From Cyanophora paradoxa CCMP329 (Eukaryota > Plantae > Glaucophyta): 64,000 nt of DNA. Where the stretch lies: positions 62,001 to 126,000 of the forward strand of contig QPMI01000227.1 of NCBI GenBank assembly GCA_004431415.1, read 5' to 3'. Position numbers and translations under genes: made by a program. The notes below the pieces were generated by a model. It was given only the letters and a program-made list of their open reading frames with translations. It ran no database searches and had not been told where the DNA came from. Below are positions 1 through 64,000 of the stretch, piece by piece (position 1 is the first letter of the stretch; every line of letters begins with the position of its first letter).

Positions 1-955
1 GGTGCACCGCCGCCTGCGCCCAGGCGAGGCCCGCCGCCTCAGCCGGCGCCAGCGCCGCGCCGGCGCGCTCGGGGGCACCTTCTCCTGCTCGCCGAGGGCG
101 GCGTAGGAGAGGCCGAGGTTGCAGTGGGCGGTGAACTTCCCCGCCATGTCCGCCACCTCCAGGTGCTTCAGGTGGTACTGGATCGCCTTGTACGTGCCCG
201 CCCCTGCCGCCCCCGTCGGCCCCGCCCAGGGAGCCGCGGGGGAGGGGCCCGTCGCACCTCCGAGCATCTGGAAGTCCACGCCAAGTGCGTTGTACTGCCG
301 GGAGAGCTCGGTCAGATAGATAGTTCTTAGAGGCGCACACGCCTCTGTGGACCGGGCCGGTCGCACCGCGATGGCCTCCCCCTCGATGTCGTTCAGCCTC
401 CGGCACAGCGAGAGGAACCTACGCAGCGTCGGGCGCGGCCAGGGCGGGGCGCGGCGGGGGCGGCGGCGTCCGGGTGCGCACTTCTCGTACTCGAGGATGG
501 CGCGGTCGTACTTGCCCTGGTTGTCGAGCAGGGCGCCCCGGTTGTAGTAGATTGTCGCCTCTTGCGAGAGGAGGCCGCCCCTCCGGCACGCCTCCGCCAG
601 CATCCGATAGTCTTGCAGGTTCCGCCGCGGCCCGAACCTCTGCCCGCCCCGTGCTCATTCCAAGGCCGCCCCAGCGTGCCTGTGCCCTGCGCACCTGGAC
701 GAATCCCAGCTTGCTGCTTGGCCCAGGTGCAGTGGATGGCCGAGCTCCCGCAGCGGTGCGTGGTGGTGCCCTCTGCACCCGCGTTGGGACGTCGGGAAGC
801 GATATCTCCTCAAGCCGGCGCGGTGCGTTCAACGAGCCGCCAAGTGTGGATGGGGCAACCCTGTACGGAGACCCCGCGCGGGCGCCGCGGCCGGCAAGCC
901 CTCCTGGGGGCGAGGAAGGCCGGCCGGCAGGCGCCGTCGTTGGCCTATGATCCAT
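1..955 (-). CDS. TPR-repeat protein (TTC28/TTC29-like), spliced, 3' end beyond window start
   Basis: Minus-strand exons encode TPR helices EATIYYNRGALLDNQGKYDRAILEYEK, YNALGVDFQMLG and YKAIQYHLKHLEVADMAGKFTAHCNLGLSYAALGEQEK; ATG at 955. Confidence 0.7.
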
Positions 956-1275
956 CAGCTATCCGCTTCTATGGTAGCTGCGACAATCCTTCTATGCAGC
1001 TACTTAGCTACCTCAAACTACTTAGCTACCTCAAACCTCAAAGTTGCGTACTCCCGTGCATGCGCACGGGTTGTGCGTGGCTAAGCGGGCTCTGCTGGCG
1101 TACGGGCTGTGTGTGGCTTTTTTGTTCGTTGTCGGGTACCGTAATCTATCCAACAACTTTGGGGCCGGCAAGATCTGCCCAGTTCCCAGCCCTAGCTCTA
1201 GATCCCAACAACTGAGCTGCTCTGCCGGCTCAGCGGCTCGGCCGGCTAGCTTTTAGTTCTGCCAGCTTCGCTGAA

Positions 1276-2199
1276 ATGCGGCGTAGCGTCTCGCCAACGC
1301 TGGGTCCCTCGGCATCCGCGCCGTCGCTGCTCGGTGGCCACAGCATTTACAGCCCTTTTCGCAGGTTCGCCTGTTTCTACGGGAGCTCACCTAAGCTCGA
1401 GCTCAACACCCGCGCGCAGCACTTCCAGACGATTTCCTGAGGACCAGGGAAGCTCGAGCTCGTTAAGGACGGGGCAGCCTGGGAGAGCAGCCAGCTCATT
1501 GCGCGCCGCGGCAGACACTCCTGGCCCGGGGGCCTACTCGTGTCCTCCGCTCGTCGCGGTTCCCCAGAGGAAACCGAAGCCACGAGCACGCAGGGACAAC
1601 GGTTCGAAGCTGGCGGGAACGTTAACATTAGAAAGGTTGGTGATCGTTGACTAACATCTACATAAACTGATTTCTTAAAACGTAAAATTTTAACGCTAAC
1701 ATTAACCGTCATGATCAAGTGCATCGACGCTGACCCAGGCATAGGCGGGAGGCTCTCCTTTCGAAAGATAGGTTTCAGCTCGACTCGTACGAGTATAAGG
1801 GGCTGCAGATGCTTCGCAAAGCGGGGGTGCGCTTCCTGAAAATAAAACAAGTGTGTCATCCCCGCTCAGGCGCCCGTCCGTCGCCCTGCAGGAAATGGAC
1901 TCGAATTCTTTTACGACGGAGGAGGTTCGCATGACTGTGGGCGAGACGATGCGAGGTGTGGCGCGCCGGCGCCGTCGCCCGGCCCCGGGCTCTATATGCC
2001 TGAGCCCGGGCCCCCAGACAAGAATTGGCACAGAAATCGATTCGACAGCCGGGTGCCGCGGTTCCCCTCGCAGAGGTCCTGGGTTCCTGGCAGCGTCGGC
2101 CCGGGAAAGTACGGGGCCCTTGGCGAGTCGGTGAAGGTCTACATGCCGGACCGGGCCTCCCCCATGATGCGCAGCACCTCCGCCCGCGGCTTCCTGTAG
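1276..2199 (+). CDS. Sperm-tail PG-rich (STPG/ODF3/SHIPPO) repeat protein, probably axonemal
   Basis: TPGPGAY, PGPGS and VGPGKY motifs across short introns; ATG 1276, stop 2199. Confidence 0.55.
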
Positions 2200-2379
2200 C
2201 CGCCCCGCTCACACCCGCCCCCGCCCCACCCCAGCCCCTGTCTCTACCCCTCGCCCCGTTCCCCCGCCCGCTTTCCAATAATGTTATTTCCCGCGCCGGG
2301 CCCCGGCTGGTGCATGTTCTTTCGGGCTGGGCTGCTTGGGGGTGGATCGGGGCGGGCGGGGCGGGTCGGGGCGGGGGGC

Positions 2380-3858
2380 CTAGGGGCGACGACCGACGAA
2401 GTCGAGGTTGTGAGCGACGTAGACGAGCTCCCCCGTCCCGACCTGCTCCCGCCGCCGCCGCACGTACTCCGCCGCCCGCCCCGCCTCGACTGCCTGCCGG
2501 CCGGCTCGCGCGGGGGCGGGGCGCGGGGCGAGGGCGAGGGGCGTGGCGGGCCGGGCTGGCGGCGAGGCGCTCGGCGATGAAGTGGAGGATGCAGTGGAGG
2601 AAGTAGGCCTCGTCGCCCTCGTACACCCCCTCGGCCGGGTGCACTGCCCAGCTCGATCCCCCCGCACGCGCCACCTCCCCGCCCGCCCGCGCGATTTCGT
2701 GGAAGAGTACCCGGCCCGCCCGGCTGCCCCGCTCCCAGTGAGAGGCGGCGCGGCGCGGCGGGCGGCGCGGCGCGGCGGGCGGCGCTGCGCGGCGGGCGGC
2801 GCGGCGGGCCTCTGCTCGAGCTGGAGGCCGTCGGAGGCAGCGGCGTCCATGCTGGCGTGGTAGGCGGCCTGCGCCGGTCAGAGCGCGCACCGGGCGGGGC
2901 GGGGCGGGGCGGGGCGGGGCAGGCCTCGACGGCGTCGTCGAAGGGCCCCATAAGGTTGGGCTCCAGGTGCGTCGCTCCGTCGAAGTTGATGGGGAAGTAG
3001 AAGAGGCCGCCCCGCGGCAGCAGCCCGAGCAGCCGCGGCAGCGTCCCTGCCCCGCGTCGGCCCCCGCGGGCGCTCGCGCGGCGCGGCGGGCGGGCGTGGC
3101 GGACGGGGGATGTCGACGAGGTCGAGGAAGGCGGCGGCGATGAGGAGGTCCCAGCGCAGGCCGGCGCGCTCGCCGGCCTCGAGGGCCCCCTCCAGCTCCT
3201 CCACCCGCACCGTCACCTCCACCGCCCGCCCCGCCTGGCCCCCGTTGATCGCTCCCTCGAGGCGACGCGCGGCGGGGGCGGCGCACTGGGCCCGGGGGGC
3301 GGAGGGCGATGCGGCGGGCGAAGGCGCGGTTGGAGGCGGTGCCCACGGCGTGGTGGTGCTTCGTCGCGACGCCCGGCGCGAGTTCCTCCGCCAGCGCTCC
3401 GCTGGGCCCACCGCGCCCCTCCCAGCCCGGCGCCTCGCACTCTTCGACCGCGTAGCCCAGGGCGCGCGCCGCGACGCCCACCCGCCGCGCAGCCTGCCGC
3501 CAATGCAAGCTCGGGCGGCAGCGGGCGGGCGGAGCGCACCGCTAGCGTACCTCGAGGATATTCTGCGAGTTGCTGTCGATCATCTCGTAGCTGACCCTGT
3601 CGAAGCGATCGAAGATGCGTTCGCCGAGCAAACGCTCAATCATCGTCCCGATGCCGCCCCCGACCTCCAGTACGCTGCGCCGCGCACTCTACCGCAGCGA
3701 CAATGCTGCCGCGCGACCACGCACCGCAGCGCGGCATCCGCCGGGCGCTTCTCCAGCATCGCTCGCAGCCGGTCGAGCACCGCCCGGTTCAACGCTCGGT
3801 CGTCGACTGTGCGCTTTGCAGCCAGATAGCGCGGGTAGCTGAACTCCGGGGCGTTCAT
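2380..3858 (-). CDS. Class I SAM-dependent methyltransferase of prokaryotic type, spliced
   Basis: [24 protein letters not shown]; motif [12 protein letters not shown] after a 50-nt GT-AG intron; [14 protein letters not shown]; [11 protein letters not shown]; ends [15 protein letters not shown]. Confidence 0.8.
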
Positions 3859-4236
3859 CGGCACCTGAGCACACGTGCACGCTGCGCTCGCGGCGGAGCT
3901 GGCCTGGCCCACTGAACAGCGAGCGTGCAATACAGCTGTAGCTGCGCTGCGCCCGCGCTGAGAGGCCGCAGTTCAAGCCGCAGTTGCCAGTTGCCAGTTG
4001 CTTTTTGAGGGGTACGTTGATAACTCATCGTTCCGTGCCGAGGCGCCGGCGCCGGCAAAGTCGCACCGCGGGACGTCCGGCTATAGAGCCGCCAGTAGGC
4101 CGCGTCGACGCCAGCTCTAGACCAAACGTACGCGCGAGTCGGCAGCTGCAGGTGTCGCTGCTGCAAACGGCGCACGCTGTGCAGATGCAGATCATGTAGC
4201 GGCAAGCTTGCTGGAGTGCTTGCTGGAGCGAGGGAG

Positions 4237-7200
4237 ATGGACGAGGGGGGAGGCTTCTCCGACGACCTGTTCTTGAGCAAGGAGGCCGCGGGCGGGTGCA
4301 TGCGGGTGTGTCGTTGCAGATCGCTCTGGCTAATTCGCGGTCAGATTCACTTGCGCTGTTTGCCTAGAAATCGCAAGGGAGCCCCTGAGCCTGCACCCTT
4401 GCGAACACGTGTACTGCACGGTGAGCGCAACGCGTACGGGATTGAAGCTGTCCGGGCGTGCGGCCGCGTGCTTACCGTGGTCTCCCGAAGGATTGTGCAG
4501 CGCGACTGAGGACGTGCCCGCAAGATAACCAGCGCATCGATCGGTCATCACCGAGAGCCCCTCCCCCATTCCTGTCTGACTCGGGGCGCATCCGCAGGAA
4601 AAAGCCGCTGGCAGGGCAGCTGCTGCGCATGTACAAGAACCTGCAGCTGCGGTGCCCCCTCGTGAAAACGTGCAAATGGACGGGCGCTCTGGGGGACCTG
4701 CAGGAGCACCTCTCCCTCCGCTGCAGCGCCGTTCCCGTCCCCTGCCCGTACCCCGGCTGCCCGGCGCGCGTGCCGCGGGGGGGCCTGGAGGCGCACGCGT
4801 CGGGGTGCCAGTTCCGCACTGTGGCGTGCCAGCACTGCGGAGCGGCGGTGCCGGCGCTCGAGGCCCGCGTGCACCTCGACGCCTGCCCCGAGCTCCCCGT
4901 CGAGTGCCCGCACGGCCCCGCCTGCGGCCGCGTCCCGAGGAGCAGGCTCGCGGGGCACCAGCAGGCGTGCCCGCAGGCGCCGGCCGAGTGCTTCCTCCGC
5001 GAGCTCGGCTGCCCCTTCGCCGGCCGCCGCGCCGACGTCGAGGCGCACGTCGCCGCCGCCGGGCCCGCCACCCCGCACCTCCAGGCCCCCGCCCGCCCCA
5101 TCTCGCCCGGCGCCCTGACGCTCCGGGCAGCTCGCGGTGCGGGCGGCAGCGGAGATGCGGGTGGCGCTGCAGCGGGCGGTGGCGGGCCTGGAGGAGGCGC
5201 GGGCGCGGCTTGCGGGCGCGGAGGAGCTGCTGGGGCGGGCTGAGGCGGAGCGCGACGCCGCCGTGCGGGCCCTCAGCGAGCAGCGCAGCTCCCGCGAGCG
5301 CGCCGTCCGCCCTGCCCTGCCCTGCCCGGCCCCGCCCGCGCCGAGCGGCGCGCAGGAGGCGCGGACGCTGCGGGAGGTGGAGGGCTACGTCTCAACGCTG
5401 AAGCGGGCGGTTGTGGAGAAGGACGCGCAGCGCATCGCCCTCCTCGACGAGGCCCGCCTTCGCCCCCGCCCCGCGCGCCTCGCCCGGCCCGGTGTGACGC
5501 CGCGGCAGATCGATCGGCGGGACCGGGCGCACGCGGCGGCGGAGGCCCGCCTGCGGCGCGAGCTCGCCGAGGCGAAGTCGGAGGCGCGCGGGGCGCGCGA
5601 GGCGAAGCTCGCCAACGTGCGCCGGGCGGCGGGCCGTGGGGGAGGCGGACCGGGGCGCCGGTCACGACTGACGCGCGGCAGGTGCGGCGCGCCGTGGACG
5701 GCTTCCTGCGTAGCTCCGTCAGCCACCTCTTAGGCGGTCCCGCCCCCGCCTCCGAGGAGACCGCCCCCGCCCCAGCGCAACCTTCCCGGCGCCCCTCCCG
5801 AGGGGGCGCAGGAGCCGCCGGGGGGCGTGCCGGTGGACCCCGACGCTCCGCGGGACGGCCCACCGGGCGAGGCGCCGTCGACGCGCCCCTCGGGGCCGGA
5901 GATCGCGTCGGCGGCGGCGGCGGCGGCGGCAGCGCTGCCGCCGCCGCCGGCGTCGCTGCTGCTCGCGGTGAGCGAGGAGATGGCGGCGCTGCGGTCGGAG
6001 GTGCGGCGGGGCGCGGGGCGGGGTGGCGGTGGCGACGGGGCGCAGGCGGCGGAGCGGGAGGGCGGCTGGAGGCGCTGCTGGAGGAGCGGGAGGCCCTCTA
6101 CGGCCGCGTGCGCGCCCTCGACGAGGAGGCCCGCGCCCGCGCCGCCGCCCTCGCCGACGCCCGCGCCCGCACCGTGAGCCCGTCCGCCCCGCCCCGCCCG
6201 CCCCGCCCCGCCCGACGCCCGGCAGGAGCGCGAGCTCGCGTCCGCCCGGGAGCAGTCGGAGCGCGAGGCGCAGCGCGCGGCGGCGGCGGAGGCAGAGCTG
6301 GAGGCGGCGGCGGGGCGCGTGCAGGCGGCAGCTGTGGAGTCGGAGACGCTGCGGTCGGAGCTGCGGACGGCGGCGCAGCAGACGGAGGCCGCGGAGCGGG
6401 AGGCCGCCGTGCGCCGATTCTATTCCCCTGTCGAGGGAGGTGCGCGAGGGGGCGGCGGCAGGGACTGCGTGAGGCGCTGCGTCGGTCGGAGGCCGCCGCG
6501 CGGGGCCGGCGCGAGCGTGAGGCGGAGCGCGAGGCGGCGCGGGCGCGCGTGGCGGCTCGGGAGAGGGCGGTGCGGGAGGGAGAGGCGTGACGCGACGCGG
6601 GACGGCTGGGCGGCTGACGGTGCGACAGGAGGCGGCCGTGCGGGTGCTGCACGCTGGGGTAGAAGTGCTCCAGCATGGGCGGGGCGGCCCCGGAGACCCC
6701 GCGCGCCCCTCTGGGGGCGCTGCAGGCTGGCGCATGTTTGGGCGGGGCGCGGGGCCGGCGGGGCGCACGAAGCTGCGGCTGCTGCTGCTGCTCCCCGGGC
6801 ATCAGCTGGCGTGGGTGCGGGCGGCCGTGCGCCCCGGCGCGCCCGCCCTCACGCGCCCCAGGTGAACCCCAAGTCCCGCAAGGTCGCCCCGGAGTCCAGC
6901 GCGCCCCTCTGGCGGTGCGCGCCCCCGTCGCTCGCTTTGAGGTCCACTCGCCGTAACGCGCGGCCAGGGCCGAGGGCGTCCTCCTCGGACACTCCGCCCC
7001 TTGCTTCGCCGTCCGGCCGGCCCCGGCATCCTCCTCCGCCCCGCAGACCGCCCGCGCCCTCTTCCGCGCCTCGTCTTCCACGTCGAGCAGCGCCGCCAGC
7101 ACCGTGCGCGATGTCTCGTGGCGGCCCTTGCTCGCCGCTGACCGCGCACAGGACGATCCCACCCCGCCGCCCCCGTGGCAGTGTCTCACGATTCTTCTGG

Positions 7201-7457
7201 GTGGCGGGCGGCGGCTTGACGTCAGCTGTGGCGACGAGTCGACCGCTCGGCTGCTCGCGGTGGGTCTCTCTTCCGCCATCGCAGCAGCGCGGGCGACCCC
7301 CCCCGCGGGGGTTCCTGTCGAGTGCCCGCTGCCGGCCTCCTCCCTGCTCACCGACGGCCGCTTCCTCTGGCTCCGTGTTCGCCGCGCCCACCCCGCCCCT
7401 GACCTGAGCTTTGGTCGCCCTCGCCTCACCTCAGCTGCAGGCTCGGTACCGGGCTGA
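4237..7457 (+). CDS. RING + TRAF-type zinc finger protein with long coiled coil and possible C-terminal ubiquitin-like domain
   Basis: CAVC..PCEHVYC..C..CPQD RING; CPYPGC..H...C, CQHC and CPHGPAC TRAF fingers; E/R/A-rich exons. Confidence 0.7.
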
Positions 7458-7948
7458 GGCGCGGGCGCAGGCCGAGGGCCTGCCCGTCGCCTCCTTCCTC
7501 GCCCGCTCGATTCGCTCCGCGGGGCAGGGCATCTTCCGCACATATGCACAGCCGTAGTCCATCGAAAAAATTCCCCTGCAGCTGCCCCGAGCCCGTCCTC
7601 ATGATCAATTACATGTTCATAGGCCCCCCTCCAACTTGGCTCCATATGCATGGCCAAGGACCTCCGAATTCCGAAGCTTGCAAGGCCCTTCGAAATTCTT
7701 GATCGCGAGGCTATAGCTACTAGTAGTGGTGGCGGCCGGGGAGCCTCGGAGGGCGGCGAGACACGGCCGTCAGGGGGCGTCACCCGTGCGTGCACGGATC
7801 CGGAGAGAAGGAGCGGGCAATCGGGAACACTGCGGAATTTCGAAGAACAGCGCTAGCATGCGCATGCGCACTGCACCAGCAGCGCAGACAAGTACCCCCC
7901 CTGCAAACTTCCCCCGGGGGCACCGCGCGCACCCGCAAGACCCTGAAA

Positions 7949-10922
7949 ATGGCGTCGCCGACACCGGGCTCGAAGCCTATGGTTCGCTCGAGCAGCAAGT
8001 CGGACCTTGTATCGACCGTGCGCCACCGCGTGCTCGCAGCTGTCGTCAGCCGCCAAACGGCCGACGCCCGCGCCGTTGGCCGGCTCGCGCTTGATAGTGC
8101 TGGTCTTGAATGACGCATGCGCGCGCAGGTGTCCAAGCAGGTCGCTCAGTATGTCTCGACACAGGGCATTTCCCTCCGCCACAAGGGCCGTTTCCCCAGC
8201 GAGGACTTCCGGGTCATTTTCGGTGCGCACATCCCATTACACGGGACTTGCGCGGGCCTCGGGAGGCCAGCGCCGCCCCAGGCAGCGCTGCGCGCCGCCG
8301 CCTCTGCGCGCGCGCAGCGCTGACTAGGCCTCCCGGCGCCCGCGCACTGCAGAGAAGAACGGGCACGCAATCTCGCCTGTGCACGACATCCCTCTGTTCG
8401 CCGACCAGGAGCGTGGCATCCTCAACATGATCGTCGAGATCCCGAAGTGGACGAACGCGAAGCTTGAGATCGAGGTGGCGGGGAAGATGAACCCCATCCG
8501 CCAGGACGCGAAGAACGGGAAGGTCCGCTTCGTTAACAACGTCTACCCGTACAAGGGCTACATCTGGAACTACGGCCTATTCCCCCAGGCGGGCCGCCCG
8601 AGCGCCCGTTCCTTTTCTGGCGCGCTGAAAAGGAGGCAGACGTGGGAAGACCCGACGCGCGTGCACTCGGAGACGGGGGCAATTGGAGACAGCGATCCGC
8701 TGGACTGCTGCGAGATCGGCTCGCAGGTGGCCGTGTGCGGGCAGGTCAAGCAGGTCAAGCCGCTCGGCGTGCTCGGCATGATCGACCAGGGTGCGGCGCG
8801 GCGGGGCGGGTCCCGGCGGGGCGGCGCGGCGCGTGGCGCGAGCGGGGCGCAGGGGAGATGGACTGGAAGGTCCTCGCCATCGACGTGAACGACCCGCTCG
8901 CCTCGCAGCTCAACGGTGAGGCCGTCGCCGCCCGCCGCCGCCCGCCCCCGACGGGCAATCCCGCAGACATCGACGACCTGCAGCGCCTCTTCCCCGGCCT
9001 CCTGCACGCCACGTTCTCCTGGTTCCGCACGTACAAGGTGCGCGCGCCGGCGGGGGCCCCGGGGCGCGGCCGAGGCGGCGGCAGGTGCCTGATGGGAAGA
9101 ACGAGAACCTCTTCGCGTTCCGCGGGGAGGCCCGCAACAAGGCGCGTGGGGGCAGGCGGGGCTGGGCCGGGGGCGGGGCGGGGGTGACGGGGCGCAGGAA
9201 TACGCATGGGACATCATCATGGAGAGCTACCAGTCGTGGCGCGACCTCGTCTCCGGCCGCATCAAGCACAAGTGCACCGCCACGCCACGCCCCCCGTCCC
9301 CGCGCGCCCGACGCGGCTGCAGGTTCTGCTCGATGAACACGACCCTGGACTTCTCGCCGTTCCGCGTCTCGCAGGCGGAGGCGGACAAGATCCTCGAGGG
9401 GAGCGTCCCGGGCCTCCCTGAGATGGAGGGCCAGCCGCACACCGAGCAGAGTGCGCGGGGCCGCGGGGCGGGGCGGGGGGCGGGGCGTGACGGCGCGCAG
9501 GCTACCTGGACGAGGCGATGGAGTTCCAGGAGACGCCGATGATGACCGTGAAGCGCCACGCCGTCACTCTCCAGCGCCAGTTCCCCCACGGCACCAACGA
9601 GCTCTCCCTCCTCATCACCGGCCCGCCCCGCCCCGCCCGCCCCGCCCGCCCCGGCTGAACCCGAGCAGAGATCGGCACCGCCACGAAGATCATCAACGGC
9701 CAGATCCGCCGCGGCGGCTCCCTCGCCGAGCGTGCGCCCGCGGCGCCGGGCGGGGGGCCGGCCGGCGCTGAGCGGGCGGCAGTGGTGGAGTTCGCGGACC
9801 AGCAGATGTTCCGCACGCTCTCCAACTCGGGACTGGTGTGCCTGCTCGTGAGCTCGCGGCAGAGCGAGCCTCTGGCGGTGCCCGACACGTCGTACTGCGG
9901 CAACTACGTCGTCGCCTACAACCCGCTCGTTGTCGGCGACTGCGACTCCCTCTCGTCCGCCCCGCCCTGCCCGCGCCCGCCGCGCGGGCCGCGCGGGGCC
10001 CGACGGCGCGCAGCATGGGGACGATCTTCGGGATCTACTACCGCAAGTCGCCGACGGGGAAGCAGCGCGGGGACTCGTCGGACGTGCTGCAGCGGCAGGG
10101 CCTCGAGCAGGTCGCCGCCGGCTACTGCTTCTACGGCTCCTCCACGATGCTCGTCTACTCCATGGGCTTTGGCGTCCACACCTTCACCTTCGACCCTTTC
10201 TCCGGCGCGCCCCGCCCGCCGCGCCCGCCGGCCCCCGCGCCCCGCTGAGGCCCCGCAGGACACTACATCCTAAACACGCAGCAGCTGCGGATGCCGAAGA
10301 CGGGGAAGATCTACTCGGTGTCCAACTCGGCGCTGCAGAAGGTGATGAGCCCGGCGATCCACGACTTCGTGAAGGCGCTCTCGGAGAAGCGGGACGAGCG
10401 GGGCCAGCCGGTGCGCCACTTCCGCTACGAGCACTGCCTCGTCGAGAACTTCCACCGCGTCCTCCACTACGGCGGCGTCCTCATGATGCCCGGCCCCAAG
10501 GCGCCCCTGCCCCGCCCCGCCCTGCCCCGCCCGCCCCGCTCACCGCCATGCAGGACGCCAATCTCTGCCACTTCCTCGGTACGCGCCCCTCCACGCCCCG
10601 TCCCGCCCCGCCGCGCCGCGCGGGCGAGCGGCGCTGCAGCGGAGGCGGCGCCGCTGGGATTCATCGCGGAGATGGCGGGCGGGCACGCTATCGTATCGGC
10701 GAAGCGCCCCGTGCTCGGCCTCTCGGCGTGGACCGTCGACATGAAGGTGCCGCTCTTCGTCGGCGGCATCTCCGAGGTGGCGGCCTCTCCTCGCCCCTCC
10801 GCGCGCCGCCTGAGCGCCCGCAGATCGACGAGCTCCAGCACCTCATGGAGAAGGAGCGCGCCAGCATCTCCCACGCCTCCCCGCACGCCCCCAAGGCCGC
10901 CCCCAAGAAGCCCGCCGCCTGA
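7949..10922 (+). CDS. Fusion of family I soluble inorganic pyrophosphatase and a degenerate class I fructose-1,6-bisphosphatase domain
   Basis: [45 protein letters not shown] and FRTYK; frame continues through intron 9451-9500 into an FBPase fold ([51 protein letters not shown]). Confidence 0.9.
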
Positions 10923-11436
10923 CTCCCCGCCTCCCCCGCCCCCGCCGGCCCCGCACTGCCTCCCGCCCCGGGCCCCGCTCCCCCCTACGCCCCCAGCCTC
11001 GTCCTGCCCACCGTCGCAGAGTCTTCCCGCGCCCCGGGGGCCACGCCCGGCCGGCCCCCTGCCGCCAGGGCCGCTCCGCCTTCCATTGCACCCACCGCCC
11101 CGGACCCGGATAGCGCACCTCAGCCGGCGACCGGAGATGGGGATGGCGCCGCGAGCCGCGCATTCGAGGATCCGGAGCAGGCGGCGGCTGCGGACGAGGC
11201 GGGCGGGGCAAACGTCCTGCGTGCCCTCGCTGCGGCCTTTTTCGCCCTATGCCGCTCCGGCCGTCCCTGACCCGTCCTCTTCGGTAGCCCGGTTTTCTCA
11301 ATTCAGTGTGCTGAGTGGCAGGTCGCGGGCGGGGACGGTCAAGGGGCGGGGCCGGTCAAGGGGCGAGGGGCGGGTCGAGGTGTGCAGCGAGCCACTCGTC
11401 GGCGATTCGGATCGTGAGCAGACGCCGCAGCCTGCC

Positions 11437-12546
11437 TCAGCCTGAGCCGCGCTCTGCACCCGGGCGCCAAAGGGGGTTTGCGGACCGCTGGCGGCGGTCG
11501 GCGGGTGTGCCCGAGAGGGTCCCGTCGCGCGGCGAGCGACGATGCCAGTGCAGCTGGCGGCGGACCTGCGGGGTGTGGGGCGGGGCGGGCAAGGCCTGAG
11601 GTGCGGGGGCGGGGGCGGACCTCGGCGTCGGAGAGGGCGTCGACGGCGGCGGGGTCGGTGAGCATGCCGCGCGGCGCCCCGGCCTCGTAGCGCTCGCCGC
11701 GCCCCTGCAGCCACTCGCGCAGCCGCTGCGGGAGGCCGACGCGGGCGAGGGCAGGGCAGCCGGCGAGCGCCCGCGCGTCATCAATCGATGCGAGGGTCTC
11801 CTCCAGCCGCAGCTCTTCCAGCCGCGCCGCCCCTGCGCTTGCCGCCCCCGCACACCCCACATCGATCTCGGCCGGCGTGTGACCGCGGCTGCACGCGCAC
11901 CGCGCAGTGGCGAGAGGGATGTGACGCCGGTGCCCGCAAGGTCGAGCGATGTGAGGGCGGGGAGGCCTGCACAGCCGTGCACGCGGGGTGAGGGCTGGTG
12001 GGTGAGAGGCCGAGGCCGGGGGCCGGGGTGTGCCGGGTGGCGGGCACGGGCGAGGGGCGCGAGAGCTGGCGACTCGAGCAGCGGGTTGCCTCGAAGAGAA
12101 AGAGAGCGAAGGCGGGGGAGGGCCGCCGGAAAGCCAGGGGGCAGCTCGATGAGGGAGTTGCACGCGAGGGAGAGCCTCTCTAGGGCCCCGAGCCGCAGCA
12201 CCCCCTCCGGCACGGACTGTAGCCCGCAGCCCTCCAGACGCAGTGCTAGAGGCCCTGTTTGTCTATGCTCTGTAGCACCGGCCCGCTTCAGCTACCCTGA
12301 TTGCTGTTGCAATTGCAACCGCGTGCGGTTGGGCAGTTGCGGTACGCGCGGGCTGGCGCTCACCTGCGAGCATGACCAGCCTCTGAACCAGCTGCGACTC
12401 ATTTGTCTGACCGGAAAGGTCCGCCTCCTCGAAGACAGAGGCCGCGCGGGCCGAACTGCTCGTATCGGGCTCGTCGGGCCCGGGCGCAAATCTGATCGAG
12501 TTGCGCAAGGCCCCGCAGCGTAGGTGGAGGGTCGGATTGAGCTCAT
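11437..12546 (-). CDS. Leucine-rich repeat protein
   Basis: LERLSLACNSLIELP, LRSLSLRGNPL and LTSLDLAGTGV repeats; start approximate. Confidence 0.65.
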
Positions 12547-12807
12547 AACGCTGATTTAGATAACGTACACGGGTTCTCTCCTGACATCCGCCCTCGCTCG
12601 CTTGGACGGCCGGAGGACAGTAGCAAGGTGCTCGGGCCGGACGCTTGCCTCGCTTGAACTGCTTTCGCTAGACTGCGCGACATCGAATCAGCTCACGAGG
12701 GGCCCGCGGGGCAGCCATATGCGCACCATCGTGGATCGCACCTGTACCCCTTCCGCCGACCGCTCACTCGCTGCGGACCGCGAGCCGACGCGCGCGCGCG
12801 GGGAAGG

Positions 12808-14031
12808 ATGCGCAACACTGTATGGGTGGCCGGCGCGCCGCTTGTGGGAAAAACCACCCTCGTACGAGGTGCTGCGGGCTGAGCGACGCCGCGCATATAA
12901 GGTCTGAACATACCCGCAGGGTTAATAGGGCAACCGCTAGATGTGGCGCATGGAGCGCATGAGGCCCCAGATTCGATGCGTACGCGCTGGAAGCTGGAGA
13001 CGAAGTACTACTCTGCAGACGTCGAGTTGCTCGAAGCCCGGCCCGCGGCGCTGACTGATCTTTCGACGCCTGGCCTTCAAGACGGAGGTTGCGAAGCACT
13101 CATCCTTGTGTTCGACGCGCACGAGGTCAGCGCTGCGCCCGTGCGCTTCATCGCGCCGACTGGGGGCGGCTTCGAGCAGATGGGGACGTTCGAGAGCGTG
13201 CGGGTGCTGTGGGAGGAGCTGCGGGCGCTGGATTGCGTGTCGCCTTCCATCATGCTCTGCGTCGGAAATCGCCGCGGGCCGGTTTCAAGGCCGACGGATA
13301 CGGCAGTCCACGCGACTGAGGAAGAGGCCGACGAAGAGAACGAAGAGACTTTGGCAGGCTTGGAGTGTGGCGGTTGGTGCAACGAGCACGGCTTCGAGTA
13401 TGTGGAAGCAGACCTGTCCCTGCCCGATGCACCACCTCGTTCGCCCGGCTCAAGCGTCCTCAGTTTCATGCGCTGAAAACCGGGCAGACGAATTACGCGG
13501 ACGCACGGGCCTTGCGCGAATTCGGGAGGCGCTCGCTTGCAATATGTGGCCCGACATGCAAATGAAGGTGCGCGGCCACTGCACCCCTGATCCGACGTGC
13601 AGACCCATGCAGCATTGGTTGGGACACCGCACACCGCAGGAGGAGGGCAACGCGCGCAAAGCGACACGCCCGCAGGAGCTGCTGGACGATTGCACCGAGA
13701 CACAGGGTGCGTCGCACTTTTGTTGCATCTCTACTCGCCTCCTGACGCTCGGGCAGCACACACAGAGTTTCAGAGATCCTCTGTGCAAGCCACCACATCC
13801 GCTTCAGAGCCAGCAGAATCGGGAACAAGGGATGTGGGCGATTTGGTGCCAGACTTCGGTCTGGGAACGGGCGAGGAGACAGACGAGCTGCAGGAGGCTT
13901 TTGAGTGGATGCGAGCGGTGCGGGAGCGGGCATCAACGCTGAATGACGAGGAGCGACGGAAGTTGGCTGAGCAAGCGGCAACTCGTTTCTACCAAATGAT
14001 AGGTCCAGATAGCGATGAAGACGTCCCGTGA
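12808..14031 (+). CDS. AAGAB: Alpha/gamma-adaptin-binding protein p34 (Irc6) homologue
   Basis: GAPLVGKTTL, WKLETKYYSADV, GLARIREALACNMWPDM and LNDEERRKLAEQAA motifs. Confidence 0.8.
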
Positions 14032-14069
14032 GACCTGAGAGTGCATATTTACAATCTGTATCACAGACG

Positions 14070-15697
14070 CTACACTTGATCATCTGGCGAATTTTGCGCT
14101 ATGTATTCTAAAGCAGCATCGACGTCCCCGCCTGAGGCTGCAAGCGCCTGCAAGGCGAAGTTTCGCTCGAATCCCATCTCGATCAGCTGTTGCAGACCGC
14201 TCTCGAAGGCCGGTGCATTGGCTTGTAAAGCTGGGAGGCCGCGGACTTCAGCAGGACTTACGATAAGAGCTTGCACTGCTGGTGCTTGCACATGGCTTGC
14301 TTGCACTGCCGGTGCTTGCGCATTCCTGCCAAACATTTTACACGGCGAATCGATTCATGAATACCTGCTCCCTCAAATCGAATATGCACGTACGGTTCTT
14401 CCAGAAGAGAAGTGGGCAGCCTGTGGTAAGATGCACTTCGCAATCCTGAAATGCGTGCGAGTATCCTAAACGCTGGAGTGTCATCAGTGACCGGGCTACC
14501 CCAACTCAAATGATACACACCCCTGAAAGACAGAAGCAGCCTGCTGCTGCCGTGGGTTTCGAAGAGACTGCGAACCAGCGTAGCCTGGGTTCGTGATCCA
14601 ACCCTGCCCGGACAATAAGCACGTTTCGTCCGTTACACACTAGAGAAGTGCACCTGGCGGCTCCCAATGAAGCTTGTATCCATTTTATTTGCCAGAACCG
14701 AAGGAAGCATGAATACGTCCAGCAGTCGATACACATCTGTGTTCGAGGGGTAAGCGATGTATGAGCTCTAAAAAACACTGATCTCCAACTCACAGAGGTA
14801 TCCGGCCAGCATTCCACTGAGATGCCCCATAAAAGACACACCCTGGGCCACGATTTGCAACACGATAAGCATCGCCCACGGGTAGTATTTGGCGGGAACG
14901 TTGAAAAAGCCAAAGATGCTGCACTGTAGGTCAGTCGATTGACACATGGCCGATACCACAGCATGACGACCTCCTGTACTCGGACTGGGAGTGGTGGCTT
15001 TCAACAACAAGCATGCCGAAGATAATGCCGGAGTATCCCACGCCGCACTCCATAAAAGGCATCGCCCAGATCGTCACCGGCCATACCATTAGAACGGCCA
15101 GCACGAAGTCTATGACGCCCGCTGCCAGCATAAACAAGAGCTGGAGGTACAGGAAGTTGAACGATCCAACGATTCGTTCCAATGAAGACCCCATGGGATG
15201 GAATGCCTGATCAATGCCCGCGAGGCAGTCAGGCGCCAAAGCCGCAGCGATGAATGTTCGCCGCACCATCATATTGAACACTATATGGAGGATTCCGACG
15301 TGGAAGAAAGGTGCAGTGAACCAGCGGAACACTGGCGAGCGCGTCATATTGGCCTGCAAACTGGCGAAAAGCGCCGTAAATCGAGCTAACCATGGTAGCG
15401 ATAGAAGACGGACGCGGGGTTGTTGCATACGTAGCTGTAGTCAAAACCGAAAAGGAGAACGCAGATGTAGATAGCCACGTTTACAAGAAGTAGCCATCGC
15501 GTAACGAGAGGTGTTTGCTTGACCCTGCGTGCTTGGTAATCTCAAGCCTGGTCGTAAGAGGGGCTCGAGGTAGGCCTCGCAGCGCGCCGCGACTTGGCAA
15601 GAGATCTAGAGTTGCCTGAGGAGGGCGAAACCAGGGCGAGTGCGCACCAGTCCTGGATCCGCGTCGTTATCGACGCTTGCGTGACGGGCTGGACCAT
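14070..15697 (-). CDS. Rhomboid protease (RHBDD1/RBL15-like) with C-terminal UBA domain
   Basis: FFHVGILHIVFNM, catalytic GYSG and GHLSG; UBA LIEMGFERNFALQALAASGGDVDAALEYI. Confidence 0.85.
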
Positions 15698-16199
15698 GTA
15701 AGAAGTCGCTCGATCCGCGCCGACTTCGATCACTAGGCGACTAGGCCGGCCAGGGGAGGCTGCTGGGCGGCGACTTAGCTATTCAGCTAGCGATTACTGT
15801 TTACGCGAGAGTTGGAGAAGCGTTATCCTGGCTCCTGCGGCAGAGAGAGAGAGAGAGAGCAAGTAAAAGACACTCCCAGGACTCGAACCCGAGTCTGGGT
15901 GGCGCGTTATGAGATGCTCGTTGTCGGGGTAGGTAACGTATTTGGTTTCAAAGCATTACGTGCATTACGTTTAGAAGATTTACACTGCTTTCTCTCTCTC
16001 CGGTTCCTCTTTCTACGCTACGGGCGCGCCGGACCTCCTACCTACAGCGCTTTAACTGTACCGAAATGCAGCTGAGACGCGTAGGCTTATAATGAGTTCC
16101 CCCCACCGCCACGAGACGCCCAGGGCCCCCGCCTCTCCTCTTCCATCGGATGGGGTGCCGCATGCAGTGCCAACTTCGGGATCCCTCTGCGGCCCCCAT

Positions 16200-17026
16200 G
16201 TGCTGTTTTCCCGTAGTGTTTCCCCCTAAGGGCCCGGCATCCCCCGGGTACCAGCACGTAGCGTTTAGCTACCGTGTGAAGAGCACGTGGTAACTGTCAA
16301 AAGACCAGGTCCCTTGTTTCAATGCTAGCTTCCGAACAGCAACGTAAGCCAGGTAGCCCCTCGCGCCCATTGCGTAGAAATAACGAACCTCTAGACCACT
16401 AGGTCAAAAATCGAACTCCACACTGACACACTTGCATTGCTTTTCTATGTGTACACAGGAATGGATCCGGTAAGTCATCGTGAGGGACGAAAGTGCTCAT
16501 TTTTTTCTGATCAATGGCAGGTGCCACGGTGTATGACTCCGATTTGCTTTGGATAGCTGAACGAGCGCTCTCGCCTTCGAGAGGAGCGGAGGAGCTCGCA
16601 ATCAGCAGTTCAACCGGAAGAAAGCGTGCCCGATTTGTTGCCAGCAATACGACTGAAGTAGTCGCCGGTTTCAAATGCAGGGAATCCAAGCTCTGTTGGC
16701 GGCGCCAACCGGAAATCGGTTGGCGGAAATCGGCCACTCAGCCGCAGGAAAAGCAGCACGATGATGCCGACAGAAGATGCAAACACTATAAGCCCGAATA
16801 GGGAGAGAAATCCGCCATATCGAATCGCCGATGCGGAATTGACTAGCAGAACGGGCAAAACAATTTGGCTGCCAAGATACAGCTCGAGCTGCGGGAATGC
16901 AAAGTGACGCCTCTTCCAGAGGAACATTACTCCACGCACAACACCAAGAAAAGCCATGAGCATGAAGCACCAGAACAAGGCGCCCCTGTAGAGCAAGTAA
17001 GTGCCAAAGCAGTGCACATAAAATAA
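16200..17026 (+). pseudogene. Mosaic of collinear fragments copied from 17.9-30.3 kb of this window
   Basis: 16308-16329~18008-18029; 16407-16570~22816-22972; 16571-16626~23224-23279; 16628-16687~28905-28963; 16702-16727~29958-29982; 16731-17026~30013-30308. Confidence 0.85.
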
Positions 17027-17216
17027 TTGCGATTACGATTACGATTACGATTACGATTGCGATTACGATCGTAATCAGGGTTGCGATTACGATCGTAATC
17101 AGGGTTGCGATTACGATCGGAATCAGGGTTACTAAGTTAACGTTGCGATTACGATCGTAATCAGGGTTGCGATTACGATCGTAATCAGGGTTGCTAAGTT
17201 AACGTTGCGATTACGA
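17027..17216. repeat. (GATTAC)4 followed by five 24-bp units TTGCGATTACGATCGTAATCAGGG
   Basis: Read directly; each unit holds the 16-bp palindrome GATTACGATCGTAATC (one unit is a variant). Confidence 0.95.
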
Positions 17217-17217
17217 C

Positions 17218-17294
17218 GTCCAACTTTCGTCCAACTTTCGTCCAACTTTCGTCCAACTTTCGTCCAACTTTCGTCCAACTTTCGTCCAACTTTC
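17218..17294. repeat. Minisatellite (GTCCAACTTTC)7
   Basis: Seven perfect 11-bp copies. Confidence 0.95.
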
Positions 17295-18025
17295 GAATTC
17301 GTCCAGCCTCCATTCTGCCGATGGGCACGTGCGCACGCCGGGGAAGATAACTGGTTCTTCCAGAGAGCCCGCCGGAGAGCTCCACGTGCGTGTGCAGCCT
17401 CGTGCCGCGTGCCTGGGGCAGAACCGGTTCTTGTGGGCCGGGCGAGCGTTCGCCGCGCGCGGCGCGCAGTTCATCATTCGAGAAGGAGTTCCGCGGTGGC
17501 GATGGGGAGGTCAGCCGCCGCCGCCGCGCGCGGGCGGGCCTTGCGCTTCCTCACCGCCCTCGCCCTCCGATCCCCTGCCGAGTGCCGCCCCGGGTGCGGC
17601 TTCCGGGCGGACCGCGACGGCGGCGCCGCGCGGTGCGTGTTGTGTCTATACACGCCTATACACAATCGCTGCTCCCCCCGCCTAGTCCCGACACGGCCTA
17701 GCCACGGCGTTATTTTCCGTCTAGGGCGGGCTCGCCCTCCCAGCCCGCCGCAACCGTGATTACGATCGTAATTCGTCATCGTACTAATATTAATTGCACA
17801 CACCTCTCGCAGGAGCATCCTGATCCGCTACGGCTCGGGCGTGGACGCGAAGCGCCTGCTCAGCTCGTAGCTAGGCTCGGCTCCCATCCCCTTTTCCCCA
17901 TCAGGGCACCAGTCCCTGCGGGTTACGCTCTCACCCAAACAGCACGGGTACAGTCAAAGCGCTGTAGGTAGGAGGTCCGGCGCGCCCGTAGCGTAGAAAG
18001 AGCACTAGGTCCCTTGTTTCAATGC

Positions 18026-20592
18026 TAGCCAGAACAGAAATCCTGCGATGTCTGCCCTGTGGATGAGCGCAGTTTAAGGCCACCTCCCTGGAAGCGAGTC
18101 AAAAGAGTACCAAGGGAGGGGCGAGTGCGAAGCGAGGGGGAGAAGGGGGGGGGGGGGGGGGGGGGGGGAATACCTGGACACGCGCAGAAAACATCCCACC
18201 CTTCGATTCACTCGGTGCACTCGGTAGTCCAGCCTTCGCTGCGGATGCGGAAGCAATGGGAGCGACTGGAGCAGACGGTGGGCTCGGGCTTGGGGATATC
18301 GCAGGGTGCGGTGGGCTTGGAGACGCTCTGGCAGCTGCAGCGACTGCAGGGCTCGATGATGATAAATAGCGGCCAACACCGCCCGAAGCCTTCTTCTCGG
18401 TTGGACCAAACAGGAAATCTGCATAGGCTGCCATCTCTCTATCTAAAATCACCGTGAGTAAACACGCAAATAGGGCAAAGGGTAAAAGCAATGGTGCACA
18501 CCAGCCTGTGTTCTTTTCTTCTCTGCCTCCTTCAGCGCTTCCACTTGCTCGTCGGGTTCATCATATGGGTTCACAAAGACCGCCGTCTTGATGATTTTGA
18601 TGGGCTCCTTGGGGCGATCGTCCTTGTTAGTCTCCACTTTCTCCATGGCGGCGAGTGTTGGAAGGCCGCCAACAACACGCCCGAAAATGGTGTGCTTCAA
18701 GTCCAGGTGTGTGCAGCTCTTGAACGTAATGAAAAACTGCACACTTGTCTGTAATCAAAAACGAGCACAGAGGCAAGGGTTTTCACCTGCGACCCATTGG
18801 TATTTGCTCCGGAATTCGCCATGGACAGAATCCCCCGACCGTCATGCGAAAGCGATTGCCTAATCTCGTCCTTGAATTTCTTCCCGTAAATCGATTCTCC
18901 ACCCCGCCCTGTCCCTGTCGGATCCCCACCTTGGATCATGAAATTCTTAATGAGCCTGTGGAACCTGCAATATCCTATCAGCCTCGTATCCAGTAGACGA
19001 TTCCTGATATCATGCCCGATAAAGCAGCTCACGCTACGCCATCGTAGTATCCCCTCTCGCACAATCGAATGAAGTTTTCACATGTTCGGGGAGCCTGATT
19101 GGCGGAAGAATACGAGCTTCAGAGCAGCATTTGGGTACGGAGGAAAGAAAATCTCACGAGATCGCAGTGCAGCTCGAGGTTGATGTCGCCGTGGCTTGTA
19201 GTTAGCTGTACGTAGCCTTTCTTCTTCGGCACCCGGCCCTCGTCTGCCTTCACAGCGTGCTCCTGCTTGGTGATAATGCTCATGGCCGTTGACGTGAACG
19301 AAGCAGCCATTCTCCCGGTGGATATGTTGAGCACTTCTGGCTTCTTGGAAGATGTGCTGGTTGATGCTGCAGCAGCCTTGTCCGAGTCAGTCTTCAATTT
19401 CTTGCTGGCAGCAGAGGCGTCGCCTGCTGGAGTTCCGCCGCTTTCTTCCACGCCTGGCGCTGCCTTGGCAGCCTCTACTTCTGCGGCATCGGCCTCAGCC
19501 TTCCTCTTCTGAGCCTCCACCCGAGCCTCCTCCCTCTCTGCCTGCAACACACGAGAATGGGCCCCACTGGAAGAACAAAAACAGGAAGTAGGCACCAGCT
19601 TTTGAAAGATGCGTTTCGTTGCTGGAGTCCAAGTAAGAGGGACGGATTGAGTAAGCACGCAAAAAAAATGGAGAACCGTCATTGGCGTTGACCGTTTCGA
19701 GGGCACCATCATCAATGCGCGTTGTGTTCGAGACAACATGGTAGAATTTATCTGCGGTCAGCCCATCTGTCTTCATTGGATCCTGCGGAGGTGTCGGAAT
19801 ACACGAGCAGCAACACATGCACGAACAAGAGCACCGGCACACCTGCAGAACAACGAGATCCCTCCGAGTGAAAGGCTCATCGGTGAGCAGGTCTTTCCAG
19901 TGCTTCGGCTTGATGCAGAGCTCTTCGATGGCATCCCACGAGTACACATTACTGCCATTGGAAACTCAGATTCAGGGGGGACAAAGAGAATTCGCAGGAA
20001 TTCACCCCGTCTGCCGAACCGCCACGATCTTAGTAAACTCGTTGAACACCTTGAAAGTGACAGGGCAGTGGAACTCGCCTGCGAGAAAATAAATGCCCAG
20101 CCAAGCACTCCACGGCAGCACCTCCGTCGCACACCATTACCGTTCTTGTGAAAGTTGAGCTTGACCAATTCTTTGGCGCTCATTGGCTGGCCAGTGCAGG
20201 GGTTCTTGCCGTACTTTTTCTAGGCCGCGGATCTGTGAGCCAGACCGAGCGTACGTGCGCGCGTACGCACCAACCATGGTACGATCGAGAGGATTTCCTG
20301 CGCACAACACGCATCAAGCGTGCAAGAGGCTCTGAGACAGAGATGCACACGAAGATGTGGCCCTCCGCATCGCACACCGGGTCCTCCCAGTTCTGGAACG
20401 AAAGCGAGCACGCCGAATAGGGCAGCCTGCGCACACCGCTAGCGGCAGCTGCTTTCTTGCCGCCCCACTCCTCCTTCCACTCTGTACTCGTGCTGTGCGG
20501 GCGTGAGGGAACGATCACAGACGGGTCGCGGGTCGCTCAGATCGGCGCGCGTACATCCACATCTTGTCCTTCGAGTGCTGGTTCTTTCCCAT
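18026..20592 (-). CDS. PPIL2: U-box/RING cyclophilin (Cyp60)
   Basis: [92 protein letters not shown]; 3' end approximate. Confidence 0.9.
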
Positions 20593-20853
20593 TTTGCTGT
20601 TTGAAGCGCCTGTCGCTCTGTTGCTTGTTCTTCGTTCTTCACTGCGTCGACGTCAGCCGCGCGATGTCTTTGGCCCGAGCCTTTCCTTCCGCTTCCTCCC
20701 CCCCCCCACCCCCCCTCCCCCCCCCCCCCCTGTCCATGCCCCTGACCCTGCCCCCGCCTTCTCCTTCCGGCGCAGCCTCCCCATCCTCCTCCCCCCGCAC
20801 TCACCCCCTCCCCTTCACTGGGAAGACGCGTACGGCCGCGGAGGCCATTGGAA

Positions 20854-20984
20854 AGACGTGGGAAGACCCAACGCGCGTGCACTCGGAGACGGGGGCAATT
20901 GGAGACAGCGAGCCGCTGGACTGCTGTGAGATCGGCTCGCAGGTTGCTGTGTGCGGGCAGGTCAAGCAAGTCAAGCCGCTCGGC
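20854..20984 (+). pseudogene. Isolated copy of one pyrophosphatase exon (cf. 8638-8768)
   Basis: 131 bp with about 6 substitutions versus 8638-8768; encodes [27 protein letters not shown]... Confidence 0.9.
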
Positions 20985-21089
20985 TGTGAGCATGCATACG
21001 TAGTAGCGCCGAAGATATGCCACTAGCTACTAGTACGTGAGATTTCGATTTCTACGAGCAGCGGACAGCACGGAGGTTGCGACGGGCTC

Positions 21090-24000
21090 ATGGCGTCAGA
21101 GATAGCTAGCTCCGATGCAGACGCGCTGCCGGAGCCGCCTGGGTATGAGCGATCGACGTCGGCGCACAGCCGGGACACGTCGCGCGGCTCACGGCACCGA
21201 AGCGCGAGCAAGACTGCGGAGTCAATGCAGCTCGCTGTGCTTCGGGAGCGCATGGTCCGATCTCCCTGTACTCGTCCCCGAGGCGCTCGTGCCCGACGCC
21301 TTTCGACAGATTTTCACGCTTGCAAACCTCATTGGATGCGTACGCGAGCATACTAAGCGCAAGCTAGGCGAGCATACCAAGCGCAAGCGCAGGTCGTGGA
21401 GGTCACAGTTGGAAGCAATTTCTTCGCGGCTGGCGGCGCGTCCCAAGCAGCTGCTGGTGCTACGTCTGAAGAGGGCGAAGCCGGCGCTTTCCATGTTTTC
21501 CGGGGCGTCCTGTACGCAGCGCACACGCGCAAGACCTGTTTCGGCGTAATTCTTCTATATCCGAGAGTCATTTGCTCATGTTGCAAGAATACCGGCTACA
21601 GGGGCGTGTCAGGCCAAAAGCCTTTGATTATCTACAGGTGCACCGTGGCACTTTAAATCGCCTAGCATCGCCTCTGCAGCCCTCTTCGCCGACTTCTTGT
21701 CCGAATTGGCAGCCGTGACCTCCTGGAGCTACGAAAGCTGGACGAAACTTTTGAAAGCACCATGTCGTGCGGGCACCTGCATTTCAACTTCGGTTCTCTG
21801 AATTCAACCGACGTCAGGCACATGCATCCTCAAATCCCCCGCGACCTGAAGCCGTGGATTGCCGTGCAGGAAGCAGCGGACGCTCCTCAGGTGAGGTTTT
21901 ACGTTTTCGGACCCCTAACTTTAGTCGATCAATTGACGACGGGAATGGTAGTGGGACCCAAGGCTGGATTGGAGTGATGATACATTGAGCCATGCAAGTA
22001 GCTTTAGTCTGGGATTCGATCAGTTCGCTGTGGCAGCAAGCTATGGGTACCATTCGACATACCAAGACGATTTGTATACCACAGCGCTCGATCGCTCGAG
22101 CGAGTTTTACCAACTGCACAGCCACGAAGCGGAAAAGCTCGCAAGAGAGATCGCAAACGTGCATTTGAGATCGCGAACATGCATTATTTTCTTTATCTAA
22201 CCGCATCGCAGACTCCTAGCAAAAACTGCCATGTGGCAGAGGAGCGTGGCTTCCACGTTACTGTAAATGAGGAGGATCGGTATAGCGCAGTTCTGTCACG
22301 GGAGCCAAAGCAACTTGGCGTTCCACCACGCAAGAGGCCCAAGACGTCTTCTCAGAAACGCAGGAAACAGAGTCATGATGACTCGGGTTTTGAAGGTGAA
22401 ACTATTTGCTGATCTTGTCGTATCTTCTGGGTGGTGATGGGGATGGGGTTGTAGGCGACATCTCGATCTCCGAGAGCGACCAGGCTCGTACCAGTGCTAG
22501 CACTGCCCGTCCTGCCAGTCGACCGTCTGCCCATCCATCGGCTGGGCCCCAGAACGCCATCATTGGCGACAAGCCTGAAGTGTTCGTTTTTTCGTCCGAA
22601 AATGGGAGTGATTCGACAGGTGGGCCGATTCTGTGAGTCATTGTCTTATTTCTCATACAGCCGACAGCCACTCTGTCTAACCTGGACTCTGGTACACCTG
22701 ATCCGCTGCTCTGGTTCTACGTCAGACTGCAGGAAATCAATGAATACGCTTTATATCTCGGTTCGACACTTTCTGTTAGCCTTTTGACTCTGCTCTGTTA
22801 GCTCTGTTACCTCTCAAATCGAACTCCACACTGACACACCTTGCTTGGCTTTTATGTATGTACACAGGGATGGATCCGGTGAGTCAACATGAGGGACGAT
22901 AATGCTCATTTTGTTTCTAATCAGCTGGCAGGTGTATGACTCCGATCTGCTTTGGATAGCAGAACGAGCGCTAGTAGCGCCTCTTCCGGAATCTTGGACG
23001 TACGGCGACTCTTTTGCAACCTCTTTATCTCAGTGCAGTGATTTCCTATTAATCGCAGAGAGCACAGCGATGAGCAGGGGCATGTTTTCTATTACTGTGG
23101 ATTGACTGATACATCGAGCTGGTGCATCCGAACGCCCATCTTAAGCCTTTGATTTGATTTGGACCTGTGATCACGACTTTGCAGGGAGCACCCACTGGAC
23201 ACACTTCACCGGAACTTGTACCTTCGCCTTCGAGAGGAGCGGAGGAGCTCGCAATCAGCAGTTCATCCGGAAGAAAGCGCTGGAGCAGTCCAGAGAAAGG
23301 CCCAGAGTGAGAGTGTAAACTCGTCTACTCTAGTTCCCCAGGACGTGTTGGATATGGCAGCATACCTCCACCTTGATCTTGCTTCGGAGCAGGTGCTTGA
23401 CACCTCGCACAAATGTAGAGTATGCCGAATTAAATGCCTGCAGGCTCTTTTCTGGATCGCAAGAGCGGCGGTGCGTGCTCTTTCTATACACTACGGCACA
23501 TGGGACTCCAATCATGCCTTATCAAGGATGATTTCGATTAGGTGCTTGCACCTTTGCCCCGGAATTGGACTGAGCAAGTGGACGAGGTCTCCAACGCCAC
23601 TGTCTATGTGAACGAGAAAGGCGAAATCTTCAGCAGGCATCCGGCTGATGAGTACTACCTTAAGCTTATCGAGAAAGCACGGACACTTTCAGGCAGGGCT
23701 GGAGAAGCCCCCCGCGCTTCATGGCAGGTTTTTGCCGATGCCAACCTGGAGCTGTATTATCACAATTTCGTACGCACATCCCACTGCCTGGCGCTACTTC
23801 ATGATCACTCTCTATCAGACTACAGGGGAGTCGACGGCTGCGAGACCTGTTGTATCAGGATTGGCATGCGCTCTGTCATACTCTTGCTGGGAGGTTAGCC
23901 CACTAACTAGCTTGCAGGAGGCCGAGCTGCTCGCACGGGAAGAGGAGCAAATTTTGGGGGCAGCCAAGCACCTTGAGGGCGGCCCAGAACAACTGGCGAA

Positions 24001-24430
24001 TGCTGAAGAGAACGCACAGGAAGCAGCCCCAAAGGAAAAAGGAATGACAGTGCAGCAAGCATCTGCACAGCATGAACAACTGATGCCATCCAAGAAGAAG
24101 AAGAAGACCAAAGATAAGGAGAAAGCATCTAAGACCCCTGCCTCTCCATCCGCCCCAACCTTCCCCATTTCGGCCATCCAGGAGAAACCATCCAAGACCC
24201 CTGCCTCCGCATCCGACTCAACCTTTCCCGTTTTGGCCATCTCGGAGAAATCATCAAAGACCCCTGCCTCTACATCCGCCTTGACTTCCTCAACCTCGTT
24301 CCTTGTCAGTGTGCTGCCAGCTGGCAGCGCTGTTGCCCTCAGTCTTGCTGCTGTCGTCAACCAAGGACGCATCTGTATTGCTCTTGCCCTCCTCGCTGTT
24401 TTTCTTACTGCAATGAGGTCAAAATCGTAA
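21090..24430 (+). CDS. Protein with tandem CEP164-type WW modules and hydrophobic C-terminus (could be more than one gene)
   Basis: EINEYALYLGMDPVYDSDLLWIAERALVAPLPESW..YY..WEHPLD and DVLDMAAYL..LFWIARAAVLAPLPRNW..HPADEYY resemble the CEP164 N-terminal module. Confidence 0.65.
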
Positions 24431-24972
24431 TTTTTGGGAAATAAAGCCAAGGCCACACTCACGTGTGGTAAGCCCTGCCAATGCTATGCCTGCTGTCACA
24501 GTGTCCGACGGTCTAGCTATAGGAACATGCGCGTTTTCACGAAATCGAATTCGAAGCCCGCCGGCGTGGTGCAGCTCGCGATCAGCCCGCGTGAGTCCGC
24601 TCAGGCGGGCTTTCGCTTGTCCCTGCCAATATTAATGCAGCCTGCGGTGCCGGCCGGCTTGCACCCCCCATAACAGATATCGATCTAAAACCGCATTTTT
24701 GCAAAAGCTGAGCCGAGCAGTTCTGAGAGGGCCACCATTCTAGATTCGCTTAAGTGCTAGCTGCGCGGAGCAGTCTGCAGGGGTATAGGAGGGCCTGGAA
24801 GGCGCAGTGGTCCGACTGAGATGGGCCCCGGCGGGAGGGTCAGTGGTTCCGATTCTGATCATGAGCGCATGCGGTCAATGATATTATAATGTCAATCACC
24901 GAGTCGGTGTGGCTTTGGCGGACCATGTATTTCCGGTGTTGCCGGTGCAGGCAGCAACGGATGGCGTGCGAG

Positions 24973-25026
24973 TAAAATTCATTTCTTTTCAACCTTTATT
25001 GGTGTAAATATGACATTTTTTCCTAT
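24973..25026 (+). pseudogene. cox1: NUMT fragment of mitochondrial cox1
   Basis: AT-rich; translates KIHFFSTFIGVNMTFFP. Confidence 0.75.
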
Positions 25027-25203
25027 ATTTTATAATTACTCATTTTTCATATATTCTTTATTATTTATTTGACTTAATACAGGAAGAATATGAATTTACT
25101 ATTGGTGTGACAATGAGTTTAATCATACTGTAATCTTTGTGTTTCTAAATTAAATTTAATTTGAGACGCTTTATCATTTTTTATAGGTTTAACAATTTAT
25201 GGT

Positions 25204-25483
25204 ATTTCTTGGATCTTTAAGATCAGCAGCCCAAATGATATCTTACGAAATCAGTATAGGTTTAATAATTATATCTATTATATTATGTGTTGGTAGTTTA
25301 AATATTTATAAAATTATTTTAGCACAACATAATATTTGGTTTATTTTCCCGCATTTTCCGTTATTTATTATGTTTTTTGTTTCGGCTCTAGCAGAAACAA
25401 ATCGAGCGCCTTTTGATTTACCTGAAGCTGAAGCGGAGTTAGTTGCTGGGTATAATGTTGAGTATTCTGCTATGGGATTTGCA
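25204..25483 (+). pseudogene. nad1: NUMT fragment of mitochondrial nad1
   Basis: AT-rich; [15 protein letters not shown]...[33 protein letters not shown]. Confidence 0.95.
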
Positions 25484-25549
25484 CCCAACCCCCTCTCACC
25501 ACCTGAGCTCACCCGCCCTGAGGACTCGTTTGCGATAATGAGTTAGTTT

Positions 25550-26462
25550 TTCTCCAGTAGTACCTCATCAGATGATGACGACCCCCCTGGTGGACCCGAC
25601 CCTGCCCCTGACCCTGGTCCTGTGGTTCACTCACCCCCTCACCCGCTGCCACCTCACCCGCCGCCCGATATTGACTCGGAGGATGAGCCGCCTCTTCAAC
25701 GCCGTCGTGTTGTTGCTTCAGTATTTGGTCTTGATGCTGCTATAGATGATACAGGTTCACCTCCGCCCTCTCCTCAAGTTATCATCTATGTGGATGACAC
25801 TGAGCTTGCCCCTGATCTGCTGCCGATCTCTCCTATCCGAATTGACGCTGTTGCTGTTGAGCCCGACTTGGCGAGTCATGCTGTCATTTCTTCCCTCGCT
25901 CCTCCCTCTTCTGCCCCTCTGCCTTCTTCTGCGCCTATGACGCCCATGGATACTGATCCTCTTTCTCCTTCTATTGTCCCGCCTAAGCGTCGTCGAATGT
26001 CTTCTCCAGACCCTGCTGCTCTGGATCATGGTGATAACATTCCTGGTGTCCCACCTCAGGTTTCTTTCAAACGCTTGCGGCCTTCACCTCCTCCAACTCT
26101 CCCATCTGCTGCCCCTATGGATCTCGCTGTTGACCCAGGTTCCCCAATGGTGCTTATCTCTGACGAAGAGGCTGATGACATGACTGATGGCTGAAGGTTT
26201 CACACGTGAGGTCGTGACCAGGACTCCCCCAGGCCGGCATTAGGAAGAGGCCCGCATTGGGATGTCTGTGGTTGCTTTCCGTGTCTGCGTGTATGAGCGC
26301 CGGACCGCCGGGGCATAGATGGTAGACCGTAAGGCGTTTGCGCCGCCACTACCCTTGTCTGGTTGGTTCACTGTCGATTGTGCTTCGGGCCTTCGGGTCC
26401 TTCGCCTTTCGTCAAAACCGCACAACCGGCTCGGGCGTGTCTTATACATACTCTCTCTCTCT
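25550..26462 (+). mobile_element. 5'-truncated non-LTR retrotransposon (ORF2 acidic/Pro tail, 3' UTR, (TC)n tail)
   Basis: Homologous to 34165-35091; shared 3' UTR ending GTCTTATACATACTC. Confidence 0.8.
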
Positions 26463-26489
26463 AGAGACGAGCATATCCCGGCGTGTCGC

Positions 26490-26605
26490 AGGGGGCGGCG
26501 CGGACGGGCTCACGGCCAAGGAGGTGACGTGGCACGACACGATCTGCGGTCTGATCGCCCTCGACCTGGGGCTGTGCAACATTCTCGTCGCGTACATCCC
26601 GGGGT
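26490..26605 (+). pseudogene. Possible TnpB/Fanzor RuvC-I fragment
   Basis: Peptide ICGLIALDLGLCNILVAY resembles the hhxhDxG..N RuvC-I motif; single short motif only. Confidence 0.3.
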
Positions 26606-26619
26606 GCATACACCAGTCA

Positions 26620-26722
26620 ACCGGCCACCTGTAAACACCAGGAAAAGCACAGAGATGATGCCGACAGACGATGTGAACACCACGAGTGCAAAAAGCGACA
26701 GCCATCCGCCATATCGAATCAC
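26620..26722 (-). pseudogene. Fragment of a diverged paralogue of the PKD multi-TM gene
   Basis: IRYGGWLSLFALVVFTSSVGIISVLFL versus IRYGGFLSLFGLIVFASSVGIIVLLFL at ~30.0-30.1 kb. Confidence 0.8.
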
Positions 26723-26740
26723 CTAGGCCGAATCACCTAC

Positions 26741-26954
26741 GGGACGAAAGAGAGACGAAAGTTGGACGAAAGGGGTAGCCGAAAAGTTGGACGGAAAGTT
26801 GGACGGAAGTTGGAGGAAAAGTTGGACGAAATTAAGGGTACTACGGTAGCCGAAAAGTTGGACGGAAAGTTGGACGAAAGTTGGACGAAAGGGGTAGCCG
26901 AATTCGAAAAGTTGGACGGAATCGAAAGTTGGACGAAAGTTGGACGAAAGTTGG
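26741..26954. repeat. Degenerate (GAAAGTTGGAC)n array, inverse of 17218-17294
   Basis: More than ten AAGTTGGAC cores interleaved with GGTAGCCGAA. Confidence 0.9.
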
Positions 26955-27230
26955 CCCCCTCAGGGCTCGTAGGGGCTCCCGCCACTGCCACGAGACAACC
27001 CCCGCTGCCACAAGACGCGATGCAGCACCACGCCGTGCGGGCACCTGCAGCTATAGCTAGAAGAAGAAGAGTATGTATAATTATAAGACACGCCCGAGCC
27101 GGTTGTGCTATAGCTAGCCAGAGTGTCCACTGGGAGGCGCATTTCTCTCCTTAGGGGGCCACGCAGGCCCCGGCCGGCCAGTTCACTGGTGGGCTGGGCG
27201 CGCGGCCGCGGGGGCCGCAGTGTACATTCC
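26955..27230. repeat. Copy of a dispersed non-coding repeat family
   Basis: Aligns with 44038-44277. Confidence 0.85.
27061..27107 (-). mobile_element. 47-bp LINE 3' end with 10-bp target-site duplication CTATAGCTAG
   Basis: TSD at 27051-27060 and 27108-27117; single empty site in the paralogous repeat at 44134-44143. Confidence 0.9.
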
Positions 27231-27356
27231 CCTGCTCCGCTCGGGTCGACCCGAGGCTGACCCCCCCCCCCCCCCCTCCTCTTTCCCTCTGACGAAGCAA
27301 TCCTCCATTCCGAAGGCTAGTGAAGCAATCCTCCACTCTGAAGGCTGATTGACTAC

Positions 27357-30300
27357 CTACACAACAAGGGCTGATGCAGGTGGCAGCGGATCCTCAGGGC
27401 GGGTGAGCTCAGGTGGTGAGAGGGGGTTGGGTGGAACATGACTTGTGGATGTCAGCGACGAAGAAGATGCCATTTGGGCGGCTTGCTGACTTGCTGGGAA
27501 GAAGACAGTGTTTCCGTATCGAAGATGACTCAAGGTCGCTGTACTGCGGCATGGGCCGAAGAAAGGATGCGCGAGCAGGGCTTGGATGGGGGGTGCAGAG
27601 AAGTTCTGCTCATCTAACGTGGATGGCAGATCATCCAGATTTCTCTGCGAAGGAGTGTTACTGCTCACATAGCAAGAACTATTGTTTCCGTACCACGCCA
27701 ATCATGTTTGCAAGCAAGTCCAATAATGCACTATCCATGGGAGCAGCGGAGAGGGACCTTTCGAGGCTACGAAGAACCTGTAGGAGTGCAAGGGCGAATT
27801 TTGGGATGTCCCCGCTGCAATCCTTGGGCGGGGGAGTCCTTGGATGCACATGAAGTGTAAGTTGCAAGAAACGTTCAATCAATCCGGAGAATCGCAGACC
27901 TGGCAGAGTTCAGTATTGTCGTACCCACCTCCCCTCGAGCATTCAAAATCCGGGCTGATGCGTTGAAATTGGAAATGACGACGAGAGGACTGCCGGGAAA
28001 ACATAATTTAGGCTTGGTGGTGGGATTAATTGAAGATGTGCATACGACTTCGTGAGGTCGATTGTGAAGGTCTCTGGCCCCTGTGCAGAAAAAGTGCATA
28101 AGCAAGAAAACGAAAGGCAGCAGTTTCGTCCAACTTTCGTCCAACTTTCGTCCAATACACAGCGCAGTAAGCGCACAAATACATAGTGCAAGAACCGCTT
28201 TCCGTCGAGTGCAGAGCTGGAGTTGAGCTGTGCCTTTGCCTTTGAAAGCCGCCTCTTCTGCATCCAAAGCTCACTGCTAGTGAAAGGTATGACAACAAAG
28301 TAAGCACCTCGAACTCTGGGACGAATTCTCCGGGGATGGAAACCATAACTGCGTTTATCTCGAATCCAGAATAATCGAGAGATGTCATCTGACGGGGGAA
28401 TTGGACGGGGTTTGACAGGGGTTGGAGAGAAGCACGAAATAACCTGTGCAGCCTTGAGTGCAACGAGAAGCTGGCAAAGAACGTTTCTCAAGAGCTCAGT
28501 GCATGTGGCTGGGCTATCCGAATACGAAACCATTCGAAGGAAAGCTTTAACAGAGAGAAAAAAAAATTAGGACATTGCGAGAGAGGGTTCAATCTGAGCA
28601 GCACCTGTTAGTGAGCAGTCCGTTGGAGTTATTACTGCAGCGACGGTGTGGCTGCCAGCATTCTTCGAAGTGTTCTGCACTGAGTGTCAGCTGAAAACTG
28701 TACTCCACTCCACCAATCGGGGACTACCTTCATCAAGAAGAAGTCGAACACTCGAGAAACATTGTAAAACTTCCCGCCGAATGCAGCTCGGAGAGCACGG
28801 TCCAGGGAGGCAGCTACACGTACGCCTGCAAAAGACTTCCCGCTGGGTGTTCCTGGGTGATCAATGCATGCAACCTGGCAAGGGTGCCCGCGCCAGCTGT
28901 TCGTTCCCGATTTGTTGCCCGCAATGCGACTGAAATAATCTCCGATCTCGAAAACAGGGAATCCCTGCTCGGGTGGTGTTGACTCTCGCTCGACCTGTTG
29001 AGTAAGTTTTTAGAACAGTGAGGCGGTATAGAAGCTCGAAGAGCAGCAGGCTCACCGTGAGGCCAACCTCTTGAATGCCAGCCTTTGCAATTTCCCGGTC
29101 GATCTCAGAGCAAACCGCTTGGTCTGCCAGCAGGATTTTATGGTTGCCATCACAAAACACGAAGGCATCTCCGGACGAAAGAACCTCCACGCCCCAGCCA
29201 CGCTTGGAGATCTCAGACCCGAAGCCCCGCTTTGCAAACGGTGCGTCCAGCTCAGAAGCCTGGAAGACCTGGAAGGTCTTGTATGTCCCGATAAACTGTG
29301 ACTTGCCCCTCTCAGTATCCGAGAGAATTCCGCCAGTGCTCCGCGAACTCCAGACAGGGGCAGCATCAGGCCACCAAGCATTCTTGAACACTGCTGTGCA
29401 ATCCGAGAGTTCTTGAACAATCTTAAGGAGTAGCCCAAGAGTGTTCAAGAACAGCAAGAAGCCACCTGGGGACAAAAAATTAGAGCTGCAGCCTTGAGGG
29501 CAATTGTTTAATGCACCGACAAAGGTTGCCTCCCGGTTCCCGGACGCAAACACCAGTGTTAAGACTGTGCTGCAGTGCATTGCCGAGGATGCCATGTTGC
29601 TGACAGGTGCGAGGTATCTGGAAGAGGTTGAGGCTGTTACTGGATTAAAGGTGGTGGCAAAATCTTTCACGCACGGGGTAAACAGGATGCAATGGGCTGC
29701 CTGAATGATTGCTATCACAAAAAGCAGCAGGAAGTTGAACAACGGCGCCTCTCGGCCAGATAGGCCAATGACGAAAGTGACACTTGCCCACACTGACAAG
29801 AAAGTGGGGCAGAAGAGCCATGAAAAGAAGCTTGGGCGGAAATTCAAGAAAAAGATTTTCCACGTGGACGAGCTGTCATCCCAATTTCCCTGCATCACAC
29901 CAGAATTTCCTGTGAGATTATTCCAGATTCTCTGTGCTGGTTGACCTCCACCAGACAGCGCCAACCGGAAATCGGTTGGCGGCACTGCTTCTGAGCCTTC
30001 CCAGATGGGCCGCCGGCCACTCAGCCGCAGGAAAAGCAGAACGATGATGCCGACAGAAGAAGCAAACACTATAAGCCCGAATAGGGAGAGAAATCCGCCA
30101 TATCGAATCGCCGATGCGGAATTGACTAGCAGAACGGGCAAAACAATTTGGCTGCCAAGATACAGCTCGAGCTGCGGGAATGCAAAGTGACGCCTCTTCC
30201 AGAGGAACATTACTCCACGCACAACACCAAGAAAAGCCATGAGCATGAAGCACCAGAACAAGGCGCCCCTGTAGAGCAAGTAAGTGCCAAAGCAGTGCAC

Positions 30301-32076
30301 ATAAAATAAGTAGGCTGACCAGAAAAACGATTTTGTCTCTGATTTGGCGCAAGTCTCAGCCGTGAATGGAACCCCAGGCATGCCGACAGCTAGGAAGATG
30401 CGCAGAGGGAAAAGAAAAGATTGGAAGATTGGAGGATACCAAGTCCCCAAGTTGAGAAGAAGCGCCAGTAGTTGTGCATGGGATATTGCCCCTCCTATAA
30501 CAAAGAAGCTTTTCGGTGGTGTCCCCGACATAGCGAGCGTCGCCATGTTCACGAACAGAAGCAGAACGAGCAGTGTTGCGACAATGGCGCCAAGAACCCT
30601 GGAGAACACGGCGCCACCAATGGACCTGAAGGAATTCAGGCCTGAATTGCACCAAACGATAATCACTTACAGCACGACTTCTTTCTCGTCCACGGATATC
30701 CCGCCAACAAGCATATGGATTCCAAAACGATACTCGCCTTCGACCCTGCAAAACCTTTGGTCGACGAACGAGGTATGCAGCATTGTGCGCACGCTGAGCA
30801 AATTTGAAGAACCGGCGTAGTAACTGCAGAGAGAGATATTTGGCTGGGGCCCGAGATCTGGCGCCACTCGTAGTTGACGGGCAGCCCAAATTTCCCGATC
30901 TCGGCCAGCGAGGACGAAGGGGTCGCCCGAATCTCGTAATGCTCCCCAAGCGGAAGGTCTCGGACTTGTTTCTCTGCAACAGACAACGCGCCAGACACAA
31001 CCAAGACTTTTACCATCTTGGAGACAGCTGCCTGGGTCTTGTCCTTGCACTCGAAGTGAATGCGGTAAACTGGTGGCGGTCAGCGTCCTTACTGCAGTAA
31101 TGTCTGGCATGGAGCAGGTACTGAGCACTTACTTCCAGGGAGGGCGAAGGTGGCAGTCAGCGTCGAAGTGTCTGACCCCGCCAAAACTACGCCGTTTTCG
31201 GGGCCCTCAGCAACCATCCACAAGTACCTGAGCTTAGATTAGCTTCCCTTCCATGCAGCCAACTGTTCGTTCCCTACCACTTTGAACCTCCTACCACTCA
31301 CCGAGAGATGAACCCATCGGCATCGGGATCTTTGCACGATCCTGAAATCTGCACCTGCCCTTCCGGGAGTTTTACGACGAGGTGATCGGGTACTGAGAGC
31401 TCCACGATGGGTGGTGCCCCGGAAGCTGCTACAATGACATGCACTTCGGCAGAGGCTGATTCGCCGCTGCTGCTTGTTGCTGTGAATCTGAAGACGTACT
31501 CCCCAGCGATGCTGCCCGGCTTAAGCTTTGATTTGGATTCGGACCTTATTGATTTCGCTGGAGCGGGAGGTTTGGAAATCGCTTACGGTTGGAAGATCTT
31601 CAATATGTATTCAACGCCTGTCGAGGCTGGCGTTTCCGCCTGGACGTAGCCTGTCGGCGACGAAATTTGATCCCATCTCCCGCTGGTGATCTGACCTGCG
31701 CGTGTGGAGCGTCAGCCTCGCAGCTGCGGCACGCCGCCGTGAAGGGAGCCCGTCAGGCGGGCTGGCGCTGCATCTCTCTGCACGTCTAGCATCTACCATA
31801 GCACGCGAGTGCATGCATGCATCTAGACTCAAAGATAGTGCGTTCGAAACGGTAGTACCGTCGCCGTCGTCCGCGGCCGTCGCCTTGAGCTCGAAGGTCT
31901 TCGCAACCGGGAAGTGAAGGGGCCCCTTCTCCACATAGATGACAGGCCGCGCGTAGGCTGCTCGGCGTTTAGCTAGGTTTTCGGGCATCGGAACCGAGAG
32001 CGCGCGTACCGCCGACGGCGAGAACCGCAAGCACAGCTAGCGCTAGCGGGAAAGCGCTAGCGAGCGCCGCCCGCAT
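27357..32076 (-). CDS. Signal-peptide membrane protein with PKD/KIAA0319-like Ig domains, multi-TM region and cytoplasmic tail
   Basis: Signal peptide MRAALASAFPLALAVLAVLAVGGTRAL (ATG 32076); DDG..GQITSGRWDQISSP and VNYEWRQISGP PKD motifs; 601-aa hydrophobic ORF 28861-30666. Confidence 0.7.
28123..28155. repeat. Short GTCCAACTTTC array, probably intronic
   Basis: About three copies of the same 11-mer. Confidence 0.85.
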
Positions 32077-32145
32077 TGCACGTGCGGCAAAGCCACGGCC
32101 GAGGGCGGCACAGCAGAGTTAACTGCAGCCAGCGGGTACGTCGAT

Positions 32146-32670
32146 TTGGGAGAGCGTTCGTCTGCCCAACGCGGAGGCAAGCGCAAGCGGTCCAGCTCTG
32201 TGGGGCGTCGCGTTAAGCGCGGTGTTACTGGCCGTCGCACGCGGTTGTCTCGGTCTATGGTCGTCCCTCGCAACATCTATCGTTTCGCCAGGTACGGGTT
32301 CTCGAACGACGTCTCGTTCGCCCTCAACGCCGACGGAAACCATTTCGGATCCATTACGGCGTACGGTCTCGGCACGGTCGGTGCCATAGGTAGCGCGAGC
32401 CCGGTGATGCCGGCGGTTGCGGAGTTCGCCAACCTCTTCGATTCATACAAGCTGAACCGCGTCACCATCGAGATCATCAGTCCGTATGATGGTAATCTCG
32501 GACCGCAAAACAATTCGACTAGCGCTACGGCTAGCGGTGCATGGGCCCCGACCCCGAAGATCTACTGGTATTACGACATCGACGACAACACCGCGCCGGC
32601 CGATAGTCTAGATCTCCACGAGCGCATTGATAACACAGGCATGCTAGCTGCGGACATCGCAGAAGCTTGA
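32146..32670 (+). pseudogene. Endogenous CRESS-DNA virus-like capsid fragment
   Basis: Arg-rich N-terminus (KRKRSSSVGRRVKRGVTGRRTR), EFANLFDSYKLNRVTIEI and PKIYWYYDIDDNTAP; intronless, no in-frame ATG, C-terminal half missing. Confidence 0.8.
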
Positions 32671-32699
32671 GCTGGGTCTGTGCTACCTACGGGGGCGAC

Positions 32700-35091
32700 A
32701 AGCCTGCGGGCAACGCAGGCAGGGCCCGCTGAAGGGGGGTACGCGGTCCCCCTATCCTGCCCAAACTACGACGCGGCCTGCGCCGCAGCTATCCCGTTGC
32801 CCTCCCAGATGTACTTGCGATCCGGCCCGCGGCCCGTGCGATCGACTTCATTCCCGTGCCTGTGCATGCGCTTAGCCTTGTTAAGAACGCTTGCAAGTTG
32901 TCCTCCATGCCTGCACTCGTCCGGTTCCTCATGAACTCGGTGCAGCTTTCCGACCTTACACTCCGCCCGCTGCCACCGTCGTCTTCCCGTACGTTTGCGT
33001 TCTACTCTGACCGCGAGAACATCAACGATCGTTCAAAAGAAGAGCTGCGCCTTTCTAAATCGGTTGCGCACAAGCTGCCTGCTGCCCCGTCGCGTTTCAC
33101 GGTTCACGGCGTGTACAAGTACCTCGCCTCCCACGCTTTCATGGCACCGACGACCGCTGAGGCTAAGTGGCGTGCTGATCTCTCTTCTAAGTTCTTCTGG
33201 CCGCCAGGCTACGATGCTCGTGTCGATCGCTTCCCCTGGTTCAATACGGTTATTCCCGACCTGCGCTACGCTCTCACGCAGCGCGTCCTTGACGGCTACT
33301 TTGCTCTGCGCTACAACGCCCTCCGCACATCGTCCCGCATCGCTGCTATGGCTGCGCGTGATCTTCAGCGTCCCGCTTCGGCGAATTTGCTTGACAGTGA
33401 GCTTCTCTCTTCGCTATGTCCGGTCTGCCACCGGCACTGCAACGCGCTGCACGTCTTTGCTCTTTGCCCCGTAGTGCAGCAGTTCTGGTCGCTTCTCTTC
33501 CATGCCCTGCGGCTCCAGCCGATGCCCATCCCTTCTGCACGCTTTGTTGCCTGGCTGCTCACTGGCTCGGTCCGTTTCTCTGATACTTGGATGTTTCTCC
33601 AGAACTGGGAGTGGCAGGTTGTTCGGATTCTTGGTCTGCACGTCATTTTCCGCTCGTATTCTCTAGCCTATCGTACAGGTCGATCTGAAGCTGCTGCTAC
33701 GTTTGCGATGGACCCTGACATACAGCTGCCCCTTACACCTTCCTCCAAAACCGGTTTGAAGACGGCCACTCTGATGTCTGCCTTGTTTCGCGAGCTCGAT
33801 GATTTCATGGACATGCTTCCTCGTCGTTTACCTCGATTCAAAGTCACTTATGTCCGTGGGGATTTCCGTTTCATTTCTACGGTTGATCCATCTCACTCCT
33901 CATTTTGCGCTAATCTCTTGGACGCTGCTCGTGCTTATGACCATTCCCTAGCCTCTTATGAGCATTGCGAACATATCGCTCAGCCTGCTCCTAGCCCCGA
34001 TCTGGCCCCTAGCCCCCTTGTTGCTCAGTTTGCCTATGCCAGTGTGCGGCCTGTCCTGCTGCAACGCCTTGAAAAGGAAGATCTTGCAGGGTATATGTCC
34101 CCCCCTGATGATGGTTCGGACCCCTCTGACCTTTCAGACCTGGGCCCTGATGCTCCTGATGACTCTTCCACTAGCACCTCTTCGGACGACGACGACCCTC
34201 CTGGGGCACCAGATCCTGCTCCTGCTCCTGACCCTATGCTTCCTCCGTCTCCTTCGCCCCCTCACACTCCCCCTCACCCTCCGCCGGATTTTGACACTGA
34301 AGACGAACGGCCTCTTCGTCGTCGCCGTGTCGATGATTTGGGACCCCCTGTGCCAGCGTCTGACGTTGTCGATGACACGGTTGATGATACCAGTTCGCCT
34401 CCACTCTCTCCTCAAGTGATTATTGACCTCTTTGATCCCGAACACGACGCTGAATTACCTCTGTCTTCTCCTGTAGTTGCTGCTGACATCACTGATGATG
34501 CTCACGATGTTGGGAGCCATTCGTCATCTCTTCCTTCTCCCTCTGTTCCTATGGACACTGACCTTGATTTGCCCCCTGGTTTCACCCTGAAGCGCCGTCG
34601 ACCCTCTTCCCCTGCTCTTCCTTGCTTCTCTGATGGTTTCACGGACGGATCCAGTGACCCATCTTTTCCTCCTTCCGTTAAACGTTTGCATCTTTCCTCT
34701 CCTGCTGACCTTTCAGTTCTCAGTGACGATTCTGGTTCTCCTGTTGTGCTCATTGACTGTGTTGATGATGCTGATGACATGGTTCTTTAATCTTTCTCTC
34801 TCTATCACTACAATTCGGGCTTACAAATGTGAACGGGATCGGGAATACCCCAGGCCGGCATTAGGAAGAGGCCCGCATTGGGATTTCGCCGATTGCTTAC
34901 CAGGTTTGCGTGTATGAGCGCCGGACCGCCGGGGCATACATGGTGAACTGTATAGGCGCATGTCTGCGCCGCCACTACCCTTGTCTGGTTGGTTCACTGT
35001 CGATTGTGCCTTGGGCCTTCAGGTCCTTCGCCTTTCGTCACAACCGTACAGCTGGCTTGGGCGTGTCTTATACATACTCTTCTTCTTCTTT
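32700..35091 (+). mobile_element. 5'-truncated L1/Tx1-like non-LTR retrotransposon (zf-RVT, 3' UTR, (TTC)n tail)
   Basis: 644-aa intronless ORF with CPVC..H....C zinc knuckle (CPVCHRHCNALHVFALCPVVQQFW); UTR shared with 26226-26455; 5' boundary approximate. Confidence 0.85.
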
Positions 35092-35316
35092 GGGGGGCGG
35101 GGGCGGCCCGCAGCGGGCCGGAGCCGGCCAGCAGAAGGGGCTTGAGGCGGAGCCCCGCGTCCACGCCCGAGAGGAACCGCAGGAGGATGTTCCTGCGATT
35201 ACAGACGGTCAGGTTGCGACTTGTTCCCGCAGGCTCATCTCTCGACTTGACACAGATGGACACTGCAGTCATATCCCTAGCCATTTGTCTCGGTGTGTGC
35301 GAATTTTTGTAAGGTC

Positions 35317-35530
35317 AGGTTGCGATTACGAGACATCGATCGCGATTAGATTTCAATGGGTTAAGATTAGGATATAAACTTAATGTTTACTGGGGTGACC
35401 TCGAGCGGAGGGTTGCGATTACGATTCTACTGGTTCAGATATAGCGGAGGTTGCGATTACGATCGCGATTTAAGGAGGTTGCGATTACGATTTCAGGAGC
35501 GGAGGTTGCGATTACGATTCTAGCGGAGGT
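35317..35530. repeat. Five GGTTGCGATTACGA motifs separated by variable spacers
   Basis: Copies near 35318, 35411, 35449, 35477 and 35504; same core as the 17.0-17.2 kb array. Confidence 0.85.
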
Positions 35531-36438
35531 CGCGCCCCTCCCGGCCGGCGCCAGCGCCGCGGTCCGGAAGAATCCGAGCCATCCGACCTCCGAAAGTATG
35601 ATCGTCCTAGCTTTGTATGCGCAAGAAGAAGAAGAAGAAGAATTCGAAGAAGAAACCCTTTAAATTTGTACCCCTCTATAGCTACACCCTTTCACTGGCT
35701 TTCAGCCTTCACGCTTCAACTGCGTTCAGCGTAGACAGGGCCGCGTATTTCGCTGTCGCCCACTACGTAGTGAAAATTAACTGCGGGGAAAAAAGTGTGA
35801 TGCCATGATGATGCAAGTGCCGCCTCGGTGCCGCCTCAATTCCTCCGAGCTCGTAGTGTCTTGATACTTTGCGTACCCGTCCTCTACTGGCATCCCATTG
35901 GCTGTTTCACTAGATTTCCTAAGAACGTAGCTTACGATGACGTAGCTCGAGCTAGCTAGCTGTGTACTACGCCAGCCTGGGCTATAGCTACGCATAGGAA
36001 GGTGGGGCCCTCGCCGTTGCCGGCCCAGCGCGAGCCGTTGCCCCCCCGGGGCCGAGCCTCGGAGGCCCGTAAGGGGAGTAATCGCAGATCATCGGATCTC
36101 TAAACCCTAAGGACTCTTTAAAAGTCGTAGCTTTAAATTTGTGTATAGCCAGGAAGAAGAAGAAGAGCTCTGTACCCCTCTGCACCTGCCTTGCAGTGCC
36201 TTCAGACTTCAGCCTTCAGGCATCAGGTTCGCTGCTGGTGCACATCGCCAACTAGCCGCTCTCTTAGAGCTGCGTACGAAGCAGAAGCCCTTAGCACACG
36301 CACGCGACCCCGCGATCATCGCTGCGTTCAGCGGGGGCTCAGTCTCGATCAGCGTTCAGTCTCGCAGTGCAGTTCTTGATTAATCACTAGTAATAGTCAG
36401 CTCAGTCGCGCAGCACCGGGTAGAACCCGCATAGCAGC

Positions 36439-37496
36439 ATGCCGCAGAACGAGTACATAGAGCTCTTTCGGAAGAGGCATGGCTACAGACTGGACTACTT
36501 CGAGAGGCTGTGCGTGCATGCCGCGCAGAGCGTATGCGTTCGAAGGCCGATCGTGAAAAGCGCAGACGCAAGAAGGAAGCCCGCGCGCCGCACAAGCTCT
36601 CGGAGCATGTGCGCAAGATCCACGGATTGAAGGCGAAGCTCTTCGCGAAGAAGCGCTACGCGGAGAAGGTCCTCATGAAGCGCACGTATGCACACGAGCC
36701 CCTCTGGCGCGCATCGCGCAGCTCACACGCAACGCAGAATCCAAGCCCATCAGGAACGCACAAACAAGCACGCAAACAAGGATGCCGTGCCCGCCGGCGC
36801 CGTTCCCGCGTACCTGCTTGATCGTGAGGGCGTGTCTCGGGCGAAGGTCTGTCGACCCGCTCAGCGCGGATGTGAAGCCTCTGGGTCAAACGTGGTTATG
36901 TGCGCAGGTTCTTAGCAACACTATCAAGCAAAAGCGCAAGGAGAAGGCCGGGAAGTGGCAGGTCCCGCTTCCAAAAGTCCGCCCCATGGCCGAGGCAGAG
37001 GTTTTCAAGGTCATGCGCACTGGAAAGCGGAAGAGTGATCACCAACGCCGCCCGTCTGCAAAAAACTGCTCTCATTTATTGTGCAGATAAAATGTGGAAG
37101 CGTATGATTACCAAGGTCACATTCGTGGGACAGGGGTTCACCCGCAAGCCTCCCAAGTACGAACGGTTCATCAGGCCTATGGGCCTCCGCTTCAGTAAAG
37201 CGCACGTAACACACCCGGAGCTACAATGCACGTTTCACCTGGACATCCTTGGTGTTAAAAAGAACCCCTCATCTGCCCTCTACACGACTCTTGGTGTCAT
37301 CACAAAGGGAACCGTCATTGAGGTGCTCTGCCTGTAGTTATGTTCAAATTCGCCCCTGTAAATCTCTACGCGGCAGGTGAACGTCAGTGACCTGGGGCTC
37401 GTTACTCCTGGTGGCAAGGTTGTCTGGGGCAAATACGCACAGGTGACCAATAATCCCGAGAATGATGGCTGCATCAATGCCGTCCTCTTGGTGTAG
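36439..37496 (+). CDS. NSA2: Ribosome biogenesis protein NSA2
   Basis: [57 protein letters not shown]. Confidence 0.97.
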
Positions 37497-37757
37497 AGAC
37501 GGTTGCATCATTGCTGTCCTGTTGGCTTTTCACTGATCAAAATCCACCCCAGCCGCCAAAAGTGCGAAGCAACTGATTAAACTTTTCTACCGCCCCGCCA
37601 ACTTTTCTAAAGCTAGCCTCAGCATTTGGACACGTACTATAAAACTGCAATTCGAATTCCGGGCTAGAAGTGCAGGGTGTACACTGGCCAGCTGGGCCCT
37701 GCGTAACCCCCTATAGTTAAGGGCACTCTATTAAGCAATTGCAATAGCGGCCTCGCC

Positions 37758-37900
37758 TCAGATGCGCATTTGGACACATACTGAAAACGCAGGTCCGGGC
37801 TACAAGTGTGGGATGTACACTGCGGCCGCCGCGGCCGCGGGCCCAGCCCACCAGCGAACTGGCCGGCCGGACCCTGCGTGGCCCCCTAAGGAGAGTAACG
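37758..37900. repeat. Dispersed repeat copy, inverted relative to 44165-44328
   Basis: Reverse-complement match; partial copies at 37621-37703 and 40323-40403. Confidence 0.85.
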
Positions 37901-38109
37901 TGGCCCCCATTTCACAGTATCAGCTTTGGAATTCATCCCCGATGGAAAAAAATGCTTGACGCGGTTAAGAAAAAAAGGATTCCTGGGCAAATGGGACGGC
38001 AAACTGTATGTACAACTTGTTTTTTTCTCTACGTTAGCCCTGCATCCCTGATGGCGAAGCGGATCAAAAAAGACAAACACCAGAAGGGTATAGGGATGGG
38101 GTGTGGACT

Positions 38110-38984
38110 TCAATTGAGAAGCTTACCAACAGCCTGAGGCATGGTGGGCATTGTGGTGGCAGCCTTTGCCTCGGCACTGTTGGGATCGAGTGGCCGGCGG
38201 AAAAGAAGGATATGCGGCTCGGGCCTGTGAATCGCATCTAGTGAATGCGTAGAAATCACAAGTCAGCAAAGGGGCATGTATCAAAGAAAAAGAAACAAAT
38301 TGCGCCGCACAATGAATCCCTGTTAAGACCGAACGCGAGCGCGAGTTAGTGCACGGATCTGAAAAAACAGAAGAGGAGGTCGCGCACAGCCACGGCTCTG
38401 CTGAACACCAAGACTACGCCATTCTGCCTCCGTCAAAAGCCGCCCCTTGTAGGTCTGCTGGTAGATCTTCGCGATGTCTGCGAGGCGGTTGGCGCCGAAT
38501 GCCACGAGCTAAGAGCATCGCACCCTGGGGCAGGATGACATGGCTGTGCGTCCGGGCGCAAATGCGCAGCGTCAACTTCTCGCACTTGGGCAGCAGGAAC
38601 GGCAAGCGGTATGCCAAGCGCTCACCGATACTGTGCCACGCGATGCAGAGCCGGCCAAGCGGTCAGATACTGCGGATTATCTTACTAAACAAACACACCT
38701 CGAACACATCGTCTGCAACAACACGGTCAGCGCATGCAGGGACCGCGGCATTCTGAAGGCGGACCGAAGTACTTCTCGGAGTAAGATATCTGCGCAATAG
38801 AAAGATAGAGAGTTTACTCGTCTAGCAGAGCCTTCGTTCAAAGGGGGGGGGGGCCCGGGGAGAGTGCTCTGGATGGGGCTTGTTTGAAGTGCGGAACGTT
38901 CTAGCTGAGAGCCCACACACGCAGCGGGCGAGCCGAAACTGTTGAGCGCTCGGGAGGGCGCATGCGGACCGTGTTCTGCGGCAT
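38110..38984 (-). CDS. CKS1: Cyclin-dependent kinase regulatory subunit, built partly from micro-exons
   Basis: Spliced [59 protein letters not shown]. Confidence 0.93.
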
Positions 38985-39643
38985 GGTGCCCGCTGGCCGG
39001 TGTCAGCGCTGTGTTTTGCCTGAACCGCACCCAAGCAGCTCGTCCTGCGCCTGCGCTGCACAAGCCCGAAGGTGAACGATGAGCCCCACGGGCCCCTAAA
39101 GCAGCCGGGGATTGATCGGTGCGCGTACACTTTTCGGGGGGAGGGGTATCGGCTCAACCCGCAGGGTACATGATCTTGAAAGCGGTCTTCCTCGGGCGCG
39201 CGCGCCCGTCGCGATGTGCTTAAGCTTTGCGCGCTAATGTATGCATTGCTTAAGTCACGCACGATCCGCGTGGAGCGCAGTCTCGCGAGCCAGCGCTTGC
39301 CGCGCGCAGTGCGATTTCGAAGGAGGCCCGGCCGCGGGCCGGGCCGGTACATACGATAGCGCTCGAAATGCATGTAATCTTGGTCCTATGAGCATGATGT
39401 CGTTCCGCTGTGCGAGAAAGAATGCGAACGCGCACCGCTGAACGACATCATGCTCATAGGAACAAGATTCAGCTATAGCTATAGAAAGCGACACTTAGCT
39501 ATAGAAAGGTGCGTCCATCGCTGTTGTTGTTGCCGCCTGGCCGTTCCCCCCAACACCCGGAAGGGCCGTTCCCCCGAGGCCCGGAAGTGAAGTAACGCTC
39601 CACCCCTGCAAGGCCAAAGCCGCTCAGTTTAAATCGCGAGGGG

Positions 39644-40319
39644 ATGCTAGCGCTCAGGGCGGCGGCGTTGGGAATCCGTCGCGCAGCTACAGCTAGCGCA
39701 GCAAGGTTTCAGGTCCTGCCAAGCCAGCATGACGGAGACTGCACGGCGCGCTGGAACGCATGTGTAATGCCGCGCCGGCGCTACGGTGCGGACCCCAGCT
39801 CCTACGTTCAGCAGAAATGCTCAATTAGCGCTTCGCCCCTCCGTTGCGGACTTCTCTCGCGCGCTAACCCGCCCGCGCCGCAGCGAGCAGCGGCGGCGCG
39901 GGTTGGCCTTCAGATCGCATACATATCCGCGGTATGCTGTGCTACGGCAGGCACGGCGTGTTCGTCGAGGAACAGCGGCTGGGCCAGAAGTTCCTCGTGG
40001 ACGTGGAACTGGCTGTTGATCTCGAGCGCGCTGGATCAACCGACGACCTCAGCCTGACGGTAGACTACTCGCGCGTGTGCGAGCAAGTCAGGAGCGTCCT
40101 TGAAGGGCCCCCGCGACAATTAATCGGCATGTCGTCGTTTCTACTGCGAACCCCGTGCGATCTGACTGATCGCCAGAAACCGTGGCGACCGAGATCGCTG
40201 ATTCGGTGCTTCGGGAGCACAAGCTGGTTCAGGGCGTGCGTGTCGCTATCCAGAAACCACACGTTGCTGTTCCTCATGTTCTGGAGAGCCTGGGGGTGGA
40301 AATCACACGCTCTCGCTAA
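39644..40319 (+). CDS. folB: Dihydroneopterin aldolase with putative mitochondrial targeting peptide
   Basis: DRIHIRGMLCYGRHGVFVEEQRLGQKFLVD, SDDL-like STDDLSLTVDY, LIETVA, KPHV; Arg/Ala-rich N-terminus. Confidence 0.92.
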
Positions 40320-41307
40320 TCACCGCGGGCCCAGCCCACCAGCGTACTGGCCGGGCGCCAGACGGGCCCTGCGTGGCACACTACAGAGAGCAACGCGCCT
40401 CCCCATGGACGGGCTTTTAAGTTGACTAATCCATCGGGCTTTTGAGTTGGATCTGAGGGCGCCCGGCTTAAGCTTTTGATTTGGAATTGGACCTTTGACC
40501 GCGACTTTGATTTGGATCTGATGATCTGACGGCTGCAGCTGGCAGACGGTCGGACTCTGATCATGAGAGCTGAGGCCGAGAGCTGATCATGAGGGTGGCA
40601 CGGCTCGCGCTTAAGCTTTCAAGTTTGATTTGGATTTGGACCGTCAGACCCTTGATCTCGACTTCGATTTGGATCTGAGCCTCGGAGGCTGGCAGACTCT
40701 GAGAGCTCAGCGGCTGAGGCCGGGGCGGCCGCGGGGGCTTTGAGTTGGATCTGAGGGCGCCTGGCTCTGAGGCTGGCAGAGCTGCAGCTGGGGCGGGGCT
40801 TTGCTACAGACTCTGAGATGCGGCATCGGGTCCCGGAGTCCAGGGGCAGCGGGGCCGTCTCATGGCAGTGGGGGGAAGCCTGCACCTGACGAGCTCAGAG
40901 AGACGATTTGAGGTCGGATGCCTCGGCGAGGTTGAGTTGGATTTGGGCCATTGGTTGCGACCGTTGGACTTTGACTTGGATCTGAGGACTCTACAGCTGC
41001 AGACTCTGAGGTGAAGCTTTAAAAATTTACTATAGCTATAGCTATAGCTACAGCTGCAGTTGCGGCATCGTGTCCAGCCTGGCAGGTGCCACGGTGTGGT
41101 GGCCACATGGGCCCGGGGGCGTTTCATGGCTATGAGGGCGTTGCATTAGCACATCAGTACAACAATGAAGTTGTAACGTCGCCGTCGGACCATATATATA
41201 CCCTTATGATCAATGAAAACTAAATCCAGGCCTAGGAAGAGAATATGCATATGAGGACACTCGTGTGCTGCATATGCATGCATGTGCTGTGCCTATATAT
41301 AGCTAAT

Positions 41308-41585
41308 TAGCCCTGCCAATTTCGGAAATCCGGGTCGGCGAACGAAATTCCTGTTCTCTCTCTATAATGTCCGTACCCCGTGTTCATCGTGGATCAATTC
41401 TCGCACACACCTCGACAGTGACGTCACGCAATTTTCCATCGAGTTCTAGCCCTGCCAATTTCGGAAATCCGGGTCGGCGAACGAAATTCCTGTTCTCTCT
41501 CTATAATGTCCGTACCCCGTGTTCATCGTGGATCAATTCTCGCACACACCTCGACAGTGACGTCACGCAATTTTCCATCGAGTTC
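41308..41585. repeat. Tandem duplication of a 139-bp unit
   Basis: 41308-41446 matches 41447-41585. Confidence 0.9.
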
Positions 41586-41683
41586 TCTCATGGATCAAAT
41601 CTCAGACTTCTACGCCGACATGTCCGGACGTCTCGAGGAATTCCGATCGTGGCTTCTCGAGGGAGACCGCTCTCCCATGGCCG

Positions 41684-42094
41684 CAGGGCTGTCAAAATTT
41701 TACCCCCCCAAAATGGACCAGAAAATTTTGAGGAATATTCCGGGAACGTTCCCGGAATATTCCACCATACAAAATCCTGGAAAATTCTCAATACCGTGCG
41801 CTGCGCACCGCAGACGCCCTTTCAAAGCTGCGAAGCACTAAGATAACATCACAACAAGCATTCTGAGAGACAGTATACAGCCATCTGGAGCTTGGAGACG
41901 GAAATGCAAGGCCCGTGGTGGGGTCAGAAGGGGGGGAGGGGGCGCAGAAAAGGGATGAAAATGAATAAAATAATCATTAAACTATATTCAATTTCCTAAA
42001 ATTTTCCCCCTGCAAACGGGACGCGAAAATTTTCCCAAAATTTTCTAATATTCCGGGAACGTTCCAGGCTGGAATATTCCGGCTGACAGCCCTG
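41684..42094. mobile_element. Non-autonomous hAT-type MITE (411 bp)
   Basis: 11-bp TIR CAGGGCTGTCA/TGACAGCCCTG; 8-bp TSD CATGGCCG at 41676-41683 and 42095-42102. Confidence 0.92.
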
Positions 42095-42214
42095 CATGGC
42101 CGTCGCGCGAATATCGAATTTCGGCTCTCCAGTGGGCGTCACGCGAAATCGAATTTCTCTCGCGAACTAATCCCGGTATTTATACCCCGGTTCGATCGCG
42201 AAACTCCAAAAAGT

Positions 42215-42830
42215 GGGACCCGGTCCCGCCCGGTCCCGCGACGAAAGCGCGCCAGGAACGCCCCAGAGCGGTACAGAATGAGAGCCGACGGCGCGCGCAC
42301 CGCTGCAAGCTCGATTTCGGGCGCCGCCGACACTGCAGTGCGAAGAGTCGGCGGAAACTTTGACCCAGCCGGTCCCGCCCGGTCCCGCGACGGGCGCAAT
42401 CGATGCGTACTCACGCGCATAGACATAGCACGGCCTGCGCACTCCAGCGATCTGCTTTTCGGAGCCGGAACAGTGCAGCAAGGCACCCGGCGGCGAAAAT
42501 TCGATCCTGCACAGGCCCGGACATCTTTCCGCGCGCCCACGCCGCGGCGCATGCGCGGAACAATAGTATAAGCATTCGAGATGTAGACAAATCCTTCCGC
42601 GCGCTTTGCAGATGCGCCGGACCGCGAGGACCCAGCCGACCCCAAGAATTCGATCCTCGACAAACCTGCCCATCTTTCCGCGCGCCCTCGCATCCTCACG
42701 CATGCCCATTGGTACAGTATTCATTTGAGAGCTTTTCCAAGCTCTCTGGGGGCGAAAGAGCACAAGAACCCAGCCGATGCCAAATTTTCGATCCTGCACA
42801 GGCCTGCACATATTTCCGTGCGCCCTCGCC
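42215..42830. repeat. Iterated motifs (CCGGTCCCGCCCGGTCCCGCGACG x2; AATT(TT)CGATCCT x3), likely transposon subterminal repeats
   Basis: Read directly; function inferred. Confidence 0.6.
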
Positions 42831-44037
42831 TCCGCAGCCCTCCACGTTGATAGTATATGCATTCTAAGAGATTCGCAAGCTCTACGCATGTGCATGCGCC
42901 TGGCCGCGGGAACCTCGCTCCTCCCCTTCATATGCATAATGAGGAGCTCGAGCGCTAGCTATAGCTCGAGGTGAGACCTATAGCTAGGCCTGAGGGGGGA
43001 AATATATATATATATATTCCCCCCCTAGATCTCACCTAGCTAGAGCTCGAGCTCCGCCGACCAATATATATATTCCCCCCTAGATGTCACCTCGAGCTCG
43101 AGCTCCACCTACCAATATATGGCGGCGATGAATAAGGTGGCGGCGGGCCCGGGGGGGGGGCTTCGAAAAAGCCCAACCTTTCGGACACGCAAGCTTAATT
43201 ATAAGGGCCCACAGCTTATATAATTATTCAGTTAGGCCCGGCTCGGCGGTGTATACGTACATGCATATATACATGTACACATGTAGAGGCGCGGCGAGGG
43301 GCTGCGACTCTAGCCTGCGAGGGCCTGGCGGAAGCGCGGCGCGCAGCTGCAGCCGCCGGCCGCCCTGGCTGCCGGGCTCGCCGGGCGGAGCGCAGCCTCG
43401 GAGCACGGCGGCCTGGCGGCATGACTTGGTGGACGGGGTGGGGGCTCGCCGGGCGGAGCAGAGGCGCGTGGGGCAGCCGCCGGGCGCCGTGACTCGCCGG
43501 GTGGGGCGCAGCCTCGGAGCGCGGCAGCTCGCGGGGGGGCTCAGCCATGGCAGAGCAGAGGAGGCCCAGCACGGAGGCGGCGGATCCGGAGCAGCGTGCA
43601 GCCTACGGTGCAGGGCCAGGTCTACGCCTACCAAGCGCTGCAGCTGCCCGCTAAGCCTCATTGACGCTAAGACACTCGGACAGACAGGGAGGCTGAGGGA
43701 GCAGGCATGCATTGGCAGGGCTTACCACACGTGAGTGTGGGCTTGTTAAACATCTAGTTAGACTAATTGCAACCGTTGAACTGTATTTAAAAATTTCTAC
43801 TTTACTAAGTTAATTTTAACCGTTGAACGGCCGGGCTGGGCCTGCGCATGCACTGCGGCAACGCGTACGGTACTGTACATGTGGCATGGGCAATTGCAAG
43901 AGCTGCAGTCCAGCCTGGCACTGCGGCAGCCGCTGAGCCCATCGTGGCACTAGCACTGTTACGTACTATAAAGACCTTTAAATTCGATTTCGATCTGAAC
44001 CTTTTCGCCTCCCGTCCGCAGGCTGACTCCATGTCGG

Positions 44038-44328
44038 GCCCCCCAGGGCCTGTAGGGGCTCCCGACACCTCCCCGAGACGACCCCCGCCGCCACAAGACG
44101 CGATGCAGCACCACGCCGTGCGGGCACCTGCATCTATAGCTAGCCAGAGTGTCCGCGGGGAGGCGCATTACTCTCCTGAGGGGCCACGCAGGGCCCGGCT
44201 GTCCGAGCGTGAGCTTGGTGGGGGCCAGTTCGCTGGTGGGCTGGGCCCGCGGCCGCGGCGGCCGCAGTGTACATCCCACACTTGTATCCCGGACCTGCGT
44301 TTTCAGTACGTGTCCAAATGCGATCTGC
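44038..44328. repeat. Longest copy of the dispersed repeat family
   Basis: Matches 26955-27230 (direct) and 37758-37900 (inverted). Confidence 0.85.
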
Positions 44329-44360
44329 TCAATTTCCTCAGCCTACATCGCCCGTCAACT

Positions 44361-46251
44361 TCAATCGGCATTCGAGGCTGGGCCAGCGTCCGCTGTGCCT
44401 TCGGGGGAAGAGGCAGGACCGCCCTCGAAGAGGACCAGCTTCGAGTGCAGCTCTGATGACGACACCCAAGGCCTACTCCAGTAATCCCCAGTGAATGCCC
44501 AGCCATCCTCGCCCTCCTTCTGCATATAATGGCTCGCTCAAACTGGAAAGGAAAAAAGGCTGCAATGAAAAAACCATACCTTGAACCAACGGGGCACCCA
44601 CTGCTCAGCGGCAGCCTCACGGGCGCGACGCTCAGCACGTTGTTTCTCTTCAAGGCGATGCTTCTCAGAGCCCGCCAGCGAGGATTCTCCCTTTTGCAGA
44701 GCCCGGCGATCGGGCCGAATGCGGGAGTCAGTGGGAGGAAGCTCCTTCTCGCACTCGGGATCCAAAGCTGTAGGGGTAGATAAGTGAAAATTTCACAATG
44801 ATATTTCCTGCAAAACTTGCGCACAATTGAGCTCTTCCGTGAAGTCGGTGAAACGCCACCTTCGGCTGCACTTAGCATCGCAAATCGCTGATTTGACCAC
44901 ACAGACATGCACTTGTTCTGTGTCTTGGGCTTGCCCTGCCAGAGTGTGAAGGGCTCGCCATCCGGGTTCCGACCATCATCCGCAACGCGCTGTGCTGTGA
45001 GCACCTCGTTCCAGCGCCCTTCCAGAGCGATCCTAGGTTATCCTTTTTAGAGTTTGGATGCAAAGAAAGGCAGAGGAGCTCACCGTGGCGCTCCGTTTTC
45101 ATCGTAAACACCGCCCTCGATTGCGTGCCACTGCGCAGATCCCCAGCCGCACTTTTTGAAGTGCAGCACCGCCTTGGCAGCGTGCTTATCGCAGGTGACA
45201 GTAACAGTGCCGTAGTGATCGATCCAGGTCGAACCCAGCAAGAGGTTGTGTACACACGTACTGTTGCGATCAAATCAAAACCGGAATGAACGATACGCCC
45301 CACTTCGAAAAACTCACGTCGGAGTCGTCCATGTGAACGTTTCTGCCTCTTTCGTGAACGTAATGGATCTAGAGCCGGACTGGCTCGTATAGATTTCAAT
45401 GGAGTTGCCAAAGAACTTGGTCTTTGGATTCGAAGTCTCCTTCAGCACCCAGCCTTCGCCAGTGCAGTGCGCGGCGCCAACCGGAGGATGGTGGCTAACC
45501 TGTGCGCGGCTTAAGGACAAGCGGGTCGCTGGAAGAGAACACCCGACCACGAACCTGCTCCGCAATGTAGCGGACCTTCTTATCCTTGCGAATAAACTCG
45601 AAGGTTTCTCCGAGGATGGGGTTGAACGGCTTGCCTGCAACAACGGCGGCTCGGACTGCGCATCCGAGCCAAACAGAGAAGCAAGCAAACGAAATGAACC
45701 GAAGCGTTCAGTGTGGTGAAACACGGAGACCGCAAAGGCAGCCACGTAAGCCAGCCGATCGATCGGCTTGTCGCATGCGGCAGCCTGGATGACGGCGACT
45801 TAGCGAGCTAACAACGCGGCAACGGAGCGCGCAAGCGCGAGCACCTTGTCGAGGAGCTCTGAATACTCCAGCATCTCACACTGGCGCTGGAGCGCTGTCG
45901 TCGGCTCGAATGCCCAAATGGGGAGCGAAAAGGAGATTGCCAGGACGTCGGTCCCAACAAACGATGACCATTTCTTCCACTGCTCGCGCACGTTCGCTTC
46001 ACCAGCGGCGTGCAGCAACGCGTTGGCGGTCTCCTCGTTTGAGTCATCTGGATTCTCCACCTCCAGGTCCTCGTATCTGCGTAGCGGGTCGCTGTCGACA
46101 ACCTGCGGCGGTCGCGCGCGCTGGGTGCAGCGCACCCGAGGTACGACTTGACGGAGGGCGGCAGATAGTCCACTCCCGCCGAGACCGCGCCTTTCATCAT
46201 GGAGAAGGCGCCGCCCGCCAGGCTCTTCCCGGCATTGACGAAAAACGACAT
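44361..46251 (-). CDS. Short oxysterol-binding protein-related protein (ORP/Osh)
   Basis: SLPIWAFEP, KPFNPILGETF, signature EQVSHHPP, PTDSRIRPD, KHRLEEKQR. Confidence 0.93.
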
Positions 46252-46827
46252 CGAGAAACGCTCTGCGCCTACAGCTACGAGATCGCCCGCTGTCGAACAG
46301 TCGATTCTGAGTCAAAGACGTTCGGGGTACAAGCCTTTTCTGGTGAACGTTCCGCAGCCCCGGGGGGCCCGACATGAAGTCAGCCTGCGGTGGGCGCCGG
46401 GGGGCGCGAAAAGGGGTCAGAACGGCCGGGCCGGCAACGGCGAGGGCCGCACTCTCCTATGCGTAGCCCAGACATGCGTAGTACACAGCTAGCTATAGCT
46501 CTGTCTACGCTGAACGCAGCCCCCTCTCGATCGAGGAAGCATGACATGCACATGTGCAGCCCACATGTGGGTCACGGATGCAGCTAGCTATTTATAGCTG
46601 GCGCCGGCCGCTAGCTTGTGTGTCTTCCCTGAACGCAGAACTAGACAATAGCGCTGTGTGACTCTCTTTGGGCATGCACTCGCCAAGCGCTTACATTCCT
46701 CGGGTGTCACGGGCGGGCCTTGCGGGGATGGAGCGTTACTTCCCTTCTGGGCGTTGTGGGGGGAACGGCCAGGCCGGCAAGAACATCAGCAATGTGAGGT
46801 CACAGATGCAGCTAGCTAACCAAATCT

Positions 46828-48266
46828 TTACAGATATCCTTTTGCACATGCAAGCTCCGCGTTCAGGATGGAGCCACCAGCAGCACCAATGACAGTGTTG
46901 TGCGAGAGGAGGACGAACTTGATGTCGAAGAGCGGGCACTCGCGAACACGTCCAACCGTCACCGTGTAGCCACTGTTTGCCTCTCGATCCAGGCGCGGCT
47001 GTGGCCTGTCCTTCTCACTGCGGACAATGATGTGCTGCTTTGGGAGAGATGGAAGGTTCATCTTTTCCAGGTCCGGTGTCGAGTAATTCCTCAACACCTG
47101 AATGAATATACAACATCACAGGTCGGCTTGACCTTGCCATGGGAAGAAGCAGACCTCTTCAACCTCCGCAGCAGTGGCCTTCTTCTTCAGCTTGAGAGAC
47201 ACACACTCCGTGTGGCCATCAATCACGTGAACTCGGTTGCAGTGTGCGCTGTGCAATACGAATTAATTGAAGTCGGAGGCGATTGAAGCTTGCACCTACC
47301 TGAGCTTCATGTTCGCATCGACGAAGGCATTGCCGTCCCATCCGCCAAGAATCTTGTTCGGCTCAGCCTCTACCTTGGGTTCCTCACCATCGATAAAGGG
47401 CACGACGTTATCTGTGATGTCGAGGGAGGCCACGCCAGGGTAGCCTGCCCCAGAAATAGCCTAAAGGCGCAATGTCGGACATCGGAGAACGATTCGCGGT
47501 CAAAAGCTCACCTGCATAGTAACAACGAAGCATTGATCGATGCCAAATGCCTCCGCAATCGGCTTCAGCGCAATGACGAGGCCGGTGCTGGAGCAGTTCG
47601 CATTGGTGACGATGAAGCCGCGCTTGTAACCATGGTTCTGGCGCTGCTTGACGACGGAGTCCACGTGCGATGCGTTGACGTTCGGAATGAGAATGGGTAC
47701 GTCAGCATCGTAGCGGTGGTTCTTGGCGTTACTGAATACGGCAATATCGCTGCGGAATCAAGCGGCAGGATCGGTTCCAGCGCGCAGCGCCTTCGACGGA
47801 CGCTCCCGCACCTCTTAGCGAACGCCACCTCGACCTCGCCGGCAACGTTGCTGTCGAGCCCTGAAAAGACGAGGTCGCAGCCCCGGAAGAGCTCGGGCTT
47901 GCACTCGCAGATCACGAGGTCCGCGACGGATGCCGGGATCGGACTGGACTGCTTCCAGCGCACGACATCCTTGTACTTTTTACCCGCAGAGGCCTCGGAC
48001 GCGCCGAGGTGCGTGACCGTGAACCTGCGGCAGCGGTCCACATCAGTCACGGCCAAGCTCGAGATACGTGCTAGCGCTCACCACGGGTGATCCTTGAGCA
48101 GCACTATGAACTGCACCCGAGCGCCTGGAGTCAACAACAGGAAAAACCGCGCAAAAAGGCAGCGCTCTAGGTCCACCGCTGCGACCCTAGCGGCGGCGGA
48201 AACACTCGCCTTCTGGCCAACCGTTCCTGTCGCGCCAAGGATTCCGACCGAGTACTTGCGCGTCAT
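46828..48266 (-). CDS. asd: Aspartate-semialdehyde dehydrogenase (fungal/archaeal type)
   Basis: [43 protein letters not shown]. Confidence 0.95.
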
Positions 48267-48476
48267 TCCCGCTCTTTCCGGAGGCTGAAGAGAATCGGCC
48301 CAACCCGCGGGGTACAGGGTCTCGAAGCCCCGGTCTTTGCTACATGCAAAGCTGCGAGTGAGCCGTGCGTGTATCGTGAACAGCAAGCGCATTATCCTGC
48401 CGGCGTGCGGCGAGCCCTGTGGCGGTGCCGCGTTGGAACGGCGAGCCCCGCGCTACACGGCTCCGAGCGCGACGCG

Positions 48477-49211
48477 ATGGGGCATTTCTGGTCTCGCCAG
48501 AAGCCCTCGGAGACGGCCGATGAAGGCACTCAGCTGTGCGCACCGTCGACGCCCCCGCACCGCCGCCGCCCTCACGCGCTCGCCGACAGGCCGCCGATCA
48601 ACCTGTACGACGGGCTCACGCTGAAGCGCATTCTCGACGACGCTGCGGCTCGTGTGGTTCTCGAAGCGGGCTACCCGGACGACCTCTCCATCAGCAACTG
48701 GAAGCTGGGTCTCGGCGTGTTGGCGTGCCTGTTCGCCCTTGTCGCCCACGTGTTTCCTGGCCCGTTCCCGACGAATCGCACGGCGCTTGCGCTCTGTTGC
48801 ATCGGCTACTTCGCGTGCAGCTTCGGCCTTACGTTGCTGAGCATGGCGAAGGAGCGCGACTGCATCCTGCTGACGGGCCCCAAGCGCTCGACGGCTGGCC
48901 CTACGAAGTACGGCGTGGACGCCGGCGTTGGGTTGCGTCTCCGATCCCGCTTGCCTCGGTACAGCGAAACCTACTCTCTAGTCCTGGAACCGAACGACGG
49001 GCATGGCTGGCATATGCCCTCGCTGAACCCACTGCGGCTTCTCGGAATTTCCAGCGGTGGCGACGCGGGGCCGCTGGAGCCGGGGGCACCCTTCCGCCTC
49101 GAGAAGCGTGTCGGCAGCGTATTCGACGCTGGTGGGGGCTTCTGCGAAGTGGAGTTTGAAGCGGAGGTCGCCAAACTCCTCGCAGCTTTCGAAAGCAAGA
49201 AAGCGGCTTAG
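48477..49211 (+). CDS. SPCS2: Signal peptidase complex subunit 2 (SPC25)
   Basis: INLYDGLTLKRILDDA, two TM helices, YF, RYSETY, VFDAGG. Confidence 0.85.
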   Translation: MGHFWSRQKPSETADEGTQLCAPSTPPHRRRPHALADRPPINLYDGLTLKRILDDAAARVVLEAGYPDDLSISNWKLGLGVLACLFALVAHVFPGPFPTNRTALALCCIGYFACSFGLTLLSMAKERDCILLTGPKRSTAGPTKYGVDAGVGLRLRSRLPRYSETYSLVLEPNDGHGWHMPSLNPLRLLGISSGGDAGPLEPGAPFRLEKRVGSVFDAGGGFCEVEFEAEVAKLLAAFESKKAA

Positions 49212-49489
49212 CGCCCTTCTTGCAGTTTCTGTCAGCGCTTTTGACTTCGATTTTGATTGGCGATTTCGATTAGGAAGTTGAGAATAGGACGATTTGAGAA
49301 TAGGGGCAGGGCGGGGCCCACATGCACGCGGGGCAAAAATATTACTCAATATCCAGACCCGTGCCCCAAGCTAAGGTCCAGCCCCCGCCCCGTAGCCCAA
49401 ATCGATTCCGTTCACAAATGTGCTGCAGCAGGCGCATGTGCATTCGATTTCCAGTTGGATTTCACGTGTCACGATTAAATGCGAAGGCA

Positions 49490-52400
49490 TCAGACAATCT
49501 TCAAGGAGCTCAAAAGAGCAGCCATCTGGCGGTACTCTGCAAGAAGCGCCCCAATATCACCAATACGAAGGTCCTCTGCTCGGGCTGCATAGAACCGCTG
49601 CCCGAGGTTTGAGGCTGCATGTGCACCGTCTGGAGAAGGGAGGGAAAACACGCCATCCATAGCTTGAGTAGGGGTGGAAAGAAAGTTGCTCGGGCGTGCC
49701 GGAGGTGCAGCTGGAATGGCGACAAGGGGCTTGGGGGTGAAGTTCGGAGATGATCGTGGACCAGGAATGGGGGTCAAGGGCTGCAGAACAGTAGGGGCTT
49801 CCGGGCTCTCCTGAGGAGGCCAAGGAGTGCTGAGGTCCAGAAGATCGCCCTCATCAGGCACATGATCTCCTGAGGCAGAAACTGCCACACTGTCTCGATC
49901 TACAGCTACTGGAGCTGTGTTCGTATCACCAAGGAGTCCATGAGCGGCTCCCTCAGTGACAGCTGGACTTCCATTGCTTGAGAAGAGGTTGGCATTGGCA
50001 GAAGACAGGGATCGGATGGTGTCGTCATCCGGAATGGGAGATGTATCAGCATTGGCACTAGAAAGAGATGCAGAGAGGCCAGAGGGAGGTGGTGACGAAG
50101 GCTCGGTTGTGCCAGGTGGAACGGCAGGTGGTTCGCCAGAGGGGGCAGATGATGACGCTGTGGCATCAGCGACCTCTCCTGAGCAGTTCTTTAGCTCTCT
50201 GAGGAAACCCTCGGGGTCAAGAATGAAAAAGAAATGGATGGAAAGTTTTTGACCGTAGGTAAGTTGCATGTGGAATATCCAAGCAAGTCTCGTTAAGGGA
50301 CTTCACGAAGGATGCAGCAGATGCTAATGCAGTCAGGTAATATGCAGACTCCCCGCCGAGACGCGCTGGATTCCGGTACCGGTTAATGAATCTGCCCTTC
50401 AGTGTGAGAAGCAGGGATTGGAGGAAAGAGTGGACAGGTCGCTTACTCAATATTAGAGTGCAGTGCAGGCGGATTCGCCCGAAGAACAGCATAAATTAAT
50501 GCCGGGAGAAACTCGTCAGCTCCTGTTCCAGATCCTCTCCGATGAGCAACAATCGCTCCAACAATCTGGAATGCCTCTCAGATCGCCTATGACTACAAAC
50601 GTGGCCGATCATCACCTTGCAGCAGTTGAGAACGCAGACAATCTTGTCTCTTGGGCTCTTGTACTGACTCATCTGCCCACATGTGAACAGGATGCAGAAA
50701 GCCGGTGCATGAAGTTCGTACACCTTCTGTAACTCTGCTGCTGCACGGGTCCAGTGAGGCTCGTCTGCAGGGCCGACGCCACGCATCTCAAGGTGCTCAG
50801 GCCTGACGAAAGCATGTCGTCGGATCTGCTCACGGATTAACGAAATCAAAATCACAGAATCTCTGGGGAAACCTTCTCGCCTGTTGATCGAGTTTTGCAT
50901 CTTCTTCAGCATCCTCCGGTGTTGGGCAAAACGCTCTACGTAGTCGGTCAGGGAAGGAATACCCAGCGAAATGAATCATCACCTGGGGTATATCTTGGTG
51001 CAGACATACTTCTCAAGCGACTCTGAAACGCCATCCAACTCCTCAGATCCAGCACCACGCATCATTGGAAGGGCAGCGATAGCTCGCTCAGTCTGCTGCA
51101 AGAACTCCCGGACACGTTCGTGCTCTTTGACACCGTACGGAAGTGGTGCAGCCCCGACGGGGCGCTCACAGAATGCTTTGGTGAAGCTGAGGAAAAATCG
51201 CTATTTGGCCCCAAAAGCATTAAAAATACGATCGCTTACTTCTTGATGGATATGACAATCTCTGATGCACTTCGGTCCCGCATCTTCTCAAGAAACGCTT
51301 GGAAGCTGCGAAAGAAGTGCACTTAAATAAACCATTTCATGCAAGAACTCCAATAAACCACTTAAATTTCAATGACCTTGCTCCAAAGGACGCGCCCCCC
51401 AAATTGCCAGCAGTCATGTCCTCCGTGCGTCTGTCGTCGATGTGCCCAACTGAGCCCTGAGCCAGCGTAGGTGGTGTGGTGAACTCAGGGTGCCTGTTGT
51501 CCACAGGTGAAGCAGCTGATTCACGTGTACTGACAGCGGTTGCTGAAGGTGGGGATTGTCCAACAATTTGAGGACCGCTGGAAGCAGGAGCCTGTAGTGA
51601 TCCTCCAGATGCTGACTGGGGTGAATTTGAAGGGACCGAATTGACGTTCTGGGCTTGAAACAAAGAACGTAGCTTCGAAGGGACAATGTAGCTCATTGCG
51701 GACCCGAAGATTTCTCCCCGCCCAGAAGAGCCTTCAACTGTGGGCGGCTGTGGCTGCGCCACGAATGACTCCGGAGAAGTGTTCGAGAAGCTGTTGCGCC
51801 GTGGGTGCGATTCATGCGTTTCTGGGGATTTTCCCCGGGTGAGTCTTCCATCTGCACTTCGCGGGCTCGAAGGCGCCGACTGAGCATGAGATGATTCACC
51901 CCCAGCCTGGGCCTGCTCTATGGGTGTTCGTGCTGATTTAGCTGGTTGCCAGATGAGTGAGCTTTCGTGTGCGCAGCCCGGTGTGTAAAGAGGCTCCGAG
52001 AGGAGAAATAGTGGGAAGGAAGTGCTCCGACCGCCAGCCGGGAGCTGAACCGTTGTCTCGCGGAGAAGGGTGTGACGCGACAACAGGGGGCAAGGGCCCT
52101 CGTCGAACATATAGCTCGAGGCAAAGGCCACGTGCACGTCGCGCAGCTCCTCAAGCTCTGCAGGGCCCCCAGCCAGCAGCTTCAATGTCTTCTCCTCCCG
52201 ATCCAAAATACCTGTGCCTCGGAAGATCACTAGTTGCATTCGCAGGGGTTCTTTGCACGAACCATGCATGCCTGACAGCGTGATGAAATGCTGCTTGTTC
52301 GTGGAGCTCAGAAACCCCGCCTGCCCGTGCCCCTGGGGAATTAAACGTTGCGTGCTAGCCCTAGCAGTCAAAAAATAGCTACACACATGAGAGAGCATCA

Positions 52401-52653
52401 TGAGTTTCGTCACCCCATGAGTTTGCGGCTCTAAAGAGACGCTCTGTGGGATGAACAGGACTGGTACATGCGGTGCAAATCTCCGGTCGACGAGAAAATC
52501 AGGGAGGTTCCGATAGTTGGCGTTCTCTCTGATGGCCCGAAGCAAAGCGTTCTCGGCCTTCTCAAACCTTGGCGTGGGGCCTTTCACGTCAGCCTCCATC
52601 TGCCCTGCGCGGGCTCGATGGCTTACGTACTCGACGAAGCTCGATTCGCCCAT
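49490..52653 (-). CDS. VPS9-domain Rab5 GEF
   Basis: EKYVCTKIY, FVRPEHLE, YKSPRDKIVCVLNCCK, GADEFLP, GGESAYYLTALASAASFV. Confidence 0.88.
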
Positions 52654-53204
52654 AACGCGCCAGCGGAGCGACAATCTTTCGTTCTAGAGGCGGCGCACGG
52701 CGCGTGCGCATCTGCGCACGGGTCGAAATAAAGTGGAATCGATTGAGAGAGCGCGCGGGCGCTGTACGCACGCGTAGAGAGCCCGAGAATGTGAATGGAG
52801 GACGGGACCGAGCGGCGCTGACCGACGCGGCGCTGGCTATGGCCCAAACGGCGCTAAGGACTAAGGAACCGGCCCAAGTCGGCAAGCCCGGGGCTCGCAG
52901 CGTCAAGCTGCGCTGACGCTCTCGAGGCGAGCCGCGCTGTTGCGCGAGAAACCGCTCGAAGGTCAGGCACAGTTCAACCACAGTTGAACCACAGTTCAAC
53001 CACTTTCTCTGGGGGTACAAGGGAATATTTCGGGTGCGGCTTTCCACTCTCCGGGCGCAGCTGGGCAGACGCGGCCGTGCAGGTTCTCTTGTGGCGTTGT
53101 GCACGTGATCTGAGTGCGCACGTACGGCTCCGCTCCGCTCAACTGAGCCGGTCCCCGCGGGTTGAGTTCTGCGCCAGCCCCCGGATTGAGCCAGCCCCCG
53201 AACC

Positions 53205-55707
53205 ATGGAGTCGTTCTCGGGGCTGGTTGAGGAGCGCGTGGCGGCTGAGGTCCGTCCCCTGCCGACTCTCCCGTTTAGCAGCCGCGTGCTAACGGCGTCG
53301 ACGCCTCGCAGCTCCTCCGGCTCGGCTTCAGCACGCACGAGCTTGTTGTATCCGGAGTTAGCGCCGGTCTGCCGAATGCCGGCAGGGCCGTCCCTGTCTG
53401 TGATCCGGAGAACGTGATGCGGCTGATGCGCGGAGAGAACTTCATCGTGCAGCTAGCGGACTCGCGCAAGCGCGAGCAGCTTGAGATGAATGTAGTTCAA
53501 GTGGTTAAGGACACAGCGACGGGCGAGCGCAAGCGGCACGTCATCTCGGGCGTGCACGAGGTGTTGCAGGTGGCTGGAGTCATCGGGGACCTTGACCTCT
53601 GCGCCGAGTACGGCATACCGCCGCACATCGTCGAGACCCTGGACTCCACGTACCAGCTCGCTATAGCTGCTGGACTCGAAGCGTTAGCGCATGCCGGCAT
53701 CGAGCTCGACACGCACCACGTGCCCACAGAGCACGGCAACCCACATCTGAAGCATCCCAAGCGGCGGTGGGGCCCACTTCCAGCGGCTCTTCAGGCCTCG
53801 ACCGGTGTGATTTTCGCGTCATCCTTCCCAGCTCTGGATTCGATGGTGGAAGAGGTCTCGCGCTTCGTCGCTCACCGCCTGACGGAGTCGTCGAGGAAAG
53901 GCATCATTGAACGCTTGTCTGCATATTCGAAAACGCGCGCTGGATCCGAGCAACCGTCCGATGCGACGGCGCAGCTCGAGTCGTACTTGCAGTCTCTGAC
54001 GGTCGAGCCATCTGGGGATGAAGCGTCCATGCCCGGCTCTTACTCTTTCAACAGAAAGCTTCTTTTCCAGGTTCGCATAATTTGTTTTTCTCTTGGATTC
54101 TCTGTCCGAGAGCTTACGCCTCTTGCAGATCCTGGTCATGGCAAATGCACAGTTAGCAGAGCTGATTCATGCTCGCGGGTAGCCTTTTTGGTTCTTGTTC
54201 GGATCGTTCAAGCGCTGACATTAGGTACACGTGCAGGCCAAACACGCAGATCAATGCTGCCTGTGCATCGACTGCTCAGGCCATTGCTTTGGCTGAAGGT
54301 GAAGTGGGCCAGAGGGCTTGTCGTGTTCTCGTTGAATTTTTATATTCTTGTTCCAGATTGGATTCGTGTTGGACGGTGCGAGCGGGTTGTCGTAGTTTCC
54401 GGCGACAACGCAACATCGGACAACCTTCTCCGCTACATAGGGACTGGTGCTGCGCTGATTGCGCATATGACTGCACGCACTTCTCCTCACGAAGTGGTTC
54501 CAGGCTTCATGGCCCTTGGAGCTGCCTGCACACAGGCAGAAGTGGAGGCAGCCGCCCTTCCCTTCGATGCGCGGCGGTCGGGCATGGTCCTTGGAGCCGG
54601 TGCAGTTGGTCTCGTCATCGAAAGCGAAGTTGCAGCGCTACGGCGCGGCGCTCGGCCACTGTGCCGGCTGCTGGGAAGCCACATCGCCAATTCAGCATTT
54701 CATGCTTCACTTCTCGACGCAAAACACATCAGGTGCAACTGGACTCCCTTGCGTTACCTTGACTCCTGCTGACCGAGTTTTCAGCTCAGAACTTGACGTG
54801 TTCTTGACACGCATGGAACGCCGTCACGGCATTTCGCGATCCGACATCGCAGACAGGTGAATATATGATCTTCTCCTTTTTTTGCAGCATCCTTACGCAT
54901 TGTCACAGCTGCATATACATGAGCCATGAAACTTTTACATGCGCACGAGGTGGATGCGCCAAGGTGGAGATTGATGCTCTCCGCTCTGCCTTTCTGCGGT
55001 GTCCTGGTGGTATCTCCCGGATTACTATTGCCAACACCAAGGGCTTCACAGCGCACCCGATGGGTGTTGGGATTGAAGGTTGGCGCACCTCTGTCTTTGT
55101 CGGCGTACCATCTTGTTTACAAAGCTGCAGATGCTGTTGCGGTCGAGTGCTTGCATCACAAACTTGTACCTCCCATCGCAAATTTTAAGCAATCGTAAGA
55201 ACGGTTTCCTTCTCATGGGCTTCGGGGTTGAACTTGATCTCGATCTCAGTGATCCTTGTCTTGGGGGAGACCTTAATCTTTCGCATGGAGGCCACCTGGA
55301 TGCACGCTTCTGCTTGCGGTTTGCAGCTGGTGTGTAGATTCCCTTCCTTCCGTTTTCGGGCTCATGCAACCTCCTTCAATGATCAATAACCGCCAGGATT
55401 TGGGTCTCACTTCGTATATCTTCTCTACGCGTCGTACTCTTCACCGTCGCCTTCTGCTCTTCGGGCCCTGGCCGTAAGCATGACTCATTCTCGTGGATGT
55501 AATTTTCTCAGTTTCTCGCAGATGGAATCGACTGCTCCCCAAGGGGCAGCTGCCCTCGCTGCTGAGCCCGACTCAGAGCCAGAGCACAAGAAGCACGTGC
55601 GACATCACCACAAGCCTCACCACTACGATTCACATCATTTCCATGAATCACATCTTAACCTTCAACCAAAAAGCTTCATTTCAACTCCAGGCCTGGCCCA
55701 GCCTTAG
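53205..55707 (+). CDS. Stand-alone beta-ketoacyl synthase, similar to prokaryotic PKS/FAS KS domains, spliced
   Basis: [12 protein letters not shown] (Cys), SHET (His), [11 protein letters not shown] (His), [23 protein letters not shown]. Confidence 0.85.
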
Positions 55708-56500
55708 CTCCTCAACGTTGGTGTTTTCATTTAAGCTGCTCTTTACACTGTAGCTGTATCTCACCAGCAACATGGCTGTCGTTTCTGGAAAAGACAAGGT
55801 CGCAGCCATAGAAAAGCTCTGCTACAACAGAAATGCATGCATTCGACGTGCCACGAGATGTCAGCTGGCTGTTTCAATTCTTTGATCATGTAAATCTACT
55901 GCGGGCTGAGTAGGCAAATCGCCATTTAAACAGCTGCCGCAGTGCACCAAGTCCGAGATCGCTGAGAGAGTCGAAATCGAAAATATGAATAATATTCTCT
56001 ACTTCCGAGTTCAATTCTTTGATCATATAATCTTGTCAGCATGCGCAGATCGACGCTCGCGATCGCGATCGAGCTCTACAGAACGATACTATGATAACTA
56101 AGTACCTGTGATCATGATCATCATGGCATGATCATGATCATGAGCGTGTGCCCTCTGAACGCTCTAGATCTAGCCGCCTGAGCTATATATACATATATAG
56201 AGAACGAGTTTTTGTGCTGCATCAAATCTATCAAGTTATTAGCCAGTAGAACGTTTCAAACTGAACGGAGTTTGCGTCACGCCCCGCCCATTGTTAACTT
56301 CTTCCGCCAATGAAATTAGCCCAGCGCAAACTTGAGCTCGAACTTGGCCTCGTACACAGTGGCGTACACACGCGGCCACAACGGTCACAGTAACGGTCAG
56401 CAGGCCGGCTTGCTAGTCAGCTTCCCTCGGCTAGGCCGGACTAGCTAGCTTCCCGCCATCGCGCACGCCCGAGCGCGAGCATTCCTGCACGCCGCCGTGC

Positions 56501-58405
56501 ATGAAGCAGTCAAAGCGAAAGGAACCCAGCCTCTGGGATGACGGCTTCGACGAGGCCCGACGTCGGCACCGCTGGCACGGCAAGCGACCCGACAGCAGCA
56601 GCTCGTGGGCCGGCAAGGGCAACATGAAGCGTGTCAACAAGATCACTCAGCAGGCGCGCAAGGCGAAGGAGCCCAAGCTCCCTGACCTCGACATCCTCAA
56701 GGGCGAGCACCCCGCGGCAACGGTCCGCTGCCTGGACACCAGCGGCCGCGCCTACCACGTTCGCCTTGGCGACTTCGTCATCTGTTCAGTTAGCTCAGAC
56801 ACCCAGCTGTGTCCAGAACTCAGCGTCGTTCGCCCGAAGCCCTTCCATTTCCCGCGCCCAGGTGAAACGATTTTGGCGCGAGTCGAGGCGAGTTCCCAAC
56901 ACAGACGAAGGCGAAGCGCGGCGACTTCAACTACTCCGTCAACGGCGTCATCCTTCGGCGCTTCGTGCGCCCGGAGGACTCCGATGTGAAGGACTGCGGG
57001 CTCGGCAGCGTGATCATCAAGGCAGACGGGAGCAGGCAGCCGTGGCCATCGCAAACCACCTCATCTACTACTCGAACGTGACGGTCCGCCCGCCGCGCCC
57101 GCGCCCCGTTCCAGCGTCCGATGCCCGTGCGCGCAGGTTCACGCACCCGCGAAGGTGGTGGCCGCGGACGAGTACAAAGCCCTCAACACGCCGATCCCCA
57201 CATCTACGTCTGTAAGCAAATCATGACGTTCCCGGGCGACGGCTCCTTCCAGTTCGACGTCGCCCTCGCCTTCAACGCGAGGCTCAAGCGAGTGGCGAAG
57301 AAGAAGATGGCGTGCTTCCTCCGGCCGCTGTCGAGGCCGGAGGAGCGCGTGGAGGCGATTGGCTACCTTCAGGACGCCGCGCGAACGCCCTCAAGCGCCG
57401 GAAGACCGGACGCAGCTTGTCAACGTCAAGATCCCGGTGGCCGGGCCGGCAATGTTGGTCTGCGGCTCTTATGACTCGTTCGAAGTTCTTTTTCCTATCC
57501 TCTAACGGTGCGCATCGCAGGAGAACATCGTGGCGCAGGTCGCGCACGTCGCCACGCCCATCGACCCGAAGACGGGCCAGCCGATCCGGTTGACAAGCTG
57601 CCGGCGGCGAATCGCTTCGTTATCGAGCTTCCGGACCGCGAGACCGCTGCTGGTGGAAGCCGCTTCCTTTTTCCCGCTCGCTGTTCTTTTTCCGACCTCT
57701 TTGCAGCTGTTCTCGGTCCCTCCGGCGTGGCGCAAGCGTCCAAGCGCGTCTGCAAGCGGGACGCGGACGGGAAGGCGATCCGGAAGCACAGCGAGATGCA
57801 GACGTCACCGTCGAGAAGGCGTACGGCGGCTTAATCGTGCCGCGCCACACGGGCTCCCATGACGTCGTCCAGTTCGACGAGCGTGCGCCCGGCCGCCCTC
57901 GCCGCGCCGCTCGCTTACGAAGCTCTGCTCCTTGGGCGCGGCAGGTCCCGGTCGGATCGTGGCCACGAAGCGCTCGGGCAGGAAAGGTGGGCACGTCACG
58001 CTCGAGCTTCCGAGCTACGAGTACGGCCCGACGGCGAGCGCATCGCCAGCCTCGCGGGGCCCTCGCGGCTGTCCCGTGAAGCGCCCGCGCCGGTGCCGCG
58101 CCGGCGCCAACACCGTCGCCAAGGCGCCGCCTGTCCCGAAGCAGCCCCTTCAGAACCTGCCGCCGCCGCCCTGCCGGCCCCGCCGCCGCCCTGCCGGCCC
58201 CCGCCGTCGCCGCCCCGCGGCCCCGCCGCCGCCGCCCTGCCGGCCGCCGCCGCCGCCGCCCGCCGCCCGCCCCGCCGGTCGCCGCCCTGTCGGCCCTGCT
58301 GCTGCTGCCCACCGGCCGCTGCCGCCCTACCTGCCCCCGCCGCATCCGCCTCGGTCCCCAAGTGCGCCCCTCCCCTCGCCCCCGCTCGGCTACTTGCTCG
58401 CCTAA
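56501..58405 (+). CDS. BAH-domain protein with several frameshifts (degenerate or sequence errors)
   Basis: YHVRLGDFVIC, ILARVE, VILRRFVRPEDS, NHLIYYSN, AKVVAADEYK and IYVCKQ follow BAH strand order; Pro-rich tail; end approximate. Confidence 0.65.
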
Positions 58406-58582
58406 TCCTGCAGCAGGAAGGATCGCGCGGCACAGCTCGCGGCCGCGGTGGCGGCGCGCAAGAGGGCAAAGTCGTGAAGCTGCTACTGAGAATCGCACTA
58501 TCTAGGTTACAAGGTGCGCTATGTCTGGTCCAAATCCATTTCGTCTATTTCCCCTCCGCTAGATCGTCTGCTAGAACCTCTG

Positions 58583-61500
58583 CTAGGGCCTATCATCGAA
58601 ATCGAGCATGTTGGCGCCCTCATCCTCCGCCTCCATCTCCTCCTCCGCCTCCTCCTCTGCCTCGGCGTCGTACTCGGCGGTCTCCTCCTCCTCCTCCTCC
58701 TCGTCCCGCTCTCCTCGGGCACTCGTCCTCCGGCACCGGATCCCCTCCTGCAGCTCAATATCCTCGTCGATCTCCTCCTCGTCCGCAGGCAGGGCACCGC
58801 TGCCACCTCCTCGCCCCCGGCGGCGCCGCCGCCGCCCCTTCGCCTGCATAGCCGCTGACCGGTGGGGACGGGCCGCAGGTCGGGGGATGAAGGGCCCATC
58901 TGGCCAGGCCTTGGCGGCGACGGGCGCGTCGTACTCGGCGTGGCAGCGTCCTTCCCGCCGGCGCTCGCCTCCGTCATGTTCCGCATCCACAGCGCCAGGC
59001 GCCGCCGCTGGTGCGTCATGATCTGCTTGAGCATGTCGAGGTCCTTGTTCCACCGCCACCGAGAGACGTGACGGTGTGTCGCAGGCGCCGAAGGAGGCCC
59101 ATGTAGGACTCGATGACCTCGCAGCTCCAACGGCCGGGCGCGTTCGTGTTGTCGACGCGCGCCAGAACGCGAGGTGCGCAAGCGTCGAGTGCATGTAGCG
59201 TGTGAAGATCTTCCATAACGGGAAGTGTGTCTCCATCAGGCCCTGGAGCTCGGCGACGGCCTCGATAACTTGCTGCCGCGCCTCCTCGTCGGGCTTCATG
59301 TTCCGCTCGTACTGGTAGATGATCTGGCGGAGCTGCCAAATCTCGTGCATGCCCCTCGTCTTCTCGCTCCAGCTCTCCTTACTGTCGCCGAAGCAGATGC
59401 TGAGAGGGTGTCGGGCGCCTCGGGGTCCTCCAGGATCTTCTTGGCGGTGTTGGCGGAGATCTTCTGGAAGAACTTGTAGGTGGCCCCGTTCTCGGTCTTC
59501 TCGAACTTGATGTTCCGCGCGTATTTATCGCGAAGATGACGCTGCAGGTCTTCGATGCGCTTCTGCTGGTCCTCGGAGGCACCACAGGCGAGGGCGAGGA
59601 AGAAGTAGACGAAGAACCCGGCCACCCAGCTCTTGATGCCGTGCAGGGCGTCGTCGAGCCGGACCTGAGGTGCGCGTTGGCGTCCGCTGAGGCGAGGTGT
59701 CGCGGGCTTCTCACCTCGACGGCAGCGACGGGCAGCATGCTGTTCGGGAGCGGCTGCAGGAGGGCGTTGGCGTCGTGCTCGGGGTGCGGATTCTCTGTTC
59801 GCTGGCTGGAGGGAGGCCGTCCCGATCCCGCGGCCCTGCTGCGCGCACGACTTCGACCGCCGAGCACTCGGACCTGCAGTAACGTGAGCCCCATGCCGAA
59901 TCTCAGCGCGTGTGACTCGGCGAACTGACCCGCGTCGGTGGACAGAATCGCAGTGCGGGCACAGGTCGAAGCCGAGGAGGACGCGGAGGAACTTGTAGTC
60001 GCCCGTCACCAAGAATTCGACCTCGACGGCTTGTCGTGCTCGTACCCGGGGATCAGGGTGAGCGGGTTCTCGTTCAGGTACTCGACCATGTCGGCGAGGG
60101 GCTTGATGCGTGGGCGCAGGTTCTCCTCGCTGTCGCTACCGCCGAAGAGCATTAGGGGCAGGAGGGCGTAGCAGCTCTGAACGCCCTTCAGCGGGTGGTA
60201 CGCCTGCGTCCCGTCCTCCTCGATGACGTAGTAGCCGTCGACGATTGCCACGATGCAGGTCATGCCGTCGGTCGTGGAGACGCTCTTCCCGCGGAACGCG
60301 ATCGTCCCGTCGCCCGCCAGGCGGACTCGAGGTCTGATCTTCTTCCCCCTGTGCTTGTGCAGCGGGACGAAAGCGCTGATGAGGGCCGACAGGGCGGGCG
60401 TCGGCGTGACAGCTCTGCGGGCGGCGGCGCTGCCGCCTCTCCGCCCGCCGCCGGCGCTGCCGCCTCTCCGCCCGCCGCCGGCGCTGCGCTCGACGGAGGC
60501 ACAAAGAGCTCGAGCATGACGCCCGGCTTGCCCTTGTTCTCCTCGTCGCCGACGCCCGCCGCTGTTTCGACGATCTGCACGATCTGCACCGCTCGGTGAG
60601 CCTCGTCCCTCACCCCGCCCGCGCGCGCGCGCCGCGCCTTCTCGAGGTCATCGTTGACCTTGCCCGTAGCTTCGTGATGCAGTGCTTCGACGGGAGGAAG
60701 GCTCGCAGCCCCACGAAGTGCTTCTTCAGGGCCTTCTTGAGGAGCTTCGTGAACTCAAAGTACGTCGCCTGCCCGGGTCGGTTTAGAACGGGATGGGGGG
60801 TTAAAACATTCGAGAAAGGGCGCACGTCCGAGATGCAGTGGCGGTCCTTCCACTCTAGAATCTCGCAGTCGGGGAAGGTGTCCCGCAGCTTCCTGCAGGC
60901 GATGCTCATCGCCTTCTTCACTTGCAGCTGACCCGATTTGCTCGTTTCCAGGGCTCGTTGGGCCTGCGGACGGTGGTTCAGAAAGGTGCTCTTCTCCAAC
61001 GATTTTGTAGCCTATTAAAGTACGATTCTCGGTAGCTCTTTTTATGTATAATAACGCGCACTGCGTGTGGCCGATGATGCTCACGAGGCGGCGTGCCTCC
61101 GCCTCCAGCGCCTCCCTCCTCTTCTGATAGGCGCCCTCCTCCTCTCCTTTGTTCCTGGGGCGCCCTGGATAAGCATGCATATGCCTGCGCGCGCGCCGCC
61201 CCGCCTTGTACCTCGCGAAGTTCTTTTTAAACATGGGGAGGCGGATCTGGATGTCCGGACTCGCAGCGTTTAGAATCGTCGAGAGCAGCATGCGGAGGAA
61301 CCGCGTGCGCCGCTGCCTGGACGTATCCGAGCATCCCTTCCCAGGGACCTGCCTAGCTATGCGCGAGATGGTCGCTGCACGCTGTGCCGAAGTCCGCGGG
61401 ACCTTGGCGCGCTTCGACTGGTGCTCCTCCCTAAGCTTCTTGTTCTCCGCCTCAAGCACTGCGATGCGCTCGTCGCGCGCTTTGAGCGTCGCCTTGCGGA

Positions 61501-62081
61501 CGATCCGCTCCTCAGGCGGCACATCTTCCTTGCCGCGAGCGCGTTTCGGGGCGGTGCCGGGGCCGGGGGCCGGCCGCGGCGCCGGGCTCGGCGCCTCATT
61601 AAGAACTGCATTCGTCTGCTCGCGGCCGGGCAGAGAGCATACACTCGTAAGCGCGGGCAAGTCAAGTCATGACATCGAATTTGAATGAGCGGCATACCAC
61701 GTCGGCGCCGAACGCGCGACGACCGCGCTGCTGCTGCTGCTCTGGGCTAATCTGAGGCGATTGCGGGCTCGCTGGAGCCGATGGCGACCCGGGTGGCGAA
61801 GCTGGAGGGCTCTGCAGGATGCACTGGAGGAACACAGCCACTGCGGTGGCCTCTTGAAGCGCCGCCGTGCAAGCTAAGCTATGCGGATACAATGGAGACG
61901 CAATGCCGCGCGCCTCCAGTTCCAGGTGGGCGTTTCGGCTGTGGGTGAGCACTGCGATGATCCGCATAAGCGCCTGGTACGCGACCGACGCGTCCGCCAT
62001 CTCTAAAACGACTGCTGCGGGCGCTGGAAACGTTTGGGGCGCGGGCTGGGCCGCGGGACGGGGCGCGATGGGTCGCTGCAT
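58583..62081 (-). mobile_element. RAG1/Transib/Chapaev-like DDE transposase gene with introns and frameshifts
   Basis: VRLAGDGT (D1, ~60310), VTGDYKFLRVLLGFDLCPHC (D2 plus C2, ~59950-60005), DDALH (~59645), TRYMHSTLAH (~59190), GRWSCEVIESYMGLLRRLR (E, ~59110), acidic tail. Confidence 0.8.
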
Positions 62082-62483
62082 CGCGCGGGCGGGTTCAAAA
62101 CTCGGAAAAAAAGATCGCGTGTACCTCCCCTGCCATCTGCGGAAGCGGCAGCTCCGAGCGCCGCGAGCAAGCATACACATCCGCGACAGTTAGGCGCCGA
62201 AGAGCAGCAGGCGAGCCCAGCATGCGCGATAATGCGCAATTGCGATGCATAGCTACCTTAGGCGAAGCGGCTGGTCCACCCGCGCGGTCCTTGCCGGCCG
62301 CGATGCTCGCTCGTCGATATGGGTATGACGCGCTAAGCAAGGGGAGCATGCCCAGACTGGGTACGCAAACTGCTGAACGTCCAACTCCAGCTGAACGCCC
62401 TGCAGCTGGTGGGCCTGAAGCAGCCTCAAGCGTTAGCTATGTCGCATCGACAGTGTAGCTATGTTAGCTGTGGAGCGAAGCAT

Positions 62484-63215
62484 ATGCCCGCTGACTACGT
62501 GTCCGAGGAGGAGGACCAGGAGGAGACCATCAACGCGCCGTGCAATCGCCCAATGACTTCGTCTGTCATCGAGATCAACAGCAGCGACTCGGAGAGCGAT
62601 GGACCAGCGGCAGCGCGCCGAGCGCAGGGCGCGCATGAAGGCGGACGAGGAGCGCGCGCTCGAGGAGGAGGATGAGATCAGGCGGCGCCACCAGGCAGCT
62701 TTGGAGGTCAACCTCGCAATAGAGCGCGACTCGGTGAGGCCATACAAGCTGGCCGAGCTCAAGCAGTTGCTGGAGTACGCGCGCGCGTGGATGCGCGAGC
62801 ACGAGCAGCTGTACGAGCAGTTCGAGGTCGCGCTGGCGCACAACAACCTCCTCGAGGCCATTAACCTGCGGTCGGAGATCCGCAAGCACCGCAGCACGGC
62901 GCGCTTCTGCGGGCAGGACCCCTCGGGCTCTACGAGGAGGCGGCCTTCAAGCCTCTCTATGACAACGTGACGGCCTTGCAGCGGCGGGCGGGGCAGATGG
63001 AGCATTTCGGCGACAATCTCTTCAAGTGCGCGGAGCACTTCCAGCGGGTGCGCATCCGGCAGCAGCAGGCGGCGGCGGCGGCGGCGGCGGAGGCGGCGGA
63101 GGCGGCGGCGGAGGCGGACGGGGCTGCTGCTGCTGCTCGGTGCAAGCGCCGCCGCCTGCGTCGCGGCGACGGCGTGCTCGTCTCGCGGCCGGACGATGCC
63201 GACGACGAAGCGTAG
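62484..63215 (+). CDS. Intronless helical/coiled-coil protein with frameshifts, divergent from the transposase
   Basis: MPADYVSEEE..VIEINSSDSESD, E/R/A-rich helices and KRRRLRR spread over three frames. Confidence 0.5.
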
Positions 63216-63224
63216 CGCCGTTAG

Positions 63225-63480
63225 CCGCCCCCGCCCCGCCGTTAGCCGCCCCCGCCCCGCCGGCCCCCGCCCCCGCCCGCCGGCCCCCGCCCCCGCCCCG
63301 CCGGCCCCGCCCCCGCCCCGCCCGCCCCGCCCCCGCCCCGCCCCGCCCCGCCCCGCCCCGCCCCGCCCCGCCCCGCCCGCCCCGCCCCGCCCGCCCCGCC
63401 CCCGCCCCGCCCCGCCCCGCCCCGCCCGCCCCGCCCCGCCGGCCCCGCCCCCGCCCGCCGGCCCCGCCCCGCCCCGCCGG
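63225..63480. repeat. (CCCCG)n tract flanked by a 35-bp direct repeat
   Basis: CGGCGACGGCGT(G/C)CTCGTCTCGCGGCCGGACGATG near 63164 and 63493. Confidence 0.85.
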
Positions 63481-64000
63481 TCGCCGCCCTGCCGGCGACG
63501 GCGTCCTCGTCTCGCGGCCGGACGATGTCTGCAGCTAGAGTCACCAGCTGCAGTCTGCACCTGGCTTGAATACGACAGATTTACTAGTTATTCTGCTATC
63601 GTGCGCGCACCGTGGCACCGTGGCACCGTGGCACTCAGTGACTACCGAGAGTGGCGGGCGGGCTGGCGGGGCGGGCTGACAGGGCGGGGCGCCTGGCGGG
63701 ACAGTCGGGGGCCTCCGGGACACTCTGGCAGTCCGGGGGCCTCGGGAGCCTATTTTCGCGCCATACAAGGCCTCCCCGACCCTGCAGCTGCATAGGAGGC
63801 CTTATATAGTGCTTTAAAAAGGTTCTCTAAGCTTTTTTCGATGTCTCCCAGCTCCTGGGGCGATGGGCCCAATTTGGAAGGGCCAAAAGTCAGCAGAAGA
63901 CTAGCTGTAACGTAGTGTATAGGCGTATGATGAGTCATATGGTATGACGGGTTAAATGGCCCATCGCGGGGCTTTGTGCAGGGCACTAAATAACGCCGTG

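Follow-up and report, generated by a model that had tools for sequence, protein, structure and literature searches.

A probable young, multi-copy cut-and-paste transposase gene with a RAG1-like core in the glaucophyte Cyanophora paradoxa

Described RAG1-type transposases and the Cyanophora locus

The hallmark of the CMCT clade of transposases (CACTA/Mirage/Chapaev/Transib/RAG1) is the combination of three acids, D, D and E, with two cysteines and three histidines (PMC12730594). The acids, the CxxC pair, the ALH histidine and the HxxxxH pair are found also in CACTA/EnSpm, Mirage, Chapaev, Plavaka, ESTA and Lanisha (Kojima 2025, PMC12730594), and ESTA, a lineage outside Transib, likewise matches RAG1 in HHpred (PMC12730594). 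A RAG-like element has already been published from a pelagophyte, and Transib from bacteria, fungi and plants (PMC9435367). The pelagophyte element, AanRAGL of Aureococcus anophagefferens, was found by sequence similarity and has a RAG2-like gene, asymmetric terminal inverted repeats (TIRs) and target site duplications (TSDs) of 5 bp (Tao et al. 2022, PMC9435367).

The stretch of DNA analysed here (the window) comprises 64,000 nt of Cyanophora paradoxa CCMP329, positions 62,001-126,000 of the forward strand of contig QPMI01000227.1 in assembly GCA_004431415.1. Window positions 58522-62000 probably hold, on the minus strand, one member of a young, multi-copy family of cut-and-paste transposase genes with a RAG1-like core. 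It resembles mouse RAG1 and amphioxus BbRAG1L (ProtoRAG, PDB 6B40) in how D, D, CxxC, ALH, HxxxxH and the Glu-Ser pair are ordered and spaced, and it has the clade-wide catalytic and zinc residues in common with the Transib transposase HzTransib (PDB 6PQN). Like AanRAGL, the family is of RAG1 type, occurs in a unicellular alga outside animals and is young and apparently mobile. In contrast, the RAG2-like gene, the asymmetric TIRs, the 5-bp TSDs and the detectability at sequence level are features of AanRAGL of which none was seen for the Cyanophora family. The relevance to the origin of the V(D)J recombinase that had been suggested for this locus is modest, as a pelagophyte was already known to carry RAG-like elements, and bacteria, fungi and plants to carry Transib, and the Cyanophora family alone leaves that picture unchanged. 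The family is new but the kind of transposase is known, and it does not bear directly on how V(D)J recombination arose. Its interest lies in that a glaucophyte family joins the transposase clade that includes RAG1, revealed only by motifs, language-model features and fold, and that, given a phylogeny and element ends, it could help to root the relationships of CACTA-type, Transib and RAG1-like transposases.

Gene extent, frame breaks and candidate active-site residues

Tblastn and exact-block mapping of the paralog models P0004 and P0006 placed the whole gene of this copy at 58522..62000 on the minus strand, from an ATG at 62000 to a stop after 58522. The minus-strand gene that the initial annotation put at 58583-62081 is thus there, with a 3' end slightly farther out than it had been drawn, and the database model of the locus itself is P0001 (tig00000944_g5968; 100% match). 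The catalytic core, a predicted RNase-H-like DDE domain with a ZnC2/ZnH2 insertion, was delimited at 58990..60419 on the minus strand by GC3 frame plot, block map and language-model matches to RAG1 families, and it would be a single open frame but for one-base deletions of the assembly and, perhaps, two short introns (59870-59925 and 59659-59708, minus strand), candidates predicted by gene models only. An acidic, low-complexity C-terminal tail (58522..58870, minus strand) was recognized from the paralog alignment and the block map. Directly before the core lies an Ala/Pro/Gly linker made of a 27-nt tandem repeat in 2.3 copies (60425..60487); the copy number of the repeat varies among the paralogs, and DNA contigs break at it.

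The introns that had been expected to interrupt the gene were found mainly in its 5' part, whereas few or none are needed in the core. Canonical sense introns on the minus strand lie at 61616-61697, 61154..61210 (57 nt, GT..AG, removed in RNA contigs), about 60964-61069 and 60769-60825. The intron at 61154..61210 is in frame, and its retention would add 19 residues. Among these is GRPR, the motif of the nonamer-binding domain, which occurs only within this intron, is removed with it in RNA and in the majority of models, and is likely a chance match in Arg/Pro/Gly-rich sequence.

All seven motifs claimed earlier were located on the minus strand in the order given, spread over three different frames: LAGDG starting at 60320, GDYKFL at 60003, CPHC at 59961, DALH at 59652, RYMHSTLAH at 59200 and GRWSCEVIES at 59135, followed by LLRRLR (59079-59096), which aligns to LFRRFR of RAG1. 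Instead of the about four single-base frameshifts proposed, at least ten were counted, as the window slips by one base against the paralog models at 60664, 60419, 60027, 59780, about 59402, 59162, 59052, 58942, 58589 and 58551, sites across which the paralog models are uninterrupted. Illumina-based DNA contigs from two runs had no substitutions relative to the window, but their single-base gaps numbered 11 over 58722-60454 and 5 over 60458-62601. They supplied a C missing behind 58550, 58588 and 58741; two of these coincide with frame breaks, and the C at 58550 and 58588 was restored in Illumina DNA and RNA contigs alike. Because the Illumina contigs lack substitutions and resupply bases at the breaks, the frame breaks are long-read homopolymer deletions and not mutations, and the apparent frameshifts of the window are assembly errors. 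In practice, intact genes in the public Cyanophora assembly are concealed by such deletions. The motifs can be joined in one reading frame in several copies, and all of them are united in one protein in four of the nine aligned models (P0004, P0006, P0010 and P0011).

In the numbering of P0004, the predicted first catalytic Asp is D418 in RLAGDG (60309..60311; this and the following features are on the minus strand), for which order and spacing suggest RAG1 D600 as the proposed counterpart. The predicted second Asp is D522 in TGDYKF (59998..60000), proposed as the equivalent of RAG1 D708, and CPHC (59950..59961) lies 13 residues past it with C535/C538 as a candidate C(2)C zinc pair. DALH (59641..59652) contains H606, and here the structural alignment to RAG1 begins, at RAG1 792-795. 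HSTLAH (59174..59191) provides the candidate H(4)H zinc pair H757/H762, which phmmer aligned to RAG1 H937 and H942, and the Glu-Ser pair E784/S785 (59106..59111; E784 codon 59109-59111) is aligned to RAG1 E962 and S963. The acids D, D and E of the CMCT clade (D418, D522, E784) are present in order, as is its set of two cysteines and three histidines (C535/C538, H606, H757/H762), so that the three acids and four zinc ligands of the initial annotation were all found in the order of the RAG1 core. To judge from the sequence, D418, D522 and E784 would have a catalytic role, forming the triad of an RNase-H-like domain, and the stretch from the second Asp to the Glu would contain a large helical insertion with a zinc site of C535/C538 and H757/H762 together with H606, which is conserved. 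If it works as RAG1, ProtoRAG and HzTransib do, a dimer of the transposase would assemble on the element ends, the DDE site would nick them and the element would be excised through a hairpin intermediate.

Sequence-level relatives, fold and position in the clade

At the sequence level the Cyanophora transposase family is an orphan. No relatives outside Cyanophora were found in an exhaustive phmmer search of 1.84 billion representatives with a 121-aa piece or in a word-indexed search of 5.8 billion proteins, and Pfam gave no match at E up to 10 for eight stop-to-stop pieces, for P0004, P0006 and P0011 or for the core alone. The models without a match at this threshold include RAG1_RNase_H, ZnC2, ZnH2 and pre-RNase_H (P0004, P0006, P0011 and core), and the CACTA families (Transposase_21, DUF4218 and others) did not match either. 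In contrast to RAG1, neither a RING nor another RAG1 N-terminal region was detected. Searches of the PDB with the full protein and three sub-regions gave no significant sequence match, only noise. With an 88-aa query, 11 of 12 matches were to RAG1, falling within RAG1 932-973 at H937/H942/E962/S963/LFRRFR, a likeness that at a non-significant best E of 0.22 would be weak on its own.

The likeness to RAG1 is clearer in other measures. The distances in P0004 are close to those in RAG1 (104 vs 108 residues between the two Asp, 262 vs 254 from the second Asp to the Glu and 22 vs 20 from the zinc His to the Glu). When language-model features were compared, RAG1 clusters came first for residues 385-800 (score 0.96, 188-191 of 256 features shared), and for residues 395-600 the RAG1_RNase_H/ZnC2 clusters scored 0.95, while a CMC cluster (Transposase_21) appeared only at rank 16 with 0.94. 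An AlphaFold model of residues 596-812, of medium confidence (pLDDT 60, pTM 0.60), was searched without prefilter against 48,161 PDB representatives, and the best match to the modelled insertion was BbRAG1L (6b40_E), with Z 9.8 over 154 aligned residues, although a Z of 9-10 is attainable by chance for helical models. RAG1 took ranks 2-4 and 6 (Z 7.5-8.9, and 8.7-8.9 for those among the first four) and HzTransib rank 10 (Z 6.7). From DALH onward the structural alignment is in register with the zinc histidines, and Foldseek agrees. The RAG1/Transib fold match that the initial annotation looked for was thereby obtained, with BbRAG1L, RAG1 and HzTransib on top, and this medium-confidence model suggests that the zinc-binding helical insertion has a fold of RAG1 type. 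Identity to RAG1 is about 20%, in the structure-based alignment only. For the catalytic half, motifs and language-model features point to an RNase-H fold; its single-sequence AlphaFold model (pLDDT about 30) was not usable for superposition on RAG1, and a shape search of the ESM Atlas with the whole-core model (pLDDT 44) returned noise.

Of the earlier placement in a RAG1L/Transib/Chapaev radiation, a real DDE transposase with a RAG1-like architecture remains, but membership in the RAG1/Transib clade is not established because every motif used is common to the whole CMCT clade, and the RAG1 Pfam models fail. The chance is a little short of even that the family belongs on the CMC side (EnSpm/CACTA, Chapaev, Mirage, ESTA or Lanisha-like) or is a deep CMCT branch of its own, its RAG1 look being owed to RAG1 as the solved and well-annotated representative. 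This would agree with diagnostic residues that are clade-wide and with the match of ESTA transposases to RAG1 in HHpred (PMC12730594), since ESTA, too, is RAG1-like only by profile or structure comparison. The score of the Transposase_21 cluster in the first-half language-model search points the same way. Moreover, the first zinc histidine is preceded by Met (MH..), in agreement with the CMC signature that Yuan and Wessler reportedly described in 2011, with a methionine ahead of this histidine. However, the CACTA models of Pfam did not match, and the language-model ranking favours RAG1 clusters over the CMC cluster.

It is possible, though doubtful, that the family is part of the Transib/RAG1L lineage in particular, where it might be a deep sister to RAG1L and Transib of subgroup I in which the long helical insertion was retained. 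RAG1-named clusters stood above the sole CMC cluster in both language-model searches, and BbRAG1L and RAG1 above HzTransib in the fold search (Z 9.8 and 8.9 vs 6.7). The insertion is of RAG1 length, as the distance from H606 to H757 is 151 residues compared to about 142 in RAG1 (DALH register), which would fit an alpha11-alpha12 region kept as in RAG1L and Transib of subgroup I (PMC9435367). The Glu-Ser pair and the spacing of H(4)H also match RAG1. On the other hand, RAG1 fragments were abundant among the Atlas matches and CMC transposase structures absent among the PDB matches, so that the comparisons may favour RAG1. In addition to the failing RAG1 Pfam models, no RSS-like heptamer pair lies within the window, and Cyanophora is absent from the available parts of the text and supplements of the survey by Tao et al., which covered RAG1 and Transib homologs in >680,000 genomes (PMC9435367).

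Copies, element ends and antisense RNA

Near-identical paralog gene models were found on at least 11 different contigs of Cyanophora paradoxa in EukProt, and copy number and identity suggest that this copy is mobile. Ends of CMCT elements would be recognized by termini 5'-CA..TG-3' with a TSD of 2-5 bp, and those of RAG1/RAG1L and Transib by a TSD of 5 bp and RSS-like TIRs that have a CAC heptamer at their start. Inverted-repeat and self-similarity searches found no TIR or TSD within the window, which has one copy. The inverted-repeat candidates were only GC-rich low-complexity pairs and one internal 17/18 match without extension, and the flanks had no informative repeat elsewhere in the window. 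Heptamers numbered 4 against 6.2 expected, and a lone CACAGTG at 56355 had no inverted partner in 62-64 kb. The right end of the element is probably beyond base 64000. A family of host genes that was domesticated or spread by segmental duplication and has lost its mobility would explain that no ends were found within the window, as well as the short introns of host type in the 5' part of the gene and the flat DNA depth over 57.4-62.6 kb, which implies that the neighbours were co-amplified. We consider it very improbable, as the copies, near-identical and on different contigs, in some cases differ in their 5' ends, and at 61595 the DNA contigs split up into flanks that vary.

RNA-like contigs from two studies cover 58400..61153, the core included, with 12 GT..AG introns on the plus strand, which is the strand opposite to the transposase ORF. 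As these contigs are antisense-spliced, they give no evidence of a full-length sense mRNA. The plus-strand transcript could itself be the real gene, and the minus ORF the mirror frame of a GC3-rich gene, given that all 12 introns are canonical and that Cyanophora transcripts with long ORFs on both strands number thousands (PMC6704402). This is hardly credible, however, because it is the minus frame whose GC3 is about 0.9, even within the plus-strand introns, whereas the plus mirror frame is GC-high at position 1; furthermore, the minus translation across three of those introns yields the RAG1-like fold and features, and all plus frames have stops beyond about 61030. The plus strand was rejected as the coding strand on codon-position GC, and the coding signature of the minus frame was strong throughout the transposase gene (GC3 0.88-1.0, GC2 0.3-0.5). 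The spliced antisense RNA that predominates over this young transposase gene offers an opportunity to test transposon control in an alga from which small RNAs have been reported.

The convergent neighbour gene (56501..58405, plus strand) is expressed and has three plus-strand introns in 57457-57944. Unlike in RAG1/RAG1L systems, no kelch RAG2-like partner was found at the locus, nor an RSS-like TIR. Pfam and PDB searches with pieces of the neighbour and its partial model P0008 gave neither a kelch nor a BAH domain, although a divergent domain could be missed in pieces broken by assembly errors. A BAH identity of this gene was unsupported by Pfam or PDB search, and Pfam gave nothing for the neighbour genes. 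In a further reading, which we regard as improbable, a glaucophyte would harbour a deep, hitherto unsampled branch adjoining RAG1L and Transib of subgroup I. The transposase would have kept a long RAG2-binding-type insertion and would move together with the convergent gene as its own partner in the RAG2 position, and spliced antisense RNA that starts in this partner and extends over the transposase gene would restrain it. If true, RAG-like transposons of two genes, with partners that differ, would have an ancient history in eukaryotes. On the other side of the transposase gene, a divergent upstream gene (62409..62970, plus strand) was covered by unspliced RNA contigs.

Gene structure and copies of the family

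The Cyanophora transposase is a new family, an orphan by sequence, of a known transposase clade (CMCT: CACTA, Mirage, Chapaev, Transib and RAG1 transposases), with an odd antisense transcript. The window DNA is GC-rich and eukaryotic and comes from Cyanophora paradoxa: both the gene model of this locus and those of its paralogs bear EukProt ids EP00741_Cyanophora_paradoxa. The gene, of which the window contains a single copy, runs on the minus strand from an ATG at 62000 to a stop after 58522, and the motifs named in the initial annotation were all found on this strand in the order claimed, across three frames. From about 61560 to 58560 a GC3 frame plot gave a single coding frame at any point (GC3 0.85-1.0, GC2 0.3-0.5), and coding periodicity dropped out only at short segments with canonical minus-strand GT..AG ends (61616-61697, 61154-61210, about 60964-61069 and 60769-60825). 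The segment at 61154-61210 is an in-frame sense intron of 57 nt that is spliced in RNA contigs. If retained, as in the paralog model P0005, it adds 19 residues including GRPR, which in RAG1 is the AT-hook-like motif of the domain that binds the nonamer; its occurrence here, in a sequence rich in Arg, Pro and Gly, is probably due to chance. In the core, the sense introns of the gene model at 59870-59925 and 59659-59708 (minus) nearly overlap antisense RNA introns at 59884-59945 and 59670-59725 (plus), and GC3 periodicity across 59970-59700 suggests coding in another frame rather than these model introns. Between CPHC and DALH the gene models disagree and the reading is unreliable.

A continuous piece of 121 aa (60009-60371) had only three matches among 1.84 billion proteins, all of them Cyanophora models, and word-indexed searches together with cluster look-ups brought the number of models, located on different contigs, to at least 11. 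Once aligned, the models are near identical wherever they agree, with a few substitutions in P0006. A perfect 27-nt tandem repeat at 60425-60487, at which short-read contigs break, encodes an Ala/Pro/Gly linker and varies by one unit in copy number (P0006 has one more). The 5' ends differ in some copies, and in both DNA runs the contigs split to the right of 61595 into at least two distinct continuations, which fits paralogs with a common core but other 5' parts (P0006, P0009, P0010). Every motif lies within one protein in the paralog models P0004, P0006, P0010 and P0011, the key residues of P0004 being D418, D522, C535, C538, H606, H757, H762 and E784; the models used for full-length analyses derive from the same error-prone assembly and disagree where it fails.

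Single-base deletions in the assembly

The frame breaks are assembly errors, not mutations. Illumina DNA contigs from two public runs aligned with 0 substitutions and 11 single-base gaps on 58722-60454, and with 0 substitutions and 5 single-base gaps on 60458-62601; in each gap listed the reads carry an additional C or G compared to the window. One extra C or G was present in Illumina DNA and RNA contigs at 57379, 57407, 57585, 57802, 58026, 58059, 58072, 58134, 58550, 58588 and 58741, and at 25 more places. The initial annotation had counted about four frameshifts, which is too low, as comparison with paralog models that stay open gave ten one-base slips (60664, 60419, 60027, 59780, about 59402, 59162, 59052, 58942, 58589 and 58551), the last two being the exact spots of a contig-inserted C (behind 58588 and 58550). 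PacBio RSII with read-mapping correction underlies the assembly (PMC6704402), which fits homopolymer deletions. The long-read assembly systematically lacks single bases at such places, and this breaks gene models in the window, and probably genome-wide.

Likeness to RAG1 and placement in the clade

Sequence methods say little on the likeness to RAG1. No Pfam family matched the pieces or the paralog models, the full-length protein found nothing among PDB sequences, and three sub-regions gave noise in the same search. With the 88 aa that surround the zinc histidines as query, 12 PDB matches were obtained, 11 of them RAG1 (best E 0.22); the alignment covers RAG1 932-973 and pairs H757/H762 with H937/H942, E784-S785 with E962-S963, and LLRRLR with LFRRFR. 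Language-model features are clearer: the nearest Atlas clusters to residues 385-800 were RAG1 fragments (0.96, 188-191 of 256 features in common), followed by DUF1280 clusters and by arthropod or cnidarian clusters with RAG1_RNase_H. Residues 395-600, a query that leaves out the zinc-histidine region used in the 88-aa search, fell nearest to RAG1_RNase_H/ZnC2 clusters at 0.95, with a CACTA-type cluster first at rank 16.

Modelled by AlphaFold from a single sequence, the whole core came out poorly (pLDDT 44); even so, RAG1 made up the top six Foldseek PDB matches and was, in a second alignment, again on top (Z about 9 over 148 residues, identity at most 24%, from DALH to the zinc histidines). 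Residues 596-812 were modelled separately (pLDDT 60, pTM 0.60) and aligned to 48,161 PDB representatives without a prefilter; the best match was BbRAGL (Z 9.8), RAG1 chains took ranks 2-4 (Z 8.7-8.9) and 6 (Z 7.5), and HzTransib came tenth (Z 6.7). For a modelled helical domain such Z values are by themselves modest, but with the listed RAG1/Transib representatives all in the top ten and in register with the motifs, the ranking is hard to put down to chance.

We place the Cyanophora transposase with confidence in the CMCT clade as a whole. The clade includes EnSpm/CACTA, Mirage, Chapaev, Transib, Plavaka, ESTA, Lanisha and RAG1, all of which share D, D, E together with two Cys and three His (Kojima 2025, PMC12730594). 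ESTA transposases make TA duplications, yet they also match RAG1 in HHpred (PMC12730594), and since no CMC structure is among the PDB matches, RAG1 as top match cannot decide between the two sides of the clade, Transib/RAG1 or CMC. The membership in a RAG1/Transib/Chapaev radiation proposed initially is right at that level, while the narrower RAG1/Transib label has RAG1-type top matches in its favour and is unproven, the residues being clade-wide.

An enzyme of RAG1 type outside animals is not new in kind, as earlier work (PMC9435367) describes RAG-like transposons with RAG1L and RAG2L in the pelagophyte Aureococcus, RAG1L in a chytrid, and Transib in bacteria, fungi and plants. The Cyanophora family appears to be unreported so far: Cyanophora is mentioned neither in PMC9435367 or its supplements nor beside Transib in a literature search.

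Antisense RNA, neighbouring genes and flanks

In RNA-like contigs from two studies, twelve segments are skipped between 58.5 and 61.0 kb. These are GT..AG introns on the plus strand, within an RNA-covered stretch at 58400-61153, with good donors (GTGAGC, GTGCGC or GTACGT) and lengths of 56-75 nt save one of 192 and one of 365, which is the usual size of introns in the genome (mean 86 bp; PMC6704402). They interrupt minus-strand codons with full codon bias, encoding helices of the RAG1-like model, and their lengths are mostly not divisible by three, so the spliced RNA cannot encode the transposase and is antisense to it. The only sense-strand splice among the joints listed is 61154-61210. One unstranded contig has both kinds of splice, and probably represents merged convergent transcripts. 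Small RNAs have been cited for Cyanophora, which is also known to have transcripts with long ORFs in both orientations (PMC6704402); at the transposase locus, a conserved protein is encoded opposite to the spliced RNA.

A convergent, expressed gene with introns lies on the plus strand from 56501 to about 58405, with a Pro-rich GC-repeat tail (58146-58350) and no kelch domain seen in Pfam and PDB searches. Towards the N-terminus it looks BAH-like (a GD-hydrophobic strand followed by RRFVRPED), an identity not confirmed by Pfam and PDB searches, which gave no match. A divergent upstream gene (62409-62970, plus), covered by unspliced RNA contigs, has an acidic Ser-rich stretch, a predicted helical part and no family match. 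DNA depth is flat over the transposase gene and both neighbours, and the three genes are thus probably amplified together.

No TIR pair for the transposase copy was found in the window. A canonical RSS heptamer, CACAGTG, occurs at 56355-56361, 146 bp upstream of the convergent gene's ATG, with CACAGTA 31 bp beyond; no inverted partner of it occurs at 62-64 kb, and heptamers in the window are at chance level. A long ORF at 53414-54772 (plus), whose translation resembles a beta-ketoacyl-synthase-type enzyme, lies in DNA less GC-rich than the transposon region and probably belongs to the host sequence to the left of the element. Between host-like DNA and the convergent gene, the GC-poor spacer (55.7-56.3 kb) holds an AT-rich palindromic GATCATGATCAT-type stretch at 56100-56145, possibly a subterminal region of the element.
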